A stretch of 64,000 nucleotides of DNA from Gammaproteobacteria bacterium (GTDB lineage Bacteria > Pseudomonadota > Gammaproteobacteria > UBA4575): the NCBI GenBank assembly GCA_965243395.1, contig CBDEUS010000002.1, forward strand, positions 160,001 to 224,000, read 5' to 3'. Below, in pieces: positions 1 to 64,000 of this stretch. Every line of letters starts with the position of its first letter. Within the stretch, counting starts at the first letter, position 1. Under the pieces are notes generated by a model. The model ran no database searches. It worked only from the letters and a program-made list of their open reading frames with translations, and was not told the DNA's origin. The translations under genes and the position numbers were made by a program.

Positions 1-35
1 TTGGCATAAAAAAGAGGTTTATTTGATATAATTAA

Positions 36-110
36 TGGAGGCCAGGGTCGGAGTTGAACCGACGTATTACACCTTGCTGGGGGTATGCATCACCACTCTG
101 CCACCTGGCC
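36..110 (-). tRNA. tRNA-Cys-like gene with atypical anticodon arm (possible pseudo-tRNA)
   Basis: Reverse complement GGCCAGG TG GCA GAGTGGTGA TGC A TACCC CCAGCAAG GTGTA ATAC GTCGG TTCAACT CCGAC CCTGGCC TCCA. Acceptor, D and T arms are intact, with U73 and CCA. The anticodon loop is 8 nt, contains GCA and lacks U33. Confidence 0.7.
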
Positions 111-713
111 TTTTAAGCTCACTCTTTGCAAATTTGCTAAAATCTTCATTGCTTCGATTAAGGAGCAATCGTAAATTCTCATAATTTTTTCTTTATCTCT
201 TTCGTCTCCAAGTAATCTTGAATCTAATAAAAACGCATCTCTAAATAAATCTGCTTGGCACTCGGAATCAGTATGTCTATCTACTGATTGAAATTCATCA
301 GTTAAGTTTAGGTACTTGGATTTGTGATTACAGAAATAATGTCCAAGTTCGTGTGTAATTACTTGGAGAGCATCAAAAGAATATGATTCAGCAGCTGCCC
401 AGATGCTTTCTCTAAACTGAAAAAAATTGGATGGATTATCTGTATTATCTTTAGGACAAAATCTAGCTGGCCCGAAGTCCAATAAATCATCCTCAAGCAA
501 TTCAAAGTATGGATAATTGTTATCTGGGCTATGCTTAATACTAAAATATGTAATTAATTTTGTTGGATCTGCAAGATTTTTATTATTATTTCTAACAAAT
601 CCATATTCCAAACAGTAGTCTATAGCCTGATGTGCGATAGAAACAATCTCATCATCTGATTTATACGGTACTTTGCAACCATAATTTCTTGTATCACGTA
701 GAGTACTCATCAA
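90..713 (-). CDS. ImmA/IrrE family metallopeptidase
   Basis: HELGH zinc motif and downstream E-x-QAD-x-F motif; overlaps the upstream XRE gene. Confidence 0.8.
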   Translation of the reverse strand: MMSTLRDTRNYGCKVPYKSDDEIVSIAHQAIDYCLEYGFVRNNNKNLADPTKLITYFSIKHSPDNNYPYFELLEDDLLDFGPARFCPKDNTDNPSNFFQFRESIWAAAESYSFDALQVITHELGHYFCNHKSKYLNLTDEFQSVDRHTDSECQADLFRDAFLLDSRLLGDERDKEKIMRIYDCSLIEAMKILANLQRVSLKGQVAEW

Positions 714-1053
714 GAATAGCCTTTATTCTTTTTTTGTCCTCAACAGAAAGTTTTTTAAATCTTTGATGAAATGAATGAGTTAAAGCCCTCTCATCCAAAC
801 TATAATCATCAAGGTTAAGTTTTAATTGATTAATTGATAATTCCGCCCACTCATTCCATTGTTTTTTTGTAATCCCAAGGTTTTTAAAGAATTTGTAAGT
901 CTTATTAATTATGTCTGTAGAAATTGGTTTCTTGCCATTCTCAACCGCTGATAAATAACTAAGTTTGATACCCAAATACTCAGCCATTTCTGTCATGGTT
1001 ACACCTTTATCTGTTCTGGCAATTCTGGCTTCTCTACCAAATTTTGTAATCAT
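694..1053 (-). CDS. XRE-family HTH transcriptional regulator
   Basis: TMTEMAEYLGIKLSYLSAVENGKK HTH motif. Confidence 0.85.
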   Translation of the reverse strand: MITKFGREARIARTDKGVTMTEMAEYLGIKLSYLSAVENGKKPISTDIINKTYKFFKNLGITKKQWNEWAELSINQLKLNLDDYSLDERALTHSFHQRFKKLSVEDKKRIKAILDEYST

Positions 1054-1070
1054 ATTAAAATCACTCCAAT

Positions 1071-1118
1071 ATAATCTATTCGGGTTAAAATATTAACCTA
1101 TATAGGTTAACTTTTCAA
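1071..1118 (-). promoter_or_regulatory. sigma70 promoter of XRE-ImmA with palindromic operator
   Basis: Minus strand TTGAAA(1118-1113)-17 bp-TAATAT(1095-1090). Perfect palindrome TTAACCTATATAGGTTAA at 1093-1110 and a degenerate copy at 1071-1088. Confidence 0.65.
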
Positions 1119-1165
1119 GACTAGGCAGAAGTAATTTAATGACCATGTAATTGCTTGTTTTTGAA

Positions 1166-1207
1166 GGTGGAACCGGTAGAACTCGAATCTACGGTCAAAG
1201 GATTGTG
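1166..1207 (-). pseudogene. tRNA 3'-half fragment (att-like scar)
   Basis: Reverse complement CACAA TCCTT TGACC GTAGA TTCGAGT TCTAC CGGTTCC ACC. Perfect T-arm and a 3' acceptor strand in tRNA register; the 5' half is absent. Confidence 0.6.
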
Positions 1208-1265
1208 TGGTTTCTTATTTTGTAAGAATTGAGGATATTTGAATCAAGTTGGATCCTGATGATCA

Positions 1266-1856
1266 TTAATCATTAAATCCGACTATAAATGAGATGCTAT
1301 ACATATCATTCCCTTCCGCATCGGTAATGATAGTGATGTTTTCTTGGGTAAGTATTTGATGCTCTTTTGGAATGTATTCTTGTTCAAGTACGGGACGCAC
1401 TAATTTTAACAAAGACCGAGGTGATAACGACTCAATATCAATTACTGAGAAAAATAAGGTAATGGCTGTCATCCCATCTTGCCACCATAATTCCAACCGG
1501 TAAGGTCTCTGGTTTTCTAACATACCGGATTTAGCACCAAGATCCCCTTCACGTAATTGAGAATCATTACAATATTGATTAGGTATAAATTTAGATCGAT
1601 TAGGTACTGGATACTTTGAAGTAGATTCAGAGTAACTACAATTATGTGCAAAAGATCTAGAACCAATTTTCATGCGCTCTTTTTGTTGATCTTCTTGCCA
1701 CCAAAAATATCCTATTATTCCACCCAGCATGAGGACAAGTGCGTTACCAGTGGTCAGTCCATGATCTAACACATAAACGGTTCCTAATATCAGAGCTGAA
1801 AGCCCGATAAGGTAAACGATCGTTTTGCCTGTATTTTTAATGGCCTTTAATTGCAT
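1266..1856 (-). CDS. Hypothetical protein with two N-terminal TM helices
   Basis: 196-aa ORF with two hydrophobic segments; no family recognised. Confidence 0.6.
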   Translation of the reverse strand: MQLKAIKNTGKTIVYLIGLSALILGTVYVLDHGLTTGNALVLMLGGIIGYFWWQEDQQKERMKIGSRSFAHNCSYSESTSKYPVPNRSKFIPNQYCNDSQLREGDLGAKSGMLENQRPYRLELWWQDGMTAITLFFSVIDIESLSPRSLLKLVRPVLEQEYIPKEHQILTQENITIITDAEGNDMYSISFIVGFND

Positions 1857-1889
1857 TCTTGTTTCATGAGTATATAGGTTTTACTTACT

Positions 1890-1917
1890 GTAGACTATAG
1901 TCCGTAGACTATATGTC
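1890..1917 (+). promoter_or_regulatory. C-box-like operator
   Basis: GTAGACTATAGTCCGTAGACTATATGTC: GACT-AT-AGTC followed by a second GACT repeat, directly upstream of a controller-like HTH gene. Confidence 0.65.
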
Positions 1918-2176
1918 ACATCTGGATAAGGTCTATCACATGATAGACCAACGGATTCTGCAAGATTGTTTTGGAGATGTGCTCCGAGAAGCTAGATTGC
2001 GTGCATCCTTATCACAAGAAGCCTTAGCGATGGAATGCGAGCTAGATCGTACTTTTATTTCAATGTTAGAGCGAGGTCAAAGACAGCCTTCACTCTCAAC
2101 AATTTTTGCTCTATCTGATGCCCTTGGTATTAGACCCTCTACTCTATTGAAAAAAGTAGAAACTGCAACTGAGTAG
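1913..2176 (+). CDS. XRE HTH protein, R-M controller (C-protein)-like; probable start 1940
   Basis: LSQEALA..LDRTFISMLERGQRQPSLSTIFALSDAL motif plus upstream C-box. Confidence 0.8.
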   Translation: MSHLDKVYHMIDQRILQDCFGDVLREARLRASLSQEALAMECELDRTFISMLERGQRQPSLSTIFALSDALGIRPSTLLKKVETATE

Positions 2177-2259
2177 AGGATATGTATACTGAATGTCGCT
2201 CTAAAAATTGGAGCAACTATCAAATAGTTAATTAATAGTTGATATATACATAATTGATT

Positions 2260-2276
2260 TCCACCTAATTTCCATC
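2260..2276. repeat. Paired TCCACC/TCCATC (11-bp period), putative integrase arm-type sites
   Basis: Same motif and spacing at 9494-9510, and inverted at 24221-24237. Confidence 0.45.
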
Positions 2277-2422
2277 AAATAAACTTCAATAATTCAGTTT
2301 ATTTTAAACCCTTCTTCAGTATGCTTTCAGCTAGTCTTCAGCACGAAAAACTAGTCAAAAACCTCCCCGCAGTAACCTATTTATTTAATATAGAAATGCG
2401 GACAATCAAACCTCAATGCTTC

Positions 2423-2452
2423 AATATCCGCTTTCAGCCAATAGCGGATAAA
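2423..2452 (-). repeat. 30-bp palindromic cassette-boundary site A
   Basis: AATATCCGCT TTCAGCCAAT AGCGGATAAA. Confidence 0.8.
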
Positions 2453-2470
2453 AATATAATTACCTGGCGA

Positions 2471-3145
2471 TTAATCCCAATTAACAAACTTTTTATGAGA
2501 AAAAAACAAAATATTAATAATCCAATACAAAATAACTATCAGTACCAACATTGTCGGAATACCAACAATGTAAAATACTTGCTCTATTGGCATTTCTTTA
2601 ACGTTAGAACCTTGCATTTTTATAATCTTATCCGTGAATGCTAATAGGGCCCAAATCAGAGAAAATCCGATTCGCCATACATGTCTAATTATGCGTTGAT
2701 TTCCTGATAAGCCTGATAGATATAAATTTCGGATATCTCCAATTGCACAAAGAAAGGCAAAGCCTGCCCAAAAAAGATAAACACTTGGAACATTTACATC
2801 ACGCCAACCAGCACTTACAAAAAGTGCAGCTATAGCAAAGATAACAATCCATGCTAGAGCCACATATTCCATGAAGCCAGTTTCATATTTTTTATGCTTC
2901 GCTGTTAGCCATGCAGTGAATACTGTATAGATCACAACAGCACTTAAAAACATGTCATCTGTGGATTCTTTTAAATGTGCGGCTACGAATCCTGAAACTA
3001 GCATGATGGTCATTGAAACAGTGAACCAATTACCAGCTTTCCGATGACTAATGCCTCCTTTGATTACGAACAAGGCAACAACAGCAGTAATGAGTCCAAT
3101 GGCTCCTGTAGGAGTATGAATCATCCAAACTACTATTTCTTTCAT
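2471..3145 (-). CDS. Multi-pass membrane protein (DUF2306-like)
   Basis: H...G..ALF..KGG..HRKAG N-terminal motif; about 7 TM segments. Confidence 0.7.
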   Translation of the reverse strand: MKEIVVWMIHTPTGAIGLITAVVALFVIKGGISHRKAGNWFTVSMTIMLVSGFVAAHLKESTDDMFLSAVVIYTVFTAWLTAKHKKYETGFMEYVALAWIVIFAIAALFVSAGWRDVNVPSVYLFWAGFAFLCAIGDIRNLYLSGLSGNQRIIRHVWRIGFSLIWALLAFTDKIIKMQGSNVKEMPIEQVFYIVGIPTMLVLIVILYWIINILFFSHKKFVNWD

Positions 3146-3183
3146 TTAATTATTCTCTATCTGTTGAACTATTAAATAAAATG

Positions 3184-3213
3184 AATGACCGCTTTGGCTC
3201 GTTAGCAGTCATT
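3184..3213 (+). repeat. 30-bp palindromic cassette-boundary site B
   Basis: AATGACCGCT TTGGCTCGTT AGCAGTCATT. Confidence 0.85.
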
Positions 3214-3266
3214 TTGAACGTTTGTTTTCAAGCTTCCAACCAAACTTCCCTTAAATTAATCTAAAT

Positions 3267-3296
3267 TATGTCCGCTTTCGGCCAATAGCGGACATT
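3267..3296 (-). repeat. 30-bp palindromic cassette-boundary site C
   Basis: TATGTCCGCT TTCGGCCAAT AGCGGACATT. Confidence 0.85.
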
Positions 3297-3302
3297 CATG
3301 AA

Positions 3303-3872
3303 CTAACCTTTTTCAAATAAATATTCATAGTTATTTCCATCATCTTCTGATTCATGGATTAGTTCCCAGCCTGCATTATTAGCTAGTTCATTATATGCAG
3401 CCGAACCTAGGGAATAATATTTAAAAGAAATACCATTCATCTCACCTATTGTTGTGTTTTTTTCCTTCGCAGACGTAAACAGAAATCGTCCACCACTAGC
3501 TACTGAATTAAAAACATTGTTTAGAACTTCTATCTGATCATCAGGATTGAGATGAAATAGTGCACCCCAACAAAGAACACCATCAATTGTAGTCTTAGGA
3601 AAAACATAATCTTGTAGACGTGAGTGGATTACAGCTGAGTTAGTAAAGTTTGATTTAAAAGATTCAACCATTAACCTTGAACTATCAACACCAAGTATAT
3701 TCATCCCCATCTGTTTTATTGTATTGGCAAGCGGTAATCCTGTACCGCAACCTAAATCAACAATAGTTGAACCTGGCTTTAAATTTTTGAATGCTAACTT
3801 AACAGAATCAACTCCCACGTCGTCATTCCTAGATTTAAGATACCAGTCAAATATTTGATCGTATTCTTTCAA
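3303..3872 (-). CDS. Class I SAM-dependent methyltransferase
   Basis: IVDLGCGTG motif I, GVDSS, ALFHL. Confidence 0.85.
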   Translation of the reverse strand: MKEYDQIFDWYLKSRNDDVGVDSVKLAFKNLKPGSTIVDLGCGTGLPLANTIKQMGMNILGVDSSRLMVESFKSNFTNSAVIHSRLQDYVFPKTTIDGVLCWGALFHLNPDDQIEVLNNVFNSVASGGRFLFTSAKEKNTTIGEMNGISFKYYSLGSAAYNELANNAGWELIHESEDDGNNYEYLFEKG

Positions 3873-3888
3873 GATTGTTAAATTGGTT

Positions 3889-3917
3889 TTTATCTGTTTT
3901 GGATCGTTTCAGTCTAA
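3889..3917 (+). repeat. Degenerate cassette-boundary site D
   Basis: TTTATCTGTT TTGGATCGTT TCAGTCTAA: core matches sites B/G, arms are decayed. Confidence 0.45.
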
Positions 3918-4360
3918 TTTATCTTGTATTCTTTTTCCCAGTTATCTAACTCAGCAAGTGTTAGTTCAATCATACGATCAGGGTTATTTCTCAGCAGCTT
4001 TAGTTTTTCTTTCGGTATATACACCAAATCATCTAAGTGCCTGCTAGACCATCGAACAAGATGAGTAAGGGTATGAACCAAGTCCTTACCGCTTTGAGTT
4101 AAATAATAAAGTTTACGGGTTCCATATTCAGGATGCGGTATCACATCAATCAACTCATACTCAAGCAATCGATCTAGTCGGTTGCTCAGAATATTAGTGG
4201 AAATACCTTCCTCAGCGTCAAGTAGCTCTTTGTACTCATGTCGATTGAAAAACAGTAGATCACGGATGATAAGAAGCGTCCATTTATCGCCAAGGACATC
4301 TAAGGCACACGCCACTGGACATTTCGTACGTTCACAGTGCAGTTGCTTAGGTGATGCCAT
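3914..4360 (-). CDS. HxlR-family winged-helix regulator
   Basis: CPVACALDVLGDKWTLLIIRDLL; ATG at 4360 preferred over TTG at 4375. Confidence 0.85.
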   Translation of the reverse strand: MASPKQLHCERTKCPVACALDVLGDKWTLLIIRDLLFFNRHEYKELLDAEEGISTNILSNRLDRLLEYELIDVIPHPEYGTRKLYYLTQSGKDLVHTLTHLVRWSSRHLDDLVYIPKEKLKLLRNNPDRMIELTLAELDNWEKEYKIN

Positions 4361-4367
4361 ATATATT

Positions 4368-4424
4368 ACTTGCAAAATAAAAGTGATGTGTCTATAGTTT
4401 CATATCCACTTCCATTTTGCAAGT
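4368..4424. promoter_or_regulatory. Two ACTT-N9-AAGT operators between divergent HxlR and DUF899 genes
   Basis: ACTTGCAAAATAAAAGT (4368-4384) and inverted copy ACTTCCATTTTGCAAGT (4408-4424). Confidence 0.55.
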
Positions 4425-4446
4425 GGTATTTACTGAGGACATTATT

Positions 4447-5139
4447 ATGCCAACACATAACGTCGTGACACATAGAGAATGGGTAGCCGCTCGCAAACAA
4501 CTGCTCGTAGAAGAAAAAGAATTTACTCGTCTTCGAGACCAGCTAAGCCAAAAACGTCGAGATTTACCTTGGGTAAAACTTGAAAAAGAATATGTATTTG
4601 ATGGACCCAGTGGTCAGCATACTCTTTCAGATTTATTTGAGGGACAAAGCCAGTTAATAGTGTATCACTTCATGTTAGGGCCTGATTGGGATGAAGGTTG
4701 TAAGAGCTGTTCGTTTTGGGCAGACAATTTTGAAGGTACAGATATTCATCTAAAGCATCGTGATATTACCTTTCTTGCCATATCAAGAGCTGAAATTGAA
4801 AAAATTGAAGCTTATAAAAAACGTATGGGCTGGACCTTTAAATGGTTTTCTTCATTCAATACAGATTTCAATTATGACTTCCAAGCCTCGTTTACTTCGG
4901 ATCAGAAAGAAAAGAATGAAGTGATCTATAACTACATTAAACAACCCTATTTTATAGATGAGATGGCAGGGGTAAGTGTATTTATCAAAGATGAGAATAA
5001 TAACATCTTTCACACCTACTCTACTTATGCTCGTGGTTTGGATATTTTAAATGGTGCCTACAACTATATTGATTTAACACCTATGGGACGTAATGAGGAA
5101 GACGGCATGTCATGGCTACGGCATCATGATCAATATTAG
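4447..5139 (+). CDS. DUF899 thioredoxin-like protein
   Basis: EKEFTRLRD..RRDLPW, GCKSCSFWAD and WLRHHD motifs; start after RBS gagga. Confidence 0.85.
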   Translation: MPTHNVVTHREWVAARKQLLVEEKEFTRLRDQLSQKRRDLPWVKLEKEYVFDGPSGQHTLSDLFEGQSQLIVYHFMLGPDWDEGCKSCSFWADNFEGTDIHLKHRDITFLAISRAEIEKIEAYKKRMGWTFKWFSSFNTDFNYDFQASFTSDQKEKNEVIYNYIKQPYFIDEMAGVSVFIKDENNNIFHTYSTYARGLDILNGAYNYIDLTPMGRNEEDGMSWLRHHDQY

Positions 5140-5166
5140 TTTCAAATATAAATCTATCAATACCAT

Positions 5167-5562
5167 ATGAAAGCTTTAACTAGTGGCAGGTGCATGTGCG
5201 GTGCAATACGTTATGAATTTAACGACAAACCTTTATATTCACTCATCTGCCAATGTACACAGTGTCAAAAAATTACTGGCGCTGGTAATGCGCCTTCCAT
5301 AGCAATTGCAAATGAAACATTCAAGCTTGAAGGAAAACTAAGTTATTTTAAACAGTTAGCAGAAGATGGAAATACGGTCAGCAATGGGTTTTGTTCAAAA
5401 TGTGGAAATCCCATTCTCAAAACAACCACCGCATTTCAAGACCGAGTTTACCTGCATGTAGGTAGTTTAGATGATCCAGGAAAGTTTGAACCAGAATTCG
5501 TTGTATTTAGTAGAAGTGGGTATTCATGGGACACCGTTGATCCTAAATTAAAGCGGCTCTAA
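5167..5562 (+). CDS. GFA/CENP-V family Zn protein
   Basis: GRCMCG, CQCTQCQ, FCSKCG. Confidence 0.85.
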   Translation: MKALTSGRCMCGAIRYEFNDKPLYSLICQCTQCQKITGAGNAPSIAIANETFKLEGKLSYFKQLAEDGNTVSNGFCSKCGNPILKTTTAFQDRVYLHVGSLDDPGKFEPEFVVFSRSGYSWDTVDPKLKRL

Positions 5563-5604
5563 TTAAAGCTAATTAATCTTAATCAATAGAAGAAAAGAAT
5601 TACC

Positions 5605-6015
5605 ATGAAAAAATTTATTCTCGCTACACTTTCATTTTTCATTTTAACTATGCCCTGGGCATATTCGTGGCATGTGATTTGGTTTCATGAGCTTTATGGA
5701 CAACTAGGAGCATTTACGCGCACATCGCCCATTATGCCTCTTGGTATTGCGGCGGTATTAATACAAGGTGCTGTTATATCTTATCTCTATCCATTTTATT
5801 ACCGAGGTGGGCATCCAATATTTCAAGGAATTAAGTTCAGCTTAATTATCGGTTTAATGGTGTATACAGTGATGGGTTTTGCTAATGCTGCAAAGCTTGC
5901 GATTGAGCCTATTTCAACCTACTTGGCGTACCATACAATTTTTCAGCTCATTCAGTTCGTTGTTACCGGTGCAGCACTAGGATTAATTTATGGTAGAACA
6001 CTGAACTCAGCATAA
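5605..6015 (+). CDS. 4-TM membrane protein
   Basis: Hydrophobic 136-aa ORF in an operon with DUF899 and GFA. Confidence 0.65.
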   Translation: MKKFILATLSFFILTMPWAYSWHVIWFHELYGQLGAFTRTSPIMPLGIAAVLIQGAVISYLYPFYYRGGHPIFQGIKFSLIIGLMVYTVMGFANAAKLAIEPISTYLAYHTIFQLIQFVVTGAALGLIYGRTLNSA

Positions 6016-6021
6016 ATAATT

Positions 6022-6051
6022 TATGTCAGATTTCGACCATTAGCGGTCATT
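6022..6051 (-). repeat. 30-bp palindromic cassette-boundary site E
   Basis: TATGTCAGAT TTCGACCATT AGCGGTCATT. Confidence 0.75.
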
Positions 6052-6055
6052 CCTT

Positions 6056-6418
6056 TTACAAATCAACCAAGACATTAAACCCACCCATAATCATTCTATT
6101 GATTTCAAATGGCATATTATTTTCATCACAGCTTTCTTTCATGCGTGGATCTTGAAATACCTTTTGATTGACTTCATCACGATGTTCTCTTGATTTATAT
6201 ACGACAAATGCAAATATTACGGTCTCACCATCGGATGAATTGGCCGCTTTGCGGAATGCGCCATTAGACATTTCTGAATCAATATCATCAGCGATGCATT
6301 CTTTATAAGCTAAAGCACCATGCTCCATCCAGACTGCACCCATTTTCTTTGCCAAATCTTTATATGCATCAATATTAGATTCAGGTAGTGGGATTACATA
6401 ACCATCGACATAACTCAT
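6056..6418 (-). CDS. DUF1428 (YbaA-like) protein
   Basis: MSYVDGYV, EHGALAYKEC, SREHRDEVN, MPF...RMIMGGF. Confidence 0.85.
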   Translation of the reverse strand: MSYVDGYVIPLPESNIDAYKDLAKKMGAVWMEHGALAYKECIADDIDSEMSNGAFRKAANSSDGETVIFAFVVYKSREHRDEVNQKVFQDPRMKESCDENNMPFEINRMIMGGFNVLVDL

Positions 6419-6454
6419 TTTTTAATTCCTAATATAATTACTTTTATAAGACTA

Positions 6455-6484
6455 AATGTCCGCTTTGGGCCGTAAGTAGTCATC
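6455..6484 (+). repeat. 30-bp palindromic cassette-boundary site F (plus 28-bp extension shared with site G)
   Basis: AATGTCCGCT TTGGGCCGTA AGTAGTCATC, followed by TTAAACCATGACCTGGTGAGATGTATTC. Confidence 0.8.
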
Positions 6485-6620
6485 TTAAACCATGACCTGG
6501 TGAGATGTATTCCTTGTTTCAGATACTTGAAAGGCGATATGCGGACCACCAATCCCCTGTTCTTAATAAGTATAGCTAATTTTTATAATCACTTTTGTAG
6601 CAAAGGAAGAAAATAATATG

Positions 6621-7025
6621 TTAATCATGTTTGGGTAAGTCGTCTACAATATCAATTATGCGCCTACCATAGAAAAAATGACTATCAGAATGTAATTCTT
6701 CAGGTAGTTCATTGTTATTACATTTTCTGATTAAAAGCTGAGAGAAAACACGCCAGTCCATCGCATTTGTGTTGAAAAGTGTTTCGCCACAACTCGAACA
6801 AAATACTCGTTTCATCTCTAAGGTTGGATGTTGATGACTTGATAATTTCTCCTCTCCCTGCACGATATTAACTTGATCTTTATTCCAAGCAGTTACGGAG
6901 TGAAAAGGAATGCATAGTAAGTCACGACAATCCTCACAATGGCAAAACCCTTTTACTCTTGGCTTACCAGATAGGGATATTTTAACTTCACCACATTCAC
7001 ATTTTATTTGATATTGTTTATCCAT
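6621..7025 (-). CDS. GFA/CENP-V family Zn protein
   Basis: CECG, CHCEDCR, FCSSCG. Confidence 0.85.
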   Translation of the reverse strand: MDKQYQIKCECGEVKISLSGKPRVKGFCHCEDCRDLLCIPFHSVTAWNKDQVNIVQGEEKLSSHQHPTLEMKRVFCSSCGETLFNTNAMDWRVFSQLLIRKCNNNELPEELHSDSHFFYGRRIIDIVDDLPKHD

Positions 7026-7054
7026 TATTAAAATCTCAATTACTTTATACTGTA

Positions 7055-7639
7055 TTAAAATATTTTATTTAGATGTCCTGAAAATCGTTTAAGGTCGCTA
7101 TCAATCTGCGGGTTTTTCATTACATCGAAACATGCAAATGTTTCTAGCGCTGTCATGCCAAAAAAACGAAAGTTCATGTGCATCGGGAAAAACAAATCAT
7201 CTACTTTTTTTCCTTGAAATAGATATTCACTCTGATTTTCAAATGATTCTTCAGGTGCATTGAAAGTTAATGAAAGCATATACTTAGTATTAGTTAGTGT
7301 GCCACCTCCCCCATAGTTTAATTTTGGGTTCTCGGTTGTTCTGCCATCTCCATTGCATAAGTCACCACCCATACCGGCTGAATATACTTCATCCATATAC
7401 TTCTTAAAACTCCATGGTACTCCCATCCAATTAACGGGACTTTGCAAAATGATGTAGTTCGCCCATTTATGTTTTTCTAATTCATCCTTTACATCATATT
7501 CCTCTGCACTAACCGTCCTTTGTACTTGGTAACCTTTTTCTTTTAAATAAGAGATAGCGCTATCCGTTAACGTTTGATTAAGTTTGCCTTCTGAAAATGG
7601 ATATGGCTGATGCGCTTTAATATGTAGAATATTTTTCAT
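7055..7639 (-). CDS. mdaB: NAD(P)H-quinone oxidoreductase, MdaB/flavodoxin-2 family
   Basis: [38 protein letters not shown]. Confidence 0.75.
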
Positions 7640-7671
7640 ATAAGCTAGTCTCTAATAATTTTACGGTTAAC

Positions 7672-7708
7672 TGCGAGTTGAAACATTCATTTGATATTCC
7701 AACTCGCA
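7672..7708. other. Intercistronic stem-loop
   Basis: TGCGAGTTG...CAACTCGCA inverted repeat between SDR and mdaB. Confidence 0.5.
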
Positions 7709-7724
7709 TCTGGATTAAATGCCA

Positions 7725-8558
7725 TTACGCTACTTTTGCTTTATTTAAGTCTGGCCCAACTTGTAGATCCCAAAGACTGTCTTGGTACTTTTTACAATCT
7801 TCAATAAAACGCTCAGGATAAACATTGCGAAAGTTATGATTGTCCTTTGGTATAACATCAACCATAAACTCAATCATACTTTGTGGATCAAGTTGTAACT
7901 CATCACCAGAAAACAAACCTTGAATTTCACGAATGGGTGCTTCGGCACTAAAATTATTGCTAGGCTCATACCACTGATCTAAGGTGTCATACATACGATC
8001 ATTAAACCCTGTACGGAAAGGCCCTGGGTTAATCGTTGCGATAGTGACGCCTGTATCTTGCATTTCTTCACGCATCAATTGAACAATTGCTTCAAGTGCA
8101 TGTTTTGAAGCAACATAAGGCGCAAGATATGGAAAGGTTGAAAATCCGACGATAGAAGAAGTAAATATAATTTTGCCTTTCCCTTTTTCAACAAAAGCTT
8201 TTGCAAATGCTTGAGCTAATTCAAGTGTATTAAATACATTGACTTCAAAAACTTGTCGAATCCGATCTACAGGGATTTCTGCCACAGGTCCTGTTTGTCC
8301 AGTCGCTGCATTTGGTACAAATATATCTACTTTATCTGAATATTTTCGGATAATGGTTTCATGGTCATCCTTGTTTAAGTAATCTAACTTAGTCACTTCT
8401 AACTCAACACCCTCTGTATTAGCTGCTTCCATTAATGCCGAAACCTGTGGCCAATTTTCACAAGTGGCAATTACATTGTGACCATTTTTCGCAAGCCCAA
8501 TTGCCGTACCTTTACCAAGTCCTGAGCCTGCACCTGTAATTAAAATTGTTTTACTCAT
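7725..8558 (-). CDS. Short-chain dehydrogenase/reductase
   Basis: TGAGSGLG and YVASK motifs. Confidence 0.9.
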   Translation of the reverse strand: MSKTILITGAGSGLGKGTAIGLAKNGHNVIATCENWPQVSALMEAANTEGVELEVTKLDYLNKDDHETIIRKYSDKVDIFVPNAATGQTGPVAEIPVDRIRQVFEVNVFNTLELAQAFAKAFVEKGKGKIIFTSSIVGFSTFPYLAPYVASKHALEAIVQLMREEMQDTGVTIATINPGPFRTGFNDRMYDTLDQWYEPSNNFSAEAPIREIQGLFSGDELQLDPQSMIEFMVDVIPKDNHNFRNVYPERFIEDCKKYQDSLWDLQVGPDLNKAKVA

Positions 8559-8587
8559 TTTTCATACCTCATATATTAAAATGTGAA

Positions 8588-8884
8588 TTAAATGATTTGA
8601 TGTCCTTTATGAATGACTGGATTTCTCTCCAGTACATTAGTTAATTTCTCAATGGCTGAATTCAGATGAGGTGTTTCCCAATGAGCACTCTCATCATCTA
8701 CAGTCCTCCATTTTTCATACGATAAAATAGTGTTAGCTTTCTCTTTATCGTGGATAAAGAAATATTCGATTGCCCCAGCTTCCTTTCGAGTATTTGTTGC
8801 TAGGTCATTTAGAATCGCTTTCAACTCATCATATTTGCCATCTTTGGCAGTGAGTTCTGCAATGGTGTACATGTATTCACTCAT
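8588..8884 (-). CDS. ABM-family (quinol monooxygenase-like) protein
   Basis: TRKEAGAIEY...YEKW...HWETPH. Confidence 0.8.
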   Translation of the reverse strand: MSEYMYTIAELTAKDGKYDELKAILNDLATNTRKEAGAIEYFFIHDKEKANTILSYEKWRTVDDESAHWETPHLNSAIEKLTNVLERNPVIHKGHQII

Positions 8885-8940
8885 AGTATTTTCTCCTTTC
8901 AATCTCATGAATTTTTCAATGTTGAAAAATATATCGATTC

Positions 8941-8977
8941 AGGTTACTATAATCAACCAGTATACTTTTAGTAACCT
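8941..8977. promoter_or_regulatory. Inverted-repeat operator between divergent ABM operon and HxlR
   Basis: AGGTTACTA...TAGTAACCT. Confidence 0.5.
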
Positions 8978-8988
8978 AATAAGTTTTC

Positions 8989-9345
8989 ATGGAAAGTAGA
9001 GTAAAAACAGATAGTAAAGGCCGTAAAAGTGTCATTGAGCCATGTTTAGAACCATGTCCAATTGAACGTGGTATGCGAATACTTGGAGGCAAATGGAAAG
9101 GATCTATTTTGTGGCATTTGAAAGATGAGCCAGTTCGATTTAATGACCTAACACGAATGTTGGGTGGTGCTAGTAAGAAGATGGTTGATCAGCGGTTGAA
9201 AGAAATGGAAAAGGAAGGATTAATTGTTCGTAAAGTTCTAAGTGAACGCCCGATTGCTGTTACCTACCAAGCGACAGAATTTGGCAAAAGTGCTTTAAGC
9301 ATTCTTGATGGCTTAAAAACTTGGACTGAAGCAAATAATCTCTAA
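8989..9345 (+). CDS. HxlR-family regulator (Cys-containing, probably redox/quinone sensing)
   Basis: CLEPCPIERGMRILGGKWKGSILWHL. Confidence 0.85.
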   Translation: MESRVKTDSKGRKSVIEPCLEPCPIERGMRILGGKWKGSILWHLKDEPVRFNDLTRMLGGASKKMVDQRLKEMEKEGLIVRKVLSERPIAVTYQATEFGKSALSILDGLKTWTEANNL

Positions 9346-9365
9346 AAGACCAAACTTTTCTAGTA

Positions 9366-9395
9366 AATGTCCGCTTTAGATCGTTAGCGGTCAAT
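9366..9395 (+). repeat. 30-bp palindromic cassette-boundary site G
   Basis: AATGTCCGCT TTAGATCGTT AGCGGTCAAT, followed by TTAAACTATGCTCTGCAGAGATGTATTC. Confidence 0.85.
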
Positions 9396-9493
9396 TTAAA
9401 CTATGCTCTGCAGAGATGTATTCATCCAATCAGCTAAATTTAATTAAAGTAAAACAGTGTATTACGCACTGCATGACACCGAATAGACTTCTA

Positions 9494-9510
9494 TCCACCA
9501 TACTTCCACC
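9494..9510. repeat. Paired TCCACC (11-bp period), putative arm-type sites
   Basis: TCCACCATACTTCCACC. Confidence 0.45.
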
Positions 9511-9596
9511 AACTCTCAGCTTTTTTAGCATCAATAATTCTCTTATCTATGAGCTCATGATGCCTAAAACCTGTCATTTCCTGTATTTTAGTCTTT

Positions 9597-10052
9597 ATGA
9601 AAATCTGTTCCAAAAACTTAAAACGAGATCTGTTTGTCCGTCATTATCTAAACCATCTCAACATTAATGAGGCATATAAACGAGCGGGGTTTTCGCCAGA
9701 TGATGCCAATGCAAATCGATATTTCCATCGCAAAGATGTCCAATTAGCATTGGAAGCACATGCTGCTAAGACATTACAGAAACTTGATATCAGTATTGAC
9801 AAAACGATCAAGCATCTTGCTGCTATAGCTTATGGAAACGCTCTAGACGTAATGGAATATGAGACTGGGAAATGGAAGTTTAAAGAACTTCATGAACTCC
9901 CGCCTTGGGTCGCAGTATCGTTAAGAAAGTTTGATAAACAAGATAATAGAATATCTTATTCTTTTGAACCAAAAATTCCAGCTCTTAAACTTTTACTTAA
10001 GTACCTTGAACTAAGAAAATTACTAAACAGACAGTCACAAGTCGGAAATTGA
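9597..10052 (+). CDS. Phage terminase small subunit-like protein
   Basis: FVRHYL..LNINEAYKRAGFS resembles the TerS N-A-xx-A-x-RAGYS HTH; C-terminal KIPALKLL resembles the TerS K..ALELL. Confidence 0.6.
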   Translation: MKICSKNLKRDLFVRHYLNHLNINEAYKRAGFSPDDANANRYFHRKDVQLALEAHAAKTLQKLDISIDKTIKHLAAIAYGNALDVMEYETGKWKFKELHELPPWVAVSLRKFDKQDNRISYSFEPKIPALKLLLKYLELRKLLNRQSQVGN

Positions 10053-10088
10053 AATTTAGCTATGTTCTTATTAAACAACCAAATCTTT

Positions 10089-10706
10089 CTAGTTTGAAAT
10101 TTCATTTATCGCATCTGCAATTTCTTGACTTAACTCTGCAAGGGCTTCACTTTCAGCAACAACTATTGCGTCATAATTATCCGCAGCTGGTATTTTTGAA
10201 ATCTTTGACCTCTTTCTCATTATTTCCTTTCTTCCACGATCAGTTAATAGTGACCAACGAGCCTCAATTGTTGCCTCTTCACCAATTACGCTATCAAATC
10301 TGGTGACATCAATTGCGACTTGATAATCAATAGGTACAAATCGATTCCATGGGTATGTATTTATTTTTTCTGTACCTAGTAAAGTTGCGAAATTGTCGCT
10401 AAGCACTCTAGATACATTGTTATTCAATGACTCTGCCCAACGATGGAACTCATCAATGACGAGTTCATTCCCACCGTTTTTTGTGACAATCTGGGGTCGA
10501 TTAACATAGTCAGGTAATTTAATTGGACCGATACCAATCGAAAGTGTATCCCCGCTAAGACTATTTGGAATGTTATCAACCTCTGCAAGTGAAGTAAGTA
10601 CATAAAATTTTGTTGGCTTACTTGAGCATCCACTAACACTTAACGCAATTAAAGTTAGTGTGACACATGCAATCTTTGTTAATTTAAAAATATTTTTAGT
10701 ATTCAC
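10089..10706 (-). CDS. pqiC: PqiC-like lipoprotein (ABC transport auxiliary)
   Basis: Lipobox VSGC, LPDYVNRPQIV, HRWAESL. Confidence 0.85.
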   Translation of the reverse strand: MNTKNIFKLTKIACVTLTLIALSVSGCSSKPTKFYVLTSLAEVDNIPNSLSGDTLSIGIGPIKLPDYVNRPQIVTKNGGNELVIDEFHRWAESLNNNVSRVLSDNFATLLGTEKINTYPWNRFVPIDYQVAIDVTRFDSVIGEEATIEARWSLLTDRGRKEIMRKRSKISKIPAADNYDAIVVAESEALAELSQEIADAINEISN

Positions 10707-10717
10707 ATTGTCCTCTC

Positions 10718-12313
10718 TTATTTTTTACCAGCTATAAGTGCTTCTGGATGTCGTTCTAAATAGTTTGTTAATACACGGATTGACTGAGCCATCTCTTTAA
10801 ATTCAACCATCATGTTGGCTAAGTCATATTGAAGAGCTGAATCAGGTGCGACTATTCCATCTACCGATTCAAGTGTTTGTGTAGCTTGCACTAATGTTTC
10901 GTTGGTAGAGTGAATAATATTTTTCATATCCGGGTCATTAATCAAATGATTCATGCCTTGGGTTGTTTCAAGTAAATTTTGCCCAATTTCATCAAGTGGT
11001 AGATTTTGGAAGTTTCTAGCCACTTTCGTAATCATTTCTTCAATTTCTGCTATTGTAGTTGGTATTGTTGGTAACTCTGGATGGGCATGTTCGATTCTTG
11101 CCAGCTTCATCTCTGCATTTGGGTGAAACTCCAAATCAACAAACAATTGACCTGTTAGCATACTGCCTGTTTGCAATTGTGCCTTCAGACCGCGCTCAAC
11201 AAGAGCACCAATAACATCTTCATCACTTCTTTCTACAAGTTGTTTGCCGTTGATGTATGGGATTCGCTCTGGTTCTAACTCTACTGTTACAGGAATGTAT
11301 ATTTCTAGTGATTCCGGATCCTCCATGATATGAATATCTGTTACCTCACCTAACTTAATACCACGAAATTCAACTGGAGCACCAACACTCAAACCACGAA
11401 CTGAGCCACTAAAAAACATTACATAAGGAATTTTTTCATCGTATTGGATTTCATTTGTTTCTCCATAACGGTCATACAATCTAAATGTTGAATTTGCTTC
11501 TGCTAGCTTTACTTGTTGAGTTGTACCGCTGAGCGTATCAAACGCAATTCCCCCAGCTAGGATGGATTGCAATGAACCTGTTTTCACGTCAATGCCATTG
11601 GCATCCACTTGCATTTCAAAACCACTGACATTCCAAAATCTTGAGTTTGTTCTTACTAAATTATGAAATGGAGCTTCAATAAAAGCATGCAGCTTTATTT
11701 GTTCTGTATCAGGCAAAAAGTCGTAACCAAGAATTTCTCCAGCATGTATCCCTCGATAATAAATTGGTGCACCTGGATGAAGTGAACCAAGCTCATCAGC
11801 TATGACGATAAATTCTCGACCATCAACATCGGCTTTTACAATGGGTGGTTCTTTTAGACCAACAAAATTTTCGACTGCTGCACCATCACCAGGCTCAACC
11901 TCGATATAAGCTCCCGAGAATAATGTACCTAAACCAGATACTCCTGAGGCACCCACTCTTGGGCGCACTACCCAAAATCGTGTATTTTCATTTAAATGTT
12001 GTTTGGCCTCTTTGCGAAATTTTGCAGTGATTAAAACTTTACTTAAATCGTTATCGAGAACCACATCACTGACAAGTCCAACTTCGACATCTTTATATTT
12101 AATTTTGGTTTTCCCAGCTTCAATACCTGTTGCCTCTTTGAAACTTATCGTTACTGTAGGGCCTTTTTCAGAATAAGCCTTGTAGCCTAGCCATCCAGCA
12201 ATTAGTACTGCAACAATTGGTAACATCCAAACTAATGAAACACCTTTACGTTCTTTCATTTCAACTTCATCAATATCAGAAATTGATTGATCAATTTTAT
12301 TTTTAGATTCCAT
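10718..12313 (-). CDS. pqiB: PqiB MCE-domain intermembrane transport protein
   Basis: Three MCE repeats (TKIKYKDVEVG, APIYYRGIHAG, APVEFRGIKLG); YLERHPEAL C-terminus. Confidence 0.9.
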   Translation of the reverse strand: MESKNKIDQSISDIDEVEMKERKGVSLVWMLPIVAVLIAGWLGYKAYSEKGPTVTISFKEATGIEAGKTKIKYKDVEVGLVSDVVLDNDLSKVLITAKFRKEAKQHLNENTRFWVVRPRVGASGVSGLGTLFSGAYIEVEPGDGAAVENFVGLKEPPIVKADVDGREFIVIADELGSLHPGAPIYYRGIHAGEILGYDFLPDTEQIKLHAFIEAPFHNLVRTNSRFWNVSGFEMQVDANGIDVKTGSLQSILAGGIAFDTLSGTTQQVKLAEANSTFRLYDRYGETNEIQYDEKIPYVMFFSGSVRGLSVGAPVEFRGIKLGEVTDIHIMEDPESLEIYIPVTVELEPERIPYINGKQLVERSDEDVIGALVERGLKAQLQTGSMLTGQLFVDLEFHPNAEMKLARIEHAHPELPTIPTTIAEIEEMITKVARNFQNLPLDEIGQNLLETTQGMNHLINDPDMKNIIHSTNETLVQATQTLESVDGIVAPDSALQYDLANMMVEFKEMAQSIRVLTNYLERHPEALIAGKK

Positions 12314-12319
12314 ATTGGG

Positions 12320-12970
12320 TTACCTCACTTTGTCCCAGATTAAACGTGAATCAAAACTTATTGCTGCCAACATCGTCAGCACCACTACTGCTGCAAACGC
12401 TGTTGCACCTGCACCTGCATATACTTTTGCTACACCTCCTAAATCCACCATTGCTACCAGTATTGAAATCATAAAAACATCAAGCATCGACCAACGACCG
12501 ACAAATTCAATAATGCGATATATTTTAGTTCGATGATGCGGTGTTGCTTGCCAATTGTGTTGTACTGAAATAAGCAGCAATGCAATTCCTAACATTTTCA
12601 AAAAGGGTACTAATAAACTTGCGATGAATACGACTAAAGCTATGGGAAACATCCCGCCATGAAGCAGTGCCACAATGCCACCGACTATAGTATGTGCATC
12701 ACCTTCACCTAATTTTTGCACCTGCATGATTGGCAAGGTGTTTGCAGGTATATACAGAACAATACTGGCAATTAAAAAAGCCCAAGTACGACTGATACTT
12801 TTTGGTAAACGCATATGCAAGGCAGCACCACAACGTGGACATACTAAATGATGTGTATTTTTCACTTGCGACAGTTCAACAAGATTATTACAAATATGGC
12901 AATGCATTAGACCAGCTTGCTTTGCTGTAACAGGAGCACTTTGAGTGTTAGTCATTTTGTTGCTCCTCAA
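12320..12970 (-). CDS. pqiA: PqiA family protein (C-terminal half type)
   Basis: CHIC/CPRC, YIPAN, GRWSMLDVF, FDSRLIWD. Confidence 0.9.
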   Translation of the reverse strand: MRSNKMTNTQSAPVTAKQAGLMHCHICNNLVELSQVKNTHHLVCPRCGAALHMRLPKSISRTWAFLIASIVLYIPANTLPIMQVQKLGEGDAHTIVGGIVALLHGGMFPIALVVFIASLLVPFLKMLGIALLLISVQHNWQATPHHRTKIYRIIEFVGRWSMLDVFMISILVAMVDLGGVAKVYAGAGATAFAAVVVLTMLAAISFDSRLIWDKVR

Positions 12971-13592
12971 TCATCTCCCAATACAACTTTTCATCCATGG
13001 TGGTTGAGATAAATCCTGCAATGAGTAACACACCAATAAAACAATATAGACCCAACTCAGGTATGACATGCGCTAAACCGATTAATTTGGTATAAGCCAC
13101 AATGATGCCTAAGGTATAAACTTCTAGCATGCCCCATTCATCAAGGTGCTGATACCAACGCATACAATTTGCAAGTTTAGGAAAATTTTGTGAAAACTTT
13201 AATCCGGCCGTTATATAAATAACTAATAATAATTTTGTAAGTGGAAAAATTATACTGGCGAGTAAAACTACAAATGATAGTGTCCACATACCATTATTAA
13301 ATAGTCCAATGACACCTGTTAACATGGTCGCACCATGTTCAATACCTAATACTTGCAATCGAAGAATAGGTAATGCATTTGCTGGAATAAATAAAATAAG
13401 TCCAGATAATGCTAATGCTAAACTGCGATCAATGCTGTTCTTTTTAGGCTGATAAAGAACATGACTACAACGAGGACAGAGAGCTTTTTGACCGTATGGG
13501 GCATCTATTTTTCTTAAAAGTAGATCACACTCTCCACATGCAGTTATTGAACGAAGCAATTTAGGATTGTTTATAGAAATTGGCATATTCAT
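12948..13592 (-). CDS. pqiA: PqiA family protein (N-terminal half type)
   Basis: CGECD/CPRC, FIPAN, WGMLEV. Confidence 0.9.
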   Translation of the reverse strand: MNMPISINNPKLLRSITACGECDLLLRKIDAPYGQKALCPRCSHVLYQPKKNSIDRSLALALSGLILFIPANALPILRLQVLGIEHGATMLTGVIGLFNNGMWTLSFVVLLASIIFPLTKLLLVIYITAGLKFSQNFPKLANCMRWYQHLDEWGMLEVYTLGIIVAYTKLIGLAHVIPELGLYCFIGVLLIAGFISTTMDEKLYWEMIEEQQND

Positions 13593-13629
13593 TTTAAGAT
13601 TCTATTACTTATTATTTTCAATAGCGTGT

Positions 13630-16600
13630 TTATGATGATTCTCGTATTAATGAATAGCGAAAGTTTTCAACGAACAATGACATCAATGCAGGTAATACAA
13701 ATAGCGTGATGACACTTCCGACTATCAATCCTGTGGCAAATACGGTGGCTAAACCTTTAAATAGCGGTCCTCCGCCAAACATAAGCGAAGCTAGCCCAGC
13801 TACAGTAGTAGCAGTGGTCATAAAGATCGGCATCATGCGTGTTTGACTAGCAGTGGTTAAACAATTTCTAAAACCCTCACGCGTTAATCCACAAAACGAT
13901 TGTTCACCTGCAGGCGCTAAGTCTTGTTTGTTTTCCAATTTTTCTTTAATAAGTTGTTCGGTGTAGTCAATCAATAAGATCGCTGCATTTAATACCGTGC
14001 CAAACAGTGCGAGAAAACCTAGTGTCTCCATAAAGCCGAGAGAAATGTCTCGCATCCATAATCCAAGCAATCCCCCTATAATGGAGAGAGGTACGGTAAG
14101 TAAGATGAGCATTGGTTTAACAGATGAGTTGTATTGCAGTACTAAACACAAAATCACTAACAAAATCCCAATCCCTAAAGACGTTGCATTTTGTCGGTTT
14201 CCATCATCCGCTGCTTCTTGTATGCCTCCATCTTGAATGTGATACCCAATCGGCAACTCCGCTTTAACAGCATCGACTTTTGTTTTCACTTTTTCTAAAA
14301 CTTCACTTGCCAATACACCTGGCTCAGGACGACCTTGCGCCCAAAAAGAACGTTCACGCTGAAAGCGTGTTAATACAGTAGGTGTTTGTTGGATTGAGAA
14401 TTCTGCAACAGAATTCAACGGTACTTTTTGATCGTAGCCTTCAACGAATGCTGCATTTACCGTATGTATGGATTGACGTTGTTCCTCAGGTAAGCGTAGC
14501 TTCACAGGAATTTCACGATCGCCCTCTCGAAATCGCGTCAATTCAAGGCCGCTGTAATAAGTATTTAACGTACTTGCAACCGTTTCGTTGGTTACACCTG
14601 CTAAATTTGCATGTATGGGATTAACATCTACATCGAGCTGCACACCATATGCACCCCAGCTATCATGCACGTCCCATGCTAATCCACTTTCGCGCATAAT
14701 ATCCTTAACTTCCTCGCCATAGTGGCGCAAAATTTCTTCGTCTGCTAATCGAGGCCCATTTATTCGATATTGAATAGGTGAAGTAACAGGTGTACCAAGG
14801 ACTAATCGATGTGGAATAACTCGAGCACCCACTACAGGTGCGATGTATCTTTCATCTTCAACATTTCCAATGCCTGTCCAAGTAGCACGACGTATATCTG
14901 CAACAAATTGTTTGACGTTATTTGCATCCGTCGTATTAATTACAATATTGGCATAGTGTGGTGCATCATTGAGTGGATTAAGACTGGCATAAAATCTTGG
15001 CCCACCGCTACCCACATAACTCGCCATGTTGCTTAACCTAGGTTGTGAGTTTCCATCTTTATCAATAAGAGGTTTCCATTGCCCATCTTCCCAAGAAACG
15101 GTACTTAACTTTTGTACTATTTCTTCAACTTGTTTTGTTGTTTCATTTGTTAAATGAATTGATGCAGTTTCGGGTAACCAGACATCAACTATAAATTGAT
15201 TGCGTGCAGAATAAGGAAAGAAAGAAGACTTTATTGGCAACATAAATGAACCAAAAAGTAATGCAAATGCAGTCCCTATAGTTATTACACGCAAGCTGAT
15301 TGTTTTATTACTAAGTGGTGCAAACCATCCTTGTTTCGTAGATTTTGTTTGTGTTGCAATTTGAGATGGAGAAATTCCGAGCTTTTCACGTATCGATTTG
15401 AATAGTTCTACAACTGGCATTCCACCTTTAGTGGGTTTTAGAATGTAATAATTCAAAATTGGAGCAATCGTCATTGCACAAAGCCAGCTCACTAACAGAG
15501 TAATAGTTACTACAACCGGCAAACTAAATACATATTCTCGTGTGCTTCCGGTTAAGGCAAAGGTCATTGGTATGAATACGCTGATTGTAGTAAGCGTTGA
15601 CCATAACAATGATGTACCTACAGAATTACAGCCTTCAATTACTGCATCTTTACGCTTAAGGCCTTTATTTAAAAAACTAGTGGTATTCTCACAAGTGACG
15701 ATAGCGTTATCGACGAGTAATCCTAAGGCAACTATCAAAGCAGCCAATGAAATTTGTTCGATCTCTACATTCCAAATTCTCATTAATGCAACAGAAGTAA
15801 GCATAATAAGCGGAATGGTTGCGGCCGTTACAAGTGCAACACGTAACCCCGCCATAAAACCTAGTATTAATAATACAAGTACAATTGCTTGTATTAAATT
15901 ACTCAATACGCCTTGGACTTTCTCTGCAACATAAAGTGGAGGATTGGATACCTTTTCAACATGAATATCGGGAGGTAAGAAAGTTTGATTTGCCGTGGCA
16001 AGAATTTCATCAACAGCATCACCAAATACCGAAATATTTTGGCCCGGTTTCATAGTGAATGAAAGAACAATAGCTGACGTAGTTATATCTGTATCACCAT
16101 ATCGAACTATCGATGGAGGTGGATCTTGATATTCACGCTCTACTCGTAGCTTGAGGTTATCCAACTTAACCGGTACATCAAATGATGTAAGAGCATCTGA
16201 GTCCGACGCAAGAGATGGATAATTACTAGCGGATTCATTTGATAATGAAACCGCGCCCGAATCCGTTGATACTCTACCAACAACTACATTATTAATTTCT
16301 TTTTCAGCATCAAAATTTCCAGTTAGATGTGTATTGATTCGATAACGATCTGTATTAAGTACACCTCCGGGAGCAACAATATTTCGCTCACTTAAAACTT
16401 TTTGTAATTCATCACTCGTAATTTGTAATTGACTCCATGTCCCCGCATCCGTTTCCAAATATATAACTTCAGGTTGAACACCAAATAAATTTAGCTTCGC
16501 AAGCAATGATGGTTTATCAGAGATTGGCACTGTGCGTCCGTCAGCATCTTTAACTGTTGGACGAATATCCATTAAACGATCTCGTAGACGTTTGGCAAAG

Positions 16601-17085
16601 TCCTCTAGTTGTCGCGGTGAGTAAGACTGTTCTTCTGCAGTTTTAGGATCTTGATACAGCGCAAGAATTAAAGCAGCTGTATCACCAAAATTATCATCAA
16701 CTGCAGGTGGATATGCTCCATTTGGTAACTCAGGAATGAGAAGCTCAAGATCTGCACGGAGTTTAGTCCATACTTTTTGAATATCGGTCACATCATCCGT
16801 TGCAGTAACTTGAACGACTGAACGCCCTGCGTAACTCCAAGATTGGACTCGTCTTGTAAATTTTATATCTGCTGCAACTTTCTCAACCTTATCTGTAATT
16901 AGATTTTCAACCTGCGCAGCAGTAGCACCCGGCCAATCTGTTATCACGAGTGCATCTCGAATAATAAATGTAGGATTTTCTGCACGTGGCGCTGTGAAGA
17001 AAGTATTAACACCCCATAACAACAATAGAAGTGCCAGCCCCAAAACTATTGGCTTATGTTCAAGTGCGTACTTAGGTAAATTCAT
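13630..17085 (-). CDS. RND efflux permease (AcrB/HAE1 family)
   Basis: LGLLVDNAIV, RMMPIFMTT; 12-TM layout. Confidence 0.9.
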   Translation of the reverse strand: MNLPKYALEHKPIVLGLALLLLLWGVNTFFTAPRAENPTFIIRDALVITDWPGATAAQVENLITDKVEKVAADIKFTRRVQSWSYAGRSVVQVTATDDVTDIQKVWTKLRADLELLIPELPNGAYPPAVDDNFGDTAALILALYQDPKTAEEQSYSPRQLEDFAKRLRDRLMDIRPTVKDADGRTVPISDKPSLLAKLNLFGVQPEVIYLETDAGTWSQLQITSDELQKVLSERNIVAPGGVLNTDRYRINTHLTGNFDAEKEINNVVVGRVSTDSGAVSLSNESASNYPSLASDSDALTSFDVPVKLDNLKLRVEREYQDPPPSIVRYGDTDITTSAIVLSFTMKPGQNISVFGDAVDEILATANQTFLPPDIHVEKVSNPPLYVAEKVQGVLSNLIQAIVLVLLILGFMAGLRVALVTAATIPLIMLTSVALMRIWNVEIEQISLAALIVALGLLVDNAIVTCENTTSFLNKGLKRKDAVIEGCNSVGTSLLWSTLTTISVFIPMTFALTGSTREYVFSLPVVVTITLLVSWLCAMTIAPILNYYILKPTKGGMPVVELFKSIREKLGISPSQIATQTKSTKQGWFAPLSNKTISLRVITIGTAFALLFGSFMLPIKSSFFPYSARNQFIVDVWLPETASIHLTNETTKQVEEIVQKLSTVSWEDGQWKPLIDKDGNSQPRLSNMASYVGSGGPRFYASLNPLNDAPHYANIVINTTDANNVKQFVADIRRATWTGIGNVEDERYIAPVVGARVIPHRLVLGTPVTSPIQYRINGPRLADEEILRHYGEEVKDIMRESGLAWDVHDSWGAYGVQLDVDVNPIHANLAGVTNETVASTLNTYYSGLELTRFREGDREIPVKLRLPEEQRQSIHTVNAAFVEGYDQKVPLNSVAEFSIQQTPTVLTRFQRERSFWAQGRPEPGVLASEVLEKVKTKVDAVKAELPIGYHIQDGGIQEAADDGNRQNATSLGIGILLVILCLVLQYNSSVKPMLILLTVPLSIIGGLLGLWMRDISLGFMETLGFLALFGTVLNAAILLIDYTEQLIKEKLENKQDLAPAGEQSFCGLTREGFRNCLTTASQTRMMPIFMTTATTVAGLASLMFGGGPLFKGLATVFATGLIVGSVITLFVLPALMSLFVENFRYSLIRESS

Positions 17086-18629
17086 AATGTCACCTCTGCA
17101 CTTTTAAATGCATTCACTAGATCGCCGTTTTGCACATATTGTGCTCCATCAACGATTAGTTTCATTCCTTCCTTTATTGCCTGCTTTTGTGAAGGAATGA
17201 CTTCAATGAGTGTGCCGAAATTTTTCCCCGCTTTTACATCTATTACTTGTGCGTGTTGCCCTTTCTCCTGTACGTCTTCAACAACAAAAATCCGATGATT
17301 ATTAGCTTGTTTAATAAGCGATTGAGCAGGAACATAAAATCCTTCATTTAATTTTTGGTGGGATAAATCGACGTTGGCAATTTGGCCAGGTCGCAACAAC
17401 CAGCGTTCTCTAGACAAAGCTACACTTTGCTCATTTACTATATCTCGAGATAACTTTCCGACTAATAAATCCTCTTTTGGATTTAGTTTGCCAAAATCTG
17501 CCACTTCACGATAAGTAAATATTTGCATGAATGGGTAACTTTTCTCACCAAGAACTATCCTAACTTTGCTCACTTTAAATACTGGGTTAAAGCTCCCTGA
17601 CAAGTCTGAAATTTTGAGACCTTCAGCCTTCCATACATAATGACCAGACTCATCTTCATGAATACTTTCTTCATTAATGTAATACGACGCTTTGCCGTTC
17701 CCGTTTATTGACTCAAGATTTTGTAGTGAATAAGTTCTTGCAATATCTTGTTTAGCGATCTCTTCAGGTATTCCCACCTCAAGTCGACGATTCCGGACTA
17801 AAAGTGTCACGACAAATGTCCGCGTTACTGAATCGGCAACAGGTGCCTTATTCCATACCCATCCCTGTAATGGATGCTCTTCTCCATCAATATAAACTTT
17901 AGCTAAGTCGTTATAGTTCAGCTGACTTTCAACTTCCGGTGATACTGCAACTGCTACTTTAATAGGGTCCATCATTTGTACGGTCACTACTGGCTCACCA
18001 CGTTCCACATACCCGCCCGGGATGACATGCGCTTTCGCTATCTCGCCACTAAATGGAGCACGCAATGCCGTATCAGACGAATTAAGTTCAGCCTCTCTTA
18101 ATTGATCTTCTGCAGAACGAAGTTGTGCTTGAGAAGTACGAAGAGCTGCTAAAGCGTCATCGACATACTGTTGCGCACCCGCCCCCTTACTTAAGAGATT
18201 TTTTTGTCGCTTATACGATTGCAGTGACTGCCTATATGAAGCTCTAATTTCTTGGATATTCGCTTTAGATTCATCAACACGAATTTGATAACGTTTATCT
18301 TGCAAACTTGCAATTAGTGTCCCTGCCTTTATTACTTGCCCATCTTTATCAAACATACTTCCTTGCACAATGGTTCCTGGTTCTTGCACAAACTGAACTC
18401 GCCCATTGACATCAAATCCTACAGGCTCTTTTTTCCATGCGACTACGGAACCTGCAATAAGCGTTTCATATGTTGGATTGACTTTTTTAAGTTCTACATA
18501 GGATACAGGCCTTGGAATAGGTGCCTTTGCTTGTTTTTTATCAGATTGACAACCGATTAAGATGAAACTTAGTGCAACACTAATTATTATGATTACTAAA
18601 AAAGCATTTTTAATATTTAATATGTTCAT
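17082..18629 (-). CDS. RND periplasmic adaptor (MFP) with internal insertion
   Basis: Lipobox, lipoyl/hairpin domains, RAPFSG, LRPGQ; 515 aa. Confidence 0.85.
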   Translation of the reverse strand: MNILNIKNAFLVIIIISVALSFILIGCQSDKKQAKAPIPRPVSYVELKKVNPTYETLIAGSVVAWKKEPVGFDVNGRVQFVQEPGTIVQGSMFDKDGQVIKAGTLIASLQDKRYQIRVDESKANIQEIRASYRQSLQSYKRQKNLLSKGAGAQQYVDDALAALRTSQAQLRSAEDQLREAELNSSDTALRAPFSGEIAKAHVIPGGYVERGEPVVTVQMMDPIKVAVAVSPEVESQLNYNDLAKVYIDGEEHPLQGWVWNKAPVADSVTRTFVVTLLVRNRRLEVGIPEEIAKQDIARTYSLQNLESINGNGKASYYINEESIHEDESGHYVWKAEGLKISDLSGSFNPVFKVSKVRIVLGEKSYPFMQIFTYREVADFGKLNPKEDLLVGKLSRDIVNEQSVALSRERWLLRPGQIANVDLSHQKLNEGFYVPAQSLIKQANNHRIFVVEDVQEKGQHAQVIDVKAGKNFGTLIEVIPSQKQAIKEGMKLIVDGAQYVQNGDLVNAFKSAEVTL

Positions 18630-18693
18630 ATAATTATCTCTTTATCATTCAATCAATTTAATTATTTAACTCTATTGATAAATCTATCTATGT

Positions 18694-20289
18694 TTACCAG
18701 TCTGGCCTGCGCAATTTATTCTTAGCCTCTTCTGGTGACGATGCTTTTATTGCTTCAGTGTCAAGCAATCTTCCCCAATCTGTACGTTGCTGCATCTGCT
18801 GTTGTATTTCTGCAGGTACTAATGGCTTTCCTTCTCGAATTTCCCAACCACCACCTAGTGCTTTATATGTAGCAATTAGATTTCTAGCAATCTCACTGCG
18901 TGACTGAGTCCATAGATCCTGTTGAGTCAATAATGAATCATCCGAATCTAGTACTCGTTGATAATCAACAACACCTTCTTGATATTGAATAAGCGCAAGT
19001 TCAGCGGAACGGCTTGCTGCTGAGAAACTACTGTGTAAATGTTTTTCAGCTTCTTGCGATTTAAGGAAACCAACTATCGAATCTTCAACTTCTGCTGCAG
19101 CGCGTAATACAGTTTCCTGATAATCTGCAACAGATTGTTGGAATCGCGCATCTTGAGAGCGAACATCATTTTTAATTCTTCCAAAGTTAAAAATATTCCA
19201 GCGGAAACCAGGGCCCCCAACAAATTCTAGGCTGCTACCATTGAAAAGTTCGTCTGCTCCATCTTTACCACTTCTTGTGGTATTGGTACCAGCACTTGCC
19301 CTAACTCCAATAGTTCCGAAGATTGAAAAATTTGGATATAACTCAGCTTCAGCCACTCCAATAAGCGCACTTTGTGCAGCAGCTTCAAACTCAGCTCGAC
19401 GTATATCGGGACGTCGACGCAATAATTCTGCAGGTATATCTACAACAACTTCAGTTGGTGCAATAGGAATTCCATTTGCGCCTTTTAACTCACTAAGTAA
19501 CTCACCAGGTGGTCTATCTATCAAAATACTTAATGCATGCTGCGCTTTGCGCAATCCAATCTGTAGTTGCGGAATTGACGCTCGTGTATTAAATAAGAGG
19601 GTTTTGGCTTGTTGAACATCAAGTTCTGTAGTAACACCACTTTGATGACGGGTCTCTGCAATATTAAGACTACGCTGTTGAATTGCAGCATTTTCTTCTG
19701 CCAGCTTAATTCGTTCTTCAAACGTGCGAATAATTACATAAGTGTTTGCAACCTCTGCAATTAAACTTACGAGTACATCGTCATAACTTGCGAGACTTGC
19801 TAGTAATTCTGCATCTGCTGCTTCAATCCCTCTTCTAAACTTTCCCCAAAAATCTAATTCCCATGCAGCATCAAATCCAGTATCAAAGTCCCAGAAATTT
19901 AAATCACCTTCTGCACTATCCACGCCTGCTTCACTTAATGTGTTGTATGTAGCTCCACCACGCGCCTGTTGTTCTTGTGGATAAAGATTACCAACTGCAA
20001 TTCCTAATTCTGTACGAGCCTCTAGCACTCGCAATCCTGCAATCTGTAGGGTTAAATTTTCTTCATAGGCAGATTCAATAAAAGAATTAAGAACGGGATC
20101 ATCAAATACCTTCCACCATTCATGAAATTTCTGGTCTGAAATTTTAAGGTTAGAGTTATCCTTATCGATCCATTCCGCATTAACTTTTGAAGATGGTGTT
20201 TCAAAATCAGGACCAACTGTGGCACAACCGATCATTAGAAATGTAAGAAAGCAAATGAATGCCATTTGGAATTTTTGTGTAACTAACAT
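18694..20289 (-). CDS. Outer membrane efflux lipoprotein (NodT/OprM family)
   Basis: GCATVGPD, WELDFWG, LLRRRPDI, YKALGGGW. Confidence 0.9.
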   Translation of the reverse strand: MLVTQKFQMAFICFLTFLMIGCATVGPDFETPSSKVNAEWIDKDNSNLKISDQKFHEWWKVFDDPVLNSFIESAYEENLTLQIAGLRVLEARTELGIAVGNLYPQEQQARGGATYNTLSEAGVDSAEGDLNFWDFDTGFDAAWELDFWGKFRRGIEAADAELLASLASYDDVLVSLIAEVANTYVIIRTFEERIKLAEENAAIQQRSLNIAETRHQSGVTTELDVQQAKTLLFNTRASIPQLQIGLRKAQHALSILIDRPPGELLSELKGANGIPIAPTEVVVDIPAELLRRRPDIRRAEFEAAAQSALIGVAEAELYPNFSIFGTIGVRASAGTNTTRSGKDGADELFNGSSLEFVGGPGFRWNIFNFGRIKNDVRSQDARFQQSVADYQETVLRAAAEVEDSIVGFLKSQEAEKHLHSSFSAASRSAELALIQYQEGVVDYQRVLDSDDSLLTQQDLWTQSRSEIARNLIATYKALGGGWEIREGKPLVPAEIQQQMQQRTDWGRLLDTEAIKASSPEEAKNKLRRPDW

Positions 20290-20300
20290 TTCCTCTCCTA

Positions 20301-20990
20301 TTAAACCTCTACCGATTTGACTGACGAACTCCCTGCCTGAGAAATTTGCAAACCCACCAATCGTGCAACTAATATCGTCAAATATAGTTGACCGATAATG
20401 GCTTCGATATATACAAATGCAGAAATTTGAATTGTATTAGGAGAAATATCTCCATAACCCAATGTTGATAACGTCACAAAGCTGAAATAAATAAAGCCAT
20501 AAAGTTGTGCTTGTGGATCATCAGACATAAATGCAGGTTCCGAGAACGAACCAGGAACAAGAATGCTAAATGCTAAATAGAAGAACGCAAAAGCGAGCCC
20601 AATCAACAGATAGATACTAACAGCAGAGTAAATCATGCTCATGGAGATACGTTCTCCTTGCCTAAATATTTCTTGCAAGAGAATTACTGCTACATAGGAA
20701 AAGAATGTAGCTCCCGAAAATGAGCTGATCAATTCAACAGTTTGGTTTGATTCTGCTTGAGCAAACCAACCACAAATAAGGAAAATTAAGGCTAATGCTA
20801 AAGATATTAAAAAGTGTGTTTTAGTTCGACTCGCAATAATTACGCCATAGATAAGAATTGCAATAACGAATATATCAATCAAAATTTCCCATGTTAATTG
20901 GGCGCTTATGATCGGATAAATAACAAGTAACGCAAATAATGAAATAGTTAAGACTAAGTGTGTGTGTTTTTCTTCTAATAGTTTTTTCAT
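20301..20990 (-). CDS. Potassium channel family membrane protein
   Basis: YFSFVTLSTLGYGD selectivity-filter motif. Confidence 0.85.
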   Translation of the reverse strand: MKKLLEEKHTHLVLTISLFALLVIYPIISAQLTWEILIDIFVIAILIYGVIIASRTKTHFLISLALALIFLICGWFAQAESNQTVELISSFSGATFFSYVAVILLQEIFRQGERISMSMIYSAVSIYLLIGLAFAFFYLAFSILVPGSFSEPAFMSDDPQAQLYGFIYFSFVTLSTLGYGDISPNTIQISAFVYIEAIIGQLYLTILVARLVGLQISQAGSSSVKSVEV

Positions 20991-21019
20991 GAGTATGTAG
21001 ACCTATTAACTAAATCACT

Positions 21020-21364
21020 TTATTTGCTTACCATCCATATATGGTCAAATTTAACTTTCAGTAAATTGCCTCTAGCTACTTCAAATTCATCAAGCTCTTG
21101 AAGAGAGTTGTTATGCACTGATGATGAATAATTTTTCTTTATGATTTCCAAGTTTGTATAGGCTTTATTTGGATCAACCAGATAAGCACCCATATGTAAA
21201 TCTTGTCTTTCTTTAAATCCAGGAAGGAGATCAATCTCTATATCTAAAATTAAATTGAAATCAGAAGAAGCGACATCCTTATCGATATATCCATCTGCGA
21301 AAATTTGTGAGGAACTTAATAACAAAGTTATGAGCAAGATAAATAGAAACGAGTATTTGTTCAT
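21020..21364 (-). CDS. Hypothetical exported protein
   Basis: Signal-peptide-like MNKYSFLFILL...FAD from ATG 21364. Confidence 0.45.
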   Translation of the reverse strand: MNKYSFLFILLITLLLSSSQIFADGYIDKDVASSDFNLILDIEIDLLPGFKERQDLHMGAYLVDPNKAYTNLEIIKKNYSSSVHNNSLQELDEFEVARGNLLKVKFDHIWMVSK

Positions 21365-21389
21365 GAAAGTCACTACTAGCTCTATTAAA

Positions 21390-22418
21390 TTAATTCGATA
21401 TAACATTTTCAGATCTCTTTTTGCTATTCTTTGGAAATGGGATAATTTTCTTTTCCTCATAAAGTTTTATGAACTTACCGAGTTCATTTAGTGCTTCATT
21501 AGCTTGCGGTAAGAATGGAGTAAATCTTTGAAACCCATGTGGAACATCAGCCCAAGTCTGAAGCTGAACTTTCACATTTGATTTTTTTGCTTTGTCGACA
21601 AATGCAAGTACGTCATCAAAAATAGTTTCTAATTCACTAACTTGAATTAACATATCTGGGAAACCATTAAGATCACCATTAACAGGTGAAGTTAATGATT
21701 TGGCTTTATCACTAGGCTGTAATAGATATTTGGAAAAGCATTCCTGCAAAACAGGATGCCTATAGAAAGCATGTGAATTTGAACTTTTATCAATAAAGTC
21801 ACAATTGGTAATTGGAGAGAGTAAAACTACTGCACTAGGCAACAATATCTGTCTTTCTCTTAATAAGAATAAAAGCGCAAGTGCCATATTGGCACCAGTT
21901 GAATCTCCCGCGATAAATGTCTTTGTGGCTTCTCCCGCACCTTTAGGTCCTGCAACTAACATTTTTGTATAACTTGCTAAGCAATCAGATAATCCGGCAG
22001 GAAATGGATGTTCAGGTGCAACACGATAATTTACAAGTAATACACAACTGCCACTTGCCTTAGAAACTCTTGCTGCAAAAGGACGATATGACTCAATTTC
22101 AGAGTTACACCAACTACCGCCATGTATATAAAGTATTCTGTGATCTACTTGAGCATCAGGTGAATAAATCCATTCACATTCGACGTCATCAAAAATCGTT
22201 TCAGACTTGATAATGGTATTTTTAGGAATTTCTTGAATGGAAGAATCTACCTTTATAAATTCCTGGTTATAGCTCCCAATTACTGTTTTTAGATCCGAAG
22301 ATCCCAAAGACATCTGGTGCTTGACGTCCTTGTCAAGCTGGTCCAGATGGTCCTTAACTACTTGTAATTTTTGAGTATTTTTCACTGTATTACACTTGAG
22401 GAGTATTTCGTTTACCAA
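21390..22418 (-). CDS. Alpha/beta hydrolase (HSL/family IV esterase)
   Basis: HGGS oxyanion motif, YRVAPEHPFPA, GDSTG nucleophile, PHGF. Confidence 0.85.
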   Translation of the reverse strand: MVNEILLKCNTVKNTQKLQVVKDHLDQLDKDVKHQMSLGSSDLKTVIGSYNQEFIKVDSSIQEIPKNTIIKSETIFDDVECEWIYSPDAQVDHRILYIHGGSWCNSEIESYRPFAARVSKASGSCVLLVNYRVAPEHPFPAGLSDCLASYTKMLVAGPKGAGEATKTFIAGDSTGANMALALLFLLRERQILLPSAVVLLSPITNCDFIDKSSNSHAFYRHPVLQECFSKYLLQPSDKAKSLTSPVNGDLNGFPDMLIQVSELETIFDDVLAFVDKAKKSNVKVQLQTWADVPHGFQRFTPFLPQANEALNELGKFIKLYEEKKIIPFPKNSKKRSENVISN

Positions 22419-22453
22419 GTGCCGTCATCCTGCAATAATTACTTTTTATAATT

Positions 22454-22493
22454 AAGTAACGATTCGAGTAACGTGTTACATGACAGGTTACTT
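22454..22493. promoter_or_regulatory. Symmetric 40-bp operator with four GTAAC half-sites
   Basis: AAGTAAC-N7-GTAAC-GT-GTTAC-N7-GTTACTT between divergent esterase and TPR regulator. Confidence 0.55.
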
Positions 22494-22584
22494 CTGCCAG
22501 ATTGAGAATTGATAATTGGGCACAGGTTGCGCCGAACCTAAAAGACCAGGCATTTCGAATGCGAACTGGCGATAAAGGTGACAT

Positions 22585-24198
22585 ATGCAGAACACAAATG
22601 TAGAAACTTTATCTACGGTGAAATCACCTAAGATAGAGGAGTCTAGAGATCAACTTGCCCGTATTTTACGTAATCCTGAGTTTGTACGTTCACCTAAAAG
22701 TTCAAAATTTCTTAAGTATGTAGTTGAAGAAACAATTGCGGGAAGACAAACATATTTAAAAGCCTACACCATAGCTCTAGCAGTATTTGGAAAAGACCAA
22801 GCTTTTGATCCACAAACAGACCCTATCGTACGCGTGCAAGCAGTACGTCTTCGTAAATTACTAGAACAATACTATTTATACGAAGGAAAAAATGATCAGG
22901 TTATTATTAATTTATTCAAAGGAAGTTACATACCAAAAATCTACTATAGCGATGAACATGAAGTTGATCTAAATATTCCTGCTGAACAAATAGAAACTGT
23001 TATACCAAGCATTGCAGTGATGCCTTTTAAATTTTTAGGCGATGATGATAGTCAAGAGTTTTTTGCTGATGGAATTACCGAAGAAATTATTGTCAAGCTT
23101 TCACATTTCAAAGAAATTTTAGTCATAGCAAGGCACACTACCCATCAATATAAAGAGAAAATTATTGATCCAAAAGTTATTGGAAATGAACTTGATGTAC
23201 GTTTTATTTTAGTTGGAAGCATAAGAAAAGCAGGTAGCCATATAAGAATCACAGTGGAATTAATTGAAACAAGAAACAGTGCTGCAATTTGGTCACAATC
23301 CTACGATAAAGAATTAAGCGTTGAGAACCTGATTACAATACAAGACGAAATAGCAAATACTGTTTCAGCAACAATAGCCCAACCTTATGGGATCATCCTT
23401 GGCAAAGATCTTCGCAACTTATCTCGCTCTTCTACTAAAAATCTAACGGCTTACGAATATGTTCTTCGTTACTATCAATTTTTAAGTACATTTTCTCTTG
23501 AAGACTATGAATGGGCACGCGAAGGTGCTGAAAAAGCTATAAAGATCGACCCTAGTTACTCAGATGCTTGGGCGGCTTTAGCTATTCTCACCGCAGATGA
23601 ATACCAAATGGCATACCGTAATGCAGGACAAAATTATGAAGTTGTAAATCAAGGGTTTGAAATGGCACAAACTGCTGTAAAAACTGGCCCCGACAATGCA
23701 TTTGCTCACTATTCGCTTTTCTACCTAAATGTTGTGAAACATGACATCGAAGCCTTTAAAAATGCTGCACAACGTGCATTAGAATTAAATCCGAGAAATG
23801 CATTCATCCATGGTGAATACGGTGTACAACTTTCATGGACTGGAGAATGGGAAAAGGCATTTGACCATATTGAACATGCCATGACACTAAATCCCTCGCA
23901 TCCTGATTTTTATCATCTCCCTTACATAGCTTATTACTATTGCAACAATGATATTGAAAATGCTGCTCGAGAAATGAAAAAAGTAAATCTACCTGAAATG
24001 TTTTGGACGCATTTTTTTCAAGCTGTCGTACATCATGAACTAGGTGACAAAACCGAAGCATCAAATGCAGTCGATAGGCTAAATGGTTTATATCCTGGCT
24101 TTGATCAAGTTGCACAATCCGAATTGGAAAAATGGATTCACGAAAAAGAAATTGCTTCTAAATTGTTAGATGGCTATAAACAAGCTTGTCGACACTAA
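22585..24198 (+). CDS. TolB-like/TPR protein with N-terminal putative DNA-binding domain
   Basis: FLKYVVEET..LKAYTIALAVFG..FDPQTDPIVRVQAVRLR; SIAVMPF...FADGITEEII; TPR repeats. Confidence 0.8.
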   Translation: MQNTNVETLSTVKSPKIEESRDQLARILRNPEFVRSPKSSKFLKYVVEETIAGRQTYLKAYTIALAVFGKDQAFDPQTDPIVRVQAVRLRKLLEQYYLYEGKNDQVIINLFKGSYIPKIYYSDEHEVDLNIPAEQIETVIPSIAVMPFKFLGDDDSQEFFADGITEEIIVKLSHFKEILVIARHTTHQYKEKIIDPKVIGNELDVRFILVGSIRKAGSHIRITVELIETRNSAAIWSQSYDKELSVENLITIQDEIANTVSATIAQPYGIILGKDLRNLSRSSTKNLTAYEYVLRYYQFLSTFSLEDYEWAREGAEKAIKIDPSYSDAWAALAILTADEYQMAYRNAGQNYEVVNQGFEMAQTAVKTGPDNAFAHYSLFYLNVVKHDIEAFKNAAQRALELNPRNAFIHGEYGVQLSWTGEWEKAFDHIEHAMTLNPSHPDFYHLPYIAYYYCNNDIENAAREMKKVNLPEMFWTHFFQAVVHHELGDKTEASNAVDRLNGLYPGFDQVAQSELEKWIHEKEIASKLLDGYKQACRH

Positions 24199-24220
24199 AT
24201 TGTAATGTCTAAAATAATTT

Positions 24221-24290
24221 GGTGGATGAATGGTGGAAAATAACATTCCCTCAGTAATCACACCTAATCAATTTTTATAACTTACTGATT
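24221..24290. promoter_or_regulatory. att-junction features: GGTGGA pair (11-bp period) and IHF-like site
   Basis: GGTGGATGAATGGTGGA at 24221-24237; reverse complement AATCAgtaagTTA at 24278-24290, next to the tRNA 3' end. Confidence 0.5.
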
Positions 24291-24293
24291 TAA

Positions 24294-24369
24294 TGGTGGC
24301 CAGGGGCAGAATCGAACTGCCGACACGAGGATTTTCAGTCCACTGCTCTACCAACTGAGCTACCTGGCC
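24294..24369 (-). tRNA. tRNA-Phe(GAA)
   Basis: GGCCAGGTAGCTCAGTTGGTAGAGCAGTGGACTGAAAATCCTCGTGTCGGCAGTTCGATTCTGCCCCTGGCCACCA. Confidence 0.97.
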
Positions 24370-24447
24370 ATAGATGTTTTTGAATTTGAAGCGGGCTATT
24401 AAACGTACCTATATATAAGGAGTCAATACGTTTATGACTATCAAGCG

Positions 24448-24723
24448 CTATTTGGCGTTTGGATCTACGAATTCTTTAGGAACTTCAGAGCCTTCGCCGA
24501 AAAAGAATTTTTCCATTTCCTCTTCTAGGAACTTACGAGCTTTTGGGTCAACCGGTGTAAGACGATACTCATTCATCAACATGGTTTGATGACCGACCCA
24601 CATTTGCCAACCCTCTTGAGAGACATTGTCATAAATCTTTTGACCAAGGTCGCCAGGGTAAGGGAGATACTCTAGGCCTTCGGCTTCTTTATTAAGCTTC
24701 ACACATTGCACCATGCGCGTCAT
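24448..24723 (-). CDS. yggX: Fe(II)-trafficking protein YggX
   Basis: [31 protein letters not shown]; follows mutY. Confidence 0.93.
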
Positions 24724-25783
24724 GGGATTTTTCCTTCTGTTGTTGCAGGACTTGTTCAAGCACCTTTTTGACCGGCGCCGCCAAGCCTATTTTTTGATCT
24801 GCCATTTTATACCAAACCCCAAGTGCGTCTTCCATTACACTTTTGGGCTTATTCTCTATTTGAATGACGATAGGATGCATGAATAGACGATAATGCGAGA
24901 AAGTATGGGTAATGGTAGGGAGTTTATAATGATCACAAGCGTTTTTGTGGTGTTGACGTGACCACCGTAACAGGGACGTTTCATCCTTAAATTCTGGAAA
25001 ACTATATAAACCTCCCCATATTCCACTCGCTGGACGTTTTTCTAACCAAATGGATCCTTCTTGTTCACTGCGAACAATCGCGACCATCACTTCACGCTCA
25101 GGGATTTTTTTTGTCGGTTTAGGTGTTGGTAGTTCATGCTGACGCTGTTGCGCGAATGCTGCGCAACTTTTTTGGACCGGACAAAGATCACACATGGGTT
25201 TACTACGTGTGCATATGGTTGCTCCCAAGTCCATCATCGCTTGTGTGTAATGCGCAAATTGTTTTTCAGGTAACAAGTCCTCGGCGTGTTGCCAAAGTTG
25301 TTGTTCAACTTCACGCTTGCCCGGCCAACCTTCTAAAGCAAAATACCGCGCCAGCACGCGTTTTACATTGCCATCTAAAATTGCATGGGCTTGATCAAAG
25401 CTTAATGCGAGAATTGCGGCAGCCGTAGAACGACCAATACCGGGCAATGCAACGACTTGTTCGATGTGTTTAGGAAACTGTCCACCATGTAATTCACAAA
25501 TATATTGTGCAGCTTTATGTAAATTACGTGCGCGTGCGTAGTAACCCAAACCTGTCCAGAGATGCAATACATCATCGACATCTGCCGCGGCTAATTTATT
25601 AACAGAAGGAAAACGTTGCATAAACTTTTCATAGTAAGGGATGACAGTATCGACACGTGTTTGCTGCAACATAATTTCTGACACCCAGATACGATAGGGA
25701 TCTTTTATGGTTTGCCAAGGTAAGTCTTTACGCCCATGCTGTGCAAACCAACTCAACACATGCTGACTAAAAGACGGATTCAT
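24692..25783 (-). CDS. mutY: A/G-specific adenine glycosylase
   Basis: [20 protein letters not shown], HhH-DGNVKRV, 4Fe-4S Cys motif. Confidence 0.96.
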
Positions 25784-25788
25784 TCTAT

Positions 25789-26331
25789 TTATTGTTGGGC
25801 TTTGTTTTGAAGTAGCTGAACACTTTCTTTAACACGTTTCTTGAATTTTTTAGTGAGCACATAAGAACGCACAATGGGGGGTATCCAAAACTTGGGTTGC
25901 ATGTCGGCCTCATACGTTACTGATGTCCCTGTAGCACTTGGTTGTAATTCCCACACGGCATAACCTGAACGCAAATCACTTAGCATCGGCACAATAAACG
26001 CTTCCAATTTTTCATTTTGGATTTGAGTGATATCTTCTACACGGGTAATGGTTTTACAAAAAAATAAAACACAGTCTTTAATAACCGTTTTAACACGTAA
26101 ACCATCGCCAACCGGAGAGCTCTCTTGTTCACTTTCAATAATTGCAGGATTCAGATCCGCAATGTTGTCGAAATCCGTAAGCACTGTCATTACGCGCGCA
26201 GGGGGAGCGCTCACTTCAAATGTTGCACTTAAATAATACTTCTTGTCCTCATAGCGAACACCAATATCTTCAGCCATTGCGCCCGCACACAAACCCAACC
26301 AAAGAGTGAACCCTAATAGTAGGGGCTTCAT
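25789..26331 (-). CDS. SRPBCC/START-domain exported protein
   Basis: Signal peptide and polyketide-cyclase-like pattern. Confidence 0.65.
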
Positions 26332-28301
26332 TAGAATAATTTTAGTTTATCTTTAAGCGATTCCCCTAAACCTTCCCCTAATTTATCTGAAATCTCTTCT
26401 TCTATTTTTTTATCAATCTTTTCCTGAAGCTCTTCTTTCTTTTCGGCAATTTTTTCAGCTTGGGCACATTTGAGCGCAGCGCCTGCATCTACACCGTAAC
26501 TTAATTTTTCAAAAGGTCCTTTTACTGAAACCGGTACGCCACATTTATCGGGTTCTTCAGATAAACCAATCGCAATTTCATAGTCCGTAGTTGATTTTGC
26601 TATATCTACTTGCCCTATTCCTTTTGCATGGATCAATGGTGTGTTGAGTGTGAAGTCTTTGTTATCCGACAATCCTTTGGTGATGTTGAAGGTGCCAAAT
26701 AATTTATCAAATACGAGTTCTTCTCCTGTTGGCTTGGGTTCTCGACCCTTCAAGAATGCGGCTGCTTTTTCTACATTGGATGCCAGTTTTGCATCGCGTA
26801 ATGCGCCTTCGGCAGCATTTAATTTTACCTGGCCATCCAAGGCACGCTTCAATTCCGCAACACTATTGCCGGTCGTGTTGATATCCAGAGAAAGATTACT
26901 TACACCACGAACATACGCTTGTTCTTCACCTAAGAAATCAACGCTTAGTTTATCAATCGCTACATCGGCAATGTTGGTAGCCAGTGCGTACTTGGGAGTA
27001 TCACCACGCACATCGACACTCGCCTTACCTTGCATGGAACCGTCATAAAGATTCATCGACATCGGTGTGACTTGCAGTAAGCCACCTTTTGACGTGACCG
27101 TTGCTTTCACATTCGTCATGGTCATTCCGGAAACAATTAATTTCCCCACGGCGATATCACCATTCACGCGCATGTCCCGAAGGGTCTGAGTAGGTAATTC
27201 AATCGGTTCGTTTTCATCCGCGGGTGTACTTTCGGCTTTTTCTTCTGCACTGGAAGTCGGTAACAATTTATCTAAATCCAACAACTCAGAGGCTAATGAA
27301 AATTTAACATTAGGCTTACTAAAGGATTGCACAGAGGCATCCCCTGTGAGTTGCGTATCCACCATGGATAAAACAAGAGAACTTAGACTTAATGCTTCAT
27401 TTGCAAGGTCGGCGTTGATATTCGTTTGCATGGAAACATCGAGTTTGCCTTCCGGGAACGCATCACCCGTGCCCTCTATATTGATTTTTGTGTCTTGCAT
27501 GGCATATTTTTGCGTTGCAAAGTTGCCGCTTACATTCGAGGTCAACTCTAAATCCATTGCGCCATTTGGAAAAGACTCGCCCGTTGAATGTAGGTCTACA
27601 TTCAGCCCATTCAGTTTTAATGTTTGTGCTTTGGAATCGAAAATGGCTTCAGCAAAAATTTTGAGTGTTGCATCCATCACAGGATTTGTATTTTTTAAGT
27701 TCAAATCCATATTTACATCTGTAAGTTTACCGTCGCCTAATGCACCCGTGGTGAGATTAAAAGGTGCGACTTGAATTTTGCTATCGGCCTGATCATCTTG
27801 CCAAAGTAATTCAGCATCCGTAATTTCAATTCCATTGATGGCGAATTCCACATCGGATGATTGCGAACTTTTCTCTTCATTTGTTTTCTCAGACGTTTCC
27901 TCTGGAATCAGGTCATCCCAATTCGTTACGCCCTGAGCATTTTTGTGCAGGTTCATTTTTAAACCATGCAACTTTAATTTTGAAGCATCAATTTTGCCTT
28001 TAAGTAAAGATATCAGGTCAACATTTATATCCACTTCTTCTATGCTGGCCATAGGTTCCTGTCCAAAGCCTTCTGCATTTCCAAAAGTAGTATTCCCTAA
28101 TGAAAGTCCCAGACGTGGAAAAAGTTGAAGACCAACATCTCCCGCAATGGTGAGTTCTCTTCCTGTAGCCTCTTTGGTTTTTTCTACAATGAGAGATTTG
28201 TAGGCATTCTGATCCAGCGTCGATAAAAAGAATGCTCCTGCACCAATTACTAAAATAAGGAGTAATGGGATGGCAATGAGGATGTATTTGATAATTTTCA
28301 C
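26331..28301 (-). CDS. asmA: AsmA family protein
   Basis: N-terminal TM, ATGRELTIAG, TNWDDL. Confidence 0.85.
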   Translation of the reverse strand: MKIIKYILIAIPLLLILVIGAGAFFLSTLDQNAYKSLIVEKTKEATGRELTIAGDVGLQLFPRLGLSLGNTTFGNAEGFGQEPMASIEEVDINVDLISLLKGKIDASKLKLHGLKMNLHKNAQGVTNWDDLIPEETSEKTNEEKSSQSSDVEFAINGIEITDAELLWQDDQADSKIQVAPFNLTTGALGDGKLTDVNMDLNLKNTNPVMDATLKIFAEAIFDSKAQTLKLNGLNVDLHSTGESFPNGAMDLELTSNVSGNFATQKYAMQDTKINIEGTGDAFPEGKLDVSMQTNINADLANEALSLSSLVLSMVDTQLTGDASVQSFSKPNVKFSLASELLDLDKLLPTSSAEEKAESTPADENEPIELPTQTLRDMRVNGDIAVGKLIVSGMTMTNVKATVTSKGGLLQVTPMSMNLYDGSMQGKASVDVRGDTPKYALATNIADVAIDKLSVDFLGEEQAYVRGVSNLSLDINTTGNSVAELKRALDGQVKLNAAEGALRDAKLASNVEKAAAFLKGREPKPTGEELVFDKLFGTFNITKGLSDNKDFTLNTPLIHAKGIGQVDIAKSTTDYEIAIGLSEEPDKCGVPVSVKGPFEKLSYGVDAGAALKCAQAEKIAEKKEELQEKIDKKIEEEISDKLGEGLGESLKDKLKLF

Positions 28302-28364
28302 AGTTGCACTCCTGGCCTAATTATTTTTCTTATCGCTTATTTGACCTTGCTAACGAGAGTAAGT

Positions 28365-28844
28365 TTATGCTTCGCGCATCCATGTCCCCGATTTTCCGCC
28401 CTCTTTGCTCAGCAGTGCAATGTCTTGCAACACCATGCCTCGATCCACAGATTTGCACATGTCATAGATGGTTAACAATGCAATTTGTACGGCGGTTAGG
28501 GCTTCCATCTCCACCCCGGTTTGCCCGCGTGTTTCAGCGGTAGCCTTGCAATACACTGCAGCCGGAGCTTCTTCAATGCTAAATTCTACTTCGACGGATG
28601 TGAGGGCTAGAGGATGGCATAACGGTACAAGCTCTGAGGTTTTCTTGGCGCCCATAATGCCCGCGATGCGTGCGATACCCAACACATCCCCTTTTTTGTG
28701 CCCGCCACTTTGTATGAGCTGTAAGGTTTCGGTTTGCATACGAATGCGTCCATCCGCCACCGCGATTCGATGACTAACAGGTTTCTCGCCCACATCCACC
28801 ATGTGTGCTTCACCTTGCTGATTAAAGTGTGTCAACTTGCTCAT
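28365..28844 (-). CDS. moaC: Cyclic pyranopterin monophosphate synthase
   Basis: [28 protein letters not shown]. Confidence 0.96.
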
Positions 28845-28909
28845 TACCTTTAAATGGTATCATTTCATAATCGATTGTAGGTGAAGAATTCGAGGATTCA
28901 ATTTGCAGA

Positions 28910-29143
28910 ATGACGGTAAACGTTAAATATTTTGCCAGCTTGCGCGAAACGATGGGGCGTAGTAGCGACAGTCTGCCCATCGCTGAATCAATCACGGTTG
29001 AGGATGTTTGGAATCAAGCGACCTCCAATATGACGCGTCCCGATAATTTATTAGTTGCGGTCAATCAAGAATATGCAAGCTTTTCCAAACAAGTGGCCGA
29101 TGGAGATGAAGTTGCGTTTTTCCCACCCGTAACGGGCGGATAG
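28910..29143 (+). CDS. moaD: Molybdopterin synthase sulfur carrier
   Basis: YFASLRE...DEVAFFPPVTGG. Confidence 0.95.
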   Translation: MTVNVKYFASLRETMGRSSDSLPIAESITVEDVWNQATSNMTRPDNLLVAVNQEYASFSKQVADGDEVAFFPPVTGG

Positions 29144-29183
29144 CCCACCTTCATCTTTTTCAAAACTGCTTCATACATAAAAC

Positions 29184-29510
29184 ATGAATTTTATTAAAAA
29201 TGACCATGTCATTTACGTTGGTCATGGCTTTAGTTTTTTAGCCTTTATCTTTTCATGGGGCTGGTTGCTTGCTAAAGGCCTCTGGGGATATGGCATTGTG
29301 TTCATGCTGATTCAAATCCCCTTGTATCTATATTCTTTTGCAGGAAATGCTTTTCTCCCATCAATTTCAGAAAAATTGATTAACTTAACCCAAGCCTATC
29401 TTTTATTACCGAATGCGCTAATTTTATTTACACACTTACTGATTGGCTTTAAAGGAAACCAATGGAAACAAGCCATGCTAAAACGCAAGGGTTACAAACT
29501 TATTAAATAA
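29184..29510 (+). CDS. Membrane protein (DUF2628-like)
   Basis: GFSFLAFIF..W...KGLW; GFKGN. Confidence 0.55.
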   Translation: MNFIKNDHVIYVGHGFSFLAFIFSWGWLLAKGLWGYGIVFMLIQIPLYLYSFAGNAFLPSISEKLINLTQAYLLLPNALILFTHLLIGFKGNQWKQAMLKRKGYKLIK

Positions 29511-29513
29511 AGT

Positions 29514-30878
29514 TTACTGAATCAGTAAAAACAAACCGCGTGAATCGCGTTGTATATTTAATAACACCGCTTCCTTATTTTTCTTCAGTGCATCTTGCAT
29601 ATCGCGAATCGTTTTCACGCGTTTTTTATTGACACTTAAAATTAAGTCGCCTTTACGCAGACCTGAACTTGCTGCTCTGCCATTTACATCGATCACTTCA
29701 ATTCCAGAAATTGATCCGCGTGCTGTATCTTCGCTCACTTCACTAAATTCTGCGCCGGTTAAAAATGGGCTTAGTTTTTTTCCTTGCACGCTTTTCATAA
29801 CTTTATCTTCAAGCGTTGCCTTGAGTGTGCGCGCTTTTCCATTGCGCAAAACATCTATTTTTACCCGATCACCAATTCTAAGTAACCCTATTTCATTACG
29901 CACTTGTGCAGAGCTTGTTACTTCTCCACCATTTACCGCAACAATCACATCACCCACTTGCATATCGGCTTTATCTGCTGGCGAATCCTTTTCAACACGC
30001 GCGACCACTACACCTTTTTTGCGCGAAATACCAAATGCTTGTGCAAGTTCGGGAGTTAAATCCTGTGCACTGAATCCAAGGCGGCCACGTTTAACTTCAC
30101 CATGTTCAATTAATTGTGCTGTGATTTGTTGGGCCATGTTAATGGGTATCGCAAACCCAATTCCCACGTTACCGCCACTAGGGCCATAAATTGCAGTATT
30201 AATACCAATGAGTTCGCCACGCAAATTAACTAACGCCCCACCCGAATTACCGGGATTAATTGATGCATCGGTCTGAATAAAATCTTCATATGATTCGATG
30301 CCCAATCCACTGCGCCCCAGTGCGCTAACAATTCCAGAAGTTACGGTTTGCCCTAGTCCAAACGGATTACCAATTGCCACCACAAAATCACCTTGTCGTA
30401 AGTTATCGGAATCGCCAAATGAAATCTCATTGAGATTAGTGGCTTCAATTTGAATCACCGCAATGTCTGCGCCAGGATCCTTACCTATAACTTTTGCATC
30501 AAAACGTTGGCCATCTTCCAAGGTCACTACAATGTCTTGAGCTTTATCGATAACATGTGAATTGGTAATGACATAACCGTTTTTCGCATCAATAATCACA
30601 CCGGATCCCAAACCCGTTGTCTTTCGCTCTCGCTGTTGTTGCGGAAGATCAAAAAAACGTCGAAAAAACGGATCATCAAAAAAAGGATCCCGCACGATAA
30701 CTTTGCCCGTCGTGGAAATATTGACCACGGAAGGTGTCGTGCGCTCTAACATAGGCGCTAATGAGGGTAAAGGCTCACCGTCTACACTATTTGGCAAACC
30801 TGCATGCACGTTTATATGGCTTACACTGAGTATCACTACCAGACACAGAGCGCAAAGATGTAGCGATTTATTAATCAT
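29514..30878 (-). CDS. degQ: Do/DegQ serine endoprotease
   Basis: TNSHV, IQTDASINPGNSGG, two PDZ domains. Confidence 0.9.
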   Translation of the reverse strand: MINKSLHLCALCLVVILSVSHINVHAGLPNSVDGEPLPSLAPMLERTTPSVVNISTTGKVIVRDPFFDDPFFRRFFDLPQQQRERKTTGLGSGVIIDAKNGYVITNSHVIDKAQDIVVTLEDGQRFDAKVIGKDPGADIAVIQIEATNLNEISFGDSDNLRQGDFVVAIGNPFGLGQTVTSGIVSALGRSGLGIESYEDFIQTDASINPGNSGGALVNLRGELIGINTAIYGPSGGNVGIGFAIPINMAQQITAQLIEHGEVKRGRLGFSAQDLTPELAQAFGISRKKGVVVARVEKDSPADKADMQVGDVIVAVNGGEVTSSAQVRNEIGLLRIGDRVKIDVLRNGKARTLKATLEDKVMKSVQGKKLSPFLTGAEFSEVSEDTARGSISGIEVIDVNGRAASSGLRKGDLILSVNKKRVKTIRDMQDALKKNKEAVLLNIQRDSRGLFLLIQ

Positions 30879-30961
30879 AGGCTATGTATTCTTTTTTATA
30901 AGTCCTTTTTGAATCAGACTGAATTATAAGGTCAAAGATCCTTTGTGAATAATCCCTATTT

Positions 30962-31885
30962 TTAAAACTTCTCCCGAGGATTAAACGAAAAACGTTGCGC
31001 CATGTCCTCAAAGTAGCTTTTATCTTGGTCAGATGTAGCTTCAGGCATCATGATTTGGAGTGTGACAATTTGATCACCCTCAGGATTGCCACTCAAACCA
31101 CGTTTTTTTAAACGTAATTTTTTACCTGATTGCGAACCGGCAGGAATTTTAGTCTCTACACGACCACCTAAGGTTGGCACTTCAACACGTGCACCTAATG
31201 TAGCCTCCCAAGGGGTAATGGGAAGATCCAATAGAATATCTTTACCTTCTAACTTAAATAAGCGGTGTGGTGTAATGGAAACTTCTAAATACAAATCACC
31301 ATTCGGCCCTCCACCTGTACCCGCACCTCCCTGACCGGAAAGACGTATGCGCTTACCCGAAGTAATGCCTTTGGGAATTTTTACATCTAAGTTTCGTCCA
31401 CTACCTAAACGAATATTTTTCTTTACACCATTAAAGGCATCTTCGAGTGACACAGAAATACTCGCATGTTGATCGGCACCTTGAGTTCGCACATTTGAAC
31501 GACTAAATCCTGGCCTTGCACTTTGTGCGAATCCACCACCAAACATGGATTCAAAAAAATCGCTAAAGCCACTGGCACCAAAACCACCAGCAGTTGATCC
31601 TGCTGAAAATCCTGCATTCGTAAAAATATCTTCCCAACCAGGAGGAGGATTAAAATTTTGTCCCGCTTTCCAGTTTGCGCCAAGTTGATCATAAGCTTGT
31701 CGTTTTTGTGGGTCTTTTAATACCTCATAGGCTTCACCCACTTCTTTAAACTTTTCTTCGGAATTCGATTCTTTGCTCACATCAGGGTGATACTTGCGCG
31801 CAAGACGACGATAAGCTGTTTTGATATCAGCCTCTTTCGCATCACGTTCTACGCCGAGTATTTTGTAATAATCTTTATATTCCAT
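30962..31885 (-). CDS. cbpA: DnaJ-class chaperone CbpA
   Basis: J-domain HPD; no zinc finger; DnaJ C-terminal domain. Confidence 0.85.
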
Positions 31886-31917
31886 ACCACCCTACATTTT
31901 AATCAAGCTAACATGAA

Positions 31918-31941
31918 AGCGCCGCGTAATTTCGCGGCGCT
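31918..31941 (-). terminator. Hairpin/terminator between hsp20 and cbpA
   Basis: AGCGCCGCG-6-CGCGGCGCT. Confidence 0.55.
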
Positions 31942-31994
31942 CATCAACATCCATGTAAAACTTCCGTTTTAATAACTTTCCATAAATTAGCAAT

Positions 31995-32429
31995 CTATCC
32001 TTTGACTGAAATTTTCTTAGGCAATGCCTTTTCTTTTTTGGGTATATGCAACTTCAATACACCGTGTTCCGTTTTTGCTGATATGTTCTCCGCATCGGCA
32101 GTATCTGGCAGCGTAAAGCGTCGATAAAAACTGCCGTAACTACGTTCAGTGCGGGTATAGCCTTCACCCTCATCTTTAGATTCGGTCTTGCGCTCTCCCT
32201 TAACAGTGAGTACGCCATCTTCTAATGAAACATCAATATCTTTCGGCTCCACACCGGGAACATCTGCAGCGACTTCATAGGCATCCTTACCTTCTTTGAT
32301 GTCGACACTCGGCACCCAATCGGTTGCCGTATCGATATATCCTGCAGCATTGTTATTAAAAAAACGATCTAACTCTCCGCGAAACTCACGAAAAGTATCC
32401 ATAGGGTCTCGATAAACTCTTGTAAGCAT
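31995..32429 (-). CDS. Hsp20/alpha-crystallin small heat shock protein
   Basis: WVPSVDI, DVPGV, ERSYGSFYRRFTLP, GVLKLHIPK. Confidence 0.93.
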   Translation of the reverse strand: MLTRVYRDPMDTFREFRGELDRFFNNNAAGYIDTATDWVPSVDIKEGKDAYEVAADVPGVEPKDIDVSLEDGVLTVKGERKTESKDEGEGYTRTERSYGSFYRRFTLPDTADAENISAKTEHGVLKLHIPKKEKALPKKISVKG

Positions 32430-32474
32430 AATTTGCCTCCATAGAAATAAACAATTAACTTTTATGTTTATTGA

Positions 32475-32502
32475 ATATGGGCGGTTTTTGCTATTTCAAG
32501 GG
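32475..32502 (-). promoter_or_regulatory. Putative sigma32 promoter of hsp20
   Basis: CCCTTGAAA...GCCCATAT on the minus strand; spacer slightly short. Confidence 0.5.
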
Positions 32503-32550
32503 CAATATTTAATAAATTTTGTCTTTAGAAAGATAGAAAAACGACCACTA

Positions 32551-33057
32551 CTAAGTGGCTTCAAACTGTGCGGCCGCACGGTTTTTCTGCACCGAATCGG
32601 GGGTAAAAATCTGTCCGTTCATGGCCAAATATACGCCATGAGGAAGATGCTGGGCTGCAGCTATTGCGTAACCGATATTAAAGATCGCATCCGTATTGCG
32701 AAACCGAGCCGGCTGCATAGCGCCTGTTAAAACAATTGTTTTATCTTTTATTTCTTCTAAGCGCTGTGCGGTATTAATCATGGTGTCTGTACCATGAGTA
32801 ATGAGTATATTTTCACAGGACTCCGCAGCGACATGCTGAAAGATTTGTTCTCGATCTTCATCAGTGATTTCCAAGCTGTCTTTTTTCAATATAGAGTCCA
32901 CTGCAAAAGAAAACTTCGCCAAACCTTCATTTAAAATATTCTCTACAACAGGATTACCAATTTGATAATCGCTCAAAGCATCAAAATACACTTTATCAAT
33001 TGTACCTCCGGTACAAAAGATTTTAACTTGATGTTTTTGTACATGTTCTTCAGACAT
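32551..33057 (-). CDS. Asparaginase N-terminal-domain protein (short type)
   Basis: TGGTIDK, THGTDTM, VLTGAMQP. Confidence 0.85.
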   Translation of the reverse strand: MSEEHVQKHQVKIFCTGGTIDKVYFDALSDYQIGNPVVENILNEGLAKFSFAVDSILKKDSLEITDEDREQIFQHVAAESCENILITHGTDTMINTAQRLEEIKDKTIVLTGAMQPARFRNTDAIFNIGYAIAAAQHLPHGVYLAMNGQIFTPDSVQKNRAAAQFEAT

Positions 33058-33072
33058 ATTTATACCTGTTAT

Positions 33073-33939
33073 TTACTCAATATTTTGTACTTGTTCGCGC
33101 ATCTGCTCAATTAGTACTTTTAAATCCACAGCGGCTTGTGTCGTTTCAATATCTGCAGACTTTGAAGCTAAGGTGTTCGCTTCACGATTAAATTCTTGCA
33201 TTAAAAAATCTAAACGTCTGCCTATTGGATCTTTACGCTCGAAAACAGATTGCATTTCTGCAAGATGACTCTCTAATCGATCAAGTTCTTCCGCAATATC
33301 CAGTTTTTGCGATACGTAGACCAGCTCTTGCTCAAAACGTTGTTGGTCAAATTCAATTTTCAACTCATCAATACGTTGTTGTTGTTTTTGCTTTAACTCC
33401 TCCAGTACCTTTGGATAACGCTTACGCACTTGTATCACAATACTGCTAATTTGTTCGCAACGCTCTTGCAACATTGTTTTTAACCTTGCTCCTTCAGTAC
33501 GGCGCATCTCTAACAATTGCTGTGTTGCTGAATTGAATAATTCTAAACATTTCGCATCAAAATTTTGCATATCTGTTTCTGCAGTAGACACAACTCCCGG
33601 CCAAGCAAGAAGGTCAATTGCTTTAGCAGGCGTTGCTTGAGGGAGTTTCTCATTAACATAGTGAACCTGCTTTAACAGACTTTCTAACAGTGACTCATTC
33701 AGCTCTAGTGCAGCAGCTTGTGACTCAGAAAGTTGATAGCGAAAGGTGCAATCCACTTTTCCACGTGCCAAATGTTTTTGTAGGTATTGCCGCAATTGAG
33801 GTTCAAGTCGCCGCACTTCTTCAGGAAGACGGAAATTAATCTCTAAATAACGATGATTGACCGAGCGCAGTTCCCAACTGATGTTCCCTTGATCACAAAC
33901 ATCTTCCATTCTTGCAAATCCCGTCATACTGCAAAGCAT
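33073..33939 (-). CDS. yicC: YicC family endoribonuclease
   Basis: SMTGF, RSVNHRYL, GRRLDFLMQEFNREANT, REQVQNIE. Confidence 0.95.
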   Translation of the reverse strand: MLCSMTGFARMEDVCDQGNISWELRSVNHRYLEINFRLPEEVRRLEPQLRQYLQKHLARGKVDCTFRYQLSESQAAALELNESLLESLLKQVHYVNEKLPQATPAKAIDLLAWPGVVSTAETDMQNFDAKCLELFNSATQQLLEMRRTEGARLKTMLQERCEQISSIVIQVRKRYPKVLEELKQKQQQRIDELKIEFDQQRFEQELVYVSQKLDIAEELDRLESHLAEMQSVFERKDPIGRRLDFLMQEFNREANTLASKSADIETTQAAVDLKVLIEQMREQVQNIE

Positions 33940-34074
33940 CGTATTAGTCCTTATTTATCTTTTATTTGATTATTCTCTACTTTGAAAACTATCTAAGCAT
34001 ACCGTTACAGTGAAATGTAATGAAATTTTTTGCGTATAATGCGCGACTCTTAATCATTGCACCAGGTAGATTTT

Positions 34075-34803
34075 ATGAGTTCTTATAACCGTCCTAGTGG
34101 GCGTAATGCAGATCAATTGCGTAATGTTCAGTTTACCCGCAACTATACCAAGCATGCCGAAGGTTCAGTATTAGCCGAATTCGGTGATACAAAAGTCTTG
34201 TGCACGGCTAGTGTAACGGATCAGGTGCCCAAATTTCTCAAGGGCCAGAATCAGGGCTGGGTGACAGCAGAATATGGAATGCTACCCCGCTCTACCAACA
34301 GTCGCATGTCTCGAGAAGCAGCACGCGGCAAACAAGGAGGGCGTACTCTTGAAATCCAACGTTTAATTGGTCGCTCATTACGTGCCGCAATCGATCTTAA
34401 ACAATTGGGTGAATATTCCATTACGATTGACTGTGACGTAATCCAAGCAGATGGCGGAACACGCACGACCTCTATTTCTGGTGGATTTATTGCATTAAGT
34501 GATGCCATACAGGGTATGTTGACAAAAGGTGAACTCGATACTAATCCCATTACCCATAATGTGGCTGCTATTTCAGTTGGGATTCTCGAAAATACACCTG
34601 TGTTGGATTTAGATTATGCAGAAGACTGCACAGCAGAAACGGACATGAATATTGTTATGAATGACCAACTCGCCTTTATCGAAATACAAGGTACTGCCGA
34701 ACAAGAAGCTTTCTCGAAAGATGAATTATCCAGTTTATTAGCACTCGGCAATAAAGGTATTCAGGAAATTATTCAACATCAGAAAACTTGTTTACAGATG
34801 TAG
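34075..34803 (+). CDS. rph: Ribonuclease PH
   Basis: [22 protein letters not shown]. Confidence 0.96.
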
Positions 34804-34806
34804 AAC

Positions 34807-35412
34807 ATGTCGAACAAGAATGCACCGGAAAAAATCGTCTTAGCCAGCAGTAACTCTGGAAAATTAAGAGAAATCCAGGCAGTTTTAAATCAGCAACGCT
34901 ATCAATTAATTAAACAATCTGAATTCAATGTGCCGGATGTTGCTGAAACCGGTACTACCTTCGTTGAAAATGCCATTATCAAAGCACGTCATGCCGCTCA
35001 ATTAACAGGGCTACCTGCACTAGCCGATGACTCAGGAATTGAAGTAGATGCTCTAAACGGCGCGCCTGGAGTTTATAGCGCCCGTTATGCCGGCCAGCAT
35101 GGAGAAAACGATGCGAATAACGCCAAACTACTGCAGGAGTTAAAAGGTGTAGACGATGATCAGCGCACCGCTCGCTTCCAATGTGTGATTATTTATATGC
35201 GCCATGCACAAGACCCTATGCCACTGATATGCGAAGGCACTTGGGATGGAAGAATTTTACACAAACCTAGTGGCGTGAACGGATTCGGTTATGACCCTTT
35301 ATTCTTTGTTCCCACACATGGCTGCTCTTCTGCTGATTTAGATCCAGCGGAAAAAAATAAGATCAGTCATCGTGCTCAAGCCTTACAAAAATTGATTGTC
35401 GCACTGAACTAA
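34807..35412 (+). CDS. rdgB: dITP/XTP pyrophosphatase
   Basis: ADDSG, APGVYSARY, GFGYDP, SHRAQA. Confidence 0.96.
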   Translation: MSNKNAPEKIVLASSNSGKLREIQAVLNQQRYQLIKQSEFNVPDVAETGTTFVENAIIKARHAAQLTGLPALADDSGIEVDALNGAPGVYSARYAGQHGENDANNAKLLQELKGVDDDQRTARFQCVIIYMRHAQDPMPLICEGTWDGRILHKPSGVNGFGYDPLFFVPTHGCSSADLDPAEKNKISHRAQALQKLIVALN

Positions 35413-35416
35413 CATT

Positions 35417-36607
35417 TTGCGGTTTATCGTGTCTGAAACAAACCAATCAATTCCTCTTTCACTTTATATTCATCTACCTTGGTGTATCAAAAAATGTCCT
35501 TATTGTGATTTTAATTCGCACGAAATAAAAAATAATGTTCCTGAGGAACAATATATCAATGCATTGATAGCAGATTTGAAACGTTACATTAAATATGTAC
35601 AAGACCGAAAAATAGTCAGTATATTTATAGGTGGCGGGACTCCAAGTATATTTTCAGCGCAAAGCGTTCAAAGGTTATTGAACTCAATCAAAGAACTAAT
35701 TTCTTTTAAGGAAAATATTGAAATCACTATTGAAGCCAATCCAGGCACAATGGATCAAGAAAACTTTATAGGTTTTCGTGAAGCAGGAGTGAATCGCATT
35801 TCAATCGGGGCCCAAAGTTTTGCTAATCAACAACTGCAAAAATTAGGGCGTATTCATAATTCACAAGATGCAATTAACAGTGTGCAAGCCGCAAGGCAAG
35901 CAGGCTTTGAAAATATAAACATCGATTTAATGTATGCGCTACCTAAACAGACTCTGCAAGCTGCAATGGAAGATCTGGAAATAGCAATTTCACTATCACC
36001 TAGCCACATTTCTTATTATCAACTCACATTAGAACCGAATACGCATTTTTATCGCCAACCCCCTCAGCTCCCTGATTCACAAACCAGTTGGGATATTCAG
36101 CAAGCCGGAATGAATTTACTATCACAAAACGATTACATTCAATATGAAGTTTCAGCTTATGCTAAAGAAAAAAAAGAATGTGTGCACAATAAAAACTATT
36201 GGCAATTTGGCGATTATCTAGGAATCGGCGCAGGTGCACATCAAAAAATAAGTTTAAGTGTACCTAATACAATCGTTCGCTGTGAAAAACCCAAACATCC
36301 GCAACAATATATTCATACCATCGAGGATGAATACAAAATAATCCAAATAAATACGTTAAACAAACAAGATATTGTTTTTGAATTTTTGCTGAACACCTTA
36401 CGTTTAAAACATGGCTTTACTGAGCGACTGTTCAACTTACATACGGGTTTAGCAATACAGACTGTTCATAAAAAATTACAGACCCAAGCAGAAGAAGGTT
36501 TACTGATAATAGACAATAACGGGATTCGTTGTAGTGAACGCGGATATCGCTTTCTAGACAATATTTTGCAAAATTGGCTACCTGAAGCCCAAGATTATGC
36601 AGCTTAG
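35417..36607 (+). CDS. hemW: Radical SAM heme chaperone HemW
   Basis: HLPWCIKKCPYCDFNSH, HNKNYW; follows rdgB. Confidence 0.92.
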   Translation: MRFIVSETNQSIPLSLYIHLPWCIKKCPYCDFNSHEIKNNVPEEQYINALIADLKRYIKYVQDRKIVSIFIGGGTPSIFSAQSVQRLLNSIKELISFKENIEITIEANPGTMDQENFIGFREAGVNRISIGAQSFANQQLQKLGRIHNSQDAINSVQAARQAGFENINIDLMYALPKQTLQAAMEDLEIAISLSPSHISYYQLTLEPNTHFYRQPPQLPDSQTSWDIQQAGMNLLSQNDYIQYEVSAYAKEKKECVHNKNYWQFGDYLGIGAGAHQKISLSVPNTIVRCEKPKHPQQYIHTIEDEYKIIQINTLNKQDIVFEFLLNTLRLKHGFTERLFNLHTGLAIQTVHKKLQTQAEEGLLIIDNNGIRCSERGYRFLDNILQNWLPEAQDYAA

Positions 36608-36688
36608 CGGTAAATCACCTAGATCTTGCCATATCTAAAACATAATTTAGCTATATACTTATCCTATATTGATTAGTAGGAGTGCCTT

Positions 36689-38557
36689 ATGCCAAAACAA
36701 CCTCTACTATTGATCTCGTTATTGCTAATCGTTGTTGGAACTGCGGGCTATGGTTTGGGCCATTATATTGCTCGTCACGACAGCAGTGATGTATTTACCC
36801 AAAAGCCCACCTCACCAACGATTGCCTCGGGGACTATGACTATTGAAGCTGCTCAATTACAGCGTCAAGATCATTACCAAAACGTAAACAGCATTCCAGA
36901 AATATTATCTTTACCTTCTTTATTCGCACAAAATGAAGCTTTGTATGCGGTTGCTGGGCGGGCAAATAAATTACTACTACTAAAGTTGCTAAAAGAAACT
37001 GCAGGTGTCGGTAATACACAGCAACGAAATAGCTTTATGCAAATTTTAGTTGCACGCTTAACAGAAGTTGATCCCCAAAGTGCAGCGAACATCGCAATTG
37101 ATGCATACAAGAACAATAATTATTCACTGGTACATGATGTATTTAAAAACTGGGCAAAACTTGATGCAGATGCAGCTGTGAAACGGGCAAACCGTATTGA
37201 AGAACAAAATTTAAAAGCATCTGCGTCACAAGGTATTTTATCTGCAATCGATGTAAATAATGTGGCACTCAGAATCGAATTGTCAGAAAGTTTGGGCATG
37301 CAAACTAGTGAACAACAATATGTAAGTGATGCGTTAATTGAAAAAGGTGTACAAGATCCCGAGTCTGCAATACAAGAAGCATTACTTATGCCACGTGGAT
37401 ATGAACGTGAAAATGCAATGCTGGGTATCATCGATTCTTGGGCCGCAGAAAACCCTGAATTGGCATTTGAATTTACGCAACGTGTTAATGACAAATTAAT
37501 ACAACAGCGCTTGCAAGAAGCCGTTCTTTATCGTTGGGCGGAATCCGATCCACAAACTGCATATGAAGTGATGCAATCACTACCGCATGGAAATATTTCT
37601 AATATTAGTTATAGCGTATTTACAAACATAGCTAATCAAGATCCGAGAGATGCTTTAGCATTTATTGAAAATATTCATTCTTCTCGTAGCCGAAGTGATG
37701 CATATAGTGCGACAGTAACAGCATGGGCTGCAAAAGATGCAGAAGCCGCTGCAAGTTATGTTGCTCAGCTTGATAATAAACAGCTTAAGCAAAAATTAGC
37801 GCCCACTGTTGTGCAATATTTAAGTGAGCAATCTCCTGAAGACGCGTTGATTTGGGCAAGAGAAATGGATCCCGGTGGACAGCTTTATTTACAAGATACC
37901 GTAATAGGGCAAATTGCGGCACAAAACCCAGATCGTGCTTTCCAAATTGCACAAACAGCACAACAGACTACTATGCGTCAGCAACTAAGCCTTGCAGTCA
38001 TCAACACACTTGCATATTCCGACCCTGTGAGGGCTGCTGAATTAATTGATCAATTGCCTAGTAATGAAGTAAATAGTGAACTGGTTAATTCTGTGATCTA
38101 TGGTTGGGGTAACAGTGATCCTGAATCTGCAATGGCGTGGTTGAATAGCAAAAGCGGCTCATTGCGTGAGGATGGTTTAATCAGCTTGGGCAGCCAACTT
38201 GCAAGCGTAGACCCAGACATGGCTGCGAGTTATCTGCCACAACTCAATGGTGAAGTGAGAAACAGTTGGGCAGAAAATATTACTTACTACTATGCATCTT
38301 ATGATTTAAATGAAGCCGCTACATGGGTAGAGAATTTTCGAGGTGAATCTGTTTATGCTGATTTACTCACCGCCGTTGTAAGCAGTGCCGCTAATACAGA
38401 CGTCGATTATGCAATAGAGCTTGCGCAAAATATGCCAAGTGTAGAAAAACGCAATGCTTTAATCCGGCAAATTGCGGACCAAATTTCTTACAGCTACCCG
38501 CAACGTGCCGAACAACTTTATGCGCGCTTACCTCCTGATGAAGCTCCTGAAGGCTGA
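36689..38557 (+). CDS. Membrane-anchored alpha-helical repeat protein
   Basis: N-terminal TM; many W/A-x-x-DP-x-x-A repeats of about 30 aa. Confidence 0.7.
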   Translation: MPKQPLLLISLLLIVVGTAGYGLGHYIARHDSSDVFTQKPTSPTIASGTMTIEAAQLQRQDHYQNVNSIPEILSLPSLFAQNEALYAVAGRANKLLLLKLLKETAGVGNTQQRNSFMQILVARLTEVDPQSAANIAIDAYKNNNYSLVHDVFKNWAKLDADAAVKRANRIEEQNLKASASQGILSAIDVNNVALRIELSESLGMQTSEQQYVSDALIEKGVQDPESAIQEALLMPRGYERENAMLGIIDSWAAENPELAFEFTQRVNDKLIQQRLQEAVLYRWAESDPQTAYEVMQSLPHGNISNISYSVFTNIANQDPRDALAFIENIHSSRSRSDAYSATVTAWAAKDAEAAASYVAQLDNKQLKQKLAPTVVQYLSEQSPEDALIWAREMDPGGQLYLQDTVIGQIAAQNPDRAFQIAQTAQQTTMRQQLSLAVINTLAYSDPVRAAELIDQLPSNEVNSELVNSVIYGWGNSDPESAMAWLNSKSGSLREDGLISLGSQLASVDPDMAASYLPQLNGEVRNSWAENITYYYASYDLNEAATWVENFRGESVYADLLTAVVSSAANTDVDYAIELAQNMPSVEKRNALIRQIADQISYSYPQRAEQLYARLPPDEAPEG

Positions 38558-38562
38558 TTTCA

Positions 38563-38763
38563 TTGATAAGCAATGTTCTCAGTAGCTCATTTATATCCTG
38601 CCCATACTGTGGTGAAACTTTGGAAATTTTGGTAGACGGTAGTGCCGGAAGCCAAAGCTATATTGAAGACTGCCAGGTTTGTTGTGCGCCTATTGAAATT
38701 ACGATAACCATGAGTGAAACGGGTGAAATTGTTGAAATCCTGGCCCAATCCGACTCTGACTGA
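38563..38763 (+). CDS. CPXCG-motif cysteine-rich protein
   Basis: CPYCGE...YIEDCQVCCAPI. Confidence 0.85.
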   Translation: MISNVLSSSFISCPYCGETLEILVDGSAGSQSYIEDCQVCCAPIEITITMSETGEIVEILAQSDSD

Positions 38764-38817
38764 CATCCAGGTAAAAAATCCCCTGTACAACCCTATATTT
38801 CGTACTTTGTAGCGAGG

Positions 38818-39028
38818 TTATGCACAAGCGTTGTAAAAACGTCACTGACAACGGCTTTGTTTGGTCATTAATTCAACAATTTATAGACTCTGGACATAAC
38901 TCTAATAAAAACAACAATTTAAATTCTTGTATATTTTTTGGGCGATTTAACAAAAATGCAAAATTTCCCGAGTTTTGCCGCTAGACTTTAAAAATGTACA
39001 CAGTTTTATCCACAGATTTTGTGGATAA
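38818..39028. promoter_or_regulatory. DnaA-box cluster with DARS-like core
   Basis: ATGTACACA-3-TTATCCACA-5-TGTGGATAA (38994-39028); extra TTATGCACA at 38818; IHF-like sites at 38871 and 38909. Confidence 0.7.
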
Positions 39029-39187
39029 CTGATAAACCCCTACTTGGACAAAGACTTAAGCACACATCATCAAGAACCCTATTAAAAAATGAGACAAACT
39101 GACTGCCCATCTCGCATACTTGAGTTGCGGTAGCGGGTTGCGTATGATCCGCGAGCTCTTATGAGAAACATCTAGATTTAGGCAATT

Positions 39188-39397
39188 ATGAAACCTGATA
39201 TTCATCCGAAATACCAAGAAGTGAACGTAACCTGTAGCTGTGGGAATACCTTCACTACTCGCTCTACGTACGGTAATGAGTCAATGAGTATAGATGTTTG
39301 TTCCCAGTGTCATCCTTTCTTCACAGGTAAACAAAAAATCGTTGATACTGCTGGGCAAGTCGATAAATTCCGCAAACGCTACGGCAAGAAAAGTTAG
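39188..39397 (+). CDS. rpmE: 50S ribosomal protein L31 (Zn-binding type)
   Basis: [25 protein letters not shown]. Confidence 0.97.
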
Positions 39398-39629
39398 CCT
39401 CCAAATTCTCTTCCATCTCAAGTCGAGCATAAATCCGGCCTCAAACAATCTCTACTAAACACCCACTTGTATAGGGTTATAGCGCTATTGGAAGTTGGCT
39501 TAATGGCTAATCAAGGCTAGCATGTACATATATGTTAGAAGAAATATTCGAAACTTTAGGTCTCCATTCTACGTCAAACTGATGTAAGACTCTTCGCCTA
39601 AAGAATGATGAAATCATGATGAGGAAAAC

Positions 39630-41120
39630 ATGATGGCAAAACAATTCAAACTCTTCATACCTGGCTTAATACTAGCAATAAGTTTCCTATTTAGTGGTTG
39701 TGCCACCAACCCTGTAACGGGTAAGCAAGATTTTGCACTTATTTCAGAAGAAAAAGAAATCAAAATAGGCCAACGCGAACACCAAAACATACTTAAACAA
39801 TTTAAAAAACTAGAAAACCCCGGTTTACAAAATTATGTGGAAGGACTTGTCCAAGAACTTGCAAGTAAAAGCCATCGCAGTAATCTAGATTTTCATGTGA
39901 CAGTTCTTGATAGCCCAGATATCAATGCGTTTGCGTTACCCGGAGGTTATATATATATCACTAGGGGCATCATGGCCTATATGAATTCGGAAGCAGAATT
40001 AGCAGGTGTGCTTGGGCATGAGATCGGTCATGTAACAGCAAGACATGGAGTTAGACAACAAAGTGCAGGTCAAGCTGCTGGTGCAGCTGTAACAATTTTA
40101 GGAGCTGCTACCGCATGGATCACTAGGGACGGAAGAATAGCTAACGAAGTAGCTAATCAAGCCGGTAGAGGTAGCTTAGCTCTTATTAGAGGTTATGGTC
40201 GTAAACACGAACTTGAAGCAGATCGCCTCGGCGCTGAGTATTTAGCGAATGTGGGATATGACCCAGAAGAAATGATTAACGTTGTCGAGATTCTTAAGGA
40301 TCAGGAAGATTTTGATAAACAGTTAGCAAAAGAAGAAGGTCGTGAGCCACGTGCCTATCATGGCACTTTTTCAACTCACCCATCTAATGACTTACGTCTT
40401 CAAGAAGTTGTACGAGCAGCAAATAAGATTACAACTGCTTCAACAAGAGATGCCAACCGTGAAGAATTCTTGAAATACATGGACGGCATAGTGTTAGGTC
40501 ACAATGAGGCAGACGGAATACTTCATGCAAATAAGTTTTACCATAAAGACTTAGATTTATTTATTGAATTTCCCGAAAATTGGAGCATAAGAAATTTGCC
40601 CGATCGTTTAATTGCTCAGAATAAATCGGGCGATGCCCAATTACAAATTACACTACAACAGCTTAAATCTGGTCAATCGCCTAAACAATATTTAGAGGAA
40701 TTAACGAAGGGAAATATAAAAAATGGAGAAGCATTTAAAACCACCAGCTTCAATGGATACACAGGCCTTACTACTGTAAAAATTCAAGGTGGTTCTGTTC
40801 CTGCTCGCGTCGCAGCAATAGCAAGCGATCAAAAAGTTTACCAGGTAACAATAATAGCAAAGGATTCAAACGCTCTTAAAAGAAATGACGGTGCGACTTA
40901 TGCAATGTTAAGGAGTTTTCGAAATTTGAAGCGTAGTGATTTGAAGTTTGCTAGTGCAAAACGTTTAAAACTCGTACGTGTAAAAAAAGGCGATACATTT
41001 TCCTCTTTAGCAAAAAAATCGAATCTGTCACACCACCCTGTTGAACAACTACAATTACTAAATGGCATGTATCCTGACGGAGTGCTAAAAGAAGGCCAGC
41101 TTGTCAAAATTGTCCAATAA
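39630..41120 (+). CDS. M48 family metalloprotease lipoprotein with C-terminal LysM-like domain
   Basis: GCATNPVTG, NAFALPGG, HEIGH, STHP, KGDTFSSLA. Confidence 0.88.
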   Translation: MMAKQFKLFIPGLILAISFLFSGCATNPVTGKQDFALISEEKEIKIGQREHQNILKQFKKLENPGLQNYVEGLVQELASKSHRSNLDFHVTVLDSPDINAFALPGGYIYITRGIMAYMNSEAELAGVLGHEIGHVTARHGVRQQSAGQAAGAAVTILGAATAWITRDGRIANEVANQAGRGSLALIRGYGRKHELEADRLGAEYLANVGYDPEEMINVVEILKDQEDFDKQLAKEEGREPRAYHGTFSTHPSNDLRLQEVVRAANKITTASTRDANREEFLKYMDGIVLGHNEADGILHANKFYHKDLDLFIEFPENWSIRNLPDRLIAQNKSGDAQLQITLQQLKSGQSPKQYLEELTKGNIKNGEAFKTTSFNGYTGLTTVKIQGGSVPARVAAIASDQKVYQVTIIAKDSNALKRNDGATYAMLRSFRNLKRSDLKFASAKRLKLVRVKKGDTFSSLAKKSNLSHHPVEQLQLLNGMYPDGVLKEGQLVKIVQ

Positions 41121-41153
41121 ATTAGTTTCTTTTCTAACCAATTAAATGACAGC

Positions 41154-41183
41154 AAAGCGACTCTTTAGTAGAGTCGCTTTTTT
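41154..41183 (+). terminator. Rho-independent terminator
   Basis: AAAGCGACTCT-5-AGAGTCGCTTT followed by a T run. Confidence 0.85.
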
Positions 41184-41202
41184 ATTTCCATAAGATAAAT
41201 CT

Positions 41203-42093
41203 GTGACTGATAACGTCTACCTTGTAGATTCAAGCATCTATGTGTTTCGTGCTTGGTTTACCGTTCCTGATCATGTTGTCAATAAGAATAATGAACCTGT
41301 AAATGCGGTATATGGTTTTGCTGATTTTGTATTTCAATTTTTACAGCAGGCTAAACCAAATTATGTAAGTTTTGCGTTTGATGAAAGCCTGCAATCCTCT
41401 TTTCGTAATGAAATTTATCCTGACTACAAAGCGAATCGTGATCCAGCTCCCGAAGAATTAAAACGTCAATTTAAGTATTGTCGCGAATTCATAGAAGCTT
41501 TGGGCATTTGCCAGATTGGAAGCCCTCATTATGAAGCGGATGACTTAATTGGCACTTTAGCAACTCGCATGCGCGACAAAGGCCATAAAATTACTATTAT
41601 TTCTTCGGATAAAGATCTGGCACAACTGATTACAGAAAATGACACATTTTGGAATTTTGCCAAAGGCCAACGGCATTCCATTCCACAAATAAAAAAGCAA
41701 TTTGGTGTGTATCCGTATCAAATTGCAGATCAGTTAGCGATTGCAGGAGATAGTGTAGACAACATTCCTGGGGTGCCTGGAATTGGCATGGCTACGGCAG
41801 CCAAATTATTAAATAAGTTTTCCAGTTTAGATGAATTGTTAGAAAACATTCAAAAAATAAGCGATATGAAAATTCGTGGTGCTAAACGCATTCAAAATTT
41901 AATCGACGAGCATCAGAAAGAGTTACTACTATATAGAAAGCTCACAGGCATAGAATGCAAAGCAAAACTGTCAGAAAATGTAAAATTAAAAAGAAAAAAA
42001 CCAGACTTCACGATGTTAAATGACCTGTTTGAGCAACTTGATTTTGGCGAGTTTCGTAAAGAAAAATGGATGAGGTTTTTGAAAGCTGCCTAA
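41203..42093 (+). CDS. 5'-3' exonuclease / flap endonuclease (PolI N-terminal-like)
   Basis: YKANR, EADDLIG, SDKDL, GDSVDNIPGVPGIG. Confidence 0.9.
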   Translation: MTDNVYLVDSSIYVFRAWFTVPDHVVNKNNEPVNAVYGFADFVFQFLQQAKPNYVSFAFDESLQSSFRNEIYPDYKANRDPAPEELKRQFKYCREFIEALGICQIGSPHYEADDLIGTLATRMRDKGHKITIISSDKDLAQLITENDTFWNFAKGQRHSIPQIKKQFGVYPYQIADQLAIAGDSVDNIPGVPGIGMATAAKLLNKFSSLDELLENIQKISDMKIRGAKRIQNLIDEHQKELLLYRKLTGIECKAKLSENVKLKRKKPDFTMLNDLFEQLDFGEFRKEKWMRFLKAA

Positions 42094-42094
42094 A

Positions 42095-42676
42095 ATGGCT
42101 AAGCTTATCCTTTTCAACAAACCCTATGGTGTTCTCAGCCAGTTTACGGATACCAACAAAGATAAAAGCTCAAATAGGCAAACTCTCAAAGACTTTATTG
42201 ATATTCCGAATGTCTATGCTGCGGGCCGCTTAGATAAAGATAGCGAGGGTTTATTACTCCTTACTGATGACGGGAAATTACAAGAACGTATTGCCGACCC
42301 TCGATTCAAATGGGCCAAATATTATTGGGTGCAAGTCGAAAGAGAGTTGAGCGACGAGTCTATACAAAAGCTCCGCCAAGGGCTAAAGCTCAAAGACGGG
42401 ATGACATCACCCGCAGAGGTCCATTGTATTGCTGAACCTGATCATCTTTGGGAAAGAGACCCACCTATACGCTTTCGCAAATCAGTGCCTACGCAGTGGT
42501 TAGAAATCGTAATTAAAGAAGGCCGTAATCGCCAAGTTCGCCGTATGACGGCAGCTATCAATCACCCCACTTTAAGACTTATTCGTCACCGCATTGGCCC
42601 TGTGAACTTGGGCTCGCTAGAACTGGGTAAATATAAATGTATTGCTGCCGATAAGATAGTGAATGAATATGTCTAG
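42095..42676 (+). CDS. rluE: rRNA pseudouridine synthase (RluE-like)
   Basis: FNKPYGVLSQF, GRLDKDSEGLLLLT, EGRNRQVRRMTAA. Confidence 0.85.
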   Translation: MAKLILFNKPYGVLSQFTDTNKDKSSNRQTLKDFIDIPNVYAAGRLDKDSEGLLLLTDDGKLQERIADPRFKWAKYYWVQVERELSDESIQKLRQGLKLKDGMTSPAEVHCIAEPDHLWERDPPIRFRKSVPTQWLEIVIKEGRNRQVRRMTAAINHPTLRLIRHRIGPVNLGSLELGKYKCIAADKIVNEYV

Positions 42677-42892
42677 CTATAAACATTCTGAATAGAAAAT
42701 ATTGGAAAAATTTTTATATCTAATTAGTGCTTGTTAGTAGTACTTTTACATGTTAAAAACCGCAAAAATTAACTTTATCCTGTTAGAAACGCCATTTAAG
42801 CTAATTCAAATTGTCGTATAATTATTTTGCGATCTTAATTACATCTTTCTTAAGATTGTAAAGCAATTACGCTTGTTCATAGGAGCTGAGCC

Positions 42893-43570
42893 TTGCGTAT
42901 CATCATACTTGGTGGGCCTGGAGCCGGGAAAGGCACTCAGGCTAACTACATTGCAGAAAAATATAATATTCCGCAAATTTCAACCGGAAACATGCTACGT
43001 GCGGCCATCGCACAAGGATCTCCACTTGGTCTGCAAGCTAAAGAAGTCATGGAATCGGGTGGCTTGGTCTCAGATGAAATTATATTAGGCTTAGTTACCG
43101 ATCGAATCGCTCAGGGTGATTGCAAAAATGGTTATTTATTCGATGGATTCCCACGTACCATTGCTCAAGCTGAAAGTTTGAAGAGCCAAAACTTACATAT
43201 AGATTATGTTATTGAAATATATGTAGATGATGATGAAATTATCAAACGTATAAGCGGTAGACGCTACCACCCTGCATCAGGACGCACTTACCACGTTGTT
43301 TTTAACCCTCCCAAAAATGAAAATCATGATGACATCACTGACGATACGCTTATACAACGCCAGGATGATAAAGAAGAAACTGTCCGTGCAAGGTTAAATG
43401 TTTATCACACTCAGACCCAACCTTTGATTGAGTATTATTCGAATTGGGCTGCCACTGGGGATGTAAAAGCACCGAGGTTTATTCAAGTAGACGGCAGTGG
43501 AAGCATCACTGAAGTTCGCGATCAAATTTTTCATTCGCTAAGCGATATCAAAGCTGCAGCACATATCTAA
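42893..43570 (+). CDS. adk: Adenylate kinase
   Basis: [20 protein letters not shown] region. Confidence 0.96.
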
Positions 43571-43579
43571 ATTTTTTAA

Positions 43580-44071
43580 TTAACAGTCATTTTTTTTTGA
43601 CTTTGTTGACGCACTTGAATCTACGATTAAGTGTTCCAATCCATGTCGCAAATTTTTTGTAGAAATATGTACTTCCACGAGCAATAGGAGTAATGAAAAA
43701 ATAATTAACATCATTGCCGCTACAAATAAGTAAGCAATGACTGCGTCTAACCTAAAAGCTGTAATATCACCAAGAAATAAACTCATCACAACCAGACAAA
43801 CTGCCAGAGCCGAACCCACGGCTAGGCGAATGGCCCAATTAATGATTTTTGTCCGTTGCTCTAGAACGCCTGCTTCTCGCCATAGTAATTCCTGATGTTC
43901 GCTTAATTGAGCGACATGAATACTTCTATCGACACTGCGAGTACGATCAACAACTCGGCTTAGTCGGTGAGATAACACTGTTAAAAACCCGGCAATACCG
44001 GCTAGTAAAAAAACTGGCGCAACGGCTAACTGAATAACCTGTGAAATTTCGTGAATGAATACAGTATCCAT
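43580..44071 (-). CDS. DUF2721 membrane protein
   Basis: IQLAVAPVFLLAG...RLSRVVDR. Confidence 0.8.
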   Translation of the reverse strand: MDTVFIHEISQVIQLAVAPVFLLAGIAGFLTVLSHRLSRVVDRTRSVDRSIHVAQLSEHQELLWREAGVLEQRTKIINWAIRLAVGSALAVCLVVMSLFLGDITAFRLDAVIAYLFVAAMMLIIFSLLLLLVEVHISTKNLRHGLEHLIVDSSASTKSKKNDC

Positions 44072-44125
44072 AGCATTTGGTAAACGTATAAAGCTTATTA
44101 AAAATTCACTGTTGTGTTTACTGAA

Positions 44126-45226
44126 TTAATGTTTGGCACCCAACTTTAGCGCACGTTGTTTGACCGCTTCTTTGTCCGGCACTTGATAATTAGTTGAGCT
44201 TTCTGGCCAACCTTGGCTATGTTGCATAATAATATTACTTAGAGCATCAATATGAACTTTCTCTGCATTCAATGCAGGAATGTAATTGAATGATTCCCCA
44301 CCGGCATCTAGAAATACGCCTCGATTTTCCATATTGATCTCTTCCAGCGTTTCAATACAGTCTGCGGAAAAGCCAGGACAAAAAACATCTATAGACTTAA
44401 CGCTTTGTTGAGGCAGTTCTTCCATTGTTTTAATAGTATAGGGTTGCAGCCATTCTGCTTTTCCAAAACGTGATTGAAAAGTTAATTGCCACTGCGATTC
44501 ATTGAGATTTAATTTTTCTGCAATTAAACGCGCCGTTTCATGACACTCACAATGGTATGGGTCCCCGAGTTCTAAATTACGTTTGGGTAAACCATGAAAA
44601 GAAAAGATTAATTTCTGGCTTTGCGAATGTTCATTCCAATAATTTTGAATTTGAGTTGCACAGGCACTTATATAATCTTTATCTGAGCCGTAATTATTCA
44701 CCATTCTCAATTCAGGCATCCAACGTTGTTGCATGAGCTCTGCTGCAACGGCATCAAATGTGGATGCCGTCGTACTCGCAGAATATTGAGGATACAAAGG
44801 CAGCACCAGAATACGTTTTGCATTATTTTGCTTTAACTCTTCAAGACCAGACTGAATGGAAGGTTCGCCATAACGCATCGCCAGTACAACTTTGACTGGA
44901 CCAGGAAATTTGTCATCGAGCTGCTTTTGTAATTCATCGCGCTGTTGCTTGCCAATCACCAACAAGGGTGAACCTTCATCTGTCCATATTTTTTGGTAGT
45001 CCACTGCTTTGGCTCTAGGTCGCGTATTTAAAATAATACCGTTTAAAATGAACCACCAGATCGGCCTTGGGATTTCAACTACTCGTGGGTCCCAAAGAAA
45101 TTCTGCAAGATATTTTCGAATTGCTTTTGGTGTAGGTGCAGCAGGTGTCCCCAAATTTGTAATGAGTACGCCTAAGCAAGCATCGCTTCCATGGACATAG
45201 CTTTCTTTGCCTTTGAATTTCGGCAT
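44126..45226 (-). CDS. hemH: Ferrochelatase
   Basis: NLGTP, LYPQYS, FSFHG, FQSRFG, DCIETLEEI. Confidence 0.96.
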   Translation of the reverse strand: MPKFKGKESYVHGSDACLGVLITNLGTPAAPTPKAIRKYLAEFLWDPRVVEIPRPIWWFILNGIILNTRPRAKAVDYQKIWTDEGSPLLVIGKQQRDELQKQLDDKFPGPVKVVLAMRYGEPSIQSGLEELKQNNAKRILVLPLYPQYSASTTASTFDAVAAELMQQRWMPELRMVNNYGSDKDYISACATQIQNYWNEHSQSQKLIFSFHGLPKRNLELGDPYHCECHETARLIAEKLNLNESQWQLTFQSRFGKAEWLQPYTIKTMEELPQQSVKSIDVFCPGFSADCIETLEEINMENRGVFLDAGGESFNYIPALNAEKVHIDALSNIIMQHSQGWPESSTNYQVPDKEAVKQRALKLGAKH

Positions 45227-45361
45227 TAGTTACTTCTTATGTGCTCGTATTATGCTTTTGTGAAGCACAGACTACTGAAAAAGGTGGTCAATTAGCAACA
45301 CTATAGACCAAGACGTAAATAAGAAAATTTATAGCTATTGATAATGGAAAAGCTTATCAGC

Positions 45362-45946
45362 CTACATACTTAGGCGTTTGTGCAGTGGGCTGGTTCGAGG
45401 AAAATGCGCCAATAAAAATTTCATTTGGTCCGCGAGTACTCTGCGACCTTGTAAATAAATATATTCAGCATGTGTTGGAATGAAGGGGATCGCTAATAAT
45501 TGCATATTAGCCTGTTCAGGCGTCTGCCCTGCTTTATGGTTATTACAACGCTTGCATGCCGTGACAACATTATTCCATTCATCCGATCCACCCTGACTAA
45601 TTGGACGAACATGATCACGGGATAATTCTCTGCGATCAAATCTTTCACCGCAATAGAGACATAAATTTGCGTCGCGTTTAAAAAGAGTGCGATTGTTCAA
45701 CGGTGGAATATAACTCTCATGTAGGGATTTATTATTGCCATGTGTGGCAATGATTGAATGAACTTCGATCTCGCTACGAATTCCGCTGCGGGCATTCACA
45801 CCGCCATGAATGATATATAAGCGCTCACCACAGGTATAAGCAACCTGCTCTCCATGATAAAGGCGAGCGGCATCCTGGTAATTGATCCATTCCATTGGCA
45901 TACCGGATACATCCGTGCGTAGTACTTGAAGACCGAGATCAATCAC
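45362..45946 (-). CDS. HNH endonuclease family protein
   Basis: CLYCG...DHVRPISQGG...NVVTACKRCNNHK. Confidence 0.88.
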   Translation of the reverse strand: MIDLGLQVLRTDVSGMPMEWINYQDAARLYHGEQVAYTCGERLYIIHGGVNARSGIRSEIEVHSIIATHGNNKSLHESYIPPLNNRTLFKRDANLCLYCGERFDRRELSRDHVRPISQGGSDEWNNVVTACKRCNNHKAGQTPEQANMQLLAIPFIPTHAEYIYLQGRRVLADQMKFLLAHFPRTSPLHKRLSM

Positions 45947-46082
45947 TATCGTTACTCCAACGAATCATTGGTTGCAAACTTTATAGGTAAACCACAAACC
46001 ATTGCAATCAAAGATTTGACCATATAAATACTACAAAATTCTTAAAACCCTGAAATTAGTGTGAGATTGAGGACGTTATTCT

Positions 46083-47036
46083 TTAATGAGACGTTTGATT
46101 ACCACCATCGTTGACAGCACGGTCCAGTGCTGCCTGGCTGCGTGCGATTAAAAGATCCGCATAATCCTCTTCCGCCATCTCCGCAACACCAATAGAGATT
46201 GTAAATGTTTCATTCAATTTTTGGTCCCCAAGAACCAAATGATTCACCACATGATGCAAGCGTTTAGCTACATTTTCCGCTTGTATTTCGTCTGTACCTA
46301 TTAAAATTAATGCCAAACAACCATCATCGTATTTTACTACCAAATCCATGCCACGCAGTTCTATTTGTATTGCATTTGCAACGGCTTCAAAAATTTTGTC
46401 CGCTGTATATACTCCATAAGATTGGATAAAATTATTATATCGATCAATTTTCAACATCATCACAGATAACGCACGGTTACGCATATCGCAACGCGTCATT
46501 TCATATGGAAGCGTTTCTTTCATCCATTCTTTTTTGTATAAACCTGTTATCTGATCTTTTTCATTTTTGATCTTACTTCTAGCTTCTTCATGTAGCTGTT
46601 GATAGAGCATTCGATTTAGGTCAAGCATACGTTTGACAAACAGCTTCATTAAATTTTTAGCAAAATTTAAATCACTAGAAACAAATTCCCACAAAAGATT
46701 TTCAGGAATTTCCAACACCTTACATTTGGACTGCGCTATTACAAATGCACTGGTGGGTTGTCCACCTATAACTGACATCTCACCAACCGTATCACCTGGA
46801 TTTAATATTACGACAGCCGATGCATCTTCCTGTAAATGCATACCCAAATGCCCGCCAACAATGACAAACATGGAATTATTGGTCTGGTCTTTATAGAGAA
46901 GCATCTCACCAGGATTTAAGGTTTTACTTGAACATTTTGTGAGTAGACCAGCGCACTGCTCTAAATCTACAGAGCCAAATAGACCAAGACGCGATAACGT
47001 AGAGAGCTCACGGGTATCACCAGGCGCTATGGTCAT
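46083..47036 (-). CDS. cNMP-binding domain + degenerate GGDEF protein
   Basis: GEMSVIGGQPTSA; GGDEF position reads DDGCL; RGMD I-site retained. Confidence 0.8.
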   Translation of the reverse strand: MTIAPGDTRELSTLSRLGLFGSVDLEQCAGLLTKCSSKTLNPGEMLLYKDQTNNSMFVIVGGHLGMHLQEDASAVVILNPGDTVGEMSVIGGQPTSAFVIAQSKCKVLEIPENLLWEFVSSDLNFAKNLMKLFVKRMLDLNRMLYQQLHEEARSKIKNEKDQITGLYKKEWMKETLPYEMTRCDMRNRALSVMMLKIDRYNNFIQSYGVYTADKIFEAVANAIQIELRGMDLVVKYDDGCLALILIGTDEIQAENVAKRLHHVVNHLVLGDQKLNETFTISIGVAEMAEEDYADLLIARSQAALDRAVNDGGNQTSH

Positions 47037-47211
47037 GAAACAAATCGCATTGGTTAAAAAATATACTTTATCCCAATCGCAATTAATTTAAAACTCAAGA
47101 ACCAAAACGTCTTAATTCAATCAGATAATTGACCGGACAGGTAAATGCGAAATCAAGGATTTTATTAGGGATTACAAGTCAATTGTTGCCGTTCTGGAAA
47201 TATTTCTTTTA

Positions 47212-47682
47212 CTACCTTTGTTTATTTTTTTGTTTATGTTTTTTACGAAACGCTTTACGTTCTTCTGGAGACATACTTTGCCACTTTTTGCGCAATCTTT
47301 GTCGTTTTTCTGGCGGCAAATCTTTAAACCATTTATAACGCTCACGAATTTTTTGTTGTTGCTCAGGTGGTAATTGCTCAAACCTTTGAAATCGTTCACG
47401 TACTTTTTGCTTCTTATCAGCATCAAATGACTGCCATTTTTCTAAACGATATTTAGCTTTATCGCGTTGTTCGGGCGACATGTTTTGCCAGCGTTCAGCA
47501 CCACGTGATAATTTTTTTTGCTTTTGTGGTGATAGCTCTTGCCAACGATCTTCATATCCTTTCAATAGTCGCTTTTGCTCGGCATTTAGTTCATTCCACT
47601 CAATTGCATCTTGAGCTTGTACAGATACACAAAGCATAAGTAAAACTAAAATAGTGGTGAATCTATTCATATTCGACATCAA
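47212..47682 (-). CDS. DUF3106-like exported helical-repeat protein
   Basis: W..LSP/MSPE repeats; lies in the ECF operon. Confidence 0.75.
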   Translation of the reverse strand: MMSNMNRFTTILVLLMLCVSVQAQDAIEWNELNAEQKRLLKGYEDRWQELSPQKQKKLSRGAERWQNMSPEQRDKAKYRLEKWQSFDADKKQKVRERFQRFEQLPPEQQQKIRERYKWFKDLPPEKRQRLRKKWQSMSPEERKAFRKKHKQKNKQR

Positions 47683-47896
47683 CTGTAATCTCTTCGCCTA
47701 TCTCAGCTTCATCTATAATTGATAAAAATATTTCAAACCATTCATCTCCATCAGCTTCAACAGACCCTAATACTTCTAAAAACTCTTCATCCAACTCTTC
47801 ATCTGTATTTGCCTGAGTTGCATCATAAGTTTCAGCTAAACCTTGCTGTAACATAAAAATTAAACATAAACTTGTAGTGCACTTAACCAGTGACAT
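47663..47896 (-). CDS. Small acidic exported hypothetical protein
   Basis: Signal peptide; overlaps its neighbours in the ECF operon. Confidence 0.55.
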   Translation of the reverse strand: MSLVKCTTSLCLIFMLQQGLAETYDATQANTDEELDEEFLEVLGSVEADGDEWFEIFLSIIDEAEIGEEITVDVEYE

Positions 47897-48233
47897 CTTC
47901 TTCAGCTAACCAAGTGTAAAACTCCAGTTCTTCGTATAACTCGAATGTATCTTGTGATGCAATTAATTCAATGGCTTCTACACCTTCGCCTTGTAAAGGC
48001 TGATTAAGTTGCGTGTTTACAATGATCACAGCAAGTAATATTGAAAACGCGGTTGCAGTAACAGCAAAAAACTTTGCAGTACCAAATTTTCTTGGCGAGC
48101 TTTCAAGCGCTTGCTGTCTGGCAGCAACAAGGCGTTGACTGGTTTCGGCATTAATGCGACTTACAGAATCATCTAAAGCTTCACATACTTGCGAAACTAA
48201 TTTTTCATCATTTAAATTTTGGTCTTCTTTCAT
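47883..48233 (-). CDS. Putative anti-sigma factor (DUF3619-like)
   Basis: RLVAARQQAL, TM, ELEFYTWL. Confidence 0.7.
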   Translation of the reverse strand: MKEDQNLNDEKLVSQVCEALDDSVSRINAETSQRLVAARQQALESSPRKFGTAKFFAVTATAFSILLAVIIVNTQLNQPLQGEGVEAIELIASQDTFELYEELEFYTWLAEEDVTG

Positions 48234-48772
48234 ATGTTTTCCTGTAACTGTTCACGCAAAAAATGTATAGCGCGTGAATAATGAGTTTTCACACTACCCT
48301 GTGAACAATTCATAACTTTTGCTGTTTCAGCAACATCCATTCCTTCCCAGGCACGTAATAAAAAAGCCTGTCTTTGTCGGGGTGATAACTGTTGAATGAA
48401 GTGATTTGTCCGTTCAACAGAATCCTGTAAATCAGCTTTGGCATTAGGGCTCATCTCGTTACTACTCGCCTGCTGAACGGGATCATAAAAATCATCCTCA
48501 TCTTCATTGCTAGTAAACCAAACTCGCCAACGACTTTGAGTAGAATTTTTACGATGAAAATCCATAATGCGATTATTTAAGATACGATAAAACAACGGCG
48601 CCCATTGCTCTGCTGGTTTATGTGCATACTTACTTGCTAATTGCATCATGGCATCCTGCACTATGTCCAAAGCATCGTCCCGATTTCTTGTAGATAATTC
48701 GGCCATACGAAAAGCACGGCGTTCCACCTTAATCAGAAAATCTTCAAGCTGCTGGTGTTGTGTTGAATTCAA
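48230..48772 (-). CDS. ECF RNA polymerase sigma factor
   Basis: DALDIVQDA, LSPRQRQAFLLRAWEG, GSVKTHYSRA. Confidence 0.92.
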   Translation of the reverse strand: MNSTQHQQLEDFLIKVERRAFRMAELSTRNRDDALDIVQDAMMQLASKYAHKPAEQWAPLFYRILNNRIMDFHRKNSTQSRWRVWFTSNEDEDDFYDPVQQASSNEMSPNAKADLQDSVERTNHFIQQLSPRQRQAFLLRAWEGMDVAETAKVMNCSQGSVKTHYSRAIHFLREQLQENI

Positions 48773-48888
48773 ACTTCCCTCTACTGTTCAGCAACTTTTC
48801 ATTAACCCACGGCCATAAAGCCCTTACAATATTAGTAACGCATCAGCGTCTATTTGGTTGACACTTTATAAAAGGGATTAGTGCCAGA

Positions 48889-49095
48889 TATTCCACAATG
48901 TTAATGTAATTTATTCACATTATCGGTTAATTTATAAATCTCTGGCGATAGGATTTCTGGAAAGTAAACTGTACAAATTATAGCCATATATATCAGTGAC
49001 TTAAATAAATCTCGTTTGAATATAACGGTTTCAAGGGCTAAGCGAACTAACAATTTAAACCATTTAATGCCATCTTATCCACAGAGTTATCCACA
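48889..49095. promoter_or_regulatory. DnaA boxes upstream of priA
   Basis: TTATCCACA at 49075 and 49087, TTATTCACA at 48911, TATTCCACA at 48889; IHF-like site at 48991-49003. Confidence 0.65.
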
Positions 49096-49098
49096 GTT

Positions 49099-51300
49099 AT
49101 GAGTGGCGCTACCGTATTGGCAGTGGCTTTACCTGTACCGCTGTATCAGCAATTTGATTACTTAGCCACCGATGCTCAAGCCCCCAACCATTACCAGGTG
49201 GGCATGCGAGTACGCGTCCAATTTGGTCAACGGAAACTCATTGGAATCATTGTTGCTCACAAAAAAAATAGTACGCTCCCAAGATCCAAACTCAAACACA
49301 TACTTGAAGTACTGGATGAACAACCTGTATTTGACCAAACATTACTCGAATTATTGTTTTGGGCAGCAGATTATTATCAACAGCCCATAGGAGAAGTGAT
49401 TTTCACTGCACTCCCTTCGGTACTGCGCAAGGGCAAATACATAACACCCATTAGCAATACTTTATACCGCTTAACTACGCATCAGAATATTGATAAAAAA
49501 CTAAAGCGTGCGCCAAAACAACAGCAGATTGTTGAGTTATTAAGAGCCAACCCTCAAGGACTGAATGGTGAGGAAATTAAACAATCTGTATCTTCATCGC
49601 GCAGCGCAATAAAGGCACTTATCGATAAAGATTTAGTGCATAAAACGCAGCAAGAATATCAAAATGAAGATGATTTTCCCCCAGTTGAATCTTTACAACT
49701 TAATTCTGAACAACAAAACGCATATGACAAGCTGAAAAACCAACTAAACGATTTTCATTGTTGTCTACTTGATGGCGTAACAGGTAGCGGAAAAACTGAA
49801 GTGTATTTATCACTTGCCGAAGATATATTAAAAAACAAAAAACAAGTTTTATTCCTTGTACCCGAGATTGGATTGACTCCGCAATTAGTAGAACGCATAG
49901 AGCAACGTTTAGGCAAAAAAGTTCACGTTATGCACTCGGGTTTAAATGACTCACAACGCGCTCAATCTTGGCTATCTGCTAAAACAGCTCAAGCAAAAAT
50001 TATAGTAGGAACACGCTCAGCTGTATTTTTACCTTTTGCTGATCTTGGGTTAATCGTAATTGATGAAGAGCATGACTTATCATTTAAACAACACGAAGGC
50101 TTCCTTTACAACGCACGAGATATTGCTGTTTATCGTGCTAAACAACTCTCCATACCTGTTCTGTTAGGTAGCGCAACACCATCTTTCGAAACGCAATTTA
50201 ATGTTTTGCGAAAACGTTATCAAAAACTGGCCCTTACAAAAAGAGCAAAGCAATCAAGCATCCCTGATGTTAAGTTAATTGACATGCGCTCTAAAACATC
50301 TGAAGAGGGACTATCAAATGAACTGATTCAGGCCATAAAAAGTGAAGTTGATAATAATAACCAAGTATTACTATTTTTAAATCGACGTGGTTACGCGCCC
50401 ACTATACTTTGTCAAGATTGTGGATGGGTAGCAGAATGTTCACGTTGTGATGCGCGCATGACTTTCTATAAACAAACAAATATTCTTAAATGTCATCACT
50501 GCATGAAAGAAGAAGTTGTTCCTCATCAATGCCCTTCATGTAACTCTACTAATTTATTATGGCTTGGTGAAGGTACACAACGTATAGAAAATAAGTTACG
50601 CGAGATTTTTTCTGACATAGCTATTATAAGAATAGATCGAGACAGCACGCGCAAAAAAGATGCCTTAACCGATAAATTAGCTGAAATTCATCAAGGCAAA
50701 TATCAAATTATTATTGGGACGCAAATGCTTTCTAAAGGACATGATTTCCCAAATGTCACATTAGTTGGAATCTTAAACGTTGATCATGGTTTATTTAGTA
50801 CAGATTTCCGAGCCACTGAACGATTAGCACAACTTTTAGTTCAAGTGATAGGGAGGGCTGGGCGCAGCAATAAAAAAGGAAAAGTTTTACTACAAACCCA
50901 TTTACCTGAACACCCCTTACTCAATAGCTTGTTATCACAGGGCTATAACTCTTTTAGCCAAGAAGCGTTAAAAATTCGCCAAGAATGTTCTTTACCGCCT
51001 TATACTTCTATGCTGTTAATACGAGCACGTGCTACCAAACAGACGATGACAGAAAATTTTTTACAAAAAACAAAATCCATCATGACTGGTAAAGCAATCG
51101 ATGGCTTAACCATATACGGTCCTATACCTGCAATGATGGGACGCAAAGCCGGCATGTACCAGAGTCAATTGATTGTATTTGCTAACTATAGAAAGACTTT
51201 ACAAGAAAATTTGAAATATTGGACAGATAAAATCAGCATACAGCCACTAGCAAAACGTGTCAGGTGGGATATTGAAGTTGATCCATTGGAAATTAGCTAA
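49099..51300 (+). CDS. priA: Primosomal protein N'
   Basis: GVTGSGKT, DEEH, Cys-rich region, KGHDFP. Confidence 0.97.
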   Translation: MSGATVLAVALPVPLYQQFDYLATDAQAPNHYQVGMRVRVQFGQRKLIGIIVAHKKNSTLPRSKLKHILEVLDEQPVFDQTLLELLFWAADYYQQPIGEVIFTALPSVLRKGKYITPISNTLYRLTTHQNIDKKLKRAPKQQQIVELLRANPQGLNGEEIKQSVSSSRSAIKALIDKDLVHKTQQEYQNEDDFPPVESLQLNSEQQNAYDKLKNQLNDFHCCLLDGVTGSGKTEVYLSLAEDILKNKKQVLFLVPEIGLTPQLVERIEQRLGKKVHVMHSGLNDSQRAQSWLSAKTAQAKIIVGTRSAVFLPFADLGLIVIDEEHDLSFKQHEGFLYNARDIAVYRAKQLSIPVLLGSATPSFETQFNVLRKRYQKLALTKRAKQSSIPDVKLIDMRSKTSEEGLSNELIQAIKSEVDNNNQVLLFLNRRGYAPTILCQDCGWVAECSRCDARMTFYKQTNILKCHHCMKEEVVPHQCPSCNSTNLLWLGEGTQRIENKLREIFSDIAIIRIDRDSTRKKDALTDKLAEIHQGKYQIIIGTQMLSKGHDFPNVTLVGILNVDHGLFSTDFRATERLAQLLVQVIGRAGRSNKKGKVLLQTHLPEHPLLNSLLSQGYNSFSQEALKIRQECSLPPYTSMLLIRARATKQTMTENFLQKTKSIMTGKAIDGLTIYGPIPAMMGRKAGMYQSQLIVFANYRKTLQENLKYWTDKISIQPLAKRVRWDIEVDPLEIS

Positions 51301-51339
51301 ATTTGAGTACAATGCAACGCCTTTTTAAGCTAAAAATAT

Positions 51340-53103
51340 TTGATGCAAACAAAAATAGCTAAAGCGGTAAGTGCTGCAATCAGTAGTCTACAAGCTACAG
51401 AAAAACTGCCTCAAGACTTAAATATAAATATTCAAGTCTCGCGCAGCAAAGATAAAGCTCATGGTGACTTTGCTTGTAATATAGCTATGCAGCTAGCGAA
51501 GCAAGCCAAGATGCCACCCCGCCAGCTTGCAGAAATATTAGTGTCGAACCTTCCTGATGATGGAAATATTACGAAAGTAGATATTGCTGGCCCTGGTTTT
51601 TTAAATTTTTATGTAAATGAAAATCTACATGGTGAAATACTCGATAGTATTTTGCAGCAAAATGAAAATTTCGGTTTATCAAAAAAATATTTGAACAAAA
51701 AAGTACAAATAGAATTTGTTTCTGCAAATCCAACAGGCCCTTTACATGTTGGTCATGGTCGAGGAGCCGCTTATGGCGCTACGATAGCAAATCTTTTAGC
51801 TGCTGTCGGATACCAAGTACAGCGTGAATATTATGTGAATGATGCCGGACGTCAAATAGATATTTTAACCACCTCTGTTTGGCTGCGTTATTTAGAACTT
51901 TGTGATGAAAAATTTAACTTTCCTGTAAATGCTTATCAGGGTGATTACATTTGGGATATTGCGGCAACTTTACATCGCGAATATTCAGATAAATTTCTGC
52001 ATCACGCTCAACAATGGATGGTTGATTTACCTGCTGATGAACCACAAGGAGGTGATAAAGAGGTATATATAGATTCAATTATCACTAAAGCAAAGTCATT
52101 ACTTGGTGAAGATAACTATGAGATTTTTGTGAAATGCGCCTTAGAGGCCATTACCAATGACATTAAAGATGACTTAGCACTTTTTGGAGTAGAGTATGAC
52201 AATTGGTATTCAGAAAAATCTCTGGTTACAAATCATAAAGTTCAAGAAGCGCTAAACACGCTGGAAAATAATGGCCATACCTATGAAAAAGACGGTGCGA
52301 CTTGGTTTAGAAGCATACAGTTTGGTGATGAAAAAGACCGAGTCTTAGTTCGTGAAAATGGCACTCATACGTACTTCGCATCAGATATTGCCTATCATTT
52401 AGATAAATATAACCGTGGATTCGATCGCTTGATCAATATTTGGGGAGCTGACCACCACGGATACATAACAAGGATTAAAGCAGCAGTTGAGGCGCTTGGT
52501 AAAGATGCAAAATCATTAGACATACCGCTTGTGCAATTTGCAAATTTATATAAAGGTGGCAAAAAACTTGCAATGTCTACTCGCTCGGGTGAGTTTGTAA
52601 CATTACGCGAACTGCGTAAACAAGTTGGCAAGGATGCCGCACGATTTTTCTATGTTATGCGCAAGCATGAGCAGCATTTAGACTTTGATCTAGATCTTGC
52701 GACTTCACAGTCCAAAGACAATCCTGTGTATTATGTTCAGTATGCCCATGCGAGAATATGCAGTATTTTTCAACAGGCTAATGTAGAACTGCAAGACCCC
52801 TCTGTTTTAAGTGCTGATAATTCACAATTATCTAATCAACACGAAATAAATCTATTAAGACTACTAGCTCAATTTCCGGAGCACGTTTTATCCTCGGCAG
52901 AAAAACTTTCGCCTCACATTGTGGTTAATTATTTGCGTGACCTGGCGAATGCGTTTCATAGTTTTTATAATGAAAAAGAAAATCAAGTATTAAGTGATAA
53001 TCTTGCAATCCGCGACGCAAGGTTGAAACTTATTAATGCTACAAAAATAGTACTTAACAATGGGTTAAGTCTACTTGATGTAAGTGCTCCAGAGAAAATG
53101 TAA
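51340..53103 (+). CDS. argS: Arginine--tRNA ligase
   Basis: SANPTGPLHVGH, MSTRSG, YVQYAHARI, APEKM. Confidence 0.97.
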   Translation: MMQTKIAKAVSAAISSLQATEKLPQDLNINIQVSRSKDKAHGDFACNIAMQLAKQAKMPPRQLAEILVSNLPDDGNITKVDIAGPGFLNFYVNENLHGEILDSILQQNENFGLSKKYLNKKVQIEFVSANPTGPLHVGHGRGAAYGATIANLLAAVGYQVQREYYVNDAGRQIDILTTSVWLRYLELCDEKFNFPVNAYQGDYIWDIAATLHREYSDKFLHHAQQWMVDLPADEPQGGDKEVYIDSIITKAKSLLGEDNYEIFVKCALEAITNDIKDDLALFGVEYDNWYSEKSLVTNHKVQEALNTLENNGHTYEKDGATWFRSIQFGDEKDRVLVRENGTHTYFASDIAYHLDKYNRGFDRLINIWGADHHGYITRIKAAVEALGKDAKSLDIPLVQFANLYKGGKKLAMSTRSGEFVTLRELRKQVGKDAARFFYVMRKHEQHLDFDLDLATSQSKDNPVYYVQYAHARICSIFQQANVELQDPSVLSADNSQLSNQHEINLLRLLAQFPEHVLSSAEKLSPHIVVNYLRDLANAFHSFYNEKENQVLSDNLAIRDARLKLINATKIVLNNGLSLLDVSAPEKM

Positions 53104-53127
53104 ATAATTTCGACAGGTTTAAATTTA

Positions 53128-53661
53128 ATGGCACGAAGAAAAAAACGTTCAACTGCAAAATCATCTAGCATTATCCCAGCTTGGATTTGGCTGACACTTG
53201 GAATTTTAATTGGTCTTGGGATCGCAATGTTCACACGATCTAATGGGCGCTATGTTAATGATTCTCAAATAGTAAGTCCTTCCCAATCCCCTATTACCAC
53301 TGAACCGACTACAAAACGAAAATTCGATTTCTACACATTACTTCCTGAACTGGAAATTGTTATCCCTCATGAAGAAACATTACCTCCAAAACAAAATTCT
53401 AATACCACGACTCAAACCGAATACAAAGGCGGATACTTACTTCAAGCCGGTTCATTCCAGCAATTTAATGAAGCAGACAGTTTAAAAGCGCGTTTGGCCT
53501 TAATCGGTGTGGAAGCCAATATTCAATCTGTTGAGGTGAATAAAAAAAAGTGGCACCGCGTGCAAATTGGCCCGTCAAATGATCGCAGCGCCTTGGAAAC
53601 CTTGCGCAAGCGCTTAAAAGCAAGTCAAATTGATACCATCTTGTTACAGGCCAAAAATTAA
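53128..53661 (+). CDS. SPOR-domain protein (FtsN-like)
   Basis: TM, FDFYTLLP, LQAGSF...WHRVQIGP; follows argS. Confidence 0.85.
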   Translation: MARRKKRSTAKSSSIIPAWIWLTLGILIGLGIAMFTRSNGRYVNDSQIVSPSQSPITTEPTTKRKFDFYTLLPELEIVIPHEETLPPKQNSNTTTQTEYKGGYLLQAGSFQQFNEADSLKARLALIGVEANIQSVEVNKKKWHRVQIGPSNDRSALETLRKRLKASQIDTILLQAKN

Positions 53662-53664
53662 ATT

Positions 53665-54159
53665 TTATTGGTTTTTTTGGTGCTCTAAAATTTGAAACGC
53701 AATTTCCGTTTCCTCTTTATTAGGTAAATGCGGACCCTCTACACCTAATATTTCAAAACTGTTGTAATTTTCTGTTTTAACGACTACACGCCCAAAAAGC
53801 TCGTTTGCTGCCAAACGCAATTCACTAATTTGGTTATATTTAGAGCTAAATACGGGTGTATATTGCTTTGCGCTCCATTCTGAAAAATAAACGCCTTGGT
53901 CTGTACAAACAATTACGCCTTTCCTTGATTTTTTTCCAGCTGGTAAGAATTTAAAACCATTTTTGTTCGGATACCATATCGCCCTACTATAAAAAATTAC
54001 TTCTTGTTTATTATTAGTAATACTATCTAGAAAAACATTTTGAAAATTTTTATCTTGTACAGGTCCATAGGTCAAGTTTTTAGTATTTGCACAGGAACAT
54101 AAAAATAGAACCAGCGCTAAAATGAATAACTTTTTATAAATAAGTTTATTATTTGTCAT
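53665..54159 (-). CDS. Hypothetical lipoprotein
   Basis: Lipobox LCSC. Confidence 0.6.
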   Translation of the reverse strand: MTNNKLIYKKLFILALVLFLCSCANTKNLTYGPVQDKNFQNVFLDSITNNKQEVIFYSRAIWYPNKNGFKFLPAGKKSRKGVIVCTDQGVYFSEWSAKQYTPVFSSKYNQISELRLAANELFGRVVVKTENYNSFEILGVEGPHLPNKEETEIAFQILEHQKNQ

Positions 54160-54173
54160 TTTTCAATATTTTC

Positions 54174-55985
54174 TTAAGCAAGAGACTCATACATAGCTTC
54201 AATATCAGCTGCATAAGTCTTGAGTAGTTGTGGACGTTTAGTTTTAAGCGTAGGAGTAAGTAGTCCGTTTTCTATACTCCAGGGCTCTAAGTATAAACTG
54301 ACTCTGCGCACTTGTGCATATCCCGGAAATTCATTTAAGCATTTTGAAATACGCTTGATTACATACTTTTGCACAGATGATTCTTTCAAACTTTCAGGAT
54401 TTTTTCGGTCAAGATTAAATTTCTCCGCTAAAGCCTTCCACTCCTCTTCGCTTAAAACAATCAATGCGGATAAAAAAGGCCTCGCTTCGCCGACAATCAT
54501 GGCTTGATCAAATAACGGATCAGCGCAAATTGCAGTTTCCATATCTTGTGGAGGTACCTTTTCTGCGCTGGCAAGCACAATAATGTCTTTGATTCGCCCG
54601 GTGATATACAAATATCCCTCGTCACTGACGGATGCCAGATCCCCAGTATGAAGCCAGCCTTCTTTATCGATTACTTCATCAGTCGCCTGTTGGTTATTAA
54701 AGTACCCAAGCATCACACAATCACTTTTAGTGCATAACTCACCTTCTTCAGTAATTTTGACTTCGATACCGGGAAGCGGTTTACCAATACTAAATGGGTC
54801 GTTATCTTCTTGTCGACCAACACTGATAGTTGGGCTGCTCTCGGTCATTCCATAGCCCTGGTACACTGGGATACCTAAACTGATAAAAAATTGTGCAATC
54901 GATTTATTTAACGCTGCTCCACCTGCAATGGCATATCTTAATCGCCCGCCCAAACGTTCTTTAATTTTCTTTGCCACTAAAAAATTGAACACAGGCCAAA
55001 ACAATAAACTCCAATGCCAGCCTTTGGCTTTAGTTTGGTATTGAAAATTCCTCCAACCAATTTTTAGTGCTAAAGAAAATATTTTTTTCTTTATAGGAGA
55101 TTCTTTTTCTAGTGAAGCCTGCACTTTCGCATAAATCATTTCATAAATTCTAGGTACAGATATAAAAGTGGTAGGTCGTACGATTTTAATATCGTCTGCA
55201 AGTGTTTGTATAGAACGTGCAAAACACACTTTCGAGCCTGCCATCATGGGTAAATAGCAACCTCCGGTACGCTCTAATGTATGCGATAAAGGTAAAAAAG
55301 ATAAAAATACGTCATGTGGGAAAAAATCACCGCATTGCAAAGCGGCATAAGCATTAGAAAGAATATTTTTATGACTCAACATTACACCTTTAGGTTTTCC
55401 AGTAGTGCCTGATGTATAAACAATAGTTGCTAAATCAGTAGCATCAATATTTTCTAGGGTAATTTTTGTAGAATCTTCAGCAGATATTGACCATTCAGAT
55501 AAATGAATTAACTGGGGATCGTCTTTTTCATCCGTTTCATTTTGATCCACATGTATCACCCGTTGAATCGAATTAAAAATAGATTGTGTTTTTACCAACT
55601 CTCGCCATTGGCGTTGATTTTGCAACAATAAAATTTTTACGCCTGCATCTTGGACAACATAAGCGACATTTTCAGCTCGGTCATTTGTATATAAAGGTAC
55701 CGTAACCAGGCCATATGCCATGGCAGCTATATCAAACATGATCCATTCCGGGCAATTCCTTAGCATGATGGCAACACGATCACCCTTATTCAGTGATTCT
55801 TTTTTTAAAGCTGTTTGAATTTCAGCAACTTTATTGGCTACTTCTTGCCAAGTTAAATCACTCCAGCCCTGTGCTTCATCAAAGTACCCATATGCATGTA
55901 AAGTACTTGAACGTGCCAAACGTTGTTGCAATAAACCTGGTAACGTCTTTGCAAGCTCTGGGGGGATATAGTCTGTTTCTGACAT
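54174..55985 (-). CDS. Long-chain fatty acid--CoA ligase
   Basis: YTSGTTGKPKG, GYGMTE, WLHTGD, LLTPTLK. Confidence 0.9.
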   Translation of the reverse strand: MSETDYIPPELAKTLPGLLQQRLARSSTLHAYGYFDEAQGWSDLTWQEVANKVAEIQTALKKESLNKGDRVAIMLRNCPEWIMFDIAAMAYGLVTVPLYTNDRAENVAYVVQDAGVKILLLQNQRQWRELVKTQSIFNSIQRVIHVDQNETDEKDDPQLIHLSEWSISAEDSTKITLENIDATDLATIVYTSGTTGKPKGVMLSHKNILSNAYAALQCGDFFPHDVFLSFLPLSHTLERTGGCYLPMMAGSKVCFARSIQTLADDIKIVRPTTFISVPRIYEMIYAKVQASLEKESPIKKKIFSLALKIGWRNFQYQTKAKGWHWSLLFWPVFNFLVAKKIKERLGGRLRYAIAGGAALNKSIAQFFISLGIPVYQGYGMTESSPTISVGRQEDNDPFSIGKPLPGIEVKITEEGELCTKSDCVMLGYFNNQQATDEVIDKEGWLHTGDLASVSDEGYLYITGRIKDIIVLASAEKVPPQDMETAICADPLFDQAMIVGEARPFLSALIVLSEEEWKALAEKFNLDRKNPESLKESSVQKYVIKRISKCLNEFPGYAQVRRVSLYLEPWSIENGLLTPTLKTKRPQLLKTYAADIEAMYESLA

Positions 55986-56137
55986 ATTGGTAGTCTTCGT
56001 TACATATAAGTACTAATTTGAACTAAATACACAACAATTTCTATTATTACTGGATAAATACCCTTATGGTTATAGGTTGAATTTAAGTCTTATCGCCCTT
56101 ATATACTAAATAATACCGATAGCCGTGGTTTTGCAAC

Positions 56138-57211
56138 ATGCCTGAAAATTCCCCAGAACAATCAACTGAGTTCGCTGTGCCATTAAAAGGCATTCCGGAA
56201 ACAGCTGTGATTCAGTCTAATTTGCCTGTTTACTCAGCTAAAGAACGTGAGGAGAAAATTGCCAATATTAAGCGTTTGCTAAAACGTGAAAATGCAGTTT
56301 TGGTTGCACACTATTATACAAACGAAGATTTACAAATGATCGCAGAGGAGACAGGTGGCTTTGTATCAGACTCGTTGGAAATGGCACGATTTGGTAACCG
56401 ACATCCTGCAACTACTTTAATAGTTGCTGGTGTTCGATTTATGGGTGAAACCGCAAAAATTTTAAATCCTGAAAAACGCGTGTTAATGCCAACTTTAGAA
56501 GCAACCTGTTCACTTGATTTAGGTTGCCCTGCAAAAGAGTTTGGAGAATTCTGTGATCAATATCCCGATCACGAAGTTGTTGTATATGCCAACACAAGTG
56601 CTGAAGTAAAAGCGCGTGCCGATTGGGTTGTAACTTCCAGTATTGCATTGAAAGTTGTTTCACATCTAATGGATCAAGATAAAAAAGTTTTGTGGGCACC
56701 TGACAAACATCTTGGCCACTATATTGAAAAAGTAACCGGTGCCGATATGGTACTGTGGCAAGGTGCTTGTATCGTGCATGAAGAATTTAAAGCGCGCGGT
56801 CTAGGTGAACTTATTGAAAAACATCCTGATGCAGGAATACTTGTGCATCCTGAATCTCCCGCTGCAGTTATTGATGTTGCGGATGTCGTGGGGTCGACAA
56901 CTGCATTGATCAAGGCGGCTAAGGAACTCCCGCATAAAAAATTTATTGTTGCTACGGATAATCGAATTTTTTATAAAATGAAACAAGCAGCACCCGGGAA
57001 AACTTTTATTGAAGCACCTACAGCCGGTGAAGGCGCTACTTGTAAAAGTTGTGCGCATTGTCCATGGATGGCCATGAACGGCTTACATAACCTTGAAACT
57101 GTGCTGGAATCAGGTATGAAAAGTGGTGAAAATGAGATATTTGTTGATGAAGATATCCGCCAAAAAGCCTATCGTTCTACAAGTAGAATGCTTGAATTTG
57201 TGGCTCATTAG
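56138..57211 (+). CDS. nadA: Quinolinate synthase
   Basis: [29 protein letters not shown]. Confidence 0.96.
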
Positions 57212-57370
57212 TAAGCCAAAAAATACCCTCCGTACCTTATAGCCACCTAATAATCGTGTTCGTCGCCCTTTATAGCCTTTTGTGCACTAGACCCTAAACA
57301 TTTAGCTGAAATTCACGCAATATCAGTCACTAATCGCTAGCGAGGGTCTTTTAGACCCAACTTATTATTA

Positions 57371-58567
57371 ATGACTGCTCAAGCATCAACAGACATTCAA
57401 AACCCGCTATCACTTCAGCAATTTATCAAGTTGCTGCAGAAGCTGCCGCCTGCGCGCATTGCAGAGCTACCAATAGAAAAATTACCGAATAATATTCCTG
57501 CAGATATCAGTGAAAAGATCCCAATGGCATCTAGAAGTGCAGTTGACGATCTGATCATGACGGCAAATTCATTTCACCTTAAACGACGCATGCGCGATCA
57601 AGAAGCGTATGGTCAACAGGTAGTCGCCGCTTTGGACAAAGCAAAAACCGCTTCGGGCTCTGCAAATTTACGAGTTTTTAAAAATAAGATCCTCTTATTG
57701 GTTGAAATTCTACAATCTGCTCAGAAGGGAACAAAAAAGATAGGCAATGATACTTTTGTTAAACATATAACATCGATAAACAATTTATTAATTGATGTGC
57801 GAAGCGAAACTATCCACTTACATGAGAATTTGGAAGTACTGAAAAAAACTAAACCTGTTAACGATGATGATAAAAAAAGGTTTGAAGCATCAATTCATAC
57901 TTTAAACAAAGAAACTATATCAGTTGGTAAGATTTTAGCTGAGTATTACATTTTACGATTGAAAGTTCTGGCACGTGCCATTCATCAAAAACGTAAACTG
58001 ATCGAAACGCGCGAGGAAACCATACAACTTAAACAGCAAGAACTTGAACAATTGCAAGCTGATCTTCGTGAAGCGCAGACATTATGGAAGCGCACCATGA
58101 AGCGTAAAAAGACTATTGATGAAACCAAAGAAGTACAACAACGTATTTACGATTTAGTCAATGAAATAAAAGCCAGCGAAGTCGTTATAGCAGAAAGTGA
58201 TTTAATACTATGGTTGGATGCTATAGTAGAAGCCAGTCTTAATGAGCATTCAAAACAGCGTGTAACCAAATCTCTACGCCAAGCAAGAATTTCTTTATTT
58301 TATTTATTAAATAAATTCTGCGCTTCACAGGAAGCATCAGCTATTCAAATTGCTAAAAACCCTTTTATACAAGTAGATCCAGAAAAAGCCATCAAGTTTG
58401 TGTTGATGTCTGAGCAATTTATACTTAATTATTTTACCAAGAAGAAAAATACTGCTACAGCATGGTTAAGTGGTGCGGCAGAAAACAAAATCGCAGAACT
58501 CGATCAATTACAAAAAGATATTCTTACTGAGCTAAGACGCGCAAGTAAGAGCATGTTCAAGCTTTAA
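57371..58567 (+). CDS. Hypothetical all-helical/coiled-coil protein
   Basis: 398-aa ORF with a long K/E/Q-rich heptad region; no family recognised. Confidence 0.65.
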   Translation: MTAQASTDIQNPLSLQQFIKLLQKLPPARIAELPIEKLPNNIPADISEKIPMASRSAVDDLIMTANSFHLKRRMRDQEAYGQQVVAALDKAKTASGSANLRVFKNKILLLVEILQSAQKGTKKIGNDTFVKHITSINNLLIDVRSETIHLHENLEVLKKTKPVNDDDKKRFEASIHTLNKETISVGKILAEYYILRLKVLARAIHQKRKLIETREETIQLKQQELEQLQADLREAQTLWKRTMKRKKTIDETKEVQQRIYDLVNEIKASEVVIAESDLILWLDAIVEASLNEHSKQRVTKSLRQARISLFYLLNKFCASQEASAIQIAKNPFIQVDPEKAIKFVLMSEQFILNYFTKKKNTATAWLSGAAENKIAELDQLQKDILTELRRASKSMFKL

Positions 58568-58601
58568 CAAATCATCTCGCAACTTTCTGTTTGAAAATTA
58601 T

Positions 58602-58680
58602 TACGTCCGCTTTGGGTCGACAGAAATTTGCTCCTACAATTTCTGCACTTCCACCATCCATGGTGGTCGTAGCGTACACA
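58602..58680 (+). repeat. Cassette-type palindromic site H interrupted by a ~50-bp double-hairpin element
   Basis: TACGTCCGCTTTGGGTCG | ACAGAAATTTGCTCCTACAATTTCTGCACTTCCACCATCCATGGTGGTCG | TAGCGTACACA. Confidence 0.6.
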
Positions 58681-58741
58681 AATTAGTAATCTGTATTGAC
58701 ACGTTCTTAAATTGTCTTAGGAATTCTTCATCAAATTCAGA

Positions 58742-59290
58742 TTAGATTTTTCCGTCCAATCCCATTTGATAATACTTGTGAGTAATCTCTTCTTGGTTTT
58801 CTAATAACCATTCAATATCAGGTTCATTATTCATTGCCTTATGAATTGCACTGGCCATGGCTTTACGATGGATATCAAATAAAATTTTATGATCCAGATC
58901 TTCTGCTTTTGACACCATAGGGTTCAACCAAACCGAAACAATGATGCCAATATCATTTACTTTATCTTTCGGAATGTCACCATTGCGTACTGCATCCAGA
59001 ACGCCATTTGCAATTGCACCTTGTACGGTACCCATTAAAATGTTGGTATAGCGGTCATCCTTTACGGTTACTTTGCTGACCATTAAAGTTGATGGTCTGA
59101 CTTGAATATCGGTGTTCATTATTGCAAGTACACGAGAATGTCCTTTTACTTGATCTCCAAGCAAGGTTGCAAATGCGGTGCCCACAGGCCCATCTAATTC
59201 ACCAATAACCACTTCTGGTTCAGCTGCGGTTCCAGGTGGACCACCTGCAACCAATGACTCACCTACACGCATTACTATTCTTTCAGACAT
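58742..59290 (-). CDS. fae: Formaldehyde-activating enzyme (Fae) homolog, divergent
   Basis: VGESLV...G..DGPVGTAFA...GHSR...VRPSTLMVSKVTVK...G.VQ.AIA.GV.DAV..G.IPKD. Confidence 0.8.
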   Translation of the reverse strand: MSERIVMRVGESLVAGGPPGTAAEPEVVIGELDGPVGTAFATLLGDQVKGHSRVLAIMNTDIQVRPSTLMVSKVTVKDDRYTNILMGTVQGAIANGVLDAVRNGDIPKDKVNDIGIIVSVWLNPMVSKAEDLDHKILFDIHRKAMASAIHKAMNNEPDIEWLLENQEEITHKYYQMGLDGKI

Positions 59291-59484
59291 TCTATTTCTC
59301 CTGTTAAATGTATATATAGGACCAAATGATGCGAGGTCAGTTGGTCTTTTCTGAATGTTCGCTATGTATCGATAGCAGACATTTTTAAGATTTGATTTGA
59401 ATAACCCAACATATTTATTATTTTAGTTTACCTATCCTTATTCTGATACAACATCCATGTTGTTACTCTTTTTCGTGAATCCAT

Positions 59485-59889
59485 TCACTCTCCTAAATTT
59501 AAAGTTTCTATTTGATTGTTAGATTCAGATTGTTGAGATTGATCTGTTTTTGATTCTGACTCGTATGCTTGTTCTTGCTCCAGCCGTGCAGATTCTTCTT
59601 CTAGTTTTTTTTGATTTTCCCGCGATATATATAACAATGATATCGTCGAGATCATCGCAATGGTTAAAGCGACTAAAAATGCAATCATCCATGCAGTGGA
59701 ACTAAGCCTATGAACAAACCAATAAAATAACCAGCTGAAGAAAATAAAAACAAGTGCTGCAAACCAGTAGGTAGCAACGATTATTGAGTTGAAACTTGAG
59801 TTATTTCCAACTAATTGCATGTATAACCACCAACCAATAGCAAGCAATAATAAAGTAAGAATGATATGAAGGATAAACCGAGGTGGCAT
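59485..59889 (-). CDS. Hypothetical membrane protein
   Basis: Three TM helices and an acidic tail. Confidence 0.6.
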   Translation of the reverse strand: MPPRFILHIILTLLLLAIGWWLYMQLVGNNSSFNSIIVATYWFAALVFIFFSWLFYWFVHRLSSTAWMIAFLVALTIAMISTISLLYISRENQKKLEEESARLEQEQAYESESKTDQSQQSESNNQIETLNLGE

Positions 59890-59906
59890 AATATTTATTA
59901 ATTTTG

Positions 59907-60152
59907 TTATATAAGCAGATTATTTTTAGGAGGCATTTGTAAATAATATCCTTGTTCTTTAATACTTTGCATTACTTGTGTTGCGTCTGCCAAAGCAAGC
60001 TTGCGATCTTCTGTAAGATCAAATTCTAGTGTGAACTGTGGGGTTCCAAATAACAATAATAATTTCTCTGGAATATTAGAGAAATTATCTTTTTGATCAA
60101 GAAATATATAGCTATCCGCTTTTTTTACACTTTTATAAACATAGCATTTCAT
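59907..60152 (-). CDS. ycgL: YcgL domain protein
   Basis: MKCYVYKS, FGTPQF, RKLALAD, QGYYLQMPP. Confidence 0.9.
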   Translation of the reverse strand: MKCYVYKSVKKADSYIFLDQKDNFSNIPEKLLLLFGTPQFTLEFDLTEDRKLALADATQVMQSIKEQGYYLQMPPKNNLLI

Positions 60153-60282
60153 AGCTACATAAAAGCTTAGGGATGAAACAAAGTCAATACGGGCCTGGCC
60201 TAAATTATAGATATCTAATTGGAGATTATTAGAAAAGAATTAGCATACTTCTCTAGTAAATTGGTGAGTTGAATGTTTACCT

Positions 60283-60993
60283 TTACTCTACTATCGGAGC
60301 AGTCGGTGTTTGCTTAGGTCTTGTATATCTGACAATAGATTGGATATTGTTGAAAGGATATTCGAACGAAACCGTGCCGCCTCCAGCCTGCTGTTCAATA
60401 GTGACGGAATCTTCAGATGTTTTAACTAAAGTTCCTGCAGATTTTTCACCATCATTAAATGTGACTTCTACATTTGCACCGATTGCAGAATTAGCATTTT
60501 CAATGGGGACATTTATTGCACGAGGCTTACTTTTACCAATGTTTTTAACCGTCTCATCTTCCTTAGGTGCAAGCGGTTCTATCTCGCTAGATGTGAATCG
60601 ATCTTTATCAGTACTCAATATCGGATCATAAGCTTCGTCATCTTCCAGCTCAACTTGTGCAGCTTCATCTTCATTAGGTAATGGTTCATCGGGGGGCACA
60701 GCCGTAGGAATACTACTAACAATTTCATGTTCACTTATTATGGGCATAGTTTTTAAACCACCACCATAAATGCCAATTGCTGCTATGACTAAACCAACCA
60801 AAGACATGGCAAAACCATTGCGCGCCTGGCTGTTTGTCCATTTTACAAAACTATATACTGGTACAAAAACCGGAGGCAAAATCATTACCAATAAACCCCA
60901 AATAAAACTTTCTTTAAAAGCGTCCAGCAATACCATGATCATTCCTACAAGAAGCAGTAGTAACGCTAGAATTAAAACTATTTGAGCGAGCAT
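60283..60993 (-). CDS. Hypothetical membrane protein
   Basis: AFKESFIWGL TM domain, acidic linker and small C-terminal beta domain. Confidence 0.65.
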   Translation of the reverse strand: MLAQIVLILALLLLLVGMIMVLLDAFKESFIWGLLVMILPPVFVPVYSFVKWTNSQARNGFAMSLVGLVIAAIGIYGGGLKTMPIISEHEIVSSIPTAVPPDEPLPNEDEAAQVELEDDEAYDPILSTDKDRFTSSEIEPLAPKEDETVKNIGKSKPRAINVPIENANSAIGANVEVTFNDGEKSAGTLVKTSEDSVTIEQQAGGGTVSFEYPFNNIQSIVRYTRPKQTPTAPIVE

Positions 60994-61027
60994 ATTTTTT
61001 TAAATAATTTCCTAAACCAGTTTGTGA

Positions 61028-62938
61028 CTACTCTGCAAGATAACTGTTTGCATGTAGCGAAGATTCAAGCTCTCTTAGAACTAGCTCTTTAGCTTCGCCT
61101 GTTACATTATGGCGGCTAATCCGCTCCAACCAAAGTTGTTGCATACGGTCAGTATCAATATGCAGATAAGATAGTATTTCTGCTACGGTATCGCCAGGCT
61201 CTTCATCACAAATTTGATGAGATCCATCCTCGTTCATCACTATATTTACCGCGTTGGTATCTCCAAACAAATTATGCATATCTCCCAGTATTTCCTGATA
61301 TGCGCCAACCAAGAATATCCCTAGTATATAATCTTGTTGTTCTTTGAATTCGTGCAAGGACAAATATGACTGTAGCCCCTCGCCCTGAACATAACAATCA
61401 ATACGTCCATCTGAATCACATGTTAAGTCATAAATTCTTGAATGAATCGCAGGGTACTCATTCAATTTATGCAAGGGCATAATCGGAAAGATTTGCCGCA
61501 AACCCCAAATGTCAGGTGTGGATTGAAATAAAGAAAAATTACAAAAATATTTTGCTACTAGTTTATCTTCAAGCGCCAAGCGATGTTCCTCATTTAAAAT
61601 ATTCTCTGAATTTAGCAGCTCCCGATAACAGTAACTCGAAAGTTTTTCTGATAATGCTTTATCGAACAAGGGTAATTTTCCTTTTGAAAATTCTCTCTCG
61701 ATTTCTTCAATAATTTTTTCCAGTTCAAGATAATGTTTAAGAATAGTTTTTGATACTTCAACATTATTCAGACTAGCCTTGATAGTTTTAATTTGCTCAA
61801 TAAATTGTTTCAAGTGAACATTTTCCGCTTGTTCTTTTAATAGTTCCTGACACTCATTTTTAGAATCGATGTGCGAGAATTCTGCATCAATAACATTCGT
61901 AAACAAAACCGCATGATAAGCTGTCATAGCGCGGCCATTTTCGCTGATAATGATAGGTGCTTTTAAAGAATGTTCGTCACAATTTGTTTTGACCACGTTG
62001 ACTATCGTATTAGCATAGTCTTGTAATGAATAATCCATAGAAAAGTATTGTCCCGATAAACTACCTTCATAATCTACCGCTAATCCTCCTCCAATATTTA
62101 ATTCCTGAAACTCAATGCCATGTTGAGATAATTGAACAAAGTAATGCATGGCTTCTGTAATTCCGGATTGAATATCATGTAAACACGGAATTTGTGACCC
62201 CATATGAAAATGTAGCATTTTCATCCATTCAAGCGCATTGTTAGCTTGCAGCTCTTTTACTAAATTAATCACCTCATTTGAAGTTAAGCCAAACTTTGAA
62301 TGCTCACCTCCGGTATTTTGCCAATTTCCTTTTGCGATAGAAGACAAACGTACTCGCATACCTAAATGTGCTTGCACATTAAGTTGTGAACATTGCTCTA
62401 TTACATGTTTATATTCAGCTAAACTTTCTAATACGATAATTACTTTATGTCCCAACAAGCCCCCTAACAATGCCAAACGAATATATGACTGGTCCTTGTA
62501 ACCGTTGCAAATAATAGTGAGTGCTTTATCTGTTATTCCGTAACAAGCCATGAGCTCAGCTTTACTACCTATTTCAAAAACAATTGACCATTCAGCTTGT
62601 TGCTGAAAGTGTTGAATAACAGAGGCTTGCTGGTTAACTTTAATTGGATAAGCTGCAACATACTTACCATCGTAACGGTAATCATGTATCGCTTGCTCAA
62701 ATGCTACACATAATGTCCTTAAAGACTGTTGTAGTATTTGTGGAAATCGCACTAAAGCAGGTAACGCGACACCTTGTTTTCTGATCGACTTACTTAATTC
62801 GTATAGGTCCAGCTCAGAATTGTCAGCTTTTACGATTACATTACCCTCATGATTGACATCAAAATGTCCTGCACTCCAACGATCAACACGATAATGATGC
62901 TTTGCCTTGGCGGCATTCCATGTTTTTCGATCGTTCAT
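61028..62938 (-). CDS. speA: Biosynthetic arginine decarboxylase
   Basis: YPIKVNQ, CNGYKD, HFHMGSQ, TCDSDG, GAYQEILGDMHNLFG. Confidence 0.96.
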   Translation of the reverse strand: MNDRKTWNAAKAKHHYRVDRWSAGHFDVNHEGNVIVKADNSELDLYELSKSIRKQGVALPALVRFPQILQQSLRTLCVAFEQAIHDYRYDGKYVAAYPIKVNQQASVIQHFQQQAEWSIVFEIGSKAELMACYGITDKALTIICNGYKDQSYIRLALLGGLLGHKVIIVLESLAEYKHVIEQCSQLNVQAHLGMRVRLSSIAKGNWQNTGGEHSKFGLTSNEVINLVKELQANNALEWMKMLHFHMGSQIPCLHDIQSGITEAMHYFVQLSQHGIEFQELNIGGGLAVDYEGSLSGQYFSMDYSLQDYANTIVNVVKTNCDEHSLKAPIIISENGRAMTAYHAVLFTNVIDAEFSHIDSKNECQELLKEQAENVHLKQFIEQIKTIKASLNNVEVSKTILKHYLELEKIIEEIEREFSKGKLPLFDKALSEKLSSYCYRELLNSENILNEEHRLALEDKLVAKYFCNFSLFQSTPDIWGLRQIFPIMPLHKLNEYPAIHSRIYDLTCDSDGRIDCYVQGEGLQSYLSLHEFKEQQDYILGIFLVGAYQEILGDMHNLFGDTNAVNIVMNEDGSHQICDEEPGDTVAEILSYLHIDTDRMQQLWLERISRHNVTGEAKELVLRELESSLHANSYLAE

Positions 62939-63013
62939 AAATATGATGACTTTTCTATATATTTTTATTTACAGTAGGCAGTCAAATAATAAAGTTTACT
63001 TGGACAATTTAGT

Positions 63014-63868
63014 ATGCAGGATAATAACTGGTTCACCGAAAAATGTAGCGAATGTAGCACCGCATTTTCATTAGAAACTGAGAGCAAGCTGCATGAAGAA
63101 CAAACCCCATTCCAGAATATTGAAATTTATGCAACCAAAGCGTTTGGTAATCTCATGGTCATTGATGGCTTTATCATGTTAACGGAACGTGACAACTTTA
63201 TATACCATGAGATGATCTCGCATCCTGCACTATTTAGTCATTCCAAACCTGCCGATGTGCTGATCGTAGGTGGAGGTGACTGCGGTACACTTCGCGAAGT
63301 AGTAAAACACCAATGCGTGAAAAATATTACTCAAGTAGAAATCGATCAGCGTGTAACGGAGTTATCAAAACAATATTTTCCTAAACTTTGTGATTCAAAC
63401 CATGACCCACGTGTAGATTTAATTTTCGATGACGCCATCGAATGGGTGAAAAATGCGGCTACAGAATCATTGGATGTAATTATTGTTGACAGCACAGACC
63501 CTATTGGGCCAGCCAAAGGTTTGTTTTCTACTCCTTTTTACCAGGATTGCGCACGCATACTTAAAGAAGACGGCTTAATTATTCAGCAAAGTGAATCACC
63601 ACTCGCTCATCTTGAGAGCATTATTCTACCCATGCAAAAGTGCATGCAGACTGCAGGTTTTAATGACATTCAACTAATAAATTTCCCAATAGCTACTTAT
63701 CCTACAGGTTGGTGGACAGCAACCATGGCAAGTAAAAAATCGACAATTGATTTCTCACGTGAAACAGAGTCACGCAATGTTGAATTTTCTACGCATTATT
63801 ACAATCATGCTATGCATAATGCCTGTTTTGCCACACCTGAATTTGTGAAGCGTAAATTAAACGAATAA
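63014..63868 (+). CDS. speE: Polyamine aminopropyltransferase (spermidine synthase)
   Basis: YHEM, VLIVGGGDCG, IVDSTDP. Confidence 0.95.
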   Translation: MQDNNWFTEKCSECSTAFSLETESKLHEEQTPFQNIEIYATKAFGNLMVIDGFIMLTERDNFIYHEMISHPALFSHSKPADVLIVGGGDCGTLREVVKHQCVKNITQVEIDQRVTELSKQYFPKLCDSNHDPRVDLIFDDAIEWVKNAATESLDVIIVDSTDPIGPAKGLFSTPFYQDCARILKEDGLIIQQSESPLAHLESIILPMQKCMQTAGFNDIQLINFPIATYPTGWWTATMASKKSTIDFSRETESRNVEFSTHYYNHAMHNACFATPEFVKRKLNE

Positions 63869-63952
63869 GAACTGATCCTGCGTTACAAGCATACAGTACA
63901 TCCCTGGCAGAAAATTGCTCCTGCGTTGTCAGCATTCAGTATATCCATGTAC
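63867..63952 (+). repeat. Two tandem copies of a TGCTCCTGC...CATCC(A/C)TG small repeat
   Basis: AAGAACTGATCCTGCGTTACAAGCATACAGTACATCCCTG and GCAGAAAATTGCTCCTGCGTTGTCAGCATTCAGTATATCCATGTAC; related to the 58620-58669 insert. Confidence 0.6.
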
Positions 63953-63954
63953 AT

Positions 63955-63982
63955 AAAAAAAGCGCCTCATATAGAGGCGCTT
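63955..63982. terminator. Terminator hairpin, probably bidirectional
   Basis: A run followed by AAGCGCCTC-5-GAGGCGCTT. Confidence 0.75.
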
Positions 63983-64000
63983 AAAGGTTGTGCCTTAAGT

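Follow-up and report, generated by a model that had tools for sequence, protein, structure and literature searches.

The window analysed here is a stretch of 64,000 nt from the genome of a gammaproteobacterium of the lineage UBA4575 (contig CBDEUS010000002.1, positions 160,001 to 224,000). Its first part harbors single-gene cassettes and two multi-gene intervals delimited by copies of one 30-bp palindrome. Sites were scored with a position weight matrix (PWM) trained on the genome's own sites, and a scan threshold of at least 12 bits was applied. The features are as follows.

2423–2452, minus strand: site A, b-type, loop TTCAGCCAAT as read on the plus strand, 35.5 bits; downstream boundary of the membrane-protein cassette
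2471–3145, minus strand: cassette gene of 224 aa (ORF), no Pfam family, called a membrane protein in the first-pass annotation
3184–3213, plus strand: site B, a-type, loop TTGGCTCGTT, 44.9 bits; upstream boundary of the membrane-protein cassette
3214–3266, minus strand: 53-bp spacer of the B/C doublet with a sigma-70-like TTGGAA-N17-CAAAAT on the gene strand, reading into B
3267–3296, minus strand: site C, b-type, 53.0 bits; downstream boundary of the methyltransferase cassette
3303–3872, minus strand: SAM-dependent methyltransferase gene, 189 aa (Pfam Methyltransf_25, E 2.6e-14)
3889–3918, plus strand: site D, decayed a-type, below 12 bits, 5′ of the methyltransferase gene
3914–6015, no strand assigned: multi-gene interval D-E, no site of at least 12 bits within
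3914–4375, minus strand: HxlR (Pfam), interval D-E
4417–5139, plus strand: DUF899 (Pfam), interval D-E
5167–5562, plus strand: GFA (Pfam), interval D-E
5605–6015, plus strand: ORF of 136 aa without family, interval D-E
6022–6051, minus strand: site E, b-type with decayed outer arm, 36.2 bits; downstream boundary of the DUF1428 cassette
6056–6418, minus strand: DUF1428 cassette gene, 120 aa (Pfam E 2e-35)
6455–6484, plus strand: site F, a-type inner half and b-like outer loop half (TTGGG|CCGTA), 41.4 bits; upstream boundary of the DUF1428 cassette
6621–9345, no strand assigned: multi-gene interval F-G, no site of at least 12 bits within
6621–7025, minus strand: GFA (Pfam), interval F-G
7055–7639, minus strand: flavodoxin-like (Pfam), interval F-G
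7725–8558, minus strand: SDR (Pfam), interval F-G
8588–8908, minus strand: ABM (Pfam), interval F-G
8989–9345, plus strand: HxlR (Pfam), interval F-G
9366–9395, plus strand: site G, variant of the a-type, array end, loop TTAGATCGTT, 42.5 bits
59354–59383, plus strand: solitary site outside the array, loop ATGTATCGAT, 2 mismatches, 31.9 bits

Seven sites had been listed for this region in the first-pass annotation. Six of them (A, B, C, E, F, G) are matches to the palindrome with 35.5 to 53.0 bits; D, described there as degenerate, is a decayed copy, in which inspection by eye reveals the loop TTGGATCGTT with 9 of 10 positions matching between decayed arms. Site E folds weakly (−5.5 kcal/mol) and aligns with the b sites of the DUF1428 cassette copies in the related genomes G012 and G002, and no stable hairpin was obtained for site F (−2.1 kcal/mol, z 0.07). 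The loop of site G also occurs at the end of the array at C1:232-236 kb, and 31 bp of its flank are repeated at C2:525994.

The consensus of the cassette sites is (AAT)GTCCGCT-N10-AGCGGAC(ATT), a palindrome of 28–30 bp, and the central 10 bp define two loop classes, a (TTGGGTCGTT) and b (ATTGGCCGAA). Inspection of these loops bears out the alternating core orientation proposed earlier, for which the two classes are the better description. The pattern AATGTCCGCT-N10-AGCGGACATT with up to 3 mismatches occurs four times in the window (3184, 3267, 9366, 59354) and not once in 100 shuffles. Scanning of the genome with the PWM yielded about 120 sites of at least 12 bits versus none in the shuffled genome. 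These sites are clustered rather than scattered, since 93 of the 97 strong sites fall into 12 clusters making up 4.7% of the genome, that is, the window array and 11 further ones. A neighbor within 5 kb was present for 90 of 97 sites of at least 20 bits, compared to 31 on average and at most 49 when sites were placed at random 1000 times. Hybrid loops are found at C1:282335 (TTGGG|CCGAA), at C1:28673 (ATTGG|TCGTT) and at site F. Covariation between the arms is absent: among 145 sites, 80.1% of positions are paired versus 79.9% after shuffling, and 206 of 500 shuffles were equally high. The sites thus resemble a pair of conserved half-sites recognized in double-stranded form and not a selected hairpin. 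In this genome, the better-conserved arms of both a and b point toward the gene. No Rfam family is matched by the sites, the searched site strings never occurred together in any relevant paper, and no description of these boxes or of an enzyme serving them was found in databases and papers.

A cassette is a compact unit in the order a, RBS, ORF, b, with a single ORF or sometimes a small operon. As stated in the first-pass annotation, each single gene of the window is enclosed by sites within tens of bp, and neither operon is interrupted by one. The sites are oriented relative to the genes: 34 of 40 a sites face the 5′ end of an ORF and 41 of 47 b sites a 3′ end. The end of the a site lies 0–48 nt ahead of the start codon, the b site starts in most cases −5 to +29 nt from the stop, and nine ORFs terminate on a TGA inside b. 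G011 and a MAG from the Alphaproteobacteria show the same order. Tandem cassettes are linked by b-spacer-a doublets; at array ends and around single cassettes, only half a doublet is present, with a on the upstream side and b on the downstream side. In this genus, the doublet comprises two inverted 30-bp palindromes whose starts are 73 or 83 bp apart, with a spacer of 43 or 53 bp holding promoter-like sequence, which gives 103–113 bp overall (65–113 bp across taxa). Throughout the genus, doublets are preserved whole, in dozens of copies of 75–90% identity. There are exceptions to the rule: G002 and one of the G011 copies have the b loop in reverse, the flanking loops in Sphingomonas share the same half, and neither copy of the membrane-protein gene in G011 has an a site. 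Of 20 cassette proteins, 15 have no Pfam family, and the cargo is integron-like.

The sites are conserved well beyond the genus. An exact 20-mer of the site core matches more than 118 stretches, with hosts including Sphingomonas, Brevundimonas, Massilia, Lysobacter and Pseudomonas at a GC content of 55–69%, and the core recurs in isolates of Alpha-, Beta- and Gammaproteobacteria. An alphaproteobacterial MAG contains 102 sites versus 0 in the control, and further comparisons gave 20 versus 2, 19 versus 5 and 13 versus 2. Genomes carry 30–200 copies.

Relatives differ in what the sites enclose, and no fixed gene order is maintained. At an orthologous hotspot next to xerD, with a conserved gene on either side, three genomes are empty, three hold different site-flanked cassettes, and one holds ORFs without sites; the empty hotspot has no site at which a cassette could integrate. 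BLASTN of positions 1–12000 against 14 congeners revealed no synteny; it returned single cassettes with site borders (query 2423–3179 at 86%; 6023–6473) and dozens of doublet copies. The membrane-protein gene has two counterparts in G011 (86% and 85% DNA identity) and a paralogue in the genome itself at C1:898987 (69%); the match of its cassette in G011 begins at 2423, i.e. at site A, and homology with the G011 copies stops exactly at site B. The methyltransferase cassette has partial matches of about 72% in G007. The DUF1428 cassette lies at different loci in four genomes, with homologues in G012 (73%), G002 (70%) and G014 (89%), the last of which has kept the gene while the flanking sites decayed. 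The pair of HxlR and flavodoxin-like genes recurs in an array of G002 between two b sites, and metagenome contigs match interval F-G up to 9349, ending before site G. Apparent joints in contigs from sequencing runs are repeat matches. Anatomy, hotspot variation and homology bordered by sites agree with the earlier proposal that the sites bound discrete, exchangeable cassettes in arrays.

The first-pass annotation had suggested a recombinase or HUH transposase encoded outside the window. No recombinase serving the sites was found in the window or anywhere else in the 100%-complete genome. Y1_Tnp, Resolvase, IS110, Transposase_31, rve, TnpB and DDE_Tnp_1 gave 0 matches, DDE_1 and Rpn were likewise without a match, and no multicopy IS-like genes were detected. 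An HUH transposase of the Y1 type is lacking here, and among relatives Y1 does not co-vary with the sites. As to tyrosine recombinases, the genome encodes only XerC, XerD and three phage-type integrases, the latter without co-variation with the sites. G004, G007 and G009 have just two tyrosine recombinases, yet 31–58 sites, and G014, whose sites have decayed, still encodes XerC and XerD. Comparison of arrays across genomes revealed no large protein recurring beside them.

We consider the chances about even that the region is one of some 12 arrays representing a cassette system that has not been described before and that resembles integrons and pdif modules. The two arms would represent half-sites for a dimeric, sequence-specific protein binding duplex DNA, with the 11-6-11 geometry of a recombinase core site. 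As the centres of a and b differ, a would pair with a and b with b, and two crossovers could swap cassettes between arrays or with incoming DNA while gene orientation is retained, comparable to recombinase-mediated cassette exchange and to the proposal for pdif modules. Judged from the hybrid loops and the homology breakpoints, recombination may take place at the 6-bp core. Exchange at the sites would be mediated by a putative dedicated protein acting in trans, and this candidate belongs to none of the tested recombinase and transposase families. Homologous recombination between the 103–113-bp doublets could also move cassettes without a site-specific enzyme.

Integron cassettes with attC sites, such as the Vibrio cholerae repeats, are similar in the serial arrangement of compact single-ORF cassettes whose function is unknown and which mostly lack a promoter, in the conserved imperfect-dyad repeat of about 60–110 bp separating them, in ORF stops that abut or fall within this repeat, and in cassette content that differs among relatives. 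In contrast, there is no integron integrase in the genome studied here, and the repeat is conserved in sequence rather than structure, consists of two self-palindromic 30-mers and also occurs as a single 30-mer at cassette or array ends. Furthermore, about 12 arrays are present per genome instead of one platform, and the system occurs in Alphaproteobacteria, from which integrons have been reported absent.

The XerC/XerD-dependent pdif modules of Acinetobacter plasmids likewise have 28-bp arm-spacer-arm boundaries of alternating orientation, one arm conserved better than the other, and no adjacent recombinase gene. One report describes that pdif sites with identical spacers react together and that modules shuffle (PMC13141974). 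This is the analogue of the pairing of a with a and b with b. Unlike pdif, the site differs from the dif of its genome, which is canonical (ACTTCGCATAA-TATATA-TTATGTTAAAT), as the first-pass annotation had anticipated in setting the sites apart from XerC/XerD boxes. The two arms share one sequence, implying that a homodimer binds them and not XerC together with XerD; each cassette owns two sites and a spacer to its neighbor, where pdif modules share a single site; the arrays lie on the chromosome and are found in several classes; and G014 has retained both Xer proteins in spite of decayed sites. In engineered recombinase-mediated cassette exchange, a man-made system with a known recombinase, the cassette lies between two heterospecific lox or FRT sites. 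These differ in the spacer only, so that each pairs with its like and exchange proceeds without excision and with orientation kept. Here too, two variants of one arm-spacer-arm site flank the cassette; the system is natural, however, and both its recombinase and the exchange are putative.

A rather unlikely explanation, which nevertheless survives best among the alternatives, is that the palindromes are REP/BIME-like: host-maintained intergenic elements (binding sites of chromosomal proteins, insulators or mRNA-end elements) gathering in accessory islands, where cassette turnover would reflect the usual dynamics of islands, along with homologous recombination among the repeats, and no dedicated capture. 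Inverted pairs of about 30-bp palindromes, 70–110 bp overall, that fold as one hairpin are the layout of BIMEs and REPINs. The doublets, conserved as a unit, conform to it, and the entire B/C doublet forms a single long hairpin (−31.9 kcal/mol, z −3.3). Copy numbers of tens to hundreds per genome and the lack of matches to the tested transposase and recombinase families also fit, as does G014, where sites decayed around a kept gene much as REPINs decay after loss of their maintaining factor. However, the defining partner RAYT (Y1_Tnp) is missing from this genome; a single one of 14 congeners has it, and it was not detected in the site-rich genomes G002, G003, G005, G011, G019 and G038. The sites are packed instead of dispersed, strictly gene-polar and of two variants, and their core is the same across classes and GC contents, a conservation not known from REP families. 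Stems show no compensatory change, and no intrinsic-terminator-like site was detected in the arrays.

It is improbable that the sites are operators of a regulon, in which a dimeric regulator bound to a (overlapping the transcription start) and b (as a roadblock where the gene ends) would silence or insulate acquired cassettes, and the sites would travel with cassettes by conferring controlled expression. Conservation of both arms without covariation is expected of a duplex protein-binding site, and the a sites lie directly 5′ of start codons. In this genus, a promoter-like TTGGAA-N16-19-YAAAAT lies next to 15 of 40 a sites and to none of the 47 b sites, and 63 of 2000 randomly chosen places have one. 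The −10 element overlaps the outer arm, so transcription would start inside a. A promoter consensus scan, on the other hand, was not above chance, and the spacers of 5–15 bp in other taxa leave no room for a promoter. No candidate regulator emerged, neither a NusG paralogue nor any protein common to arrays across genomes, and the half-site centres are 19 bp apart, an unusual distance for regulators. Homology breakpoints at sites, hybrid loops and the second variant at the 3′ end would stay unexplained.

That the arrays are CALINs, with each doublet a divergent attC folded as single strand and read by an IntI acting in trans or lost, is very improbable: doublet length, placement between co-oriented compact ORFs, the single imperfect, bulged hairpin, the cargo and an IntI above cut-off in site-bearing Lysobacter would agree with it, but IntI is lacking in this genome (top TIGR02249 scores of 131–135 bits, cut-off 265, are XerC and XerD), no score passes this cut-off in 4 of the 5 further genomes with sites, sequence is conserved with no selection for pairing, the opposite of attC sites, the AAC...GTT triplets are not arranged as in attC, half doublets occur at array ends and single cassettes, and many hosts are Alphaproteobacteria.

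Two half-sites annotated at first pass near 2392 and 6535 are not demonstrably above chance. They have only an arm-like word of 7–9 nt in common, GCGGACA occurs 85 times genome-wide versus about 64 expected, and no second copy of their flanks was found. The solitary site at 59354, a seventh one in the window, had been overlooked in that annotation.

The 30-bp palindromes of the window are a real and unusually well-defined feature. In the genome under study (G000; 2.58 Mb, 38% GC, 100% complete), which consists of the two contigs C1 and C2 and contains the window as C2:160001-224000, the motif AATGTCCGCT-N10-AGCGGACATT matches the window four times with at most three mismatches, against no match in 100 shuffles. 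Pattern search and a position weight matrix (PWM) trained on the genome's own sites together confirm sites A (2423), B (3184), C (3267), E (6022), F (6455) and G (9366), which score 35-53 bits, where the first-pass annotation had placed them. Site D (3889-3918), described there as degenerate, is a decayed copy whose loop still matches at nine of ten positions and whose arms are eroded. The half-sites marked at 2392 and 6535 did not hold up, being words of 7-9 nt that are indistinguishable from chance and belong to no repeat family. The flanks of F and G likewise contain no repeat family, except for 31 bp shared with C2:525994. At a threshold of 12 bits the PWM finds about 120 sites in G000 and none in the shuffled genome, and at 20 bits 97 sites remain. 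Scatter over the whole genome, named at the outset as evidence against a cassette array, was not seen: 93 of these 97 sites fall into 12 clusters covering 4.7% of the genome, and 90 have a neighbour less than 5 kb away, where 1000 trials of random placement averaged 31 and reached 49 at most. A further solitary site lies at window position 59354.

The loop, i.e. the central 10 bp of the site, occurs in two classes, a (TTGGGTCGTT) and b (ATTGGCCGAA), with few hybrids (TTGGG-CCGAA at C1:282335, TTGGG-CCGTA at site F and ATTGG-TCGTT at C1:28673). Among sites of at least 25 bits, the conserved-arm side of a faces the 5' end of an ORF in 34 of 40 cases (3' end in two, no ORF in four), and that of b faces the 3' end in 41 of 47 (5' end in three, no ORF in three). 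Modules between inverted sites of alternating orientation, as originally described for the window, are thus recovered genome-wide, the conserved arms facing the gene at both ends. In most cases a ends 0-48 nt 5' of the start codon and b starts between -5 and +29 nt from the stop, giving a cassette of the form a-RBS-ORF-b, and conservation is higher in the gene-proximal arms (AGCGGACATT for a, AATGACCGCT for b) than in the outer ones. The TGA within b (AATGACC..) is the stop codon of the ORF in nine of 41 cassettes of G000, a use that may account for the preference of b for A at position 5 of its inner arm, a position at which a carries T. Tandem cassettes are joined by a doublet, b-spacer-a, in which 73 or 83 bp separate the two site starts. 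A conserved motif, ..TTGATTCCAACC.., characterises the spacer; on the gene strand it reads TTGGAA-N16-19-YAAAAT abutting a and is found at 15 of 40 a sites and at none of the 47 b sites; of 2000 random places, 63 have it. A promoter in the spacer can only be inferred, since a generic promoter scan was not above chance. Exceptions to the polarity were found in G002 and G011, two of 14 congeneric species compared, and in Sphingomonas. One of the two G011 copies of the membrane-protein gene has a reversed b and both copies are without an a site; a DUF1428 copy in G002 has a reversed b; and in Sphingomonas the two flanking loops have the same half. A second repeat of about 60 bp (..GCATCATCC.TGATGG...CATATTCGC...CCCTGCGCTTAC..) adjoins three a sites, at C1:28673, C2:247854 and C2:999515.

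Comparison with the congeners supports the proposal that the cassettes are exchangeable, by site-bordered matches of single cassettes and by the varied content of an orthologous locus. A fixed gene order in relatives, which had been held to contradict this proposal, was not seen: BLASTN of window 1-12000 against the 14 congeneric species detected no synteny and matched instead single cassettes with the sites as borders. The membrane-protein cassette (query 2423-3179) has two places in G011 (86% and 85% identity), the DUF1428 cassette (query 6023-6473) was matched in G012 with more copies in G002 and G014, and the B/C doublet has dozens of copies in each of the 14 genomes. The orthologous locus is a hotspot formed by two conserved genes beside xerD. 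Its gap measures 7-16 bp in three relatives (G001, G022 and G019) and 6 kb in G000, and it contains three cassettes in G011 and at least five in G002, where the array includes the DUF1428 cassette and the HxlR/flavodoxin-like pair that both lie in the window in G000. In G014 it is filled by 1.7 kb of small ORFs without sites. This species, with a single site by pattern, retains a DUF1428 gene 89% identical to that of the window (locus L131, G014:C7:88000-96000, about 3760-4330), both flanking sites of which have decayed to less than 3 bits by PWM; this looks like the natural loss of whatever maintains the sites. For sequencing runs the analysis covered assembled contigs, and apparent joints in those of run X9 (3298 to 6454, and others) have sides of 21-35 nt that are repeat copies elsewhere and speak neither for nor against rearrangement, and three runs of the same species label shared a fraction of 0.00 of the words, which is no proof of absence.

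The two-variant design suggests how such exchange might proceed: a would exchange with a and b with b, so that a cassette would move with its orientation kept, and the hybrid loops would represent rare a-by-b events. We regard the chances of a cassette system with this predicted a-with-a and b-with-b exchange as roughly even. Homologous recombination between doublets could do the same work without dedicated exchange.

Of the 20 single-ORF cassette products tested, 15 are without Pfam family; the other five are DUF4124, DUF6627, DUF4919, SnoaL-like and polyketide cyclase/SRPBCC proteins. The cargo of the window comprises a methyltransferase, DUF1428, HxlR, DUF899, GFA, a flavodoxin-like protein, SDR and ABM, and the larger cassette proteins are Usp, a cyclase, an FAD monooxygenase and a two-component pair, with no nucleases among them. 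The window array is located in an island context with the following features:

C2:155029-156321 of G000, phage-type integrase of 431 aa, 4 kb upstream of the array
Window 39-110, tRNA at the window start
Window 694-1053, Cro/C1-type HTH gene
Window 1913-2176, second Cro/C1-type HTH gene
Window 9597-10052, small-terminase remnant just after site G

The GFA-to-HxlR operon (window 6874-9349) has relatives with 85-95% identity in metagenomes of mat, algal and biofilm samples (runs X1-X3), on contigs that stop at 9337-9349, just short of site G.

In a set of 145 distinct sites drawn from five or more genomes, 80.1% of arm positions are paired, compared with 79.9% after shuffling (206 of 500 shuffles are as high), and no measure of arm covariation exceeds the shuffles. 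At pair 5-26, for example, 77 sites have T-A, 61 are unpaired and four show compensation, and sites E and F have no stable fold. Since pairing equals the shuffled expectation and no covariation was detected, the palindrome is, judged from its sequence, composed of two independently conserved half-sites and not a selected hairpin, as would be expected of a dimeric protein binding duplex DNA. The lack of hairpin selection argues against attC-like, REP-like and terminator functions.

To our knowledge, only two natural systems for storing and shuffling single genes in cassette form are well known, integrons and pdif modules; each was first noticed as unexplained repeats around genes. The cassette anatomy described here is closest to that of integrons, and the doublet resembles a VCR-type repeat. 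The b-spacer-a doublets between co-oriented ORFs would fit one 3' site per cassette, but single cassettes and array ends bear separate a and b sites. In attC, structure is conserved while sequence varies, and AAC (R'') and GTT (R') triplets are located at the two ends. The present site, in contrast, is conserved in sequence across classes, its arms do not covary, and AAC/GTT is confined to the loop of class a, which is the wrong end whichever way the site is read. The claim that the sites differ from XerC/XerD boxes also stands: the canonical dif of G000 (ACTTCGCATAA-TATATA-TTATGTTAAAT, C1:959290-959317), located with what we take to be the XerD-arm motif, is unlike the palindrome. In their logic, pdif modules come closest: they too have arm-spacer-arm sites that alternate in orientation and lack a linked enzyme, and reactions between sites with like spacers are described for them (PMC13141974). 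A REPIN/RAYT origin is contradicted by the absence of RAYT and by the clustering of the sites, whereas REPs are dispersed intergenically. Mobile insertion cassettes or MITEs find no counterpart in direct repeats (target-site duplications) around 14 cassettes, and a cognate transposase is absent (rve, DDE_Tnp_1, IS110, TnpB, Y1_Tnp and Transposase_31 all give zero matches in G000, as does Resolvase). In defining features, the arrays differ from integrons, pdif modules, REPIN/RAYT elements and MITEs. Intrinsic terminators, consisting of a GC-rich stem and a T run, are no match either, with 0 terminator-like sites in a 3.9-kb array against 1.8 expected. Rfam at gathering score recognised only two tRNAs in the window; six weak matches (E <= 10) within 2300-9600 all belong to eukaryotic snoRNA or miRNA models, and the weakest of them, ceN54 on site F (6453-6490; 18.3 bits against a gathering score of 60, E 3.5), was taken as chance. 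In the literature searched, which comprised main texts and few subscription journals, 15-16-nt site strings occurred in no paper; a prior description is possible. Paired shorter strings gave, among the matches listed, only unrelated primer or shRNA papers by title, and word searches for such sites or arrays gave, among the matches listed, nothing relevant. The publication "Pelagibacter, resolved" is, in the part available, unrelated to the sites.

The serving recombinase, which the first-pass annotation had expected elsewhere in the genome, was not recovered in any family tested. Besides XerD and XerC, the tyrosine recombinases of G000 are three phage-type integrases. All five were scored for IntI, and the best TIGR02249 scores of 131.5 (XerD) and 134.9 bits (XerC) stay far from the cut-off of 265; IntI above cut-off is also absent from four of five other site-bearing genomes. 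The phage-type integrases, all less than 20 kb from G000 arrays, are missing at E <= 1e-20 in G001, G003 and G011, which have 59-143 sites, and were rejected because of this lack of co-variation. Three further relatives (G004, G007 and G009) have two tyrosine recombinases only. XerC and XerD are unlikely candidates, given a canonical dif and the retention of both genes in the site-poor G014. RAYT (Y1_Tnp, PF01797) was found in one of 14 congeners and is absent from the site-rich G002, G003, G005, G011, G019 and G038, and among 41 relatives Y1 transposases do not track the sites. Multicopy IS-like genes were not detected in G000, where families of at least 120 aa and at least 60% identity never exceed three members and the small multicopy families tested are metabolic; the genome appears free of insertion sequences. 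A NusG paralogue as ops-like reader was discarded, G000 having one NusG only. Clustering of ORFs of at least 200 aa around 118 loci of many taxa revealed no recurrent neighbour, and neither did ORFs of at least 220 aa or at least 60 aa at the arrays of G000, G011, G019, G045, G002 and G012.

Apart from this enzyme, the earlier cassette reading proved largely right. The arrays are of the cassette-array kind, and there is a fair chance that they represent a new system, with integron/pdif-like anatomy but a different site and without integrase, Xer-like site or transposase. A more far-reaching proposal, which we put forward tentatively and consider less likely than not, is a third natural cassette system beside integrons and Xer/dif modules, present in at least three classes of Pseudomonadota. 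Its cassettes, bounded by two heterospecific duplex-DNA palindrome variants, would be exchanged between many chromosomal arrays by a putative protein, unlinked and in single copy, whose family has so far not been counted among the recombinases. This would be a natural recombinase-mediated cassette exchange in which loss of the protein, perhaps the case in G014, would lead to site decay. If a protein reads the sites, it would be an unrecognised recombinase or regulator handling tens to hundreds of accessory genes per genome, and the two-variant design would offer a ready-made natural cassette-exchange tool. If there is no such protein, it would itself be unexplained that a 28-bp sequence is conserved across classes in the absence of selection for pairing.

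The pattern is present in all 14 congeners with 1-201 matches each (31-201 except for the single match of G014) and in several other genera of the family with up to 183 matches; in six small-genome relatives it is absent or single. The exact 20-mer of the a site matched more than 118 stretches in the species-genome collection, including, among the matches listed, MAGs of Woeseiaceae and Thiotrichales, Alphaproteobacteria, Sphingomonas, Brevundimonas, Massilia, Lysobacter, Pseudomonas and Nitrospina. These loci, at 40-69% GC, all retain the core GTCCGCT..TGG..AGCGGAC. Site sequence is conserved from a 38%-GC gammaproteobacterium to a 69%-GC Sphingomonas, and the site offers a simple marker of accessory-gene stores in uncultured Proteobacteria. 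Whole genomes gave, for sites and control respectively, 102 and 0 in an alphaproteobacterial MAG, 20 and 2 in Sphingomonas, 19 and 5 in Massilia, 13 and 2 in Lysobacter, and 0 and 5 in Pseudomonas guariconensis; arrays of the alphaproteobacterial MAG have the same a-ORF-b order with 15-bp spacers. When the phylum was sampled evenly, one match or more was present in 151 of 401 genomes, mostly 1-5, and only 11 besides G000 had at least five, which indicates an element widespread at low copy that blooms in few lineages. The viral_contigs collection yielded 12 stretches with a single match each; the sites are not phage-linked. Plasmids yielded 13 weak matches and no array. Two of the plasmids carry a single site with the loop variant ATGTCCGCTTTGTGCCA(A/G)TAGCGGACAT, which is close to the b loop seen in the alphaproteobacterial MAG. 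On the E. coli IncF plasmid NZ_CP069974 (locus L134, 4001-4028) this site lies upstream of relB at a distance of about 110 bp, and on the Citrobacter plasmid NZ_CP050011 (locus L135, 4001-4033) it lies about 20 bp after vapC. On a contig of P. guariconensis (locus L018, 925-1062), four degenerate sites (b, a, a reversed and b reversed) crowd into about 140 bp, are not separated by any ORF and may represent an empty or collapsed array.
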